The notes below the pieces were generated by a model that was not told where the DNA came from, did not search any database, and saw only the letters and a program-made list of their open reading frames with translations. This document shows, piece after piece, positions 1-32,000 of a stretch of DNA of 32,000 nt (positions within the stretch are counted from its first letter, which is position 1; every line of letters begins with the position of its first letter). This DNA is from Aeropyrum pernix K1 (lineage in GTDB: Archaea; Thermoproteota; Thermoprotei_A; Sulfolobales; Acidilobaceae): the NCBI RefSeq assembly GCF_000011125.1, contig NC_000854.2, forward strand, positions 930,001 to 962,000, given 5' to 3'. The position numbers were made by a program, and so were the translations under genes.

Positions 1-400
1 GAGCGTATATAGCCTCCTCAAGAAGATCGGGCCTGGGATGCTTGAACCCGTATAGCTTGGGATATAGCGATTGATCCCTTAGCCTATAGTCGGCGCTCAG
101 ATCCACAACCCTAACACCATTTTCGTAGGCCTCTGCAACAATACTGGCGCCAACGCCGTGAGGGAGAGCGTTAAAAACAACATCGACCTCTCCAATGTCA
201 ATCTTATCAATAGAGGTATACTTAAGGCCAGTGTAGAAGCCCCGCAGGTGAGGGTGAGCTGTGTGGACAGGCTTTCCAGCATACTCCCTGCTCGTCGCCC
301 ACTCCACCTCTACGCCGGGGTGGGAAGCAAGTATCCTGAGGAGTTCACCACCAGTCATGCCAGAGGCTCCTAGTATGCCAGCGCGAACCGCACGAGCCAT
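1..400 (-). CDS. lysY: N-acetyl-gamma-glutamyl-phosphate / [LysW]-aminoadipate 6-phosphate reductase, N-terminal part (gene continues past the left window edge)
   Basis: Absent from the ORF track because it is open at the window edge. Reverse complement from the ATG (plus 398-400) reads MARAVRAGILGASGMTGGELLRILASHPGVEVEWATSREYAGKPVHTAHPHL... This is the ILGASGxTGxELLR dinucleotide-binding N-terminus typical of ArgC/LysY. It is divergent from lysW, as in Sulfolobus-type lys clusters. Confidence 0.85.
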   Translation of the reverse strand, partial: MARAVRAGILGASGMTGGELLRILASHPGVEVEWATSREYAGKPVHTAHPHLRGFYTGLKYTSIDKIDIGEVDVVFNALPHGVGASIVAEAYENGVRVVDLSADYRLRDQSLYPKLYGFKHPRPDLLEEAIYA

Positions 401-414
401 ACATATGTACCCCA

Positions 415-433
415 GGTTTAGTGATACTAAACC
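415..433. promoter_or_regulatory. Perfect 19-bp palindrome GGTTTAGT-GAT-ACTAAACC in the lysY/lysW divergent intergenic region; candidate operator
   Basis: Read directly: 8-bp arms are exact reverse complements with a 3-bp spacer. It lies 15 bp from the lysY ATG and abuts the T-rich TATA element at 436-444. Confidence 0.5.
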
Positions 434-435
434 TC

Positions 436-444
436 TTTTTATAG
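436..444 (+). promoter_or_regulatory. TATA-box-like element (TTTTTATAG) upstream of lysW
   Basis: An AT-rich octamer-like motif in an otherwise GC-rich intergenic region, on the lysW side of the palindrome. The distance to the lysW ATG (565) implies a leader of about 90 nt. Confidence 0.45.
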
Positions 445-468
445 CATCCGCACCATGAGATACTCGAA

Positions 469-485
469 GGTTCGAAATAGGAACC
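469..485. promoter_or_regulatory. Second dyad GGTTC-GAAATAG-GAACC downstream of the TATA element
   Basis: 5-bp inverted arms with a 7-bp AT-rich spacer. It shares the GGTT...AACC outer bases with the palindrome at 415-433. Confidence 0.35.
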
Positions 486-564
486 GTATTACTCCATGGG
501 CCGGGATAGAAGGCTTAACAGGAGGGTGCTGGCAACACTGGTCTAGCCTGTGGAGGTGAAGGCC

Positions 565-735
565 ATGGCTACCGTGAAGTGCCCAGTGTGTGGTCTTGAT
601 GTTGAGGTTCCAGAGGATGTTGTTAGTGGAGAGCTGGTTGAACATGACTGCGGCGTCGTGCTGGAGATCGTGGAGAGCGGTGGAAGGCTCGCCTTAAGAG
701 TCTTCGGCGGTGTTGAGGAGGACTGGGGAGAGTGA
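565..735 (+). CDS. lysW: LysW/ArgW amino-group carrier protein
   Basis: Tiny protein with a CPVCG...HDCG zinc-ribbon and an acidic C-terminus ending EDWGE, the carrier-glutamate tail of LysW. The ATG at 565 is preceded by GGAGGTGA, and the GTG at 550 is an alternative start. Its stop overlaps the lysX start (GTGA). Confidence 0.9.
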   Translation: MATVKCPVCGLDVEVPEDVVSGELVEHDCGVVLEIVESGGRLALRVFGGVEEDWGE

Positions 736-1592
736 GCCTCACCGCGTCAATACTCTTTTTATACGATATTGCAAGGCTCGACGAGAAGATGCTTCTCGAG
801 GAGTTGCGGAAGAGAGCCAGAGTAAGGGTTATCCACACGGCAGCCAGAGCCCTGCCACTGGGAGAGCCTCCGAGGGAAGCCGAGGAAGCCGATCTGGCAG
901 TGGCCCGCGGGGTCAGCGGTAGGAGGCTCCTCTACAGCGCGCTGGCCGCCGAGAGCTGGGGGTTGGAGACGGTAAACAGCAGCCATGCAATAATGGCGTC
1001 GCAAGATAAGGTGTGGAGTCACATGCTACTGTCCAGGCGGGGAGTACCCACTCCACGCTCTTACACCATCCTAGACCCCCAAGCCGTCCCCTATGCTGCG
1101 GAGGCCATAGGGTTCCCCGCGGTATTCAAGCCTGCCCGAGGAAGCTGGGGCAAGCTTGTTTCCCTCCTTAGGGATAAAAGCGAGGCTTCACTCCTCTCCG
1201 AAGCCCTCGAGTATGTTCAGGGGGATTTGAAGCTTGGGCTAGTGCAGGAGTATGTTGACAAGCCGGGGAGGGATATCAGGTCCTTCTGCATAGGCGACAC
1301 TGTGCCAGCAGCGATTTACAGGTATGGCAGCGGCTTTGCTACAAACTTGGCCGCCGGAGGTAGAGCAGCCCCTGCCCCCGTCACAGGGGATGTGGAGGAC
1401 CTAACCCTGAGAGCTTGTGAGGCGTTGGGCGTCGAGGTAGGCGGGGTTGACATAGTAGAGTCCACCCGCGACGGTGGTCTCCTCGTTCTGGAGGTTAACC
1501 CATCCACAGAGTTCAAGAACACGGTGAGGGTGACAGGGGTCAACGTTGCAGCGCTCATAGCGGATTACGTAGTGTCTAGGGTTAGGCGCTAG
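732..1592 (+). CDS. lysX: RimK-type ATP-grasp ligase, alpha-aminoadipate/glutamate--LysW ligase
   Basis: 286 aa. The N-terminus ILFLYDIARLDEKMLLEEL resembles LysX/ArgX, and the ATP-grasp body includes FPAVFKPARGSWGK and LVLEVNPSTEF. It is translationally coupled to lysW. Confidence 0.85.
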   Translation: MSLTASILFLYDIARLDEKMLLEELRKRARVRVIHTAARALPLGEPPREAEEADLAVARGVSGRRLLYSALAAESWGLETVNSSHAIMASQDKVWSHMLLSRRGVPTPRSYTILDPQAVPYAAEAIGFPAVFKPARGSWGKLVSLLRDKSEASLLSEALEYVQGDLKLGLVQEYVDKPGRDIRSFCIGDTVPAAIYRYGSGFATNLAAGGRAAPAPVTGDVEDLTLRACEALGVEVGGVDIVESTRDGGLLVLEVNPSTEFKNTVRVTGVNVAALIADYVVSRVRR

Positions 1593-1615
1593 CTTGTCTC
1601 CACCTCTCGGGGGTT

Positions 1616-2782
1616 GTGAATGTGGTGCTCAAGTTTGTGAGGTTCTACGGCTACAGGGGCCTCAGGATAGTTAAGGGTAGCATGCAGTATGTATGGGACG
1701 ATTCGGGTAGGAAGTATCTCGACTGCCATGCTGGCCATGGAGCAGCGTTTCTTGGCCACTCCAACCCCGCTATCGTAGAGGCGGTAGTGAGGCAGGCTCG
1801 AGAGCTGGTGGCAGCGTCTTCAAGCTTCTCAACACCCAGTCTTGAAGAGGCTCTGACGGAGTTCTCACGCATAGCACCCCCATGGGCGGAGGAGATAGTG
1901 TTCCTAAACACCGGCACAGAGGCTGTCGAGGCTGCCTTGAAGGCTGCATGGCTAGCCACAGGCAAGCGGGGGATTGTCGCCCTCAAGAACTCCTTCCACG
2001 GGAGGACTCTGGCCAGCCTCAGCGTCACGTGGAATCCACGGTATAGGAGAGGGGTTCCAGTGCTTGACACGAGATTCTTAAGTCCATCAACCGACCCTGG
2101 AGAGGTTGAGAAGCTGGTGCCGGAGGATACGGCCGCTATAATCGTGGAGCCCATCCAGGGTGAGGGGGGTTTAACAAAGATCTATGCAGAGCTGGCTAAG
2201 GCCCTGAGAGAGGCTGCTGACAGGGTTGGAGCCTTACTCATATTCGACGAAATACAGACCGGTTTCGGGCGTACGGGACGGGTGTGGGCGCACGAGTCTC
2301 TAGGCGTGGAGCCTGACATCATGACGGCGGGCAAGAGCATAGCGGGGGGGCTGCCGGCCAGCGCGGTGCTATCGAGGGAGGGTGTGCTAGCGACGCTAGC
2401 CAGCGGCCGCCACGGGTCTACGCATGCAGCTAACCCCCTATCTATGGCAGCAGTTGCGGCTGCCTCTAGATTCCTGAGAGAGGAGGGGGTTCCTGATAAG
2501 GCCCGGGCAGCTGGTGCTCTGCTAGAGGGTCTCCTCAGGGATAGGATTGAAGGCTTGAGGCTTGTGAGGGGTGTTAGAGGTGAGGGTCTTATGCTTGGCG
2601 TGGAACTCAGGCTAGACCCCGGCCCCGTCCTCCGGTGTCTCCAGGAGTCCGAGCGTGTTCTAGCCCTTAGGTCGGGTGCCACTGTTGTGAGGCTCCTACC
2701 GCCCTACAGCATATCCCGTGAGGACGCGGAGATGGTGGTGTATGGTCTCGAGCGATGCATATGTGGAGGGTCTGGCTGCTAA
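1616..2782 (+). CDS. lysJ: Class-III PLP aminotransferase, [LysW]-aminoadipate semialdehyde / acetylornithine aminotransferase
   Basis: 388 aa with FDEIQTGFGRTG and TAGKSIAGG (PLP lysine region). It occupies the expected position in the lysWXJK operon. Confidence 0.85.
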   Translation: MNVVLKFVRFYGYRGLRIVKGSMQYVWDDSGRKYLDCHAGHGAAFLGHSNPAIVEAVVRQARELVAASSSFSTPSLEEALTEFSRIAPPWAEEIVFLNTGTEAVEAALKAAWLATGKRGIVALKNSFHGRTLASLSVTWNPRYRRGVPVLDTRFLSPSTDPGEVEKLVPEDTAAIIVEPIQGEGGLTKIYAELAKALREAADRVGALLIFDEIQTGFGRTGRVWAHESLGVEPDIMTAGKSIAGGLPASAVLSREGVLATLASGRHGSTHAANPLSMAAVAAASRFLREEGVPDKARAAGALLEGLLRDRIEGLRLVRGVRGEGLMLGVELRLDPGPVLRCLQESERVLALRSGATVVRLLPPYSISREDAEMVVYGLERCICGGSGC

Positions 2783-3794
2783 GCTCGCCCTAGACCTCCT
2801 CAGGGTCTACACCCCCACGGGGAGCGAGGAGAGGTTATACCCCGTGCTTGAGCGGTGGGCCTCCGAGCTGGGGCTAGGATTCTCTCTGGACTCTGCTGGA
2901 AACGCCGTGCTATCGGCTGGCCCCGACGGTCTCCCTGTTGTTGGGCTTGTCGGGCATCTCGACACTGTTCCGGGGAGGCTCGAAGCCAGACTTGAGGGAT
3001 ACACGCTCTGGGGGCGTGGAGCGGTCGACGCTAAAGGGCCTCTCGCAGCCATGATACTGGGGCTCCATCTGGCGTCTAGTGAGGGCCTCTCCTGCAGCTC
3101 GGCCGTTCTCGGGCTTGTGGGGGAGGAGGGCGACAGCCCGGGGGCCTGGAGCCTGGTCTCAAGGGGTGACACTCCCCTCCACATAATCGTGGGCGAACCC
3201 ACGGGAGGTGACGGAGTCGCCATAGGCTATAGAGGAAGTCTTACAATCGAAATAGAGTGCACAGGCCATGAGGGCCACTCCTCCAACCCCGAGAGGGGGG
3301 CGGCTGACATGCTGGTTAAAGCCCTCGCCAGCATCCTCGAGCGCGACAGCAGAGCCACAGTCACAAGGCTCAAAGCGGGAACTGCAGCCAACATAACCCC
3401 AGGCAGGGCCTTGGCCACGGTAAACATGAGGTTCAACGAGCCAGGCCTTGAGGCGTTACAGCTAGCCTCAGAGCTCTGCAGCTCTCTCCACCAGCACCGC
3501 TGCCACTGTTCCAGCATAAGCCTGCTCCACCCTGTGAAGACTAGCCTATCCAATGCGACGGCAAGAGCCCTTGTGGCAAGTCTTAGAACTGCAGGAGTGA
3601 AGCCGCGCATAGTCGTGAAACGCGGCACGAGCGATATGAACGTCCTATCCATAGCCACGGAAAGCATAGCTGCCTACGGCCCCGGCGACCCCCGGCTGAG
3701 CCACACAAAGCATGAGAATATAAGAGTGGGAGACATCGTCAAAGCGGCTATGATATACTCGAGAACCCTGACAATACTCTGCAACAGCCTCTAG
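2742..3794 (+). CDS. lysK: M20-family deacylase, [LysW]-lysine/ornithine hydrolase
   Basis: The ORF is open from 2718. The ATG at 2742 (MVSSDAYVEGL...) or the GTG at 2763 is more plausible, and all candidates overlap the lysJ 3' end. LVGHLDTVPG and GAVDAKGP are metal-binding motifs of ArgE/DapE-type peptidases. Confidence 0.8.
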   Translation: MVSSDAYVEGLAAKLALDLLRVYTPTGSEERLYPVLERWASELGLGFSLDSAGNAVLSAGPDGLPVVGLVGHLDTVPGRLEARLEGYTLWGRGAVDAKGPLAAMILGLHLASSEGLSCSSAVLGLVGEEGDSPGAWSLVSRGDTPLHIIVGEPTGGDGVAIGYRGSLTIEIECTGHEGHSSNPERGAADMLVKALASILERDSRATVTRLKAGTAANITPGRALATVNMRFNEPGLEALQLASELCSSLHQHRCHCSSISLLHPVKTSLSNATARALVASLRTAGVKPRIVVKRGTSDMNVLSIATESIAAYGPGDPRLSHTKHENIRVGDIVKAAMIYSRTLTILCNSL

Positions 3795-3840
3795 ACTCTA
3801 CGGCTATAAGGCACGCCAAAACGCCTAAACTCCCCGGCCC

Positions 3841-3848
3841 TTTATAGA
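3841..3848 (+). promoter_or_regulatory. Strong TATA-like box (TTTATAGA) with no annotated gene within about 220 bp downstream
   Basis: Read directly. It sits 47 bp after the lysK stop and 224 bp before the queC start. See the finding on the 3795-4071 gap. Confidence 0.4.
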
Positions 3849-4071
3849 AACATTATCACGGGGGGATGGAGAGCACAGACTGCCGAAGCCCCGGCACCCG
3901 GGGTTCCATGGGGAGGGTCTCAAGCACTGACGCCCCCACCCTTAATTCTACCTCACATTAGCCGGTAGAGCATGATCGAGTAGTCTCAGGTATCCGTCGG
4001 GCAGTAATCCATGTAATGAGATATTGTTTTAGGCTGTCAATCGCCGCATCCGGTCTAGAGGGTCAGGCTGG

Positions 4072-4881
4072 TTGGCGGTTTGTAGGGCAGTCTCAATAGT
4101 AAGCGGTGGTCCCGATAGCTTCACCTACACTCTCATCTGGCTCTCCCGCGGCTGCAGCGTCCATGCACTCAGCTTCAACTACGGGCAGAAGGCCTCTCGC
4201 GAGGTCCTCACGGCGAGGAAGCTTCTTGAGAAGGCTGACGAGCTGGCTAGTGAGCGGGGGTGGGGCAGGGTTCTGGAGCATAGGCTTGTGGACATAAGCT
4301 TCATGAAGAGCCTCTGGAGGGGTACGCAGCTCACGGACGAGGAGGTTGAGGTTAAGGAGGACTATGCGCCTAGTGTTGTTGTGCCTATAAGAAACGTTGT
4401 CATGCTCTCCATAGCGGCTGCATATGCATACAGCCTCCTCGAGGAGGAGGATGTGGACAGGGTTGTGGTCACGTATGGAGCCCAGAGGGGTGATATAAAG
4501 CCGAGGCCAGACACGGGGGAGCCCCTATACCCCGATTGCAGTCCAGAGTGTATAGAGGCGCTCCAGGCCGCGTTCAGGCTCTGCCACTTCCGGGGTATGA
4601 GGAGGCTCGAGGTGTGGAGCCCCTCTAGGGAGGGCCTGAGCAAGTCAGACCTCCTCAAATGGGCCTACGGCACCGTAGGCAAACTGATATACGATACGTG
4701 GAGCTGCTACTTGAACGGGAAATACCATTGTGGAAGGTGCGAGTCATGTATAAACAGGCACCGCGCCTTCAAGGATGCAGGGCTGCCAGACTGCACCAGA
4801 TACGAGAAGCCGCCCGGCCCGGAGGCCGAGTTCGAGTCTAGGGGTGACTATTATGTCCACAGGAGCTGTAGGGAGGCCTGA
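4072..4881 (+). CDS. queC: 7-cyano-7-deazaguanine (preQ0) synthase
   Basis: PP-loop motif SGGPDS near the N-terminus ([13 protein letters not shown]) and a C-terminal zinc cluster WSCY...[10 protein letters not shown], both typical of QueC. TTG start per the ORF track. Confidence 0.85.
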
Positions 4882-5218
4882 AACATTCCCCTGCCCTCGG
4901 GGCCTCCACATAGTGCTTGAGACCGCTGTTGATGCTGTGTGCCCCTTCACGGGGGCTCCCGACAGCTATGACGTAGAGATAGAGTACGTTAGCAGGGACG
5001 CCTGCCTGGAAGCCCTGAGTCTGGCCAGCTGGCTCGAGAGTTTCAGGGGGGTTAAGATAAGCCAGGAGCAGCTGGCCCATGAGATAGCGTTAACCCTTAA
5101 GGAGCTGCTGAAGCCTGAATACGTCTGCGTGAAGCTGACTGGGAGTCATGGGAGGGTTGGTATGGTGGTTGAAAGATGTGAGGACACGAGCCCCACAGAA
5201 GATATGGGCCCTATCTAG
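4853..5218 (+). CDS. QueF-like tunnel-fold protein (crenarchaeal archaeosine amidinotransferase type)
   Basis: The ORF is open from 4775. The ATG at 4853 (MSTGAVGR...) gives about 121 aa. [10 protein letters not shown] resembles the QueF catalytic-Cys motif CPxTGQPD, and [10 protein letters not shown] resembles the QueF motif region. It overlaps the queC 3' end by 29 nt. Confidence 0.7.
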
Positions 5219-5246
5219 TGGCGACGCGGGGGTTCCTCGTGTTCCT

Positions 5247-6176
5247 CTAGGGCGTCACCAGCCTGTCCTTGAAGATGTCGAAGGGGTGTAGGAAGGGCTT
5301 CCCCTCCAGCTCGATTCTCCTGGTTGCTGGGGGCGCGCTCATGTACCCTGGCATTATCTTTTCCAGCCTCTCCTCGAAGGATTCCCGGGTCTGGTTCCAG
5401 TATAGTATGCCCAGTGGTATTCTGTCGCCGAACTCCATGAGCTTCGCCGCTATTGCAGGGGCCTTCTTCTGGAACTCCTCCGGCGTCCTTATTATCGGGT
5501 CGTAGCCCTCCTCCTGGTCTACATAGTATATCCTCTCCTCATACCACTTGTTCGTCATTATATTGTTGTAGGTTGGGCAGGGCTGGAGTATGTCGACGAG
5601 GGCTGCTCCTCTATGTCTTACCGCGGTTTTTATTAGCTCCTTGAGCTGCTGGGTGTGGTAGGCATAGCCCCTGGCTATGAATGTATAGCCGGCGGCGAAG
5701 GCTAGAAGCACGGGGTTTATGTTGTCGTGTATGTTGGGCATAGAGAGGGCCTTCGTCTTGACCCAGGCTGGCAGCGTCGGCGCTGCCTGGCCTTTTGTGA
5801 GGCCGTAGACGGCATTGTCGAAGAGGAGCACCGTTATGTTGAGGTTCCTCCTGCCGAGGGCGACGAAGTGGCCCCCGCCTATCCCCATTAGATCGCCGTC
5901 TCCTCCAGCTACTATCACGTTTAGATGTGGGTTAGCAAGTTTTACCCCCGTAGCCACAGGTATCGCGCGGCCGTGTAGCGCGTGGAAGTTGCTGCCCTTG
6001 ACATAGTAGGTTGTTCTCCCGCTGCAGCCTATACCTCCCACTACAGCCAGGTTCTCCGGGTCTATACCTAGCTCTGAAACAGCCCTGTATATGCTGTTGA
6101 GTATGCCGAAGTCGCCGCAGCCCGGGCACCACTGAACCCAGGCCTGAGTCTTATAGTCAAGCCAGCTACGAGCCAT
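5247..6176 (-). CDS. 2-oxoacid:ferredoxin oxidoreductase, beta (TPP-binding) subunit
   Basis: 309 aa with WCPGCGDFGIL and the TPP motif VAGGDGDLMGIGGGH. Its start overlaps the alpha-subunit stop by 11 nt. Confidence 0.9.
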   Translation of the reverse strand: MARSWLDYKTQAWVQWCPGCGDFGILNSIYRAVSELGIDPENLAVVGGIGCSGRTTYYVKGSNFHALHGRAIPVATGVKLANPHLNVIVAGGDGDLMGIGGGHFVALGRRNLNITVLLFDNAVYGLTKGQAAPTLPAWVKTKALSMPNIHDNINPVLLAFAAGYTFIARGYAYHTQQLKELIKTAVRHRGAALVDILQPCPTYNNIMTNKWYEERIYYVDQEEGYDPIIRTPEEFQKKAPAIAAKLMEFGDRIPLGILYWNQTRESFEERLEKIMPGYMSAPPATRRIELEGKPFLHPFDIFKDRLVTP

Positions 6177-8094
6177 GGCTCACCACCACCCTCTCCTCAC
6201 CAGTCTCTAGTATCCTCTTCACGGCGCCCGCCACCTCGAACGAGTAGAGAGGCCTCCCATTTATCTTAACTATGCTCGAGTCGGGTTTAATGGAAGTATG
6301 TGCCCTGAGGAGCATGGCGAGCTGACCCAGGAGATTCTGCTCCACCATTATCACCTTCTCCACACCCTCAAGCATCTCCTCCACCAAGCGGCCCGGGAAC
6401 GGGTAGAGGAGGCGGACCTGGGCGAACCTGGCCCTCACACCCTCATCCCTAAGCATCTCGAGGGCCTCTAGTATAGGCTGCTTTGTCGAGCCGAAGGATA
6501 CCAAGGCTACGCTGGCCTCGGAGTCGCCGTGGAGCACAGCCTTCTCCTCATCTGGTATCCTCTCCTCGATTACCTTGAACTTCCTCTCCCTCTTGAACAT
6601 CATGATCTCCCTCATGACCGGGTCCTCAGTCGCGTAGCCGTACTCGTCGTGCTCCAGCCCGGTAATCACCATGGTGGCCGATCCTAGCCTGGCCCTCGGG
6701 CTGATGCCGTCCTCAACCACCTCATACCTCCTATAGTCCGCAGGCGGGTTGTCCAGAAGCTTCCCCCTGGTTATAGGAACCTTCGAGGGGTCCAGGTCCT
6801 CCCTCGCCAGGCTTACCATGCTGGAGGCTAGGTACTTGTCGAGCAGGTGTATAACCGGCGTCTGGAACTCTTCAGCCCAGTTGAAAGCCTTGATCGCGTC
6901 GTAGAAAGCCTCCACGTGGTCTCCCGAAGCCAGGACTATCTTCGGGGCGTCTCCATGCCCCGAGAATATACTGTGGAGGAGGTCCTGCTGCCCAGTCCTG
7001 GTAGGCATCCCCGTGCTCGGGCCGGCTCTCATCCAGAGGGTGACCACTACAGGGATCTCTGCCTCCACGGCGAGGCTAACAGCCTCGTTCATCAGGCTGA
7101 AGCCGGGGCCGCTAGTGGTGGTGGAGGCCCTTGCCCCGGCCGCCGCAGCCCCCAGGACGGCGTTTATGCTGGCCAGCTCGTCCTCCATCTGGACTATCGC
7201 TACGGCTATCTTATCGTACCCCAGCTTCTCGGCCAGGGGCCCGTCTATGCTTATGTAGCTGTGCTTCTCGACGTATAGGGCCTCGTCGGAGGAGGGTGTT
7301 ATGGGATAGTAGGTTATGACGCCTAGGCCCCCCACAATCTTGCCCATAGCAACCAGGTCGTTGCCAGTAGCCACCATCATAGTCTGCCCCCGCCTTGGGC
7401 CTGGGGGGAGCCGCGACTCCGGCTCGCCGAAGGCCTCCCTCACATAGTCAACCGCGATCCTAACCGCCTCCACGTTCATGTTAATTACCTTCTCCTTCCC
7501 AGCGAACTGCAGCGATATTGCCTTCTCAATATACTCGACAGGGACGCCGAGCATGTAGAGCATAGAAGCCAAGCCCAGGGTGTTGAGAGCTCTTGACACC
7601 CTCGCTACTGGGGCGCCAGTCCTCTCTGACAGTGTCTTAAGCATCTCCTTCAGCGGTAGACCCACTATCCTAGCTCCCGCCTCCTCCGCCAGTTTAACGG
7701 CAGACTCCACGACAGGCTGCATACCCCTCGAATCGAAGAGGCTCTTCAACCTCTTCTTAAGAGGCCCAGCCATGGGTTGTATGGCGTCGACCCTGGTGGA
7801 CTTTGTGCCAGGGTCGTACACTAGGATCCCGCCGGGCCTAACGTCTCTGAAGTGGGTGAAGACGCTCTCAGCGTCGAGAGCCAGAACCCCGTCGACAGGA
7901 AGCTTGAGGCTGCGTGGCCTATGCTGCTGGACGCGGAGATGGTAGTAGCTGTGAGCCCCCATTATGTTGCTATGGTACTCCCTAGAGCCCAGGACCTCGT
8001 AGCCCAGGAGAACCATGGATTTGATCGCTATCTGCCCGGCGCTCTCTATACCGCCGCCCTGAGGACCTCCTATTATAAGGCTAATGTCGACCAA
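6166..8094 (-). CDS. 2-oxoacid:ferredoxin oxidoreductase, alpha subunit (fused gamma+alpha domains)
   Basis: 642 aa. The N-terminal IIGGPQGGGIESAG is gamma-domain-like, and the central YYPITPSSD is the alpha-domain signature. The two-subunit architecture matches Sulfolobus/Aeropyrum OFOR. TTG start. Confidence 0.9.
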   Translation of the reverse strand: MVDISLIIGGPQGGGIESAGQIAIKSMVLLGYEVLGSREYHSNIMGAHSYYHLRVQQHRPRSLKLPVDGVLALDAESVFTHFRDVRPGGILVYDPGTKSTRVDAIQPMAGPLKKRLKSLFDSRGMQPVVESAVKLAEEAGARIVGLPLKEMLKTLSERTGAPVARVSRALNTLGLASMLYMLGVPVEYIEKAISLQFAGKEKVINMNVEAVRIAVDYVREAFGEPESRLPPGPRRGQTMMVATGNDLVAMGKIVGGLGVITYYPITPSSDEALYVEKHSYISIDGPLAEKLGYDKIAVAIVQMEDELASINAVLGAAAAGARASTTTSGPGFSLMNEAVSLAVEAEIPVVVTLWMRAGPSTGMPTRTGQQDLLHSIFSGHGDAPKIVLASGDHVEAFYDAIKAFNWAEEFQTPVIHLLDKYLASSMVSLAREDLDPSKVPITRGKLLDNPPADYRRYEVVEDGISPRARLGSATMVITGLEHDEYGYATEDPVMREIMMFKRERKFKVIEERIPDEEKAVLHGDSEASVALVSFGSTKQPILEALEMLRDEGVRARFAQVRLLYPFPGRLVEEMLEGVEKVIMVEQNLLGQLAMLLRAHTSIKPDSSIVKINGRPLYSFEVAGAVKRILETGEERVVVSHGS

Positions 8095-8131
8095 ACTACA
8101 TCACCCAGCTAGGCGTGCGACACGATACCTA

Positions 8132-8140
8132 CTTTTTAAT
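8132..8140 (-). promoter_or_regulatory. TATA-like box (ATTAAAAAG on the minus strand) upstream of the OFOR operon
   Basis: Plus-strand CTTTTTAAT, about 40 nt upstream of the alpha-subunit start codon at 8094. Confidence 0.5.
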
Positions 8141-8144
8141 TCTA

Positions 8145-8453
8145 CTAAAACGCATCATATATTTCCTCCCTAATATCAGGCTCCAGGTATGCTGATCTAT
8201 ACACTCTGTGCCCCCGTTTAAAATGCTCAGCAGCCTCCTCCCACGAGAGACGGGTTCTACATGTCAAACACCAGTAGAACCCCCCCTTCTCAACCCTCAT
8301 CTCCCTGAAATCCTCGCACCAATAGTCATCAAAAGTCACTGTACGGTGGAGCCTGCAGTAGCCTACATAAGGGTAGAGGGCGTGCGGGCTCCAGTGGAAG
8401 CACATACTACACGAGCCTCTCCCGCTGACTCTCTTTTGATTGCCGAACCCCAA
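8145..8453 (-). CDS. Small Cys/His-rich hypothetical protein (putative zinc-binding)
   Basis: 102 aa from TTG at 8453, or 86 aa from ATG at 8405. It contains CSMC, CRLH and CLTCRTRLSWEEAAEHFKRGH (C-x2-C-x11-H-x4-H, C2H2-like spacing). Codon usage looks coding, and TATA-like GATATAC/ATAATATAG motifs lie at 8484-8512 on the minus strand. Confidence 0.55.
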   Translation of the reverse strand: MGFGNQKRVSGRGSCSMCFHWSPHALYPYVGYCRLHRTVTFDDYWCEDFREMRVEKGGFYWCLTCRTRLSWEEAAEHFKRGHRVYRSAYLEPDIREEIYDAF

Positions 8454-8554
8454 TCCCTAGAGCCCCGTGGTAAGTCTCTGGCTAGGAGAAAGTATATCGT
8501 GCCAGCTATATTATGAGCATGAGGGCCACCGTTAGGGCCGGGCGCCCTCGATGA

Positions 8555-9481
8555 TCAAGAGTGGCCTAGAACTGTGGAGACGTAGAGGGGTAGAAGGAGG
8601 CTGAGCAGCAGCGTGAGCAAGGCACCCTGCACAAAGGCTGGGAGAGCAGCCCTCTCTCCCGAGGATGCTAGTATCACGGGTAGGCCGGTGTCCATCGTGG
8701 TGGCCCCTCCGAACGCCACAGCCTGAATAGGGATCCTCCTTGCTAGTAGGGGGTAGACTACGATATGGAAAGCCTCCCTAAGCATGTTACCCACTAAAGC
8801 AACAGCACCGTAGTAGGGGTCAATGGTATAGAGAAGGGGGCCTGCCAGGGAGTACCAGCCTGACGAGACTCCCATTGCAACACCGGCCTCCAGAGACCAG
8901 CCCAGGACGAAGGCAGCGGCCGCACCGCCTATCACACCGCCCACCAGGCATGAGAGGGCTAAGAGTAGGCCCAGTCTGCCTCCTCTAAGCATTCCCCTAA
9001 GACCGGCAGCACCTCCTACAAGATAGCCAGCCTGGAAGAGGAGGATGTAGAGGAGAAGCGTTGACACTACATCCGGGAACGAACTGCCAGTAAGCCACCC
9101 TGAGGCCAGTCCTGCCAGGAAGAATGCTAGAATCACGGCGGGGCTAGAGTACAAGCTTGAGCCCCCGGCTACCTGACTACCGATACCTACGGACTCTTGG
9201 CTGGAATTCCCTGCCAGGAGGGCCGCCACTGCTACGCTGGCCGCTCCCGGCAGAATAGCAATAAGGATTGAACCGTATAGTATCCCCGCCGCACGCTCTA
9301 AATCGATACTTGAGCCGACACCGGCTCCTATCGTGAAGACCAGCGCCCATACAACGGGATATAGTAAGTGCTCAACAGCCCTGGAGTAAGCCCCTCTCAT
9401 GTAAGCACCAGCCACTACACCCGCTACAGCTGGTACAGCCAGCTCCATAGCCTGCATCCAGAGAATGGATCCCACTACCAC
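8555..9481 (-). CDS. Polytopic membrane protein, possibly of the DUF340/LysO-like exporter family
   Basis: 308 aa, almost entirely hydrophobic and Gly/Ala/Leu-rich, with about 8 or more predicted helices by eye. The family assignment is a guess from size and composition. Alternative ATG starts lie at 9457 and 9448. Confidence 0.6.
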   Translation of the reverse strand: MVVGSILWMQAMELAVPAVAGVVAGAYMRGAYSRAVEHLLYPVVWALVFTIGAGVGSSIDLERAAGILYGSILIAILPGAASVAVAALLAGNSSQESVGIGSQVAGGSSLYSSPAVILAFFLAGLASGWLTGSSFPDVVSTLLLYILLFQAGYLVGGAAGLRGMLRGGRLGLLLALSCLVGGVIGGAAAAFVLGWSLEAGVAMGVSSGWYSLAGPLLYTIDPYYGAVALVGNMLREAFHIVVYPLLARRIPIQAVAFGGATTMDTGLPVILASSGERAALPAFVQGALLTLLLSLLLPLYVSTVLGHS

Positions 9482-9496
9482 CTGCGGGATATAAGC

Positions 9497-10441
9497 GTGA
9501 GTCGAGACAGACTCCCGAAGGTGCCGGGGTTGCCGCTCTACAGGGTCTCAGTCTACGCCTCAGAAAGTGAAGCAGATAGGGTGAGGGAGGTCCTCAAAGG
9601 GGCCAGGCTATACTGGTATGAGTACTCCCTCGTATTCAACGGCGAAACATCTGTGGCTGCGTTCGAGATTTACGCCCCCGAGGAGGCTCTCCAGGACCTC
9701 TTACCCGGGCTCTATAGGGCTATCGACCTGAGGAAGAGGGAGAACGCCTTCTACATAGAGAAGGTGGAGACGGGCGTGGGGGCGTCTAGGAGGGTCCTCT
9801 CGAGGAGGTTCCTTAGGAGTGTTAGGATCCTTAGGGGCAGGCCTCTCGAGGAGGTTCTGGACGAGGCGAACGACAGGTCCTCAGTAGACCTCTTGCAGGC
9901 CCTTCTCGCAGCTATAGCGGGCGTGGTTGCGCTTGCGGGTATAATAACCGGGAGTATGATCCTCCTCGTCGGCGCTATGCTCCTCTCGCCCATACTCTCC
10001 CCCATATACTCAGCAGCTGTGGGTCTATCATTTGGCAGGCTCGAAATAGCTGTGAGAGGCGGATTCTCCCTTCTGATACTAACTTTCTTGGCGCTTGCAT
10101 CATCCACTACCGCGGCGGCTATAGTCTCCGTGTTTCTCCCGGGACCGGATGCGGTACTGGAGGCGGCAAGGCAGGCTTACACCCCCCACTACATAGACTT
10201 GATTATAGGTCTCGCCCTCGGGGCGGCGGTTTCTCTAGCGGCAGTAGCGAGGCTCAACGAACCCCTCATAGGGGTTGCAGTGGCAGCCGCCCTCATACCG
10301 CCTCTTGCAGCCCTGGGGCTGGGTTTAGCGTTTCTCGACTACGAGCTAAGCCTAGGATCTCTGGCAAAAGCTTCTGCCAACATGGCTGGCCTGCTAGCTG
10401 GCTCGACCCTAACGTTTAACATATTAAGGAGGCTACTCTAA
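9497..10441 (+). CDS. DUF389-family membrane protein (soluble N-domain plus hydrophobic C-domain)
   Basis: The ORF is open from 9368, but that part overlaps the divergent gene, so the GTG at 9497 or 9521 is more likely. LLVGAMLLSPILSPIY matches the conserved GAMLxSPLxxPi motif I recall for DUF389/TIGR00341. Confidence 0.6.
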   Translation: MSRDRLPKVPGLPLYRVSVYASESEADRVREVLKGARLYWYEYSLVFNGETSVAAFEIYAPEEALQDLLPGLYRAIDLRKRENAFYIEKVETGVGASRRVLSRRFLRSVRILRGRPLEEVLDEANDRSSVDLLQALLAAIAGVVALAGIITGSMILLVGAMLLSPILSPIYSAAVGLSFGRLEIAVRGGFSLLILTFLALASSTTAAAIVSVFLPGPDAVLEAARQAYTPHYIDLIIGLALGAAVSLAAVARLNEPLIGVAVAAALIPPLAALGLGLAFLDYELSLGSLAKASANMAGLLAGSTLTFNILRRLL

Positions 10442-10565
10442 ACACCGCTCCAAAGCCGGGTTTATATGGGGTGAAAGTTTAAAGTCGCTCTCCAATTATT
10501 AATCCGGGAATAGTGCCGCTGTGTAGATTCTCCAGGGGTCTCAGCCGCTGGAGCGTGCCGCAGCG

Positions 10566-11132
10566 GTGGCTCGGGAGGGGTGTCTAGCGTTGAATGTGGA
10601 GTGCAGAGGGAGGAGGGTGAAGTTCGAGGCTAGAATGGAGACACTCCCTAACGGGAGGCAGATTCTTGTTGATAGAGTCGTATTTCCCGACAGCGTGGCT
10701 GTACTGCCTCTTGTAGAGAAGGATGGAGAATGGCACGTAGTCCTTGTGAGGCAGTTTAGACCGTCCATAGGGAAGTGGACGCTGGAGGCCCCTGCTGGCA
10801 CGCTGAAGGAGGGGGAGACGCCTGAGGCAGCGGCGGCCAGAGAGCTTGAAGAGGAGGCTGGGTTAAAAGCCAAGGCCCTGGTCAGGGTAGGGGGTGGCCA
10901 CGTCTCGCCGGGGTACTCCACCGAGTACATCCACCTCTTCCTAGCCTACTCGCTGGAGAAGGGGGAGATGAGCCCTGAGGAGCATGAGGTTATAGAGGGG
11001 GTTGTTGAGATGAGGCTCTCAGAGGCTCTCGAGTCTATCGAGTCCGGGGTTATAGAGGACCTCAAGACCATAGCCCTCGTTATGGCCGCCGCTTCAAGGG
11101 TGCACCAGCTTGAGGCTGGCGGTGGCGTATAG
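10566..11132 (+). CDS. Nudix hydrolase (ADP-ribose pyrophosphatase-like)
   Basis: Complete Nudix box GTLKEGETPEAAAARELEEEAGL (G-x5-E-x7-REUxEExGU). GTG start per the ORF track. Confidence 0.85.
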   Translation: MAREGCLALNVECRGRRVKFEARMETLPNGRQILVDRVVFPDSVAVLPLVEKDGEWHVVLVRQFRPSIGKWTLEAPAGTLKEGETPEAAAARELEEEAGLKAKALVRVGGGHVSPGYSTEYIHLFLAYSLEKGEMSPEEHEVIEGVVEMRLSEALESIESGVIEDLKTIALVMAAASRVHQLEAGGGV

Positions 11133-11949
11133 CACCGGTGATCCTGCTGGCCGGGGGGCTGGCCGGGCCCTAGCCCGCCTCCTGTCCGCGGAACCGACGA
11201 GCTGCCCCGGAGCGGTGGAGTGTTTCAAGGCAGGATACCTAACTATAGCCGGCTTCCCGGTGGAGGCTGTCAGGCTGGAGATGCTGGACGAGGCGCCGGA
11301 CCCCCAAGCTAGCGCGGTCATAGTCCTCTCAAAACACAGGGCTGAGAGCGGGAGGAAGAGCTTGACAGTCCATCATCCAGGAAACCCCACCGAGGACAAC
11401 AGCCTAGGAGGTAGACCTATGGAGCTGGCCGTAGCGTATCCGGCGTTGGCCAAGGCTCTGCTTATATCCCTGGCCAAGGCCTCCCGGGAGACTGGTCTAG
11501 CGGAGAGCTATGAGGTAACGCTGGAGGCGACGCACCACGGCCCCACAACCCCCAGCAAGCCCGTGGTGTTCGCGGAGCTCGGGAGCACTGAGGAGGACTG
11601 GCGAAACCCGCTGGGCTGGGAAACCCTAGCCCTGGCTGTAGAGGAGGCCATCAAAACCCTGCCCCAGATAGAGCGAGAGTGTATACCCGCCGCAGGCTTC
11701 GGTGGCACCCACTACGTGCCTAAACACACTAGGCTCCAGCTGGAGAGCGGATACTGTATAGGCCACACTATACCCCGCTACGCCTTCGACCGCGGCGTCA
11801 CGGCCGAGGTCCTCAAAAACGCCATACTCAAGAGTTATCCAGGCCCGGCTAGGGTGGCTCTAGTTGAGAAGAAGAGCCTGAAATCGCCTCAGAGGAGGAT
11901 GGTGGAGGAGGCGTCCGAGGAAGCGGGGGCGAAGGTAGAATACATCTAG
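11110..11949 (+). CDS. dtdA: Archaeal-type D-aminoacyl-tRNA deacylase (DtdA)
   Basis: 279 aa with N-terminus RLAVAYSTGDPAG and the motif EATHHGPT, characteristic of the archaeal DTD family as I recall it. It overlaps the Nudix gene's 3' end by 23 nt. Confidence 0.7.
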   Translation: MRLAVAYSTGDPAGRGAGRALARLLSAEPTSCPGAVECFKAGYLTIAGFPVEAVRLEMLDEAPDPQASAVIVLSKHRAESGRKSLTVHHPGNPTEDNSLGGRPMELAVAYPALAKALLISLAKASRETGLAESYEVTLEATHHGPTTPSKPVVFAELGSTEEDWRNPLGWETLALAVEEAIKTLPQIERECIPAAGFGGTHYVPKHTRLQLESGYCIGHTIPRYAFDRGVTAEVLKNAILKSYPGPARVALVEKKSLKSPQRRMVEEASEEAGAKVEYI

Positions 11950-11975
11950 TTCAAGGCTGGCGGGTTTGTGAAAGA

Positions 11976-12051
11976 TGGTAGCCGGGCCGGGATTCGAACC
12001 CGGGTCACGGGGGCCAAAACCCCGCATCCTGGGCCGCTAGACGACCCGGCT
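11976..12051 (-). tRNA. tRNA-Gln (anticodon UUG) with genomically encoded CCA
   Basis: Folded by hand on the minus strand. Acceptor stem is AGCCGGG/CCCGGCU (A1:U72), and the D stem is GUCU/GGAU (includes G-U pairs). The anticodon stem is CGGGG/CCCCG with loop UUUUGGC. The T arm is CCGGG-UUCGAAU-CCCGG, followed by discriminator A and CCA. 76 nt, no intron. Confidence 0.9.
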
Positions 12052-12117
12052 ACTGGCCCGAGAGCCATGTTTACCATAGATATCCTGCCCTAAAGGATAT
12101 TTGGTTTAACACTCCGA

Positions 12118-12127
12118 GAGGGCAAAA
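12118..12127 (-). terminator. Oligo-T termination signal (minus strand TTTTGCCCTC), distal copy
   Basis: Plus strand GAGGGCAAAA. It is one of two copies of the same decamer downstream of the minus-strand gene ending at 12249. Archaeal terminators are typically T-tracts. Confidence 0.3.
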
Positions 12128-12197
12128 CCCGCTGGAGCCCATGGCGTCCTGGCCCATGCTGGTGGTATGGTGGGACGTGTTGGAACGGGTTAACGCG

Positions 12198-12208
12198 GAG
12201 GGCAAAAA
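12198..12208 (-). terminator. Oligo-T termination signal (minus strand TTTTTGCCCTC), proximal copy
   Basis: Plus strand GAGGGCAAAAA, about 40 nt downstream of the stop of the 12249-14267 gene. Confidence 0.35.
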
Positions 12209-12248
12209 TCCAGGGGTGGAGGCTTTTTAGGAGGGATAGTACTATTCT

Positions 12249-14267
12249 CTATCTTCCCTTGAACTTTGGCTTCCTCTTCTCCAGGAACGCTGTGACCCCT
12301 TCTATCACGTCTTCGGTGCTGAAGAGGACGCTGAAGAGGGATGCCTCGAGCTGCAGCCCTGCCCATATGTTGCTTTCTAGGCCGAAGTCTATGGCGTATT
12401 TAGCGGCTGCAAGTGCTATTGGAGGCTTCTCCGCAAGCTTTAAGGCCAGGCTACTTGCTTCCTGCTCGAGCAGCTCTGGGGGCACCACTCTGTTGACTAT
12501 GCCCATCTTCTCAGCATCACTGGCAGGTATCATGTCGCCCGTCATTATCAGCTCTTTGGCCCTGGCGGGGCCGGCGAGCCTCGCAAGCCTCTGAGTCCCG
12601 CCTGCGCCTGGTATGAAGCCCAGGTTTATCTCGGGCTGGCCTAGCATCGCGTCCTCGCTGGCTATCCGTATGTCGCCTGACATCGCCAGCTCCAGGCCGC
12701 CTCCGAGTGCGTAGCCCTTGATAGCAACTATCACTGGCTTAGTGTAGAACTGGATCTTCAGGGTAAGCTCTTGGAACTTCCTTGAGAACCTGAGTATGTC
12801 GATGGGGGTTACCTGGGCGAAGGCTGTAACGTCGGCCCCGGCGCTGAATGCCCTACCCGCGCCCGTCAGTATCACAGCCCTGACGTCGCTCCTCTCCTCA
12901 AGCTCGTCTAGGGCCTGAGACAGCTCCATTATCATCTTGGGGGATATGGCGTTGAGCTTGTCGGGCCTGTTGAGCACTATCCAGGCTATGGGCTTTTCCA
13001 CCCTCACGAGGAGGGTCTCCATCTTCTTCTCCTCGACCTCACCGTACTCGTAGAAGCCCTTGCCAGCCTTCCTCCCTATCCTCCCCTCCTCCACCATCTT
13101 CTTGAGGAGCGGGTCAGGCTCGGCGTGGTCCACCCCGAAATCCCTTTTTATCCTCTCGAGGGCCTCAACGACCCGGTCAAGCCCGAACTCGTCGGCATAC
13201 TCGAAAACGCCTTTTGGCCATCCCAGGCCGAGCTTGACCGCCTTGTCTATATCCTCCCTAGTCGCCACATCTTCCCTAAGCAGCCATGCAGCCTCGTTTA
13301 TGGGCAGAGCCATTAGGAGGAGTGGGTCTACCTTAGCCTCCTCCCTAGGTATGTTAGGCTTCACATACTTGTTCGGGGCGGGGTAGCTGTAGATCCCCTT
13401 GCCCGCCTTGACTCCGTACTCCCCCGCCTTGAACTTCTCCTCGAATATGCTGCACTTAGCGCTCCTGAACCCCCTCCTGCTCATGGCCTCGAAGACATAG
13501 TAGAACACGTCTATCCCGCTGTAGTCGGCGAGCTCGAAAACACCCATCGGCAGGCCTAGTAGGTACTTGGCCGTGGCGTCAACCTGCACCACGGTATACC
13601 CGCCCCTCTCGACCAGAAGGCAGGCAGACTCCATCAGCCGGCCCAGTATCCTGTTTACTATGAACCCCGGCACATCCTTCTTCACAACCACAGTCTGCTT
13701 CCCCATCTTCTTGGCTAGATCCACCGTTGCAGCCACCGTCTCCTCGCTGGTCTTCTCGCCCTTGACAACCTCAACTAGGGGCATCAGGACTGGGGGGTTG
13801 AAGAAGTGCATTCCCACAACCTTCTCGGGCCTGCTAGTCGCCGCGGCTATCTCTGTTATAGGGAGGCTGCTCGTGTTTGAGGCCAGTATCGCTGTCTCCT
13901 TCGCGTGCTTGTCGGCGAAGGCGAAGAGCTGCTGCTTCAGCTCCAGCTTCTCCGGTATCGCCTCTATCATGAAGTCGGACTCCGAAAGCGCCTTCGCCAG
14001 GTCCTCGCTGTACTCGCCATCCCTCACGCTGACTATGGGGGTGATCCTCGACATGACGGTTTCGACAGACTCCCTTATCCTCCCCTTCTCGGCGAGCTTT
14101 TCGAGGCTCCACCTTATCCTCTGGAGGGCGTTGTTCAGGATGTCTATGTTGATGTCGGCCAGGTAGACTTTGAAGCCCGCTATGGCTGCGAGCTCAGCTA
14201 TCCCGTGGCCCATGGTCCCGGCGCCCACAACCGTTATGGTCTTAACTTCCCCTGCCAAGGCTACCAA
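12249..14267 (-). CDS. Bifunctional 3-hydroxyacyl-CoA dehydrogenase / enoyl-CoA hydratase fusion
   Basis: 672 aa. The N-terminal Rossmann motif is VVGAGTMGHGIAE with an HCDH body (FFNPP). The C-terminal crotonase fold includes AFSAGADV and KGYALGGGLELAM. Confidence 0.9.
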   Translation of the reverse strand: MVALAGEVKTITVVGAGTMGHGIAELAAIAGFKVYLADINIDILNNALQRIRWSLEKLAEKGRIRESVETVMSRITPIVSVRDGEYSEDLAKALSESDFMIEAIPEKLELKQQLFAFADKHAKETAILASNTSSLPITEIAAATSRPEKVVGMHFFNPPVLMPLVEVVKGEKTSEETVAATVDLAKKMGKQTVVVKKDVPGFIVNRILGRLMESACLLVERGGYTVVQVDATAKYLLGLPMGVFELADYSGIDVFYYVFEAMSRRGFRSAKCSIFEEKFKAGEYGVKAGKGIYSYPAPNKYVKPNIPREEAKVDPLLLMALPINEAAWLLREDVATREDIDKAVKLGLGWPKGVFEYADEFGLDRVVEALERIKRDFGVDHAEPDPLLKKMVEEGRIGRKAGKGFYEYGEVEEKKMETLLVRVEKPIAWIVLNRPDKLNAISPKMIMELSQALDELEERSDVRAVILTGAGRAFSAGADVTAFAQVTPIDILRFSRKFQELTLKIQFYTKPVIVAIKGYALGGGLELAMSGDIRIASEDAMLGQPEINLGFIPGAGGTQRLARLAGPARAKELIMTGDMIPASDAEKMGIVNRVVPPELLEQEASSLALKLAEKPPIALAAAKYAIDFGLESNIWAGLQLEASLFSVLFSTEDVIEGVTAFLEKRKPKFKGR

Positions 14268-14342
14268 GCCGCCATACTAGAGTTGTTTTTGAGGGTCTAA
14301 ATCCCAACGTATTCCCTTCGACTAAACAGGCCACGGTAAACG

Positions 14343-14350
14343 TTTTAATA
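14343..14350 (+). promoter_or_regulatory. TATA-like box (TTTTAATA) upstream of the 92-aa ORF
   Basis: Read directly, about 40-55 nt upstream of the GTG at 14388 and the ATG at 14400. Confidence 0.45.
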
Positions 14351-14387
14351 ACCCTTAATAGCTCCAGGGGCCTCACTTTAGAATCCG

Positions 14388-14666
14388 GTGTATCCGGGTA
14401 TGAGCAAGTATCTAGACGAGCTGAAGGACATACTCAGGCCGCACCTGGCCAAGTATGGGCTAAAGATACTACCAAGGGGCCAGAGCCAGTTCAGCCTTGT
14501 CAGGGGCAGTGAGATAGTTATGACCGTTAGAGACGCCCAGGAGATCGTAGAGCTCTCATACAAACAGAAGAAGTACTCGTATGACAAGTGGTACACAAAG
14601 CCCGAGCATCTGGCCCAGACCATTCTAAACGTCCTGGAGGCCCAGGAGAAGGAGGTCTCCTCCTAA
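14388..14666 (+). CDS. Small hypothetical protein (88-92 aa, Lys/Glu-rich)
   Basis: The ORF has hyperthermophile-like charged composition (MSKYLDELKDILRPHLAKYGLKIL...) and its own TATA element. I recognise no family. The ATG at 14400 is an alternative start. Confidence 0.5.
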   Translation: MYPGMSKYLDELKDILRPHLAKYGLKILPRGQSQFSLVRGSEIVMTVRDAQEIVELSYKQKKYSYDKWYTKPEHLAQTILNVLEAQEKEVSS

Positions 14667-14833
14667 GAAGCGGGGAGACAGGAGAACGCGCTCCAGGACT
14701 GCAGGGCAACGGTTTTACCAGGCCTGGCTTACACTGGCGCCTTAATATCCTCTCCTCCTACCCGCTTGGGTAGTATTATCTGGCGGTATGGAGCCTTAGA
14801 GCTATTTCTGCCTGAGCTTAGACCTTATATAGT

Positions 14834-15871
14834 GTGGTGTTCTCAGGCTTGGTAGACTCTCTTGGATTCCACCTCTGGTGCCCCCGTTGCGGTATCAAAC
14901 TCAGAGAGGGGGAGTACAGGCCCTGGTGCCCCCGCTGTAGAGGCCCTCTTGAAGCTGTGGGGCTTCCCCGGCTGCCGCCTGTGCTGGGGGAGGGTTCGAC
15001 GCCCCTCGTGGAGGCTGGTGAGGGGGTCTATGCTAAGCTCGAGTATCTAAACCCGTCGGGCAGCTTCAAGGATAGGGGTGTGGGCTATAGCCTGAGGATG
15101 GCTAGCCTGCTGGGGTATGACTGTGTTGTGGTGGATTCCAGCGGTAACACGGGTTTGAGCACCGCCTTGTACAGCGCCAGGCTGGGCTTGAAGGCCAGGG
15201 TGTATGTTCCCCGCGGTGCTTCGCCGGGTAAGAAGGCGTTGATCAGGGCTACTGGAGCGGAGCTTGTCGAGGCTGAGAGCAGGGAGGAGGCTGCGCGGCT
15301 GGCGGAGGCTGAGGCGGAGAAGTGCTTCCACGTCGCCCACCCAACTAACCCCCTCTTCATCGAGGGTGTGAAGAGCCTTGGAAGGGAACTGGCGGGGGAG
15401 GCGGCAGGCGATACTGATGTGCTTGCCCCGGTCAGCAGCGGCACCCTACTCCTCGGCATCTACAGGGGGCTTGAGGAGGAGAGGGGCCGTTTCAGGCTTG
15501 TTGCCGTCCAGTCGCCCGCAGCCTACTCCCTCAAGGGTCTAGTTCCAGAGCTAGGCTGGGTGGGGGGTGTGGAGGGCAGGCTGCTCGACGCCCTCCTCCT
15601 GGCCAGACCGCCTAGGCTCGAAGAGATGGCCCGCGCGGTGAGGGAGAGTGGTGGTGGCGTTGTGGTTGTGGGCGATGGTGCTATACCCGGCGCGGTGAGG
15701 GAGGCGGTGCAGAGGGGATTCCTCGTTGAGCCTAGCAGCGCAGCCGTCTTCGCGGCGCATGAGGTCCTCAGGGAGAAGAAGTGGCTTTCTGGGAGAAGCC
15801 TCCTGGTGCTGACTGGGAGCGGGTTAAAGTATGCGAGCCTGCTTGAGAAGCTCGCAGCAGAGGCGGCTTAG
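14834..15871 (+). CDS. Threonine-synthase-like fold-type II PLP enzyme with an N-terminal zinc ribbon
   Basis: CPRCG...CPRCRG ribbon, then the PLP-lysine motif NPSGSFKDRG. 345 aa, short for a ThrC. A TATA-like CTTATATA at 14824-14831 lies too close to the GTG at 14834, so the TTG at 14849 may be a leaderless start. Confidence 0.65.
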   Translation: MVFSGLVDSLGFHLWCPRCGIKLREGEYRPWCPRCRGPLEAVGLPRLPPVLGEGSTPLVEAGEGVYAKLEYLNPSGSFKDRGVGYSLRMASLLGYDCVVVDSSGNTGLSTALYSARLGLKARVYVPRGASPGKKALIRATGAELVEAESREEAARLAEAEAEKCFHVAHPTNPLFIEGVKSLGRELAGEAAGDTDVLAPVSSGTLLLGIYRGLEEERGRFRLVAVQSPAAYSLKGLVPELGWVGGVEGRLLDALLLARPPRLEEMARAVRESGGGVVVVGDGAIPGAVREAVQRGFLVEPSSAAVFAAHEVLREKKWLSGRSLLVLTGSGLKYASLLEKLAAEAA

Positions 15872-15876
15872 GGAGG

Positions 15877-16548
15877 GTGTGGAGGATGGAGTATCACCCC
15901 TTTGTGCTGAGGGTTAGGGGGGCTAGGGTCCTGGTTGTGGGGGGCGGCGGTGTCGGGGGCAGGCGAGCGGTCCTGCTCGCTTCCAAGGGCGCTAAGGTTA
16001 GAGTGGTATCCCTTGAATTCTCCCAGGAGCTGCTCCGGGCTGCCGAGAGGCTTGGGATCGAGCTTATAGAGGGGGGTTTCGGCGAGGCTAGGAGGCATAT
16101 CCCCTGGGCTTCTATAGTCGTCATAGCAACACCCCATACGGGGGAGGCTGAAGAAATTGCTAGGGAGGCTTTGAAGGCTGGAAAGCTGGTTAACGTTGCA
16201 GCCGACCATAGGCTAGGGAACCTTCTCTTCCCCTTCGCAGGAGAGTCGAAGGGCCTCCTTGTGGGTGTGACTAGCCTTGGAGTCTCAGGCCTCGCCGCTA
16301 GAAGGGCTCTGGAGAAGATAATCGAGCTGCTTGATGGGGATGAGGAGGTAGAGTGTCTTCTAGAGACCCACGGGAGGCTGAAAAGGCTGTTGTTTGAGGT
16401 GGTCGAGGACTCGAGGCTCAGGATGGAGGTCCACACTTCGCTCTGGAATGACGCCGAGTATAGGAGGCTCTGTAGGGAGGGCCGTGTTGAGGAGGCTATG
16501 AGTAGGGCTTTGGAGGTGGCTAGGAGTGTCTCGGGAGCCCGCCTGTAG
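15877..16548 (+). CDS. sirC: Precorrin-2 dehydrogenase / sirohydrochlorin ferrochelatase (siroheme synthase N-domain, SirC/Met8-like)
   Basis: 223 aa. The Rossmann motif VLVVGGGGVGGRRAVLLASKGAKVRVVS is typical of the CysG N-terminal domain family. It starts 5 nt after the ThrC-like stop. Confidence 0.75.
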   Translation: MWRMEYHPFVLRVRGARVLVVGGGGVGGRRAVLLASKGAKVRVVSLEFSQELLRAAERLGIELIEGGFGEARRHIPWASIVVIATPHTGEAEEIAREALKAGKLVNVAADHRLGNLLFPFAGESKGLLVGVTSLGVSGLAARRALEKIIELLDGDEEVECLLETHGRLKRLLFEVVEDSRLRMEVHTSLWNDAEYRRLCREGRVEEAMSRALEVARSVSGARL

Positions 16549-17248
16549 CTACCTCGTGTTAACCCCTAGCGAGGACCTCGCAATAGAGCTGCACAAGCTC
16601 CTGGGGGGGAGCACGTTCTGGATACCGGTTATGGGGTTTAGAGAAGTCGAAGGGTGGCGGAATTCCCTCTTGAGGGCGCTGCGCCGGTGCCCTGTCCTGG
16701 GTATAACCAGCCCCCGCGGGGCCGAGCTGCTTGCTAGGGCCCCGGAGGTCCTCGAGGCTGCGGAGAGGGTGTATGCCGTCGGCCCGCAGACGGCGAGGGT
16801 GCTAGTGGAGATGGCGGGTGTGAAGCCGGTTGTACCCAGCAGTGGTTACAGCGTATCCTCCATGCTTAAGGAGGCGGAGGCTGCTGGTGAGAGGTGTATC
16901 GTGCTGGCGAGGAGCAAGGCTGGCCTGGGCAAGGGTGTTGAGGGGGTTGGGCTCAGGGTCTTGGAGGAGGCTGTGTACGAGCCGGTTATTAGGAGGGAGA
17001 TGCTGGAGGAGGCTGCTAGGCTGAAAGTTGACGTAGCGATACTGACGAGCGGGGAGATAGCGAGGATGTACTGTAGAGCCCTTGAGAAGGGGGGCGGCGG
17101 TGCAGGGGGGTATGTGGCAATAGGAGTATCGACAGCGCTTGCCGCCTCCTCGTGCCCGCCCAGGCCCCTCTGCGTCCCCTCCTCGGCGAGGAGGGAGGAG
17201 CTGGCCCGAGCGGCTCTAGCCCTCTGCAGGCTTCTCAAGAGCGGCTAG
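16526..17248 (+). CDS. hemD: Uroporphyrinogen-III synthase
   Basis: About 230-240 aa with a HemD-like two-lobe pattern (LGITSPRGAELL ... VYAVGPQTARVL ... AILTSGEIARMY). It either overlaps the sirC 3' end or starts at the GTG at 16556, 8 nt after it. Confidence 0.65.
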   Translation: MSREPACSYLVLTPSEDLAIELHKLLGGSTFWIPVMGFREVEGWRNSLLRALRRCPVLGITSPRGAELLARAPEVLEAAERVYAVGPQTARVLVEMAGVKPVVPSSGYSVSSMLKEAEAAGERCIVLARSKAGLGKGVEGVGLRVLEEAVYEPVIRREMLEEAARLKVDVAILTSGEIARMYCRALEKGGGGAGGYVAIGVSTALAASSCPPRPLCVPSSARREELARAALALCRLLKSG

Positions 17249-17824
17249 CCCTTCTATCCACTCCTCGAGAAGCCCCCCGAGCCAGGATAGGAGGTATGGC
17301 ACTTTTCTCGAAGGCTGGCACGACTCGACCGCCCTGGACGCCCTTCCGGGGAGGAGGCTCGAGGAGGCCATGCACTCTAGACACTTTACATCGCTGATGC
17401 TCACCAGCTCAACCCTCGCGCCGGTGGCGGCGGCCAGTCTCGAAGCTATCTCCCCCAGGTCCTCCCTCTGCTCCTCCTTAAACCTCTTGGCAGGCCAGTA
17501 AACTATACCCACCTCCCTGCACCCTTTGAACGCGGGCGCAAGGGCCCTGGCCGTTAGGCTCGGTGGAATGGGGCCTACGTGCCTGGCACCCGCCTCCCTA
17601 GCTGCCTCGTCCACAGTGTAGAGGTGGCCTCCCCTCGCGGGCAGAAGGCTCACGACAAGGTCGCCCTGGTTGAAGACTCTCCCGCCCATACTCTCAACCT
17701 CCTTGATCTGGACAGTGTCAACCCTTACTCCAAGCTTTCTAGCCAGCCTTGCCGCGAGGTCCTCAACAAGCCTTGCAGACTCGGGGTCGCCGGGCTCGTG
17801 ATATACTAGTACAATCCTACCCAT
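17216..17824 (-). CDS. Putative CbiX/SirB-like chelatase
   Basis: 202 aa. IVLVYHEPGD... and VVSLLPARGGHLYTV loosely resemble the CbiX HGS and PLFLxxGxH motifs, and the tetrapyrrole gene context supports the call. Its 3' end overlaps the convergent hemD by 33 nt. Confidence 0.4.
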   Translation of the reverse strand: MGRIVLVYHEPGDPESARLVEDLAARLARKLGVRVDTVQIKEVESMGGRVFNQGDLVVSLLPARGGHLYTVDEAAREAGARHVGPIPPSLTARALAPAFKGCREVGIVYWPAKRFKEEQREDLGEIASRLAAATGARVELVSISDVKCLECMASSSLLPGRASRAVESCQPSRKVPYLLSWLGGLLEEWIEGLAALEKPAEG

Positions 17825-17825
17825 G

Positions 17826-18806
17826 CTACAACACCCCCGCGAGTCTAAGGCTCTTTAGAGGCGCCTCCGGGCTCTCCCCCACCTCCTCTATGTATATCCT
17901 CCTGATCTCCTCGACAACACTCCTGGGCAGCTGGAGGGTGCTCTCCGGCGAAACGTACTCCACAAGCCTCTCCCTGCTCCTAGCTATGAGTACTACCGAG
18001 TCGACGGGCGCGCTGGAGAGTATGAAGGCTATGGCCTTCTGCCCCGGGGTGCCCGGGAGGCCCTCGAGGAGGGGCTTCATTCTCCCGTAGACCCTGAAGG
18101 CCCACCTATACCACCCCCGGCGCCTCAGGCTCCTATGGTCGCTAAGCTTCTCAGCCTCGCTAGGCGTTATGCTCTCGTCTAGCACTCCTCCAGCGTGAGG
18201 TACCCTGGCTACAGCGGCTACCCCCCTCTCTCTGGCCCACGCCGCTATCGTGTAGCCGGGCTCCTGCTCAAGCATGTTGTAGACGAACTGGACTGCCTCG
18301 ACCTCGCTGTGGGACACCGCCTCGAGGGCCTCCTCTGCAACGTCAGTCTCGGGGCCTAGGGCTATGCCTCCCATGCCTATGAGCCCCTCCCTCCTGGCCC
18401 AGGAGAGGAAGCGGTAGATCTCGCCACCCCTGAGGACCTCCAGGGGGGGATTGTGTATGTAGAGGAGGTCTACACTCTCCACCCCCAGCCTCTCGAGGCT
18501 CCTCCGGAGCGCCTTTTCAAGGTACTCCCTATCATACCGCCTAACAGGCCTGCCCCCGCTGTAGAAATCGTACCCCACCTTCGTAGCAACGAAGACGCCT
18601 CTCCCCCCTGGAAACGCCTCCCCTAGCAGGCGCTCCCCCAGCCCGTTACCATAGACGTCGGCCGTGTCGAAGTGCTCCACCCCGAGGCTCCTCGCAAACC
18701 TTAGAATGGCGAGGGCTTCACCCGGCTCGACGCTTCCATACATGCCTGTCAGGCTGTAGACTCCATAAGCCAGCTTAGACGCCGGCATCTTGGTAGACCT
18801 GCTCAA
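17826..18806 (-). CDS. Aldo/keto reductase family oxidoreductase
   Basis: About 320 aa with FDTADVYGNGLGERLLGEA and other typical AKR N-terminal motifs. The ATG at 18788 is an alternative to the TTG at 18806. Its stop is 1 nt from the downstream CbiX-like ATG. Confidence 0.8.
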   Translation of the reverse strand: MSRSTKMPASKLAYGVYSLTGMYGSVEPGEALAILRFARSLGVEHFDTADVYGNGLGERLLGEAFPGGRGVFVATKVGYDFYSGGRPVRRYDREYLEKALRRSLERLGVESVDLLYIHNPPLEVLRGGEIYRFLSWARREGLIGMGGIALGPETDVAEEALEAVSHSEVEAVQFVYNMLEQEPGYTIAAWARERGVAAVARVPHAGGVLDESITPSEAEKLSDHRSLRRRGWYRWAFRVYGRMKPLLEGLPGTPGQKAIAFILSSAPVDSVVLIARSRERLVEYVSPESTLQLPRSVVEEIRRIYIEEVGESPEAPLKSLRLAGVL

Positions 18807-19094
18807 CAGGCTACTCCCCGGTATTGAAGGTGCTCTAGCACAGGCTGTTTAGCACCTGTAAGTATCTGCATTAACACCGCTAAACAACCGCCCCAGGAGG
18901 GGGCAGCTTGTATATAGGGTGTTAGGGGTTGGGAGGGGCGGCTTGTTTCCACTTGAAGTTAACTCCCACAGCTCCAGAGGAAGGATTAGATGCTATCTTG
19001 TCAATCGCAAAACACCCGGTATTACTGGCGTATAGCAGCCCGAGATTCCCCTAAAACTTCGGGACTCCTTACATCTCCACGGTGAAGCGCCGGG

Positions 19095-19331
19095 ATGAGG
19101 CTCGTAACAGTAAAGATGCCCGAGATGTATGTCAAGGGTATCGACGAGCTAGTCAGAGCCGGGAGATACAGCAGCCGGAGTGAAGTGATCAGGATAGCAG
19201 TTAGGGAGCTGCTCAAGAGGGAGTTATGGGGGACGGCTGCTCCAACAGTAGGCATACCCCTCGCCCGGGTCGGGCTGGAGCCCCTGGGAGCGGGGATAGA
19301 AGAAGAGTCGCTCCAGCAACCCGAGTTTTAG
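19095..19331 (+). CDS. Ribbon-helix-helix (CopG/NikR-N-like) DNA-binding protein
   Basis: 78 aa. MRLVTVKMPEMYVKGIDELVRAGRYSSRSEVIRIAVRELLKRE shows the beta-strand/helix/helix RHH pattern. Confidence 0.75.
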   Translation: MRLVTVKMPEMYVKGIDELVRAGRYSSRSEVIRIAVRELLKRELWGTAAPTVGIPLARVGLEPLGAGIEEESLQQPEF

Positions 19332-19481
19332 CCTTCCCGGGGCCGCACCTCAGTCCTGGGGGCCCGGAGCCTTAGGGCGGGCCTCTGCGACTTCATAACA
19401 CCACATTCTGCCTAGCATGGAACGATGCCGGAGAAAACCCCCTTTTCTCTCCTCGAGGAAAGCTGTTTCAAGACAGGTAGC

Positions 19482-20468
19482 CTACCTTATGTAGCCGGGC
19501 TTCAAGTCTTCGAGGCTGAATATGGCCATGGCGTCCCTCGGCCTACACTTGGCTTTGGCCTCCTCCAGAACCATGTTTATCCTCTCCTTGCTCGTCGCGT
19601 GGACCATGAAGTAGCATATGTGCCTCCAAGCGCCCGGCGGGTAGCTCTCCCTGAGGACAACGTGGGTGCTGTACGGCAACTCGGCCGCCCTAACGCAAGT
19701 CTCCTCGCCACCCCCCTCAGGCTCCATAACAACCATAGCATTCTCGGTGAACCCTGCCTTGTGACCGTCAAGGGCCAGGCCCGGGTCCATCAGAACGCCC
19801 TTGTCGAGCAGGAGCTTAACCTGGCTGAGGACCTCGTCCACACTAATACCGAGCCTCTCAGCCGCGTGTGAGTAGGGATTAAGGTTGAGATGTAGCACCC
19901 TCACCAGCCTCGGGAGCAGGGGGTCTACCCCGAGGTCCTCAAGCTTTGGCGGCTTCTCCTCCACCCGCCAATACCGGCCGCTCCTCGATATACCCTCCCT
20001 CAGGTCGTACTTGACGCTAAGCTTGTACGTCTTCCTGCTGAAGAGTGCTATCCAATCCTTGACATCCACCTTTCTGGCGGCCTCGTCAACCGCTCTGAGA
20101 AGCTCCTCCCTGGTGGGCCTCTTGATCACTATCCAAACATTGTAGACGGGGTGGTTCCTCAGGTAGTTGTGGGTGACATCCGGGTCTCCGCGGAAGAGGT
20201 TAGCGAGCTCTCTGTACCTTTCTCCAGCGGCGAAGGCGACTAGCGCGGCGGTCTTGCCCTGGGCGCGGTAGTTATAGTAGAAGCCGATTCTCTTAACTAT
20301 CCCCGCCTTGGCAAGCTCCTTCAGCCTCTCCACAGCCTTCTCCGGGCTGAGTCCCACGCTCCTGGCCGCGTCTCCTATAGGGTCTGGGGTTAGCTGGAAG
20401 TTGTACTGGAGCTCCATAAGAAGGTCTATATCCTTTTCGCTGAGAAGCTGGGCCATGCCTGAAGCCAT
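19482..20468 (-). CDS. Fused AhbA/AhbB-type (NirD/L/G/H family) siroheme decarboxylase
   Basis: 328 aa comprising two Lrp/AsnC-like HTH plus effector-like repeats (LSEKDIDLLMELQYNFQLTPDPIGDAARSVGLSPEKAVERLKELAKAGIVKRIG..., and a second repeat from LPRLVRVLHLNLNPY...). It sits in a tetrapyrrole gene context. Confidence 0.7.
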   Translation of the reverse strand: MASGMAQLLSEKDIDLLMELQYNFQLTPDPIGDAARSVGLSPEKAVERLKELAKAGIVKRIGFYYNYRAQGKTAALVAFAAGERYRELANLFRGDPDVTHNYLRNHPVYNVWIVIKRPTREELLRAVDEAARKVDVKDWIALFSRKTYKLSVKYDLREGISRSGRYWRVEEKPPKLEDLGVDPLLPRLVRVLHLNLNPYSHAAERLGISVDEVLSQVKLLLDKGVLMDPGLALDGHKAGFTENAMVVMEPEGGGEETCVRAAELPYSTHVVLRESYPPGAWRHICYFMVHATSKERINMVLEEAKAKCRPRDAMAIFSLEDLKPGYIR

Positions 20469-20558
20469 GACTTAGCAGCCCATATCCGAGGCTGTTGCCG
20501 CGGCGGCCTGTTAAGCCTATGTACGTATCGGTTGAGCCCTAGTATAGCGCCGCCTAGA

Positions 20559-21794
20559 TCAGTCTATGACGAACTTGTAACCCATGTCTCTGAGGTCCTC
20601 TAGAAGCTCGAAGAGGAGCATGCGCTCTGGCACTTCGAGCACGATTGTAACCCTCGCCATACCAGGGCTTATCCTGGGGTGGAGCCTGTCATGTATAATG
20701 TCTACAACATTGCACCTCTTCTCCGCTATCACCTCCAGAACCTTGTATAGCTGGCCCGGGATGTCGGGTATCACACCCGTTATCCTAGCTATCCTACCCT
20801 CCCTGGCGAGGCCAACCAGTATAACCTTCTCTATGCTTGTAAGGTCCGCGTTCCCCCCGCTAACTATTACAAGGGTCTTACCCTTGGGCTTCACCACCCT
20901 GGCAAGAAGGGCTGCCACGCCCGCGGCTCCGGCACCCTCAGCCAGAATCTTAGACCTCTCGAGGAGGAGGTACATGGCGCTCGCTATCTCATGCTCGTCC
21001 ACAGCCACAACCTTGTCGACAAGATGCTTCACTATGGGGTAGGTGAGCCTACCCGGCTTCTTGGTCACAAGCCCGTCGGCCAGGCTATGGGTGACTTCAA
21101 CCTCTATCGGCTTCCCCTCCTTGAAGCTCTCTACGAACTTGGGCGCAGCCTCCGCCTCAACACCTATGACCTTGACGCCGGGCATCAGCTTCCGCACAAC
21201 CGAGACTACACCAGAGATCAAACCGCCCCCGCCTACAGGCACTATCACCGTGTCGAACTTACCCCCCTGCTCGTAGGCCTCCCACGCTATAGTCCCGTTT
21301 CCAGCCATTATCTCGGGATCGTCGAAGGGGTGGACAAGCATGTATCCCCTCTCCTCCGCTATCTTCTCGGCGAGCTTAAACGCCTCGTCCACAACCCGGC
21401 CGTGCAGCACTACCTCAGCCCCGTACGACCTGGTAGCCTTAACCTTGGCTGGCGGGGCCAGCTCGGGCATGACTATAACGCTCTTGAGCCCGTAGAAGCT
21501 AGCGGCGTACGCAACACCCTGGGCATGGTTCCCGGCTGAGGCGGCGACCACTCCCTCCACACTGCCCTTCTCCAGCGCCCTGCCCAGCTTGAAAAGAGGT
21601 CCTCTCACCTTGAAGCTCCCGGTCTTCTGGAGGTTCTCGAGCTTCAGGTAAACCTCAGCCCCAGTTATCCTCGAGAGGGTGGTGCTCTTGTCTAGGGGTG
21701 TTACGTGGGCACCCCTGGCTACGTAGCCTCTGGCCTCAGAGCTGAGTCTAAATATCTCGTCCGCCAGCCTGAGAGCCTCTACTTCCTCCGACAA
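20559..21794 (-). CDS. ilvA: Threonine ammonia-lyase (threonine dehydratase) with a C-terminal ACT-like domain
   Basis: 411 aa with the PLP-lysine motif LENLQKTGSFKVRG and the glycine loop VPVGGGGLISG. A regulatory C-terminal domain of about 80 aa follows. Confidence 0.85.
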   Translation of the reverse strand: MSEEVEALRLADEIFRLSSEARGYVARGAHVTPLDKSTTLSRITGAEVYLKLENLQKTGSFKVRGPLFKLGRALEKGSVEGVVAASAGNHAQGVAYAASFYGLKSVIVMPELAPPAKVKATRSYGAEVVLHGRVVDEAFKLAEKIAEERGYMLVHPFDDPEIMAGNGTIAWEAYEQGGKFDTVIVPVGGGGLISGVVSVVRKLMPGVKVIGVEAEAAPKFVESFKEGKPIEVEVTHSLADGLVTKKPGRLTYPIVKHLVDKVVAVDEHEIASAMYLLLERSKILAEGAGAAGVAALLARVVKPKGKTLVIVSGGNADLTSIEKVILVGLAREGRIARITGVIPDIPGQLYKVLEVIAEKRCNVVDIIHDRLHPRISPGMARVTIVLEVPERMLLFELLEDLRDMGYKFVID

Positions 21795-22180
21795 GTGTAC
21801 AGCACCGCTTCAACCTCGAGAGGGGCGCCGAGGGGAAGAGCCGCGACCCCCACTACAGCTCTAGCTGGATACGGCCTGTTAAAATATTCCCTATAGACCT
21901 CGTTAAACTCGGAGAACCTGCTAATGTCGGTTATGTATACCGTTACCTTGACGATATCGTCCATACTATACCCGGCCCCCTCAACTATAGCCTTGAGATT
22001 GTCGAGAGCCCTCTTTGCGGACTCTTTAAAACCGCCCTCTTCTAGAGCACCGGTCTCCGGGTTTATCGGTATCTGGCCGGAGACAAACATGAAACAGCCC
22101 GACTCGACAGCCTGGCTGTATGGTCCCACAGGCTTTGGAGCCGTCTCCACAAATACCTCTCTCTTAACCTCGCCCGACAA
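21779..22180 (-). CDS. ridA: RidA/YjgF-family reactive enamine/imine deaminase
   Basis: APKPVGPYSQAV...VSGQIP is the RidA signature. The track ORF starts at the ATG at 22213, but that codon lies only about 5-15 nt from the TATA element at 22218-22229. The TTG at 22180 (MSGEVKREVF...) gives a normal-length protein and leader. Its 3' end overlaps the ilvA start by 16 nt. Confidence 0.8.
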   Translation of the reverse strand: MSGEVKREVFVETAPKPVGPYSQAVESGCFMFVSGQIPINPETGALEEGGFKESAKRALDNLKAIVEGAGYSMDDIVKVTVYITDISRFSEFNEVYREYFNRPYPARAVVGVAALPLGAPLEVEAVLYTCRRK

Positions 22181-22217
22181 CCCCCAGGACCCTAGTGTTG
22201 ATAATAGATACAAAGCA

Positions 22218-22229
22218 TTTTTAAATAAA
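22218..22229 (-). promoter_or_regulatory. Strong TATA element (minus strand CTTTATTTAAAAAT) for ridA-ilvA
   Basis: Read directly. It is the most AT-rich dodecamer at the edge of the 22181-22458 AT-rich gap. Confidence 0.55.
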
Positions 22230-22458
22230 GGCCATTAGATATATGGAGGTATTGAAAATGCTCCACTGATTAACTCTTAAGTTAACCCCCACAGTATTCT
22301 TTCAAAATACGATATTACGTTTAACGATCATGCATTGAATTGATCCTGACAGTTTAGCTCGAGACCAGGTTGTCCTTTTCTGCCGCGGCTTCCGGCTCGA
22401 AGGGATTCGTGTAAAGCTTATTGTGCCCTTCCCTCTACTAAAGAACGTTTAGGATAAG

Positions 22459-23004
22459 GTGTTGGTGCAGGGTTTCGAGGAGGATCTGGCGTTTCTAGGG
22501 TGGATAGCGTTGACTCTCGGCTCAAACCCACTAGTCCCCTATGTGCCTACGAGGCCCGAGCTCATACCAAAGATCCTCGAGCTCCTTGATCTGAAGGAGG
22601 ACGATGTCTTCTACGACCTAGGCTGTGGTGATGGCAGGGTCGTCATAGAGGCTGTTAAGAAGACAAGGGTGAAAAAGGCTGTCTGCGTCGAGACTAGGGA
22701 CGACCTGGTGAAGGAGGCTAGGAAGAAGGCTGAGGAGGAGGGTGTCTCGGATAGGATTGAGTTCATTAATAACGACTTTTTCAAGACCCCTCTGAAGGAT
22801 GCTACGGCGGTTTACATGTATCTCCTCACCAGCGTCAACGAGAGCCTCAAGCCGAAGCTTGCGCGCGAGCTACGGGATGGAACGAGGATCGTTACACTAG
22901 ACTTCCCCATACCCGGGTGGAAGCCGGTTAAGGTTGAGACCGCCACTACGGGGTGGCAGAGGAGCCTATACCTCTATGTTAAGGGTGTCTCCGACAGGGC
23001 ATAG
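22459..23004 (+). CDS. Small class-I SAM methyltransferase resembling the crenarchaeal protein lysine methyltransferase aKMT
   Basis: VPYVPTRPE...VFYDLGCGDGRVVIEA...KKAVCVE...MYLLTSVNESLKPKLARELRDGTRIV...IPGWKP...SLYLYV follows, block by block, the Sulfolobus aKMT sequence as I remember it. The N-terminal 17-20 residues may not be translated, since the TTG at 22510 is an alternative start. Confidence 0.65.
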   Translation: MLVQGFEEDLAFLGWIALTLGSNPLVPYVPTRPELIPKILELLDLKEDDVFYDLGCGDGRVVIEAVKKTRVKKAVCVETRDDLVKEARKKAEEEGVSDRIEFINNDFFKTPLKDATAVYMYLLTSVNESLKPKLARELRDGTRIVTLDFPIPGWKPVKVETATTGWQRSLYLYVKGVSDRA

Positions 23005-23060
23005 AGACGTTCCATTCCTAGCGCTTTTAACCTCGAAGCTATACAGTCTCCCCTATTAGG

Positions 23061-23816
23061 GTGTATAGCTTGGTCGACAGAGTCAAGACAGGCATTCCCG
23101 GGATGGATGATATCTTGTACGGGGGGATACCCCGTAGGAACGTTGTGCTGCTGAGCGGAGGACCTGGCACCGGGAAGTCTATATTCTCGTACCAGTACCT
23201 CTGGAACGGGCTTAGGGAGGGAGAGCCCGGCGTCTTCGTCGCCCTGGAGGAGCACCCGGTCCAGGTCAGGATTAACATGGCGCAGTTCGGATGGGATGTT
23301 AGGGAGTATGAGAGGCAGGGCCTCTTCGCCGTTGTCGACGCGTTCACAAGCGGGATAGGAGAGGCTGCTAAGAAGGAGAGGTATGTTGTTACCGACCCCG
23401 AGGACGTTGGGCTTCTTATAGATGTCCTGAAGGAGGCTATAAGGGATGTCGGGGCCAAGAGGGTTGCTGTGGACAGCGTCTCAACACTCTACCTCGCTAA
23501 ACCGGTTCTGGCTAGGAGAACTGTGATGCTCCTGAAGCGGGTGTTGTCCGGTCTAGGCACTACTAGCATACTGGTGAGCCAGGTCTCCGTGACGGAGAGG
23601 GGTTTCGGGGGGCCTGGTGTCGAGCACGCTGCCGACGGCATAATCAGGCTCGACCTCGACGAGGTTGACGGGGAGCTTGTGAGAAGCCTTATTATTTGGA
23701 AGATGAGGGGGACGAAGCACAGCATGAGGCGCCACCCCTTCGAGATCACTGATAAAGGGATAATAGTTTATCCCGACAAGGTCGTGAGGATCGGCCGCCG
23801 GGTATCTATAGAGTAG
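23061..23816 (+). CDS. Single-domain KaiC-like / RecA-superfamily ATPase
   Basis: 251 aa. [32 protein letters not shown] (Walker A) and the overall layout are typical of the archaeal KaiC-like COG0467 family. Confidence 0.85.
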
Positions 23817-25151
23817 ATGCCGGGAGTGCCCTATAGGGTGGACTCCGTCTTGGCAGGGAATTCTGGCCACACTATCGACACTCTGCTCCTCACCTTCGAC
23901 GACGTAGCCATACTACCCGGTCTGAGCACAGTGGAGCCTCACGACGTGGAGCTCTCCAGCAGGGTGAGTAGGAGCATATTCGTGAGCACACCCCTCGTCT
24001 CCAGCCCTATGGATACCGTGACGGAGTGGAGAATGGCCGCCGCCCTTGCGAGGCTTGGAGCCGTGGGGGTAATACACAGGAACATGCCGCGGGAGGAGCA
24101 GGCAAGGCATGTAAGCATGGTTAAGAGCGTTTCTCCATCGCCTTGGAGCGAGGTGCCCAGGATTAGGCTGCCAGACGGGCTGGAGAACTACTCCCTGATC
24201 CTGGAGGAGCTTGACGCTGGAGCAGCCGTAGTTTTCGGCGACGACGGTATAAAGGGGTATCTAGTACTCGAAAGGCCCGACGCCCAGCTGTGGCTAGAGA
24301 AGGCGAGGTATCTCAGCCTCTACCTGACGAGGATTAGGCCCTTCCCCACGATAGATGGTGAGGGAAGGCTCGTGGTGGGAGCCGCTGTCAGCCCCTTCGA
24401 CCTTGACAGGGCGAGGCTTCTTGAAAAGAGTGGCGCGGACTTTCTAGTCATCGATGTGGCCCACCTCCACAACAGAAACGCTCTCTCAAGCCTTTCCAGG
24501 CTCGTGAAGGAGGTGTCCATCGATGTCGTCGCCGGGAATCTAGGCACCAGGGAAGGGGTTCTGGACACTCTAGCCAGGGCCGAGGAGGTGGCTGGCCTGA
24601 GGATGGGTATATCCAGCGGCAGTATATGCAGCACAGGCGAGGTTGCTGGCGCTGCAGTACCTACCCTGACTGCGGTTATGAACGCGGTCTTAGCCCTAGA
24701 GGAACTGGGCCTCGCCGGGAGGATACCCATAATCGCTGACGGGGGGGTGAGGAATGCTGGCGACGCCGCGAAGGCGATAATAGCGGGGGCCTCTGCCGTC
24801 ATGGGGGGCAGGCTCTTCGCGGGAGCCGACGAGAGCCCGGGCCCCAGGATAAGGGTTGGCGACAAGCTTTACAAGCCCTACCGCGGCATGGCGAGTAGAG
24901 GGGCTATGGAGAGGAGGTTCGCCGTAGACCGTTACTCGAGGCAGGCAAAGGCGGTTGAGGAGGGTGTGGAGGGGCTAGTGCCTTACACAGGCCCAGTTGT
25001 CAAGACGCTCTACGAGCTGGCGGAGGGGCTGAAGGCGGCGCTCGGCTATGCAGGTGCCCAGGACGTGACCTCGGCCTGGAAGGCCAAGCTAGCCAGGGTC
25101 ACGCCGACGGGCTCCAGGGAGATTAGGCCTCACGACATACTCCTAGGGTGA
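23817..25151 (+). CDS. guaB: IMP dehydrogenase family protein with a shortened Bateman (CBS) insert
   Basis: LTFDDVAILPG, SSPMDTVTE, GVIHRN, the catalytic-loop-like GISSGSICST, IADGGVRNAGD, YRGMAS and EGVEGLVPY are all IMPDH blocks. Its ATG immediately follows the KaiC-like stop codon. Confidence 0.75.
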   Translation: MPGVPYRVDSVLAGNSGHTIDTLLLTFDDVAILPGLSTVEPHDVELSSRVSRSIFVSTPLVSSPMDTVTEWRMAAALARLGAVGVIHRNMPREEQARHVSMVKSVSPSPWSEVPRIRLPDGLENYSLILEELDAGAAVVFGDDGIKGYLVLERPDAQLWLEKARYLSLYLTRIRPFPTIDGEGRLVVGAAVSPFDLDRARLLEKSGADFLVIDVAHLHNRNALSSLSRLVKEVSIDVVAGNLGTREGVLDTLARAEEVAGLRMGISSGSICSTGEVAGAAVPTLTAVMNAVLALEELGLAGRIPIIADGGVRNAGDAAKAIIAGASAVMGGRLFAGADESPGPRIRVGDKLYKPYRGMASRGAMERRFAVDRYSRQAKAVEEGVEGLVPYTGPVVKTLYELAEGLKAALGYAGAQDVTSAWKAKLARVTPTGSREIRPHDILLG

Positions 25152-25633
25152 CGAGGCGAGGGGTGGCTCTAGTGGCTCGAAGGCTCCCCTCATCCCCTGG
25201 TAGGGTCTATGCGGTTAAGATCGATGAGGGCGAGGACGTCCACAGCGTCCTATCCAGCCTGGCGGAGGCTGAGGACCTGGGCTTCGCTATGGTAACAGGT
25301 ATTGGGGGTATGGCGGAGGCGACTGTCGCCTTCTACAGCCCTCCCGAGGCTACGTACTATACTGTAGACGTTAAACCTCCCGAGGGGAGGGTGATTGAGG
25401 TTGCAGCCATGACCGGGAACATAGTCAAGACATCGCAGGGGTACAGCGTTCACATCCACGTGGCCCTAGGCGTCTCCCCGGGGAAGAGCATATCCGGCCA
25501 TCTCGTTAAAGGTGTCGTCAAGCCTTTCATGGAGGTTTTCGTTGTAGAGCTTGTTTCTGGACAGGGCACCCCAGGCACAAGCGTGTTCGACCATAGAGAG
25601 GGGTTCAAAGCCTCGTACAAGAGGCTCGAGTAG
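25148..25633 (+). CDS. PPC (DUF296) domain protein
   Basis: 161 aa. The pattern VYAVKIDEGEDVHSVLSSLAEAE...GIGGMAEATVAFY...YSVHIHVALG...GHLVKGVV matches the PPC/DUF296 fold pattern. The GTG start overlaps the IMPDH stop (GTGA), and the GTGs at 25163 and 25172 are alternatives. Confidence 0.65.
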   Translation: MTRRGVALVARRLPSSPGRVYAVKIDEGEDVHSVLSSLAEAEDLGFAMVTGIGGMAEATVAFYSPPEATYYTVDVKPPEGRVIEVAAMTGNIVKTSQGYSVHIHVALGVSPGKSISGHLVKGVVKPFMEVFVVELVSGQGTPGTSVFDHREGFKASYKRLE

Positions 25634-25639
25634 ACACTA

Positions 25640-26407
25640 CTATCCAGTGCTGCGCTGGCTCCTCCAACTCCACGCGGCAGCCCTTACTATATCACCCTCG
25701 TCCAGCGAAGCCAGAGGCTTCCACCCCGAGTGGACTACTGCGACCCTCGTGGCCGCGTCGACCATAGCGGCCACAACCTCTGACAGGGCCCCCTCGCAGT
25801 GGGTGAAAACGTCTATAGGCTCGGCGGCATCTCCGGCTCGAGCACCCTCAACTGCGGCCTTAAGGGCTGACAAAGGCTCCAGGAAGCCCCACGGGCTCTC
25901 AACACCCACTAGAGCTATAGCCCTCCCGAAGGAGGCCATGGCCTCTAGACCAGCCTCAACAGGCTCGTCGGGAGACACGCGGGGGTGGAGACCTTCCGCC
26001 GCCTCTGAGACCGGTGTAAGAAGCTCCCCAGGCTCTATAGCCTGGAGAACATCCCAACTTGTGAACACGCCGGTAACACCACCTAAGTCCACTAGTAGAG
26101 TGGATAGGCCGGTCCTGACCATCAGCTCCGCCGCCTCTCCCACAGGAGTATCCCCCCCTACTACTGGGGGCCTAGCCTTGGCTACTAATGAGAGGGGAGT
26201 GTCCCACAGCCCAGCCCCGAGCCTCTCGAAAAGAGACGGTATGTCACCCGGCTCTACAACCCCTGTGACCGCCACCCCCCTCCCTACTAGTATCCTGTGT
26301 TTATGCAGCACAAGCAAGGCGGACACTGCATCTCCCAGGCTTGTGGAGGGCTCGAAGGTTATGGCGGGGGCAGATGCGTAGAGAGAAACCTTATCATTGA
26401 GGCCCAA
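25640..26407 (-). CDS. Stand-alone CBS-domain protein (about four CBS motifs)
   Basis: 255 aa with repeated CBS-like segments (SLGDAVSALLVLHKHRILV..VTGVVEPGDI; PVGEAAELMVRTGLSTLLV..VTGVFTSWDVLQAI; and others). TTG start, with a TATA-like GTATAAAG about 24 nt upstream, consistent with a leaderless transcript. The antisense 276-aa ORF is judged a shadow. Confidence 0.55.
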   Translation of the reverse strand: MGLNDKVSLYASAPAITFEPSTSLGDAVSALLVLHKHRILVGRGVAVTGVVEPGDIPSLFERLGAGLWDTPLSLVAKARPPVVGGDTPVGEAAELMVRTGLSTLLVDLGGVTGVFTSWDVLQAIEPGELLTPVSEAAEGLHPRVSPDEPVEAGLEAMASFGRAIALVGVESPWGFLEPLSALKAAVEGARAGDAAEPIDVFTHCEGALSEVVAAMVDAATRVAVVHSGWKPLASLDEGDIVRAAAWSWRSQRSTG

Positions 26408-26426
26408 AGCCCTAAATACACCCCAG

Positions 26427-26434
26427 CTTTATAC
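26427..26434. promoter_or_regulatory. TATA-like element (CTTTATAC / GTATAAAG) in the divergent CBS / GHMP-like intergenic region
   Basis: Read directly. The spacing fits a leaderless start of the minus-strand CBS gene at 26407. It could also serve the plus-strand operon. Confidence 0.4.
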
Positions 26435-26500
26435 TGGCTTCCCCCAGGCTAATTTACCTAAGCCCTCCAAACCAGGGACCAAATACTTGGGAGGAGGCCC

Positions 26501-27424
26501 GTGGGGAGTGTAGTCTATGTTGAGGGCGGCTCAAGGCTTCACGCTGGGTTCCACATTGTTGATCCGCAGCGTGGAGTGTGGGGTGGAGCCGGCTTTTACG
26601 TGGAGGAGCCGAGGGTCAGGGTTGAGGCGTGGGACTGCGGTGAGGCCAGGTGGGAGGTTGACAGTGACATAGCCACCCTGCTAGAGAGGGCTGGACTCGC
26701 GTGGGGCTGCCTTAAGATAGCTAGCAGGCCTCCCAGGCACATGGGTCTAGGGTCTACTACACAGCTCTCACTCGCCGCCTCAATGGCGCTCTTAGCACTG
26801 AAGGGGCTCCGCCCATCTATCCCAAGTCTCGCGGCCAGGCTGGGGAGGGGCCGCTTCTCGGCGGTGGGCACACTCCTAGCCGTCCACGGCGGCTTTGTCC
26901 TGGATTCAGGGAGCGTGTCAACTCCTCCCATATCCGCCGTGAGGGTGCCGGAGGATTGGAGGTTCGTCCTGGTTATCCCCCAGCTGGAACCGGGGTTCGA
27001 GGAGGGGCGGGCGGAGGATTTGGCCCTGAAGACTGCGGGCTTGAGGGCTGCTAGGGGGGGTGACTTGAGGTCTCGGGGGGCTCTCCTCCTGGCGGTCGGC
27101 ATTGCTAGGGGGGACCTTGACATTGCTCTAGAGGGCCTCTCATCTATGCAGGCAGGGACGGGGCTATTGTTCCAGGAGGTTCAGGGGGCTGTCTTTAGGC
27201 GGGACCTCATGAATATTGTTGACGAGGCCTCTAGGAACGGGGTCAAACTCGCCCAGTCCAGCTGGGGGCCCACTCTCTATACTATATCGCATGAGTCGAC
27301 AGCGGATTCCGACGCCCGCATGCTAAGGGCTATACTCCGTTCCCATGGTATTAGGGGGGAGGTACTCGTGACGAGACCCAGGAACAAGGGTCTAACCCTT
27401 GAGGTGGGGATGGATGGTGGTTGA
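26501..27424 (+). CDS. GHMP-kinase-superfamily protein, beta-ribofuranosylaminobenzene-5'-phosphate (beta-RFAP) synthase-like
   Basis: 307 aa. The N-terminal GSRLHAGF...WGGAGFYVEEPRVRVEA and the GHMP motif-II-like HMGLGSTTQLSLAAS fit my recollection of the TIGR00144-type family. Its 3' end overlaps the IPCT start. Confidence 0.55.
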   Translation: MGSVVYVEGGSRLHAGFHIVDPQRGVWGGAGFYVEEPRVRVEAWDCGEARWEVDSDIATLLERAGLAWGCLKIASRPPRHMGLGSTTQLSLAASMALLALKGLRPSIPSLAARLGRGRFSAVGTLLAVHGGFVLDSGSVSTPPISAVRVPEDWRFVLVIPQLEPGFEEGRAEDLALKTAGLRAARGGDLRSRGALLLAVGIARGDLDIALEGLSSMQAGTGLLFQEVQGAVFRRDLMNIVDEASRNGVKLAQSSWGPTLYTISHESTADSDARMLRAILRSHGIRGEVLVTRPRNKGLTLEVGMDGG

Positions 27425-28160
27425 CGCTGGCCTAGTGTTGGCGGCCGGCTTCTCAAGGAGGTTCAGAGGCCTCCTGGGGGTCCATAAGGTTGCAGCCGGT
27501 GTGAGGGGCTACCCGCTGCTGTGCTACCCGGTGACAAGCCTAGCCCTGGCTGGCGTGGACAGGGTCTTCGTCGTAGCGTCGCAATTCAACCTTAACGTGG
27601 TAGAGCTTGTCCTCGGCCACTGCCCATTCCGAGTTTCTGGCGTGCTAATATCGAGCCTCTCCACACTCGGCAACGGTTTCAGCCTTGTAGAGGGCCTCAG
27701 GGAGGCTGGCCTGAGAGGGTCCAGATGCCTGGCGGTGTCCATGGCCGATCACGTGTACCCTCCCAGCATAGCTAGGAGGCTGATTGAGGCTGGATGTAAC
27801 ACGCTCGGAGTAGACTCCAGGCCTAGGTATATAGAGGTGGGAGAGGCGACGCACGTTTCCCTAGAACCGGGGGCTGGCGTGAGGCTTGGAAAGGATGTTG
27901 AGGGATGTTGTGTCGACATAGGCATACACACGATAGAGGCGGGTATAGCCTCGATAGGCTGCATAGACCTTCCCCCCCGTGGTGAGGCCAGCGTGTCCCA
28001 GCTCATCACCTGCGCTGCCAGAAAGGGGTACACGTTCAAGCTTGTAGACGTGGACGGGGGCCCTTGGATGGAGGTCGACTCTCCCGAGGACCTAGAGAGG
28101 CTCCTGCAGGGTGACGGTCTGGAGGTCCTGGAGGCTGTTAGGAGTGAGTGGGGATTCTAA
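27414..28160 (+). CDS. CTP:L-myo-inositol-1-phosphate cytidylyltransferase (IPCT)-like nucleotidyltransferase
   Basis: The N-terminal GLVLAAGFSRRF is the nucleotidyltransferase G-rich loop. The protein is about 250 aa and lies immediately upstream of, and overlapping, a CDP-alcohol phosphatidyltransferase, with MIPS nearby. The ATG at 27414 is preceded by GAGGTG, and the TTG at 27399 is an alternative. Confidence 0.7.
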   Translation: MVVDAGLVLAAGFSRRFRGLLGVHKVAAGVRGYPLLCYPVTSLALAGVDRVFVVASQFNLNVVELVLGHCPFRVSGVLISSLSTLGNGFSLVEGLREAGLRGSRCLAVSMADHVYPPSIARRLIEAGCNTLGVDSRPRYIEVGEATHVSLEPGAGVRLGKDVEGCCVDIGIHTIEAGIASIGCIDLPPRGEASVSQLITCAARKGYTFKLVDVDGGPWMEVDSPEDLERLLQGDGLEVLEAVRSEWGF

Positions 28161-28782
28161 ACCCACGGACGGCCCTGTCTCTAGATTTTTGAACAGGAGG
28201 ATAGCCTCGGCTATAGCCTCCGCCATCATCGCCCTCAACTTGCCCCTCACCCCTAACATGCTCTCGCTAATATCGTTCCTGACGGCCGCCGCCGCTGCCC
28301 TGTTTATAGCGGGTGGCCAGCTCCTCGTAGGCGGCCTTCTAGTCCAGCTTTCATCGGTGCTGGACGGCGTCGACGGTATAGTTGCGAGGAGGCTGAGGGC
28401 CGCCTCCAAGGCAGGAGGCTTCCTGGACACAATGCTAGACAGGTACGCGGACACCGTCATATACCTGGCACTGGCATACGCAGCCGTCGCAACCCATGGT
28501 CTCGAAACGTGGGCTGTCCTCACAGCTGTGCTGGCAGTGTCGGGGGACATCATGGTAAGCTATCTCCACACCCGGGGCGAGAGAGACGCCGGTGTCCACC
28601 CATCCCTCGTCGGCCCCTTAGACTCCCTTGCCTCCAGGGATGTGAGGCTCCTCATAGTAGCAGTTATCACCGCGGCCGGAAGGCCTCTGGAGGCGATGGC
28701 GGCGGTGGCGCTTCTCTCACACGCCTACGTTGCCGTAAAGTCGATCTACCTGTTCTCCCTCCTCAAATCCAAGGGTGTCTAG
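28144..28782 (+). CDS. CDP-alcohol phosphatidyltransferase, di-myo-inositol-phosphate-phosphate synthase (DIPPS)-like
   Basis: Complete signature DGIVARRLRAASKAGGFLDTMLD (D-G-x2-A-R-x8-G-x3-D-x3-D), and the protein is multi-pass hydrophobic. The ORF is open from 28111, and the GTG at 28144 overlaps the IPCT 3' end by 17 nt. Confidence 0.75.
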   Translation: MSGDSKPTDGPVSRFLNRRIASAIASAIIALNLPLTPNMLSLISFLTAAAAALFIAGGQLLVGGLLVQLSSVLDGVDGIVARRLRAASKAGGFLDTMLDRYADTVIYLALAYAAVATHGLETWAVLTAVLAVSGDIMVSYLHTRGERDAGVHPSLVGPLDSLASRDVRLLIVAVITAAGRPLEAMAAVALLSHAYVAVKSIYLFSLLKSKGV

Positions 28783-28890
28783 ACGGAGGGCTCCGTTAAC
28801 GCTTAAATCCGGGGGGTCCAACTTTTATCATGGGGTTTTCAAAGTCTCGGAGCACCACTATCTAGCCTCCCCAGGGGCTCTTGATTAGCG

Positions 28891-28898
28891 TAAAATAA
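28891..28898 (+). promoter_or_regulatory. TATA-like box (TAAAATAA) upstream of the myo-inositol-1-phosphate synthase gene
   Basis: It lies 35-42 nt upstream of the GTG at 28933, and GGAGGTGA sits just before the start codon. Confidence 0.45.
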
Positions 28899-28932
28899 CC
28901 CCCTTTAACTCTACATCCGGAGGTGACGTGGC

Positions 28933-30111
28933 GTGGTGCGTATAGTAGTCTTGGGGCAGGGTCTAGTTGCCACACACCTCGCAGTCGGCCTCGAGAGGAT
29001 CAAATCCGGGGAACTCGAGCCTGTCGGTGTCCCCCTCGAGAGGTTCGAGTATGAGATACCTGTGAAGAGTCTTGAGATAGTCGGGTCTTTCGACGTAGAC
29101 CCCGGGAAGGTGGGCAGAACTATATACCAGGTTGCCAAGGATATGCTGGGGAGCCAGCTGCCGGTGCCCCAGAGCCTTGAGGCGGTTAGGGTTGAGCGGG
29201 GTATACATGCTGGTAGCGTTAAGGGGCTAATCCCTGGTGCCCGTGGCCTGGATGAGGACCTGGGTATGGAGGAGGCTGTGGAGATTGTTGCTGACAGGCT
29301 TCAGCATTTAAGGCCGGACGTCGTTATCAACGTGATAACCACTGAGAGAGCAGAGCCCTTCGAGACGCTCGAGAGCGTTCGCGACAGGGTCAGGAGGGGG
29401 CTAGTTAGCGCGAGCCAGGCTTACGCCCTAGCTGTACTCAGGTATGCGGAGAGGGAGGCTAGGAGGGTTGCGCTGGTCAACGCCATACCAGCGCCTCTAG
29501 CTAACGATCCAGTACTAGTCTCGATGTTTGAAGAAGCCGGAAGCCTCCTTCTAGGCGACGATGGGGCGACGGGAGCAACCCCCCTTACGGCGGACCTGCT
29601 TGAGCATCTAGCAGAGAGGAATAGGAGGGTGCTTTCGATAGCCCAGTTCAACATCGGCGGCAACCTCGACTTCCTCGCTCTCACCCTTCCAGAGAAGAAT
29701 ATTATGAAGGAGAAGACTAAGAGTAGCGTCGTTAAGGACATACTGGGCTACGACGTCCCCCACTACATAAAGCCCACGGGCTTCCTGGAGCCCCTCGGCG
29801 ATAAGAAGTTCGTTTCAATGCATATCGCGTGGAAGACTTTCAACGGCCTTGAGGACGAGCTCGTTGTGAACATGAGGATCAACGATAGCCCGGCTCTCGC
29901 TGGCCTCCTCGTCGACCTGGCGAGGATAAGCTATAGCCTGCTGGAGAGAGGGTACAAGGGTACTGTGTACGAGGTCAACGCGTTCTTTATGAAGAATCCG
30001 GGCCCAAGGGAGGCTCCAAACATAGCTAGGATTACGGCCTTCCAGAACATGGTGAAGCTCCTGCAGGGTCTAGGAGCCCTGAGTACCGGCTTGCCTGGGA
30101 GAAGGGCTTAG
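28933..30111 (+). CDS. ino1: myo-Inositol-1-phosphate synthase (archaeal short type)
   Basis: 392 aa. The N-terminal Rossmann-like RIVVLGQGLVATHL, the overall length and the adjacency to IPCT/DIPPS fit archaeal MIPS. Confidence 0.75.
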   Translation: MVRIVVLGQGLVATHLAVGLERIKSGELEPVGVPLERFEYEIPVKSLEIVGSFDVDPGKVGRTIYQVAKDMLGSQLPVPQSLEAVRVERGIHAGSVKGLIPGARGLDEDLGMEEAVEIVADRLQHLRPDVVINVITTERAEPFETLESVRDRVRRGLVSASQAYALAVLRYAEREARRVALVNAIPAPLANDPVLVSMFEEAGSLLLGDDGATGATPLTADLLEHLAERNRRVLSIAQFNIGGNLDFLALTLPEKNIMKEKTKSSVVKDILGYDVPHYIKPTGFLEPLGDKKFVSMHIAWKTFNGLEDELVVNMRINDSPALAGLLVDLARISYSLLERGYKGTVYEVNAFFMKNPGPREAPNIARITAFQNMVKLLQGLGALSTGLPGRRA

Positions 30112-30434
30112 CCCTCGCCTCCACCTGCCTCTTTGTAGGTGCTTTCTATGCATGCGTCCATGCAATCCTGCGTCTCCTCTTTGCCAATGCCGTGCTTTTC
30201 TAGACACTCCTTTAGACACCTACACTCCCCCTCCTCCAGCGATGAGACTCTAAGCTCTGGTATGCCGGGAGAGGGGCTGACGGCGACTACCCGGCAGTCC
30301 TCGAAAACGAGTTCTAGGGCGTATGTGCTCAAGGCGACTCCCACAAGCTTCTTCCCGATGAGGAGGCTCAGCTCCTCAAGCGTCCTCTCGAGAGCCTCCT
30401 CTAGAGACTCCCTCCCGTTATCGCCGCTGCCCAA
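30108..30434 (-). CDS. Small hypothetical protein with a Cys-rich C-terminus
   Basis: 108 aa, TTG start. The acidic N-terminal half is followed by ECRCLKECLEKHG...QDCMDACIES (5 Cys). I recognise no family. A TATA-like CTATATAC lies about 65 nt upstream on the minus strand. Confidence 0.45.
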   Translation of the reverse strand: MGSGDNGRESLEEALERTLEELSLLIGKKLVGVALSTYALELVFEDCRVVAVSPSPGIPELRVSSLEEGECRCLKECLEKHGIGKEETQDCMDACIESTYKEAGGGEG

Positions 30435-30538
30435 GATAGGCTGGCACCCCGCTAGCCATGGCCAGGGTTCAACACTACATTGGGCCGCGCAGCCGTATAT
30501 AGGTATAGTTAGGTCTAAATGCGGCCTTCGATGCTGAC

Positions 30539-30949
30539 CTACTCCCCGAGATAGAGCAGGTTAACTGTTCTCTCCCTGGGCCCGTCCATCTCCACGAACA
30601 GTATCCTCTGCCAGGTTCCTAGGGACAGCCTTCCCCCGACAACCGGTATGACCCTGCTGTCCCCTATGATTGTGTTGCCCAGGTGTGCGTGGGCGTTGAC
30701 GTCCACAAGGTTATGCTTCCAGGGGCCCCCGGGCTTCGTTAGCTCCCTAATGAACTCCACTATGTCCTCCATAAGCCTGGGCTCGGCCTCGTTGACAGCC
30801 ACAGCCGCGGTTGTGTGTGGGACGTACACAACCAGCAGGCCGTTCACACCGCCGACCGTCGAAAGCCACTCCTCTACCTTGCCAGTAACATCGAGGACCT
30901 GGAGCCTCCTCTCAGTCTTTACTGTGAAAGATCCAGTCTCCACCTTCAA
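30539..30949 (-). CDS. YjbQ/UPF0047-family protein (secondary thiamine-phosphate synthase-like)
   Basis: 136 aa with VYVPHTTAAVAVNE and NAHAHLGNTIIG...LGTWQRILFVEMDGPR, which are signature blocks of the YjbQ family. Confidence 0.8.
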   Translation of the reverse strand: MKVETGSFTVKTERRLQVLDVTGKVEEWLSTVGGVNGLLVVYVPHTTAAVAVNEAEPRLMEDIVEFIRELTKPGGPWKHNLVDVNAHAHLGNTIIGDSRVIPVVGGRLSLGTWQRILFVEMDGPRERTVNLLYLGE

Positions 30950-31114
30950 ACGCGGTCACCCAAGGGTCTATAGTATGCTCTACACGGTATTTAGGCGGCC
31001 ACTGTAGGGTAGGGTTTCCTCAGTCTAGACCGAGTGGGAGGTATACCTGATATAACACCCTATCCACTCACATACTCTCTGGGGGGTGTAATCCCGTTGT
31101 CCAGCGTTCTGGAG

Positions 31115-32000
31115 ATGCTCTGGGTGGAGAAGTACAGGCCCAGGAGCCTGGATGATATCGTCGACCAGAAGCATGTGGTCGAGAGGTTGAAACAGTTTGT
31201 AAAGCAGAGGAACATGCCACACCTCCTATTCGCAGGGCCCCCGGGCACGGGTAAGACGACTGCTGCCCATGCACTAGCCCACGATCTCTTCGGCGAGAAT
31301 TACAGGCAGTATATGCTAGAGCTGAATGCTAGCGACGAGAGGGGTATCAATGTTATCAGGGAGAAGGTTAAGGAGTTTGCCCGTAGCAGGACGCCCCCGG
31401 AGATTCCCTTCAAGATCGTGCTACTAGACGAGGCTGACAACATGACGAGCGACGCCCAGCAGGCTCTCAGGAGGCTTATGGAGCTTTACAGCAGTGTCAC
31501 AAGGTTTATACTGATAGCAAACTATCCCAGCAAGATTATAGACCCGATACAGAGCAGGTGCGCATTCTTCAGGTTCCAGCCCCTATCCAAGCAGGACGTT
31601 ATCGAGAGGCTGAGGTATATAGCCGAGAACGAGGGTGTAGATTACGAGGAGGAGGCTCTGGACGCCATATACGAGATAAGCGAGGGCGACATGAGGAAGG
31701 CCATTAACGTCCTCCAAGCCGCCAGCTACCTCGGCAAGGTGACCGTCGACGCGGTGTACAGGGTAGTGGGTATGGCGAAGCCCAGAGAGGTTAGGGAGAT
31801 GCTCGCCACCGCCCTGAAAGGCGACTTCACCGCGGCCAGAAGCCTCCTCCGGAAGATAATGATAGAGTATGGAATGAGCGGCGAGGATGTTGCCCGGCAG
31901 ATACACAGGGAGCTATTCTCCACAGAGCTTAAGATGCCCGAGGAGCTTAGGGTTCTCGCAGCAGACTATCTGGGGGAGGTCCACTACAGGCTTGTGGAGG
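31115..32000 (+). CDS. rfcS: Replication factor C small subunit, 5' part (continues past the right window edge)
   Basis: Absent from the ORF track because it is open-ended. Translation from the ATG at 31115 reads MLWVEKYRPRSLDDIVDQKHVVERLKQFVKQRNMPHLLFAGPPGTGKTTAAHALAHDLFGENYRQYMLELNASDERGI... LLDEADNMTSDAQQALRR...IQSRCAFFRF. These are RFC boxes II-VII. The TTG at 31097 is an alternative start. Confidence 0.9.
   Translation, partial: MLWVEKYRPRSLDDIVDQKHVVERLKQFVKQRNMPHLLFAGPPGTGKTTAAHALAHDLFGENYRQYMLELNASDERGINVIREKVKEFARSRTPPEIPFKIVLLDEADNMTSDAQQALRRLMELYSSVTRFILIANYPSKIIDPIQSRCAFFRFQPLSKQDVIERLRYIAENEGVDYEEEALDAIYEISEGDMRKAINVLQAASYLGKVTVDAVYRVVGMAKPREVREMLATALKGDFTAARSLLRKIMIEYGMSGEDVARQIHRELFSTELKMPEELRVLAADYLGEVHYRLVE

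Follow-up and report, generated by a model that had tools for sequence, protein, structure and literature searches.

Organization of the guaB locus

The window analyzed here is the whole 32,000-nt stretch of Aeropyrum pernix K1 DNA (contig NC_000854.2, positions 930,001 to 962,000), in which the original prediction had placed four neighboring open reading frames, for a KaiC-like ATPase, an IMP dehydrogenase (IMPDH)-like enzyme, a PPC/DUF296 protein and a protein consisting of CBS repeats only. All four were confirmed at those positions (Table 1). The TATA-box-like element ahead of the KaiC-like gene is a candidate promoter, from which a leaderless or near-leaderless transcript might start.

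Table 1. Genes and sequence features of the guaB locus (positions within the window)
Feature	Position	Strand	Details
TTTTAA, TATA-box-like element	23025-23030	+	31-36 nt upstream of KaiC-like start codon; read from sequence
KaiC-like ATPase gene	23061-23816	+	251 aa; PF06745 E=8.5e-90
guaB, IMP dehydrogenase	23817-25151	+	longest ORF 444 aa; PF00478 E=2.2e-105
77-aa insert, residues 106-182	24132-24362	+	single CBS motif replacing two-CBS Bateman module
Catalytic Cys271 codon (TGC) in GSICST	24627-24629	+	invariant, 53 homologues
Arg372-Tyr373 codons, IMPDH-type catalytic dyad in flap	24930-24935	+	aligned with RY of solved IMPDHs
PPC/DUF296 (PCC) domain gene	25148-25633	+	161 aa; PF03479 E=3.7e-23
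CBS protein gene APE_1510.1, convergent on PPC gene	25640-26407	-	255 aa; PF00571 E=6.1e-15
GVFTSWD, residues 113-119 of CBS protein	26051-26071	-	sole canonical G-h-h-T/S-x-x-D/N motif (regex)

The TAG stop codon of the KaiC-like gene (23814-16) is followed without a gap by the ATG at 23817, as had been claimed, but the abutment of the two genes is doubtful, since the true IMPDH start is probably the TTG at 23850, giving a protein of 433 aa; the exact abutment may thus be an artefact of ORF extension. IMPDH residues 1-16 have a pLDDT below 50 and show no conservation, and in an N-terminal alignment the start codon of the A. camini enzyme, which follows its KaiC-like gene after a 40-nt spacer, coincides with TTG 23850. 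In relatives, the KaiC-IMPDH spacers measure 2-65 nt and carry TATA-like boxes, which suggests that guaB has a separate promoter there. At the next junction, the claimed overlap of the PPC start codon (GTG 25148) with the IMPDH stop codon (TGA 25149-51) is present in the sequence, although an alternative start at GTG 25163 was noted; this would fit the 156-aa annotation of the PPC protein in another A. pernix strain and would still leave a gap to IMPDH of no more than 12 nt. The guaB and PPC genes are probably co-transcribed. Six nucleotides separate the stop codons of the PPC and CBS genes.

The encoded proteins

The first gene encodes a single-domain ATPase of the KaiC/RecA superfamily, an orthologue of Pyrococcus horikoshii PH0284 (UPF0273; thermo_KaiC_1). 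Its score of 451.6 bits with TIGR03877 (cut-off 307.25) places it in the thermo_KaiC_1 subgroup, it matches PDB 2DR3 over its full length (E=1.7e-120), and a Walker A motif (GGPGTGKS), the Glu pair in ALEE and a Walker B motif (RVAVDS) can be read in its translation. Circadian KaiC consists of two tandem KaiC domains in about 500 aa, and this identity was rejected for a one-domain protein of 251 aa that scored 148 and 120 with the circadian models, against cut-offs of 408 and 546. The PPC protein carries a PCC domain (PF03479, 82.5 bits, cut-off 25) and matches PH0802 (PDB 2DT4) at E=2.6e-10; like PH0802 and the AF structure 2H6L, it has just one PCC domain, about 150 aa long. We know of no function for either PH0284/UPF0273 or the prokaryotic PPC/DUF296 family.

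The second gene encodes a catalytically complete IMPDH. It scored 352.9 bits with PF00478 (cut-off 25.6), identifying the (β/α)8 barrel of IMPDHs and GMP reductases, and solved IMPDHs in the PDB match it at E=1e-82. The AF2 model (pLDDT 89.5, pTM 0.90) retrieved IMPDH-family structures without exception as top Foldseek matches. The catalytic-loop context GSICST is retained, as the original prediction had noted, and D371, R372 and Y373, as well as D308-G-G, are invariant like Cys271 (53 sequences). An Arg-Tyr dyad in the flap distinguishes IMPDH from GMP reductase. The Caldisphaera orthologue is located in a guaA-adenine deaminase-IMPDH arrangement and the Pyrodictium orthologue adjoins guaA. 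This context, together with a host that lacks de novo purine synthesis and requires adenine (PMC3261824), supports an NAD-dependent IMP-to-XMP activity of the window enzyme, which we consider likely. No second IMPDH-family gene was seen in the part of the A. pernix genome that was scanned.

IMPDH carries a clade-wide insert of a single CBS motif

Exactly 77 residues lie between MVKSV and GRLVVGAAV, in agreement with the earlier count of about 77, compared with 113-125 in canonical relatives and about 117-120 in solved IMPDHs, which rules out a Bateman insert of normal length. The AF2 model predicts a β1(115-117)-α1(123-131)-β2(136-141)-β3(144-150)-α2(156-173) fold with high confidence (block pLDDT 84-98). 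This corresponds to one CBS motif of the usual two, which supports the proposal that the nucleotide-sensing module was partly lost from the enzyme; a two-CBS Bateman module is not present. With hhalign, the insert core can be placed on CBS2 of the long forms (E=2e-4) or else on their CBS1 (E=4e-4), and a Pfam CBS scan of the insert gave no match.

Inserts of 70-81 aa were found in 93 of the 121 closest sequences (the window protein and 120 homologue clusters, hence 92 short-insert homologue clusters), and 79 of these 93 measured 75-79 aa; they come from Aeropyrum, Acidilobaceae and Desulfurococcales. Conserved residues are W110, W158, K161, A162, P175 and P177. Mean identity within the clade is 36% for the insert versus 68% for the barrel, and still the length of the insert and W110, W158, K161 and A162 are kept. 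The short insert is thus a clade-wide feature, a folded mini-domain under selection and neither a product of local decay nor a degenerating vestige. Other archaeal IMPDHs have inserts of 62 aa, 30 aa or roughly 4-8 aa, indicating that insert reduction has happened repeatedly.

A regex scan for the ribose-phosphate-binding motif G-h-h-T/S-x-x-D/N (as defined in bioRxiv 10.1101/2025.10.11.676729) found it in 0 of the 93 short forms. A conserved Asp/Asn (D156) caps the N terminus of α2, and ribose binding could still be possible. Canonical adenine/guanine-nucleotide sensing appears to be lost or greatly altered in the short-insert IMPDHs, and the insert probably serves mainly as a structural or oligomerization element. 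Absence of the strict motif is a weak argument for lost sensing, as it extends to 15 of the 19 long-form relatives closest to the short forms.

Conservation of the KaiC-like/IMPDH/PPC string

Apart from the window, the complete triplet was found at L170, L001, L003, L004, L006/L162, L084, L164 and L167, and a further locus (L165) has an extra ORF between IMPDH and PPC. L166 contains KaiC-IMPDH only, and L002 contains IMPDH-PPC on a contig too short to show what lies upstream. No triplet occurs at L005, L007-L013, L161, L168 or L169. The string is thus conserved in about ten related lineages, among which IMPDH is only 57-70% identical and the flanking genes are different. Wherever a PPC gene is present it lies 0-17 nt downstream of IMPDH, except in L165. 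About half of the short-insert clade nevertheless lacks the linkage to KaiC and PPC with no change in the insert. In a neighbor-joining (NJ) tree, sequences with the adjacency fall in both subclades of the 77-aa clade, whereas none of the 62-aa and long-form outgroups has it, so that its origin may coincide with that of the short insert. The string is a lineage-specific gene arrangement; its survival despite complete turnover of the flanks exceeds the usual persistence of neutral gene order and may reflect a functional link. To our knowledge, linkage of PPC/DUF296 genes to guaB has not been described before.

The KaiC-like ATPase is a PH0284-type orthologue of almost universal occurrence; with 72-91% identity across Thermoproteota loci, it is far more conserved than IMPDH or PPC. 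Among 68 other (metagenome) loci that carry it with enough downstream sequence, IMPDH is not adjacent in 66, and the ATPase gene is there usually accompanied by those for an HTH/coiled-coil protein, reverse gyrase and CDC48.

APE_1510.1 is a stand-alone four-CBS protein

The convergent gene encodes APE_1510.1 (100% identity), a protein with no domain other than CBS motifs, as predicted. It has orthologues, and the antisense ORF (25551-26381) is closed at the orthologous locus of Aeropyrum sp. (longest open stretch 99 aa), which rules out that this ORF is the real gene. When the protein was scanned alone, its CBS2 motif was detected at E=2e-9 and its CBS1 at E=0.083. With a profile of five orthologues, positions 48-182 and 136-249 each matched CBS-pair proteins, and 72-245 matched the four-CBS proteins 3DDJ, 9ZNF and 9ZNI. 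It thus has four CBS motifs, that is, two complete Bateman modules. The AF2 model is informative for residues 14-130 only, with a pLDDT below 50 in the C-terminal half. G113, T116 and D119 of the ligand motif are invariant in the five orthologues and, as judged from the sequence, APE_1510.1 probably binds an adenosyl ligand.

With its CBS motifs only, two Bateman modules and one adenosyl-ligand motif, APE_1510.1 resembles the archaeal four-CBS 'CBS module' proteins of about 250-300 aa (3DDJ, PH1780 2YZQ, the ribosome-bound 9ZNI/9ZNF/9ZNG, Dri 9E6Q and HhpR), whose roles have been described (bioRxiv 10.1101/2025.10.11.676729; PMC11705074). It differs from them in being very divergent (best PDB match E=4.5e-10, with a profile) and fast-evolving, with few detectable orthologues, which are confined to the genus apart from L167.

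The database search returned 3 CBS-protein clusters versus the 92 clusters of short-insert IMPDHs, and the CBS gene is adjacent at only 4-5 loci, namely A. pernix, A. camini, an Aeropyrum MAG, L167 and probably one Logan contig of 2,777 nt, the source of both P0003 and P0123. At least 15 of the short-insert loci sampled have no CBS gene beside them, and none was found at L003, L004, L006/L162, L164, L165, L166 or any Acidilobus-type locus with the same insert. With adjacency at so few loci, the CBS protein does not co-occur with the short-insert IMPDH across genomes. A GHMP-like gene is conserved as a neighbor equally well. At L167 the CBS gene lies beside PPC and the rest of the Aeropyrum neighborhood differs apart from the GHMP-like gene, an observation that counts against a purely independent CBS gene.

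Discussion

We consider it probable that this is a guaB locus with a catalytically complete IMPDH, a one-CBS insert, a lineage-specific gene string and an independent four-CBS neighbor. The IMPDH architecture is new, and the guaB locus is otherwise an ordinary one. The regulatory insert would have shrunk from a Bateman module with two CBS motifs to one 77-aa CBS motif, and this architecture would then have become fixed in Aeropyrum, Acidilobaceae and related Desulfurococcales. A. pernix depends on adenine and has no de novo purine synthesis, so that the enzyme would catalyze the conversion of IMP to XMP on the way from salvaged adenine or hypoxanthine to guanine nucleotides. The guaB gene, lying directly behind the PH0284-type KaiC-like gene, would be co-transcribed with the PPC gene 0-12 nt downstream, and APE_1510.1 would be independent of IMPDH and no donor of the missing half.

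Several alternatives bear on this interpretation. The enzyme scored below the trusted cut-off of the NCBIfam IMPDH equivalog TIGR01302 (329.7 vs 481.5 bits), as might be expected if it belonged elsewhere in the family, for instance with GuaB1-type GMP reductases or GuaB3-like proteins. However, the shortfall arises because the unmatched insert splits the match into two flanking stretches, the IMPDH model is the best by a wide margin (the one for GuaB1 GMP reductase gave 168 bits), the enzyme has the conserved Arg-Tyr dyad and orthologues adjoin guaA, so that we regard a non-IMPDH identity as extremely improbable. Nucleotide sensing and octamer control might instead have been kept in an intermolecular Bateman module, formed by β-sheet pairing between one CBS motif from each of two IMPDH chains, which could belong to opposing tetramers. 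CBS motifs normally act as β-sheet-paired tandems (bioRxiv 10.1101/2025.10.11.676729), and the insert is a confidently predicted fold of one motif with strictly conserved length and conserved Trp, Lys and Asp/Asn positions. We nonetheless judge such pairing unlikely, as the canonical ligand motif occurs in none of the short forms and the unusually long α2, together with the conserved PSPW segment, could cover the sheet within the chain.

The neighboring proteins could also have taken over regulation. The ATPase and/or a PPC trimer might bind or modify IMPDH, replacing the lost half of the Bateman module in the control of guanine-nucleotide synthesis. Such a module would be in keeping with the persistence of the string among divergent IMPDHs and differing flanks, with its spread over both 77-aa subclades but not the outgroups, and with the short IMPDH-PPC spacing (13 nt or less) wherever the two are adjacent. 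On the other hand, L005, L007-L013 and Caldisphaera share the insert type but no longer have the adjacency, nearly all other ATPase loci lack IMPDH nearby, the TATA-like boxes in relatives suggest a separate guaB promoter, and the high conservation of the ATPase points to a lineage-independent core function; we therefore think this quite unlikely. That APE_1510.1 supplies or complements the missing half in trans, as originally proposed, could draw on the convergent adjacency, with stop codons 6 nt apart, at the few loci named above, on its one intact ligand motif and on E. coli, where the Bateman function of IMPDH can reportedly act independently of catalysis. This proposal did not hold up and seems very improbable: the adjacency is confined to Aeropyrum (probably including the Logan contig) and L167, the GHMP-like gene is just as faithful a neighbor, related stand-alone four-CBS proteins act in ribosome hibernation and transcription, and with its four motifs fully paired in two modules APE_1510.1 has no unpaired half to donate. 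The local CBS adjacency, the ATPase loci without IMPDH and the loss of linkage in half of the clade likewise leave the suggested four-family regulatory unit around purine status without support. A split Bateman module whose partner is either a second IMPDH subunit or the Aeropyrum CBS protein, with the KaiC-like and PPC proteins in the same circuit, is also very unlikely; if it existed, the circuit would control the flow of salvaged adenine to guanine nucleotides, and the lone CBS motif would sense only when paired.

The preferred reading, a single-CBS IMPDH in an otherwise ordinary locus, can be set against known systems. Canonical GuaB proteins such as P. horikoshii PH0307 (2CU0; E=2.7e-81, TM 0.92 on the barrel) share the barrel, Cys loop, Arg-Tyr dyad and insertion point with the window enzyme, but have a two-CBS insert of about 120 aa in place of 77 aa with one CBS motif and no canonical ribose-phosphate motif. 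Little or no CBS subdomain is found in Borrelia burgdorferi 1EEP (404 aa) and Cryptosporidium parvum 3FFS (400 aa), which we take to be natural CBS-less enzymes, or in the 349-aa Nitrososphaerales IMPDHs. The Bateman module is thus dispensable for catalysis and has repeatedly been lost; since natural IMPDHs without it exist, it is typical of the family and not strictly defining. In contrast to these enzymes, which lack nearly the whole subdomain, the window clade keeps exactly half, with a predicted fold and conserved length. The ATPase shares its single KaiC domain and Walker motifs with PH0284 (2DR3) and not the two-domain build of the clock KaiC, and differs from the PH0284 family at large in its linkage to guaB, which is confined to the Aeropyrum-related clade.

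Beyond the half-size IMPDH module, the locus is ordinary. IMPDH is a textbook allosteric enzyme, in which the Bateman module keeps the pools of adenine and guanine nucleotides in balance. An IMPDH that naturally has half a module throughout a clade is a ready-made test of what a single CBS motif does alone, and could show whether regulation has disappeared, is re-formed across subunits or has passed to other proteins as partners. This carries added weight in an adenine-requiring hyperthermophile, in which IMPDH, by converting IMP to XMP, leads salvaged purines to guanine nucleotides.

Gene content and identity

All four ORFs of the locus lie at the positions originally predicted, as a six-frame ORF list confirmed. 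Reading of the sequence likewise bore out that the stop codon of the KaiC-like gene (TAG, 23814-23816) directly abuts an ATG at 23817 and that the GTG at 25148 of the PPC gene overlaps the stop codon of the IMPDH gene (TGA, 25149-25151), while 6 nt separate the stop codons of the PPC and CBS genes. The CBS protein is APE_1510.1 at 100% identity. At 98% identity the IMPDH matches an A. pernix entry, and an exact-sequence look-up with it returned no record.

Features of the window in and around the guaB locus (window positions)
Feature	Position	Strand	Match or remark
tRNA gene	11979-12051	-	sole Rfam match in the window
CysG-N-like NAD-binding protein	15877-16548		
HemD	16526-17248		
Fused two-unit AsnC/NirDL-like siroheme-decarboxylase-type protein	19482-20468	-	
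Threonine dehydratase	20559-21794	-	overlaps RidA by 16 nt
RidA	21779-22213	-	
aKMT-like protein-lysine methyltransferase	22459-23004		
KaiC-like ATPase, single-domain	23061-23816	+	PF06745 E=8.5e-90; TIGR03877 thermo_KaiC_1 451.6 bits (cut-off 307)
IMPDH-family protein (guaB)	23817-25151	+	PF00478 E=2.2e-105
PPC/DUF296 protein	25148-25633	+	PF03479 E=3.7e-23
CBS protein (APE_1510.1)	25640-26407	-	PF00571 E=6.1e-15; CBS the sole family match
Di-myo-inositol-phosphate cluster	26501-30111		directly right of the guaB locus
GHMP-kinase/β-RFAP-synthase-like	26501-27424		
IPCT-like NTP transferase	27399-28160		
DIPP-synthase-like CDP-alcohol transferase	28111-28782		overlaps IPCT-like gene by 50 nt
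myo-Inositol-1-phosphate synthase	28933-30111		

The catalytic-loop cysteine context GSICST was retained as noted earlier, and in a 53-sequence alignment C271 within it, the R372-Y373 dyad and D308-G-G were invariant, so that the IMPDH has its full catalytic equipment. The whole model matched IMPDH-family structures, and the NCBIfam scores together with the invariant IMPDH residues led us to reject a GMP reductase identity. The score against the NCBIfam IMPDH equivalog (329.7 bits, in two stretches) fell below the cut-off of 481.5 bits because the single-CBS insert described below is unmatched. Among the 120 best homologues, down to about 44% identity, there was no further Aeropyrum-labelled protein, which speaks indirectly against a second guaB in A. 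pernix. The Caldisphaera lagunensis orthologue lies within a guaA-adenine deaminase-IMPDH string and that of Pyrodictium delaneyi adjoins guaA, while A. pernix is an adenine auxotroph without de novo purine synthesis (PMC3261824); these neighbours and the auxotrophy suggest that the enzyme would convert IMP to XMP in purine salvage, toward guanine nucleotides.

The IMPDH insert is a single CBS motif shared by a clade

The original prediction held that the IMPDH has partly lost its Bateman module, and this was borne out by the length of the insert and by its predicted fold as one CBS motif. When the window protein was aligned by MAFFT to the 120 best homologues, exactly 77 residues fell between MVKSV and GRLVVGAAV, compared to 113-125 in canonical relatives (Pyrodictiaceae and others) and about 117-120 in solved IMPDHs, which excludes a Bateman domain of normal length. 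Inserts of 70-81 aa occurred in 93 of the 121 sequences (75-79 aa in 79 of these), from Aeropyrum, Acidilobaceae, Caldisphaera and Desulfurococcales MAGs; the short insert is common to a clade and is not confined to the A. pernix genome. Other lengths were also found: 62 aa in Desulfurococcales proteins of 407-411 aa, 30 aa in one archaeal protein, and about 4-8 residues in place of the insert in 349-aa Nitrososphaerales IMPDHs, such near-insertless forms being widespread among Nitrososphaerales MAGs (loci L029-L080).

In an AlphaFold2 model built from the 53-sequence alignment (mean pLDDT 89.5, pTM 0.90), the insert is predicted to fold as β1(115-117)-α1(123-131)-β2(136-141)-β3(144-150)-α2(156-173), with block pLDDT of 84-98; the topology in this model corresponds to a single CBS motif. 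A Pfam scan of the insert alone gave no PF00571 match, and profile-profile comparison of its core with the long forms matched either CBS2 (E=2e-4) or CBS1 (E=4e-4). The insert is therefore homologous to a CBS unit and, since both were matched, the lost unit could be CBS1 or CBS2. Mean pairwise identity within the clade is 36% for the insert and 68% for the barrel, the insert evolving about twice as fast, yet its length and several residues (PSPW, W158, K161, A162 and P-x-P-x-x-D) are conserved, which we take to mean that it is a selected, folded mini-domain. The G-h-h-T/S-x-x-D/N ribose-phosphate motif was present in 0/93 short forms, although its absence is weak evidence because it is also missing from most of the nearest long forms (15 of 19). 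Literature searches on single-CBS or Aeropyrum IMPDHs returned no relevant description and, as far as they showed, the architecture was previously undescribed.

Gene starts and spacers

In A. pernix the abutting stop and ATG are probably an artefact of ORF extension, given the unconserved N terminus, the gene start in A. camini and the spacers of other relatives. Residues 1-16 of the 444-aa ORF are unconserved with pLDDT < 50, and homologues start 3-10 residues ahead of the LTFDDV motif. The A. camini start aligns with TTG 23850, leaving a KaiC-IMPDH spacer of 40 nt, and the spacers of other relatives measure 2-65 nt, often with TATA-like AT-rich boxes. The likely IMPDH start is therefore TTG 23850, preceded by GGGTGG, and transcription of guaB may begin at a separate promoter. 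We also observed that the first 11 codons of the ORF (23817-23852) show no conservation and are predicted as disordered, and that TATA-like boxes occur in relatives' spacers of 40-65 nt. A TTTTAA box 31-36 nt upstream of the KaiC-like start is a plausible candidate promoter for that gene. The IMPDH-PPC gap is at most 17 nt in every locus with both genes, except L165 where an extra ORF intervenes; in another A. pernix strain the PPC annotation gives 156 aa, consistent with GTG 25163 as the start codon. An Rfam scan of the whole window found no riboswitch-like element, and repeats in 22900-26600 were confined to short, chance-like matches.

The KaiC-guaB-PPC string is conserved in relatives

A survey of loci with short-insert IMPDHs, from genomes and metagenomes, with 62-aa and long-form loci added, showed that the KaiC-IMPDH-PPC triplet is conserved: it was found in the window, A. 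camini (L170), an Aeropyrum MAG (L001), and loci L003, L004, L006/L162, L084, L164 and L167, and in L165 with an inserted ORF. This ORF (L165 5300-5860, 186 aa) is weakly similar to PEMT/ICMT-like membrane methyltransferases. KaiC-IMPDH occurred without PPC in L166. In L083 and L092 KaiC-IMPDH stands at the contig end, and L002 carries IMPDH-PPC. The flanks vary by locus (glutamine synthetase, isocitrate dehydrogenase, Lhr helicase, molybdopterin oxidoreductase, or threonine dehydratase/RidA), and the string has therefore been retained against rearrangement. The triplet was missing from L005, L007-L013 and Caldisphaera, though these have the same insert type; neither the 62-aa form (L168) nor the long forms (L014, L169) had it. 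An NJ tree points to an early origin of the KaiC-guaB adjacency within the 77-aa clade, followed by several losses.

Seen from the ATPase side, the association is rare. The KaiC-like protein is an orthologue of P. horikoshii PH0284 (PDB 2DR3, E=1.7e-120), and among metagenome loci with close relatives (72-90% identical) and at least 600 nt downstream (n=68), an IMPDH followed in 2; the usual neighbours were an HTH/coiled-coil protein (28 loci), reverse gyrase (24) and CDC48 (22), possibly a conserved neighbourhood of PH0284-type ATPases. Outside the Aeropyrum clade (L085-L160), CDC48 typically precedes this highly conserved ATPase, which is typically followed by an HTH and long coiled-coil protein of about 177-220 aa and reverse gyrase. 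A literature search on PH0284/UPF0273 found mentions as a structural homologue only.

No support for the CBS protein as the missing half of the IMPDH

The CBS ORF is coding: orthologues of APE_1510.1 were found in A. camini (259 aa), the Aeropyrum MAG (46% identical), a Logan contig (51%) and L167, a further lineage (38% over 101 aa, E=2.5e-14), and the antisense ORF at 25551-26381 was rejected as the real gene since it is closed in L001. A five-orthologue profile matched CBS-pair proteins over 48-182 and 136-249, as well as the four-CBS stand-alone proteins 3DDJ, 2YZQ, 9ZNF, 9ZNI and Dri 9E6Q, from which we conclude that APE_1510.1 consists of two complete Bateman modules. When its four CBS segments were scanned separately with Pfam, the second matched at E=2e-9 and the first at E=0.083. 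A single canonical ligand motif, GVFTSWD, is present and conserved. The AF2 model from three sequences (mean pLDDT 52.9) is informative for the N-terminal module alone, the C-terminal half being unusable. Known roles of related four-CBS proteins in archaea are in ribosome hibernation or in the regulation of transcription (bioRxiv 10.1101/2025.10.11.676729; PMC11705074).

The proposal that APE_1510.1 supplies the lost Bateman half in trans fails on co-occurrence with short-insert IMPDHs, and the protein itself keeps no CBS half unpaired that it could donate. In an HMM search of 26 loci, with an HMM partly built from the window, the CBS gene adjoined PPC only in the window, L001 and L167, and gene calls add A. 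camini; matches in L006 and L162 proved to be a different protein, Rrf2/HrcA-WHD+CBS, 3.6 kb upstream. Word-based homologue searches gave three clusters for the CBS protein and two for PPC, too few for co-occurrence statistics. Moreover, the GHMP-like gene flanking the CBS gene on the side away from PPC is just as well conserved, so that the CBS-PPC adjacency does not single out guaB as partner, and the CBS protein could instead partner the GHMP-like gene. The two genes are divergent in A. camini and the Aeropyrum MAG and co-directional in L167, where the sequence examined holds no IPCT, DIPP-synthase or inositol-1-phosphate synthase genes. Thermococcales have a fused IPCT/DIPPS enzyme model, whereas the A. 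pernix genes are separate, each matching one half.

The evidence best supports an ordinary guaB locus that encodes an enzyme of clade-wide single-CBS architecture and is embedded in a lineage-specific KaiC-like/guaB/PPC string. The originally proposed four-family unit regulating purine status is not supported, and a functional guaB-PPC or KaiC-guaB link is possible. The most interesting possibility raised by the locus is that the single CBS motifs pair between IMPDH subunits.

Follow-up and report, generated by a model that had tools for sequence, protein, structure and literature searches.

An RFAP-synthase/ForT-family gene at the front of the DIP locus of Aeropyrum pernix: a lineage-specific linkage and a probable accident of gene order

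The 32,000-nucleotide stretch of Aeropyrum pernix K1 analyzed here (the window) carries the locus of this organism for di-myo-inositol phosphate (DIP), a protectant against heat and salt, in which four genes follow one another in the same orientation: GHMP-fold, IPCT, DIPPS, and MIPS. Open reading frame coordinates were read from the sequence, and the features that bear on our argument are as follows.

23817-25151, plus strand: IMP dehydrogenase gene (Pfam IMPDH, 352.9 bits), a member of the KaiC-IMPDH-PCC-CBS block
25148-25633, plus strand: PCC/PPC-domain protein gene (Pfam PCC, 82.5 bits)
25640-26407, minus strand: CBS-domain protein gene (Pfam CBS, 55.7 bits), divergent from the GHMP-like gene
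26408-26500, plus strand: divergent intergenic region of 93 nt (sequence and motif scan), a candidate archaeal promoter of putative function
26501-27424, plus strand: GHMP-fold gene of the RFAP-synthase/ForT family (BAA80511.1, UniProt Q9YBT7, 307 aa)
27401-27406, plus strand: GAGGTG, a Shine-Dalgarno-like motif of putative function within the GHMP-like coding sequence
27414-28160, plus strand: IPCT (CTP:inositol-1-phosphate cytidylyltransferase) gene, assigned from profile matches and PDB relatives
28144-28782, plus strand: DIPPS (CDP-inositol:inositol-1-phosphate transferase, DIPP synthase) gene (BAA80515.2, 212 aa)
28783-28932, plus strand: DIPPS-MIPS spacer of 150 nt (sequence and motif scan)
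28933-30111, plus strand: MIPS (myo-inositol-1-phosphate synthase) gene (BAA80516.1; Pfam Inos-1-P_synth, 88.5 bits)
30108-30434, minus strand: APE_1517a, a 108-aa Cys-containing hypothetical protein, convergent with MIPS

This layout confirms the original prediction of three overlapping, co-oriented genes followed by MIPS. The GHMP-like frame runs from a GTG at 26501 to a TGA at 27422-27424 and overlaps by 11 nt the IPCT-like gene, whose ATG at 27414 lies in a frame that is open from a TTG at 27399. The IPCT stop (TAA, 28158-28160) in turn overlaps by 17 nt the DIPPS-like gene, which begins at the GTG at 28144 that was also the start chosen in GenBank BAA80515.2. MIPS starts with a GTG at 28933, and its end shares 4 nt with that of APE_1517a. 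Exact database matches exist for the GHMP-like (BAA80511.1/Q9YBT7), DIPPS (BAA80515.2), and MIPS (BAA80516.1) products, and the IPCT product is 100% identical to A. pernix protein P0064.

The predicted family assignments (GHMP/RFAP-like, IPCT, DIPPS, and MIPS) were borne out by Pfam and NCBIfam profiles and by PDB relatives. The IPCT-like protein matches NTP_transf_3 and the N-terminal half of NF041135, and the DIPPS-like protein matches CDP-OH_P_transf and the C-terminal half of the same profile. The best PDB relatives of IPCT are Archaeoglobus fulgidus IPCT (2XME, E 3.3e-14) and an IPCT/DIPPS protein (4MND); DIPPS matches 4O6M (AF2299) and the DIPPS domain of AF0263 (4MND) at E about 2e-19. 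As in other DIP clusters, IPCT, DIPPS, and MIPS share one orientation with a conserved IPCT-DIPPS overlap, although IPCT and DIPPS are separate genes in the window and are fused in A. fulgidus AF0263. Rodrigues et al. reportedly described such separate genes in 2007 in A. pernix, Hyperthermus butylicus, and Thermotoga maritima. The cluster in the window has no phosphatase gene, as predicted for the DIP pathway here; none was found among the annotated neighbors. What sets it apart from other DIP clusters is the RFAP-synthase-family gene at the front of the unit, an arrangement seen only in the Aeropyrum lineage.

The overlap of the GHMP-like gene with IPCT is no more than chance gives in this window, because 9 of the 17 other co-directional junctions overlap or are separated by 5 nt or less (by crude ORF calls). 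Such tight junctions include KaiC-like/IMPDH (gap 0), NUDIX/D-aminoacyl-tRNA deacylase, and, as a control case of apparently unrelated genes, the 4-nt overlap of the PCC/PPC gene onto the IMPDH stop.

Upstream of the GHMP-like gene, the sequence and a motif scan reveal TTTATA (26428-26433) as a candidate archaeal promoter, followed by the Shine-Dalgarno-like GGAGGAGG (26490-26497) ahead of the GTG at 26501. At the following junction, GAGGTG is separated from the IPCT ATG by 7 nt, and IPCT is likewise preceded by a GGAGG or GGAGGG motif in A. camini and at locus L003. Because this junction leaves no room for a promoter and places a Shine-Dalgarno-like motif ahead of IPCT, the GHMP-like gene is probably co-transcribed with IPCT and DIPPS as one transcript from the promoter region at 26408-26500. 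Translational coupling of the GHMP-like gene to IPCT is plausible. Alternatively, IPCT and DIPPS may be driven by their own promoter within the 3' portion of the GHMP-like coding sequence, in which case the adjacency would not be transcriptional and the overlap would reflect genome compaction, overlaps being common in the window. A candidate for such an internal promoter is the A/T-rich TATACTATAT at 27278-27287, which precedes the IPCT ATG by about 130 nt. However, this stretch also codes for LYTI, a motif conserved in the family, which is an independent reason for its presence, and the motif scan shows no TATA-like box in the final 60 nt ahead of IPCT, whose G+C content is 62%. A Shine-Dalgarno-like motif before IPCT in three genomes is, moreover, expected of an internal operon gene. 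We consider an independent IPCT-DIPPS promoter unlikely, though it keeps an appreciable chance. The DIPPS-MIPS spacer contains A/T-rich boxes (TTAAAT at 28803, TTTTATCA at 28823, and TAAAATAA at 28891) as well as two T4 runs, and GGAGGTGA (about 28918-28926) precedes the MIPS start. A separate MIPS promoter probably lies in this spacer, and the upstream transcript may end there as well.

Within the GHMP superfamily, the GHMP-fold protein Q9YBT7 falls in the RFAP-synthase/ForT branch. Profile searches recovered both GHMP_kinases_C (35.8 bits) and TIGR00144, but GHMP_kinases_N (21.8 bits, cut-off 22.3), TIGR00144 (78.4, cut-off 113.5), and NF040726 (74.3, cut-off 328) all scored below threshold. 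TIGR00144 and NF040726 are nevertheless the sole significant NCBIfam families for 25 of 25 members of its clade, a single clade common to Aeropyrum, Acidilobus, Caldisphaera, Thermodiscus, and related MAGs. Both represent the beta-RFA-P/RFH-P synthase of methanopterin biosynthesis (MptG; MJ1427, MTH0830, AF2089), which supplies a building block of methanopterin-type cofactors and to which the match is full-length. The shared features are the GHMP fold, the RLHxG motif, the phosphate loop P-x-H-x-G-L-G-S-x-T, GRGxxS, an invariant Glu, and QSSWGP. Unlike MptG, Q9YBT7 falls under both curated cut-offs and lacks equivalents of D19 and R26, and for these reasons it represents a divergent Acidilobaceae clade and no certified RFAP synthase. 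This separate clade is about 30% identical to Pyrodictiaceae, haloarchaeal, and bacterial members.

Structure points the same way. The AlphaFold model of Q9YBT7 (pLDDT 91.2) has as its top structural match the formycin C-glycoside synthase ForT (TM 0.82-0.83, E about 1e-20), ahead of kinases and decarboxylases (TM about 0.7, E 1e-14 or weaker). ForT is also the best PDB sequence relative (clade profile, E 1e-19) and the closest solved structure (6YQQ, 8AOZ, 8AP0; TM 0.83). Six ForT residues contact or position PRPP (R19, H99, T106, G134, R135, and S139); mutagenesis showed R19, T106, and R135 to be essential to PRPP binding, and G134P weakened it about 100-fold (PMC8183095). They correspond to R12, H80, T87, G115, R116, and S120 of Q9YBT7. 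Loss of E211, unlike that of any other ForT residue, abolishes activity; E211 and Q266, which binds the substrate carboxylate (PMC9832568), correspond to E172 and Q228, and E172 is invariant in 18 of 18 aligned sequences, ForT among them. The PRPP-binding and catalytic residues of Q9YBT7 are thus intact, and its active site appears to be of the PRPP-dependent decarboxylative C-ribosyl transferase type, the activity that we predict for the protein.

As a C-glycoside synthase of this family, the enzyme might instead act on some other aromatic or heteroaromatic carboxylate and feed a metabolite other than a methanopterin-like cofactor, with the DIP adjacency again accidental. The RFAP-synthase family includes enzymes with other substrates, ForT and PyfQ (PMC8183095), and Q9YBT7 is under both RFAP-synthase cut-offs. 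ForT itself comes from a bacterial secondary-metabolite cluster, uses a pyrazole dicarboxylate, and is only 22% identical; its S21, L24, T138, and K263 are replaced by H14, F17, F119, and Q225, the T138 position being hydrophobic. In the Methanothermobacter thermautotrophicus enzyme MTH0830, substitution of D19 or R26 raises the Km for pABA (PMC6787355). The N-terminal loop that bears these residues is shortened and variable in the Q9YBT7 clade, with Ile and a gap at the two positions in Q9YBT7; canonical, bacterial, and Pyrodictiaceae-type homologues keep both, and haloarchaeal ones keep the R26 equivalent only. The authors of the ForT study, however, dispute a role for R26, whose equivalent they locate about 18 A away from PRPP (PMC8183095). 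Furthermore, in the genome scan each of the 42 source genomes gave one orthologue locus, except one whose two matches resemble fragments of a single gene. The clade spans a whole archaeal family in housekeeping contexts, a distribution that fits a core cofactor gene better than one for a natural product. We therefore regard a different substrate as rather doubtful.

The original prediction also raised an undescribed role in inositol-phosphate solute synthesis. The protein would then work directly in the metabolism of these solutes, as an ATP-dependent inositol kinase (in salvage) or as a phosphoribosyl transferase for an inositol derivative. The GHMP fold and the 11-nt overlap with IPCT are consistent with such a role, and Thermococcus kodakarensis has an inositol kinase, different in fold, close to its DIP genes. 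The active site opposes it: conserved residues hold the 5'-phosphate and pyrophosphate of PRPP, and the catalytic Glu is of the decarboxylative, C-C bond-forming type. GHMP kinases (homoserine, mevalonate, and galacto-kinases) share the fold and phosphate-binding loop but are clearly more distant than ForT by sequence and structure, and Q9YBT7 does have the Arg residues by which the 5'-phosphate of PRPP is held. Members of the clade are also present in MAGs with Acidilobus and Caldisphaera labels; these are terrestrial acidophiles, whereas DIP is typical of marine hyperthermophiles. With the linkage missing outside one lineage, we give a direct inositol role next to no credence.

The comparison of gene neighborhoods bears on all of these readings. 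A genome scan recovered 43 archaeal orthologue loci from 42 source genomes, with at least 1 kb of downstream sequence in 38 of the 43. By tblastn and profile HMMs, IPCT, DIPPS, or MIPS lay within 10 kb of the orthologue at a single locus, L003, and was not found within that distance at the other 42. A. camini (L068) and a metagenome contig (L075) have the A. pernix gene order, so that the linkage to IPCT/DIPPS is confined to the Aeropyrum lineage (A. pernix, A. camini, L003, and L075). At four other loci (L008, L010, L011, and L076) the orthologue lies beside CBS-PCC-IMPDH, inverted relative to A. pernix and without DIP genes, and the CBS gene is co-directional with it and downstream. The L076 protein is 54% similar to that of A. 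pernix, equal to those of L003 and L075, and yet unlinked. No neighbor is conserved clade-wide (the best is a small RHH protein, at 11 of 44 loci), and a Pyrodictium occultum homologue has no nearby DIP genes. Conversely, two contigs have the cassette without the orthologue, as IPCT-DIPPS-MIPS-APE_1517a in L069 and as IPCT-DIPPS only in L070. APE_1517a travels with the DIP cassette, its homologues lying downstream of MIPS in L003, L068, and L069.

Within the Aeropyrum lineage, the tight GHMP-like/IPCT junction is kept in four genomes diverged to about 50% identity. The GHMP-like stop and the IPCT start overlap in A. pernix (-11 nt) and are spaced apart in A. camini (+4) and, more widely, in L003 and L075 (+26 in both); a GGAGG-type motif marks all four junctions, and none contains an A/T box. 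The IPCT-DIPPS overlap is 17 nt in A. pernix, A. camini, and L075, 14 nt in L003, and 4 nt in L069. The entire nine-gene neighborhood, however, is equally kept in the four. A functional link through a cofactor is conceivable: the modified folate of Sulfolobus reportedly contains myo-inositol, and if the arylamine-ribitol product of the GHMP-fold enzyme entered a modified folate whose side chain carried inositol phosphate, the CDP-inositol made by IPCT would serve both DIP and cofactor, which would account for one transcript being shared. That the genes are adjacent and probably co-transcribed in four genomes fits this idea. We nonetheless find it highly improbable, given an enzyme unlinked to any inositol gene in 42 of 43 loci and L076, a DIP cassette that also occurs without the orthologue, and synteny of the whole neighborhood rather than the junction alone.

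The GHMP-like/DIP linkage is therefore lineage-specific, and nothing beyond adjacency favors a role in DIP synthesis. Between the two original readings, comparative evidence favors capture of an unrelated gene, because IPCT/DIPPS adjacency is limited to the Aeropyrum lineage and missing in 42 of 43 loci and L076; the label "pterin-pathway gene" stays tentative, because of the sub-cut-off scores and missing D19/R26 equivalents. Of the two signs of an accidental linkage that the original prediction named, unlinked orthologues are seen outside the Aeropyrum lineage, but the scores of Q9YBT7 fall short of those of a genuine RFAP synthase. We think it probable that Q9YBT7 is the RFA-P/RFH-P synthase of this lineage, serving a methanopterin-like modified folate, and that it sits beside the DIP genes by accident with no part in DIP chemistry. 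The enzyme would couple an aromatic carboxylate with PRPP, releasing CO2 and pyrophosphate. The CBS-PCC-IMPDH-KaiC block was probably the older neighborhood of its gene, which in the Aeropyrum lineage would have been inverted relative to that block and now read into an independently existing IPCT-DIPPS-MIPS cassette.

In summary, comparison with related genomes suggests a local accident of gene order rather than a new step in the DIP pathway. If the three genes form a single transcript, IPCT-DIPPS expression would depend on, or add to, the GHMP-like promoter.

The four open reading frames and overlapping junctions of the original prediction are present in A. pernix exactly as it described them. 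They are given here with their convergent downstream neighbour.

Genes at the DIP (di-myo-inositol phosphate) locus of A. pernix
26501-27424, + strand: GHMP-like ORF, from GTG 26501 to TGA 27422-27424; BAA80511.1/Q9YBT7 by exact look-up
27414-28160, + strand: IPCT, from ATG 27414 to TAA 28158-28160; 11-nt overlap with the GHMP-like ORF
28144-28782, + strand: DIPPS, starting at GTG 28144; 17-nt overlap with IPCT; BAA80515.2 by exact look-up
28933-30111, + strand: MIPS, starting at GTG 28933; BAA80516.1; preceded by a 150-nt spacer with A/T-rich boxes
30108-30434, - strand: APE_1517a, a 108-aa Cys-containing hypothetical protein, convergent with MIPS; 4 nt are common to both ends

Pfam and NCBIfam searches place the four ORFs in the expected families. 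IPCT and DIPPS are homologous to the two halves of a characterised bifunctional IPCT/DIPPS enzyme, and MIPS adjoins them. Their products align with positions 3-212 (72 bits) and 225-412 (105 bits), respectively, of NF041135, a model whose 580-bit cut-off was set for the fused protein, and their best solved relatives are the Archaeoglobus fulgidus IPCT (2XME) and bifunctional IPCT/DIPPS (4MND). DIPPS matches an archaetidylinositol-phosphate synthase model almost equally well (100.5 bits), and its assignment therefore leans on context. Rodrigues and colleagues reportedly described separate IPCT and DIPPS genes in A. pernix in 2007, and the organism accumulates DIP. Upstream, a 276-aa ORF (25551-26381, +) was rejected as a gene; it is antisense to the CBS-domain gene, low in complexity and rich in Ser, Pro and Ala, and is most likely a spurious high-G+C ORF.

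The overlap of the GHMP-like gene with IPCT is not informative by itself, because 9 of the 17 other co-directional junctions in the window, on crude ORF calls, are likewise overlapping or at most 5 nt apart. Such tight junctions also join pairs with no evident functional tie, including KaiC-like/IMPDH (gap 0), IMPDH/PCC (4-nt overlap) and NUDIX/D-aminoacyl-tRNA deacylase. Judged from its sequence, the GHMP-like/IPCT boundary does look like an internal operon junction. G+C content is 62% over the last 60 nt before the IPCT ATG, where a TATA-like box is missing, and a GAGGTG stands 7 nt ahead of that ATG, so co-transcription of the two genes is likely. Upstream of the GHMP-like start are a TTTATA box (26428) and GGAGGAGG (26490-26497). 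A single GHMP-like-IPCT-DIPPS transcript would then arise from the promoter region at 26408-26500, with a separate promoter for MIPS. An A/T-rich stretch inside the GHMP-like gene (27278-27287) could conceivably act as an internal promoter, although it codes for the conserved LYTI motif. This promoter reading comes from a simple A/T-box scan and is suggestive only.

The original prediction allowed two explanations for the arrangement: an unrelated pterin-pathway gene captured beside the DIP genes, or an undescribed role for the GHMP-like protein in inositol-phosphate solute synthesis. Gene order in relatives bears on both. We compared the window neighbours with all fetched loci using tblastn and profile HMMs built from IPCT, DIPPS and MIPS; the 43 archaeal orthologue loci included 38 with at least 1 kb of downstream sequence and 29 with at least 3 kb, and many of the comparison loci are MAG contigs whose taxonomy labels are uncertain. 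Linkage to IPCT-DIPPS-MIPS was found in one of the 43, a MAG labelled Aeropyrum sp. (L003) whose GHMP-like protein is 52% identical. A. camini (L068) and a metagenome contig (L075) have the same gene order as A. pernix, and across these four the neighbourhood from IMPDH to YjbQ is syntenic as a whole. Conservation does not extend to the overlap itself: the distance between the stop of the GHMP-like gene and the start of IPCT is -11 nt in A. pernix, +4 in A. camini and +26 in both L003 and L075. Alignments to the PCC, CBS, APE_1517a-like and YjbQ genes of the A. camini draft (L068 3726-4198, 4233-4987, 8721-9012 and 9118-9524) each break into two or three segments that differ in frame, a sign of frameshift errors in the assembly more than of genuine pseudogenes.

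Linkage to the DIP genes is therefore restricted to one lineage, and among the loci compared no conserved association with IPCT/DIPPS assigns the GHMP-like gene to the DIP pathway or operon. The DIP genes also occur elsewhere without it: one locus (L069) carries IPCT-DIPPS-MIPS and an APE_1517a homologue in an unrelated neighbourhood, and another (L070) carries IPCT-DIPPS alone. These distributions speak against a role in inositol-phosphate solute synthesis and favor the capture of an unrelated gene; we infer that the enzyme has no part in DIP chemistry. Two apparent extensions of the linkage were rejected. A weak NTP_transf_3 match upstream of the orthologue in three loci (L025, L071, L072) adjoins CbiZ on the other strand, reaches only E 4e-4 with the IPCT profile and is not IPCT. 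P0030 (174-kb contig) and P0067 (173.8-kb contig), considered as an orthologue and a DIP cassette far apart on one contig, are on different contigs.

The surroundings of the orthologue in other Acidilobaceae or Desulfurococcales offer a history for the arrangement. At four loci (L008 10001-13572, L010 1096-4667, L011 7078-10648 and L076 669-5076) the orthologue adjoins the same CBS-PCC-IMPDH(-KaiC) block as in A. pernix but faces the other way, and DIP genes are absent. There it is co-directional with the CBS-domain gene and lies 150-290 nt upstream of it; PCC and IMPDH come next, on the other strand, joined in L076 by a KaiC-like gene. The L076 protein, at 54% identity, is as near to that of A. 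pernix as any sequence from outside Aeropyrum. Because the orthologue is reversed at these loci relative to A. pernix, gene order suggests that this one gene was inverted in the Aeropyrum lineage. In the simplest history, the ancestral place of the gene would have been with the CBS-PCC-IMPDH block, and its inversion would have left it reading into an independently mobile DIP cassette.

Neighbour clustering across 44 loci returned no conserved partner beyond a small ribbon-helix-helix (RHH) protein (11/44) and AspRS (8/44). In those 11 loci the RHH gene is divergent from the orthologue and about 190 nt upstream, and the protein might regulate the orthologue in those genomes; its A. pernix homologue, a 78-aa CopG-type protein (19095-19331, +), is 7 kb away from the GHMP-like gene. 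Also in the window are a precorrin-2 dehydrogenase-type gene (NAD_binding_7) overlapping a HemD gene (15877-17248, +) and, near this pair, a fused NirD/L-like gene for an AsnC-type siroheme decarboxylase (19482-20468, -), a set that resembles part of a cluster for siroheme or for an alternative haem pathway. The downstream neighbour APE_1517a has no significant Pfam family. Its homologues (L003 13662-13889, L068 8721-9012, L069 8933-9151) stay beside MIPS, even in L069, which lacks both the GHMP-like gene and the remaining Aeropyrum neighbourhood; by gene order, the part of a DIP-linked accessory gene suits APE_1517a better than it suits the GHMP-like gene.

The original prediction had looked to the GHMP kinase domains and to TIGR00144, the RFAP synthase subfamily, for the identity of the protein, and these models answered unevenly. 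GHMP_kinases_C is matched above its cut-off (35.8 bits against 21), GHMP_kinases_N falls just short (21.8 against 22.3), and TIGR00144, although matched over residues 11-301 with E 5.6e-22, stays at 78.4 bits against a cut-off of 113.5. The beta-RFA-P synthase equivalog NF040726 scores 74.3 bits against 328. These two RFAP-synthase models, both below cut-off, are the only significant curated matches. All 25 clade members tested match both (best TIGR00144 E 6.8e-32). Low scores extend to other archaea: a Pyrodictiaceae homologue reaches 103.7 bits with TIGR00144, also below cut-off, and with NF040726 haloarchaeal homologues score 160-175 bits and only one compared protein (P0063, 311.6 bits) comes near the cut-off. 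The GHMP-like protein thus cannot be certified as an RFAP synthase from its sequence.

The predicted structure gives a clearer placement. With the clade profile, the closest PDB sequence relative is ForT (E 1e-19), an RFAP-synthase homologue that serves formycin biosynthesis as its PRPP-dependent C-glycoside synthase, with homoserine and mevalonate kinases far behind. An AlphaFold2 model built on the clade alignment (pLDDT 91.2, pTM 0.90) has a GHMP fold of the ForT type; Foldseek against the PDB ranks ForT structures 8AOZ, 6YQQ and 8AP0 as the top three (TM 0.82-0.83, E 2.6e-20), followed by homoserine kinase (TM 0.69, E 1e-14) and by other kinases and decarboxylases with TM near 0.7 and E no better than 1e-14. 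By sequence and by model, the nearest relatives are C-glycoside synthases, not kinases.

The residues that serve PRPP in this family are retained. In ForT, R19, H99, T106, G134, R135 and S139 contact or position PRPP; by mutagenesis, R19, T106 and R135 are essential for its binding, which G134P weakens about 100-fold (PMC8183095). All six are kept in the GHMP-like protein, as R12, H80, T87, G115, R116 and S120, and the ForT H99-S104 loop corresponds to H80, G82, G84 and S85. The alignment of 25 clade members shows no variation at R12, H80, G82, G84, T87 or S120, and R116 is at least 90% conserved in a 17-sequence family alignment. ForT E211 is the only residue whose loss abolishes activity, and Q266 binds the substrate carboxylate (PMC9832568); their counterparts are E172, invariant in 18 of 18 aligned sequences, and Q228, conserved in 16 of the 18.

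The substrate loop is where the clade departs from the pABA-using (group 1) beta-RFA-P synthases. In Methanothermobacter MTH0830, substitution of Asp19 or Arg26 raises the Km for pABA (PMC6787355), whereas the GHMP-like protein has Ile19 in the D19 column and a gap at R26 (ForT R33), a column that is gap or Val across the clade. Outside the clade, all 12 other sequences carry Arg in the R26 column and all but the haloarchaeal ones carry D19; within it, this N-terminal loop is variable throughout. A direct role for the R26-equivalent Arg is disputed by the ForT authors (PMC8183095). Pyrodictiaceae-type homologues (L060 9959-10957; P0079, P0080, P0090 and P0106 in alignment A2) show the reverse pattern, with His at the PRPP-binding Arg19 of ForT (AHLH versus SRLH) and the D19/R26 equivalents kept; the two crenarchaeal clades have thus diverged in complementary parts of the active site. 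In Pyrodictium occultum the homologue adjoins an OMP-decarboxylase/HPS-family gene, DUF1464 and MoeA. The flanking OMP-decarboxylase/hexulose-phosphate-synthase-family and DUF1464 genes, with MoeA nearby, are found both there (L074 7206-7907, -, and 9117-10271, +) and in a Pyrodictiaceae MAG (L060 9196-9900, -, and 11004-12149, +), and may represent a C1 or pterin-related neighbourhood.

The modelled fold and aligned active site together place the GHMP-like protein in the RFAP-synthase/ForT family. Our reading is that it would work like an RFAP/RFHP synthase, converting PRPP and an aromatic carboxylate to a C-riboside, CO2 and PPi; both this reaction and a role in a methanopterin-like modified folate are what we infer for the enzyme.

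In a word-indexed search, Desulfurococcales or Acidilobaceae-type MAGs supplied every one of the about 46 proteins with 40-54% identity, and a tier of haloarchaeal 'RFAP synthase family' proteins followed at 31-36%. When 1.84 billion representatives were searched exhaustively with a profile, 3,275 family members reached E 1e-3 or better; of the clusters at 50% identity, only about 13 exceeded 285 bits. The clade is monophyletic in a neighbour-joining tree of 279 family members; its sisters are metagenome proteins, Bathyarchaeota being the only name recovered, so that the tree does not settle orthology with canonical RFAP synthases. Genomes labelled Aeropyrum, Acidilobus, Caldisphaera, Thermodiscus, 'Hestiella' and 'Calypsonella' each have one orthologue locus, except for one Thermodiscus MAG with two fragment-like matches. 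With the Pyrodictiaceae homologue as the seed, a search brought up no protein or paralogue from Aeropyrum, which is weak negative evidence; A. pernix itself was not among the genomes that the genome scan returned. Such a pattern is what a core gene would show if it were present once, inherited vertically and had diverged fast.

It is also possible to imagine that the fusion of an RFAP-synthase-family gene onto the IPCT-DIPPS transcript in the Aeropyrum lineage is adaptive, with CDP-inositol used as well for an inositol-phosphate side chain of the modified folate, or with C1-cofactor synthesis brought under the heat and osmotic control of DIP. The Sulfolobus cofactor may contain inositol, and this is the only lead that could make the DIP linkage meaningful; we give it a very slim chance, and consider the adaptive explanation as a whole highly improbable. 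Were the side-chain case true, the divergent substrate loop of the clade would reflect new arylamine-pterin chemistry.

The DIP genes were already known, and the GHMP-like gene is auto-named RFAP synthase in UniProt: Q9YBT7 is a 'hypothetical protein' at NCBI/RefSeq and 'Beta-ribofuranosylaminobenzene 5'-phosphate synthase' in UniRef. Full-text literature searches turned up no DIP cluster with a GHMP or RFAP-synthase gene, and locus tags APE1512-1517 gave no results. What is new is modest: a documented, lineage-specific rearrangement that places the GHMP-like gene at the head of the DIP genes, and a divergent, sub-threshold Acidilobaceae clade of the RFAP-synthase/ForT family in which the predicted PRPP and catalytic sites are intact and the substrate loop is altered. 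For DIP biology this has little import, as the pathway still consists of MIPS, IPCT and DIPPS together with a phosphatase whose gene lies elsewhere, and a fifth enzyme is not called for. The locus neatly illustrates how an inversion may bring an unrelated gene to the front of a stress operon, and it cautions that function should not be read from gene overlap in compact archaeal genomes. For the family, our analyses support annotating Q9YBT7 and about 50 relatives in Acidilobaceae-type archaea as predicted PRPP-dependent C-ribosyl transferases of the RFAP-synthase family. Arylamine-type modified folates are present in non-methanogenic hyperthermophilic archaea. As enzymes for the arylamine branch of their synthesis, the clade members are the obvious candidates in a group whose cofactor is uncharacterised.
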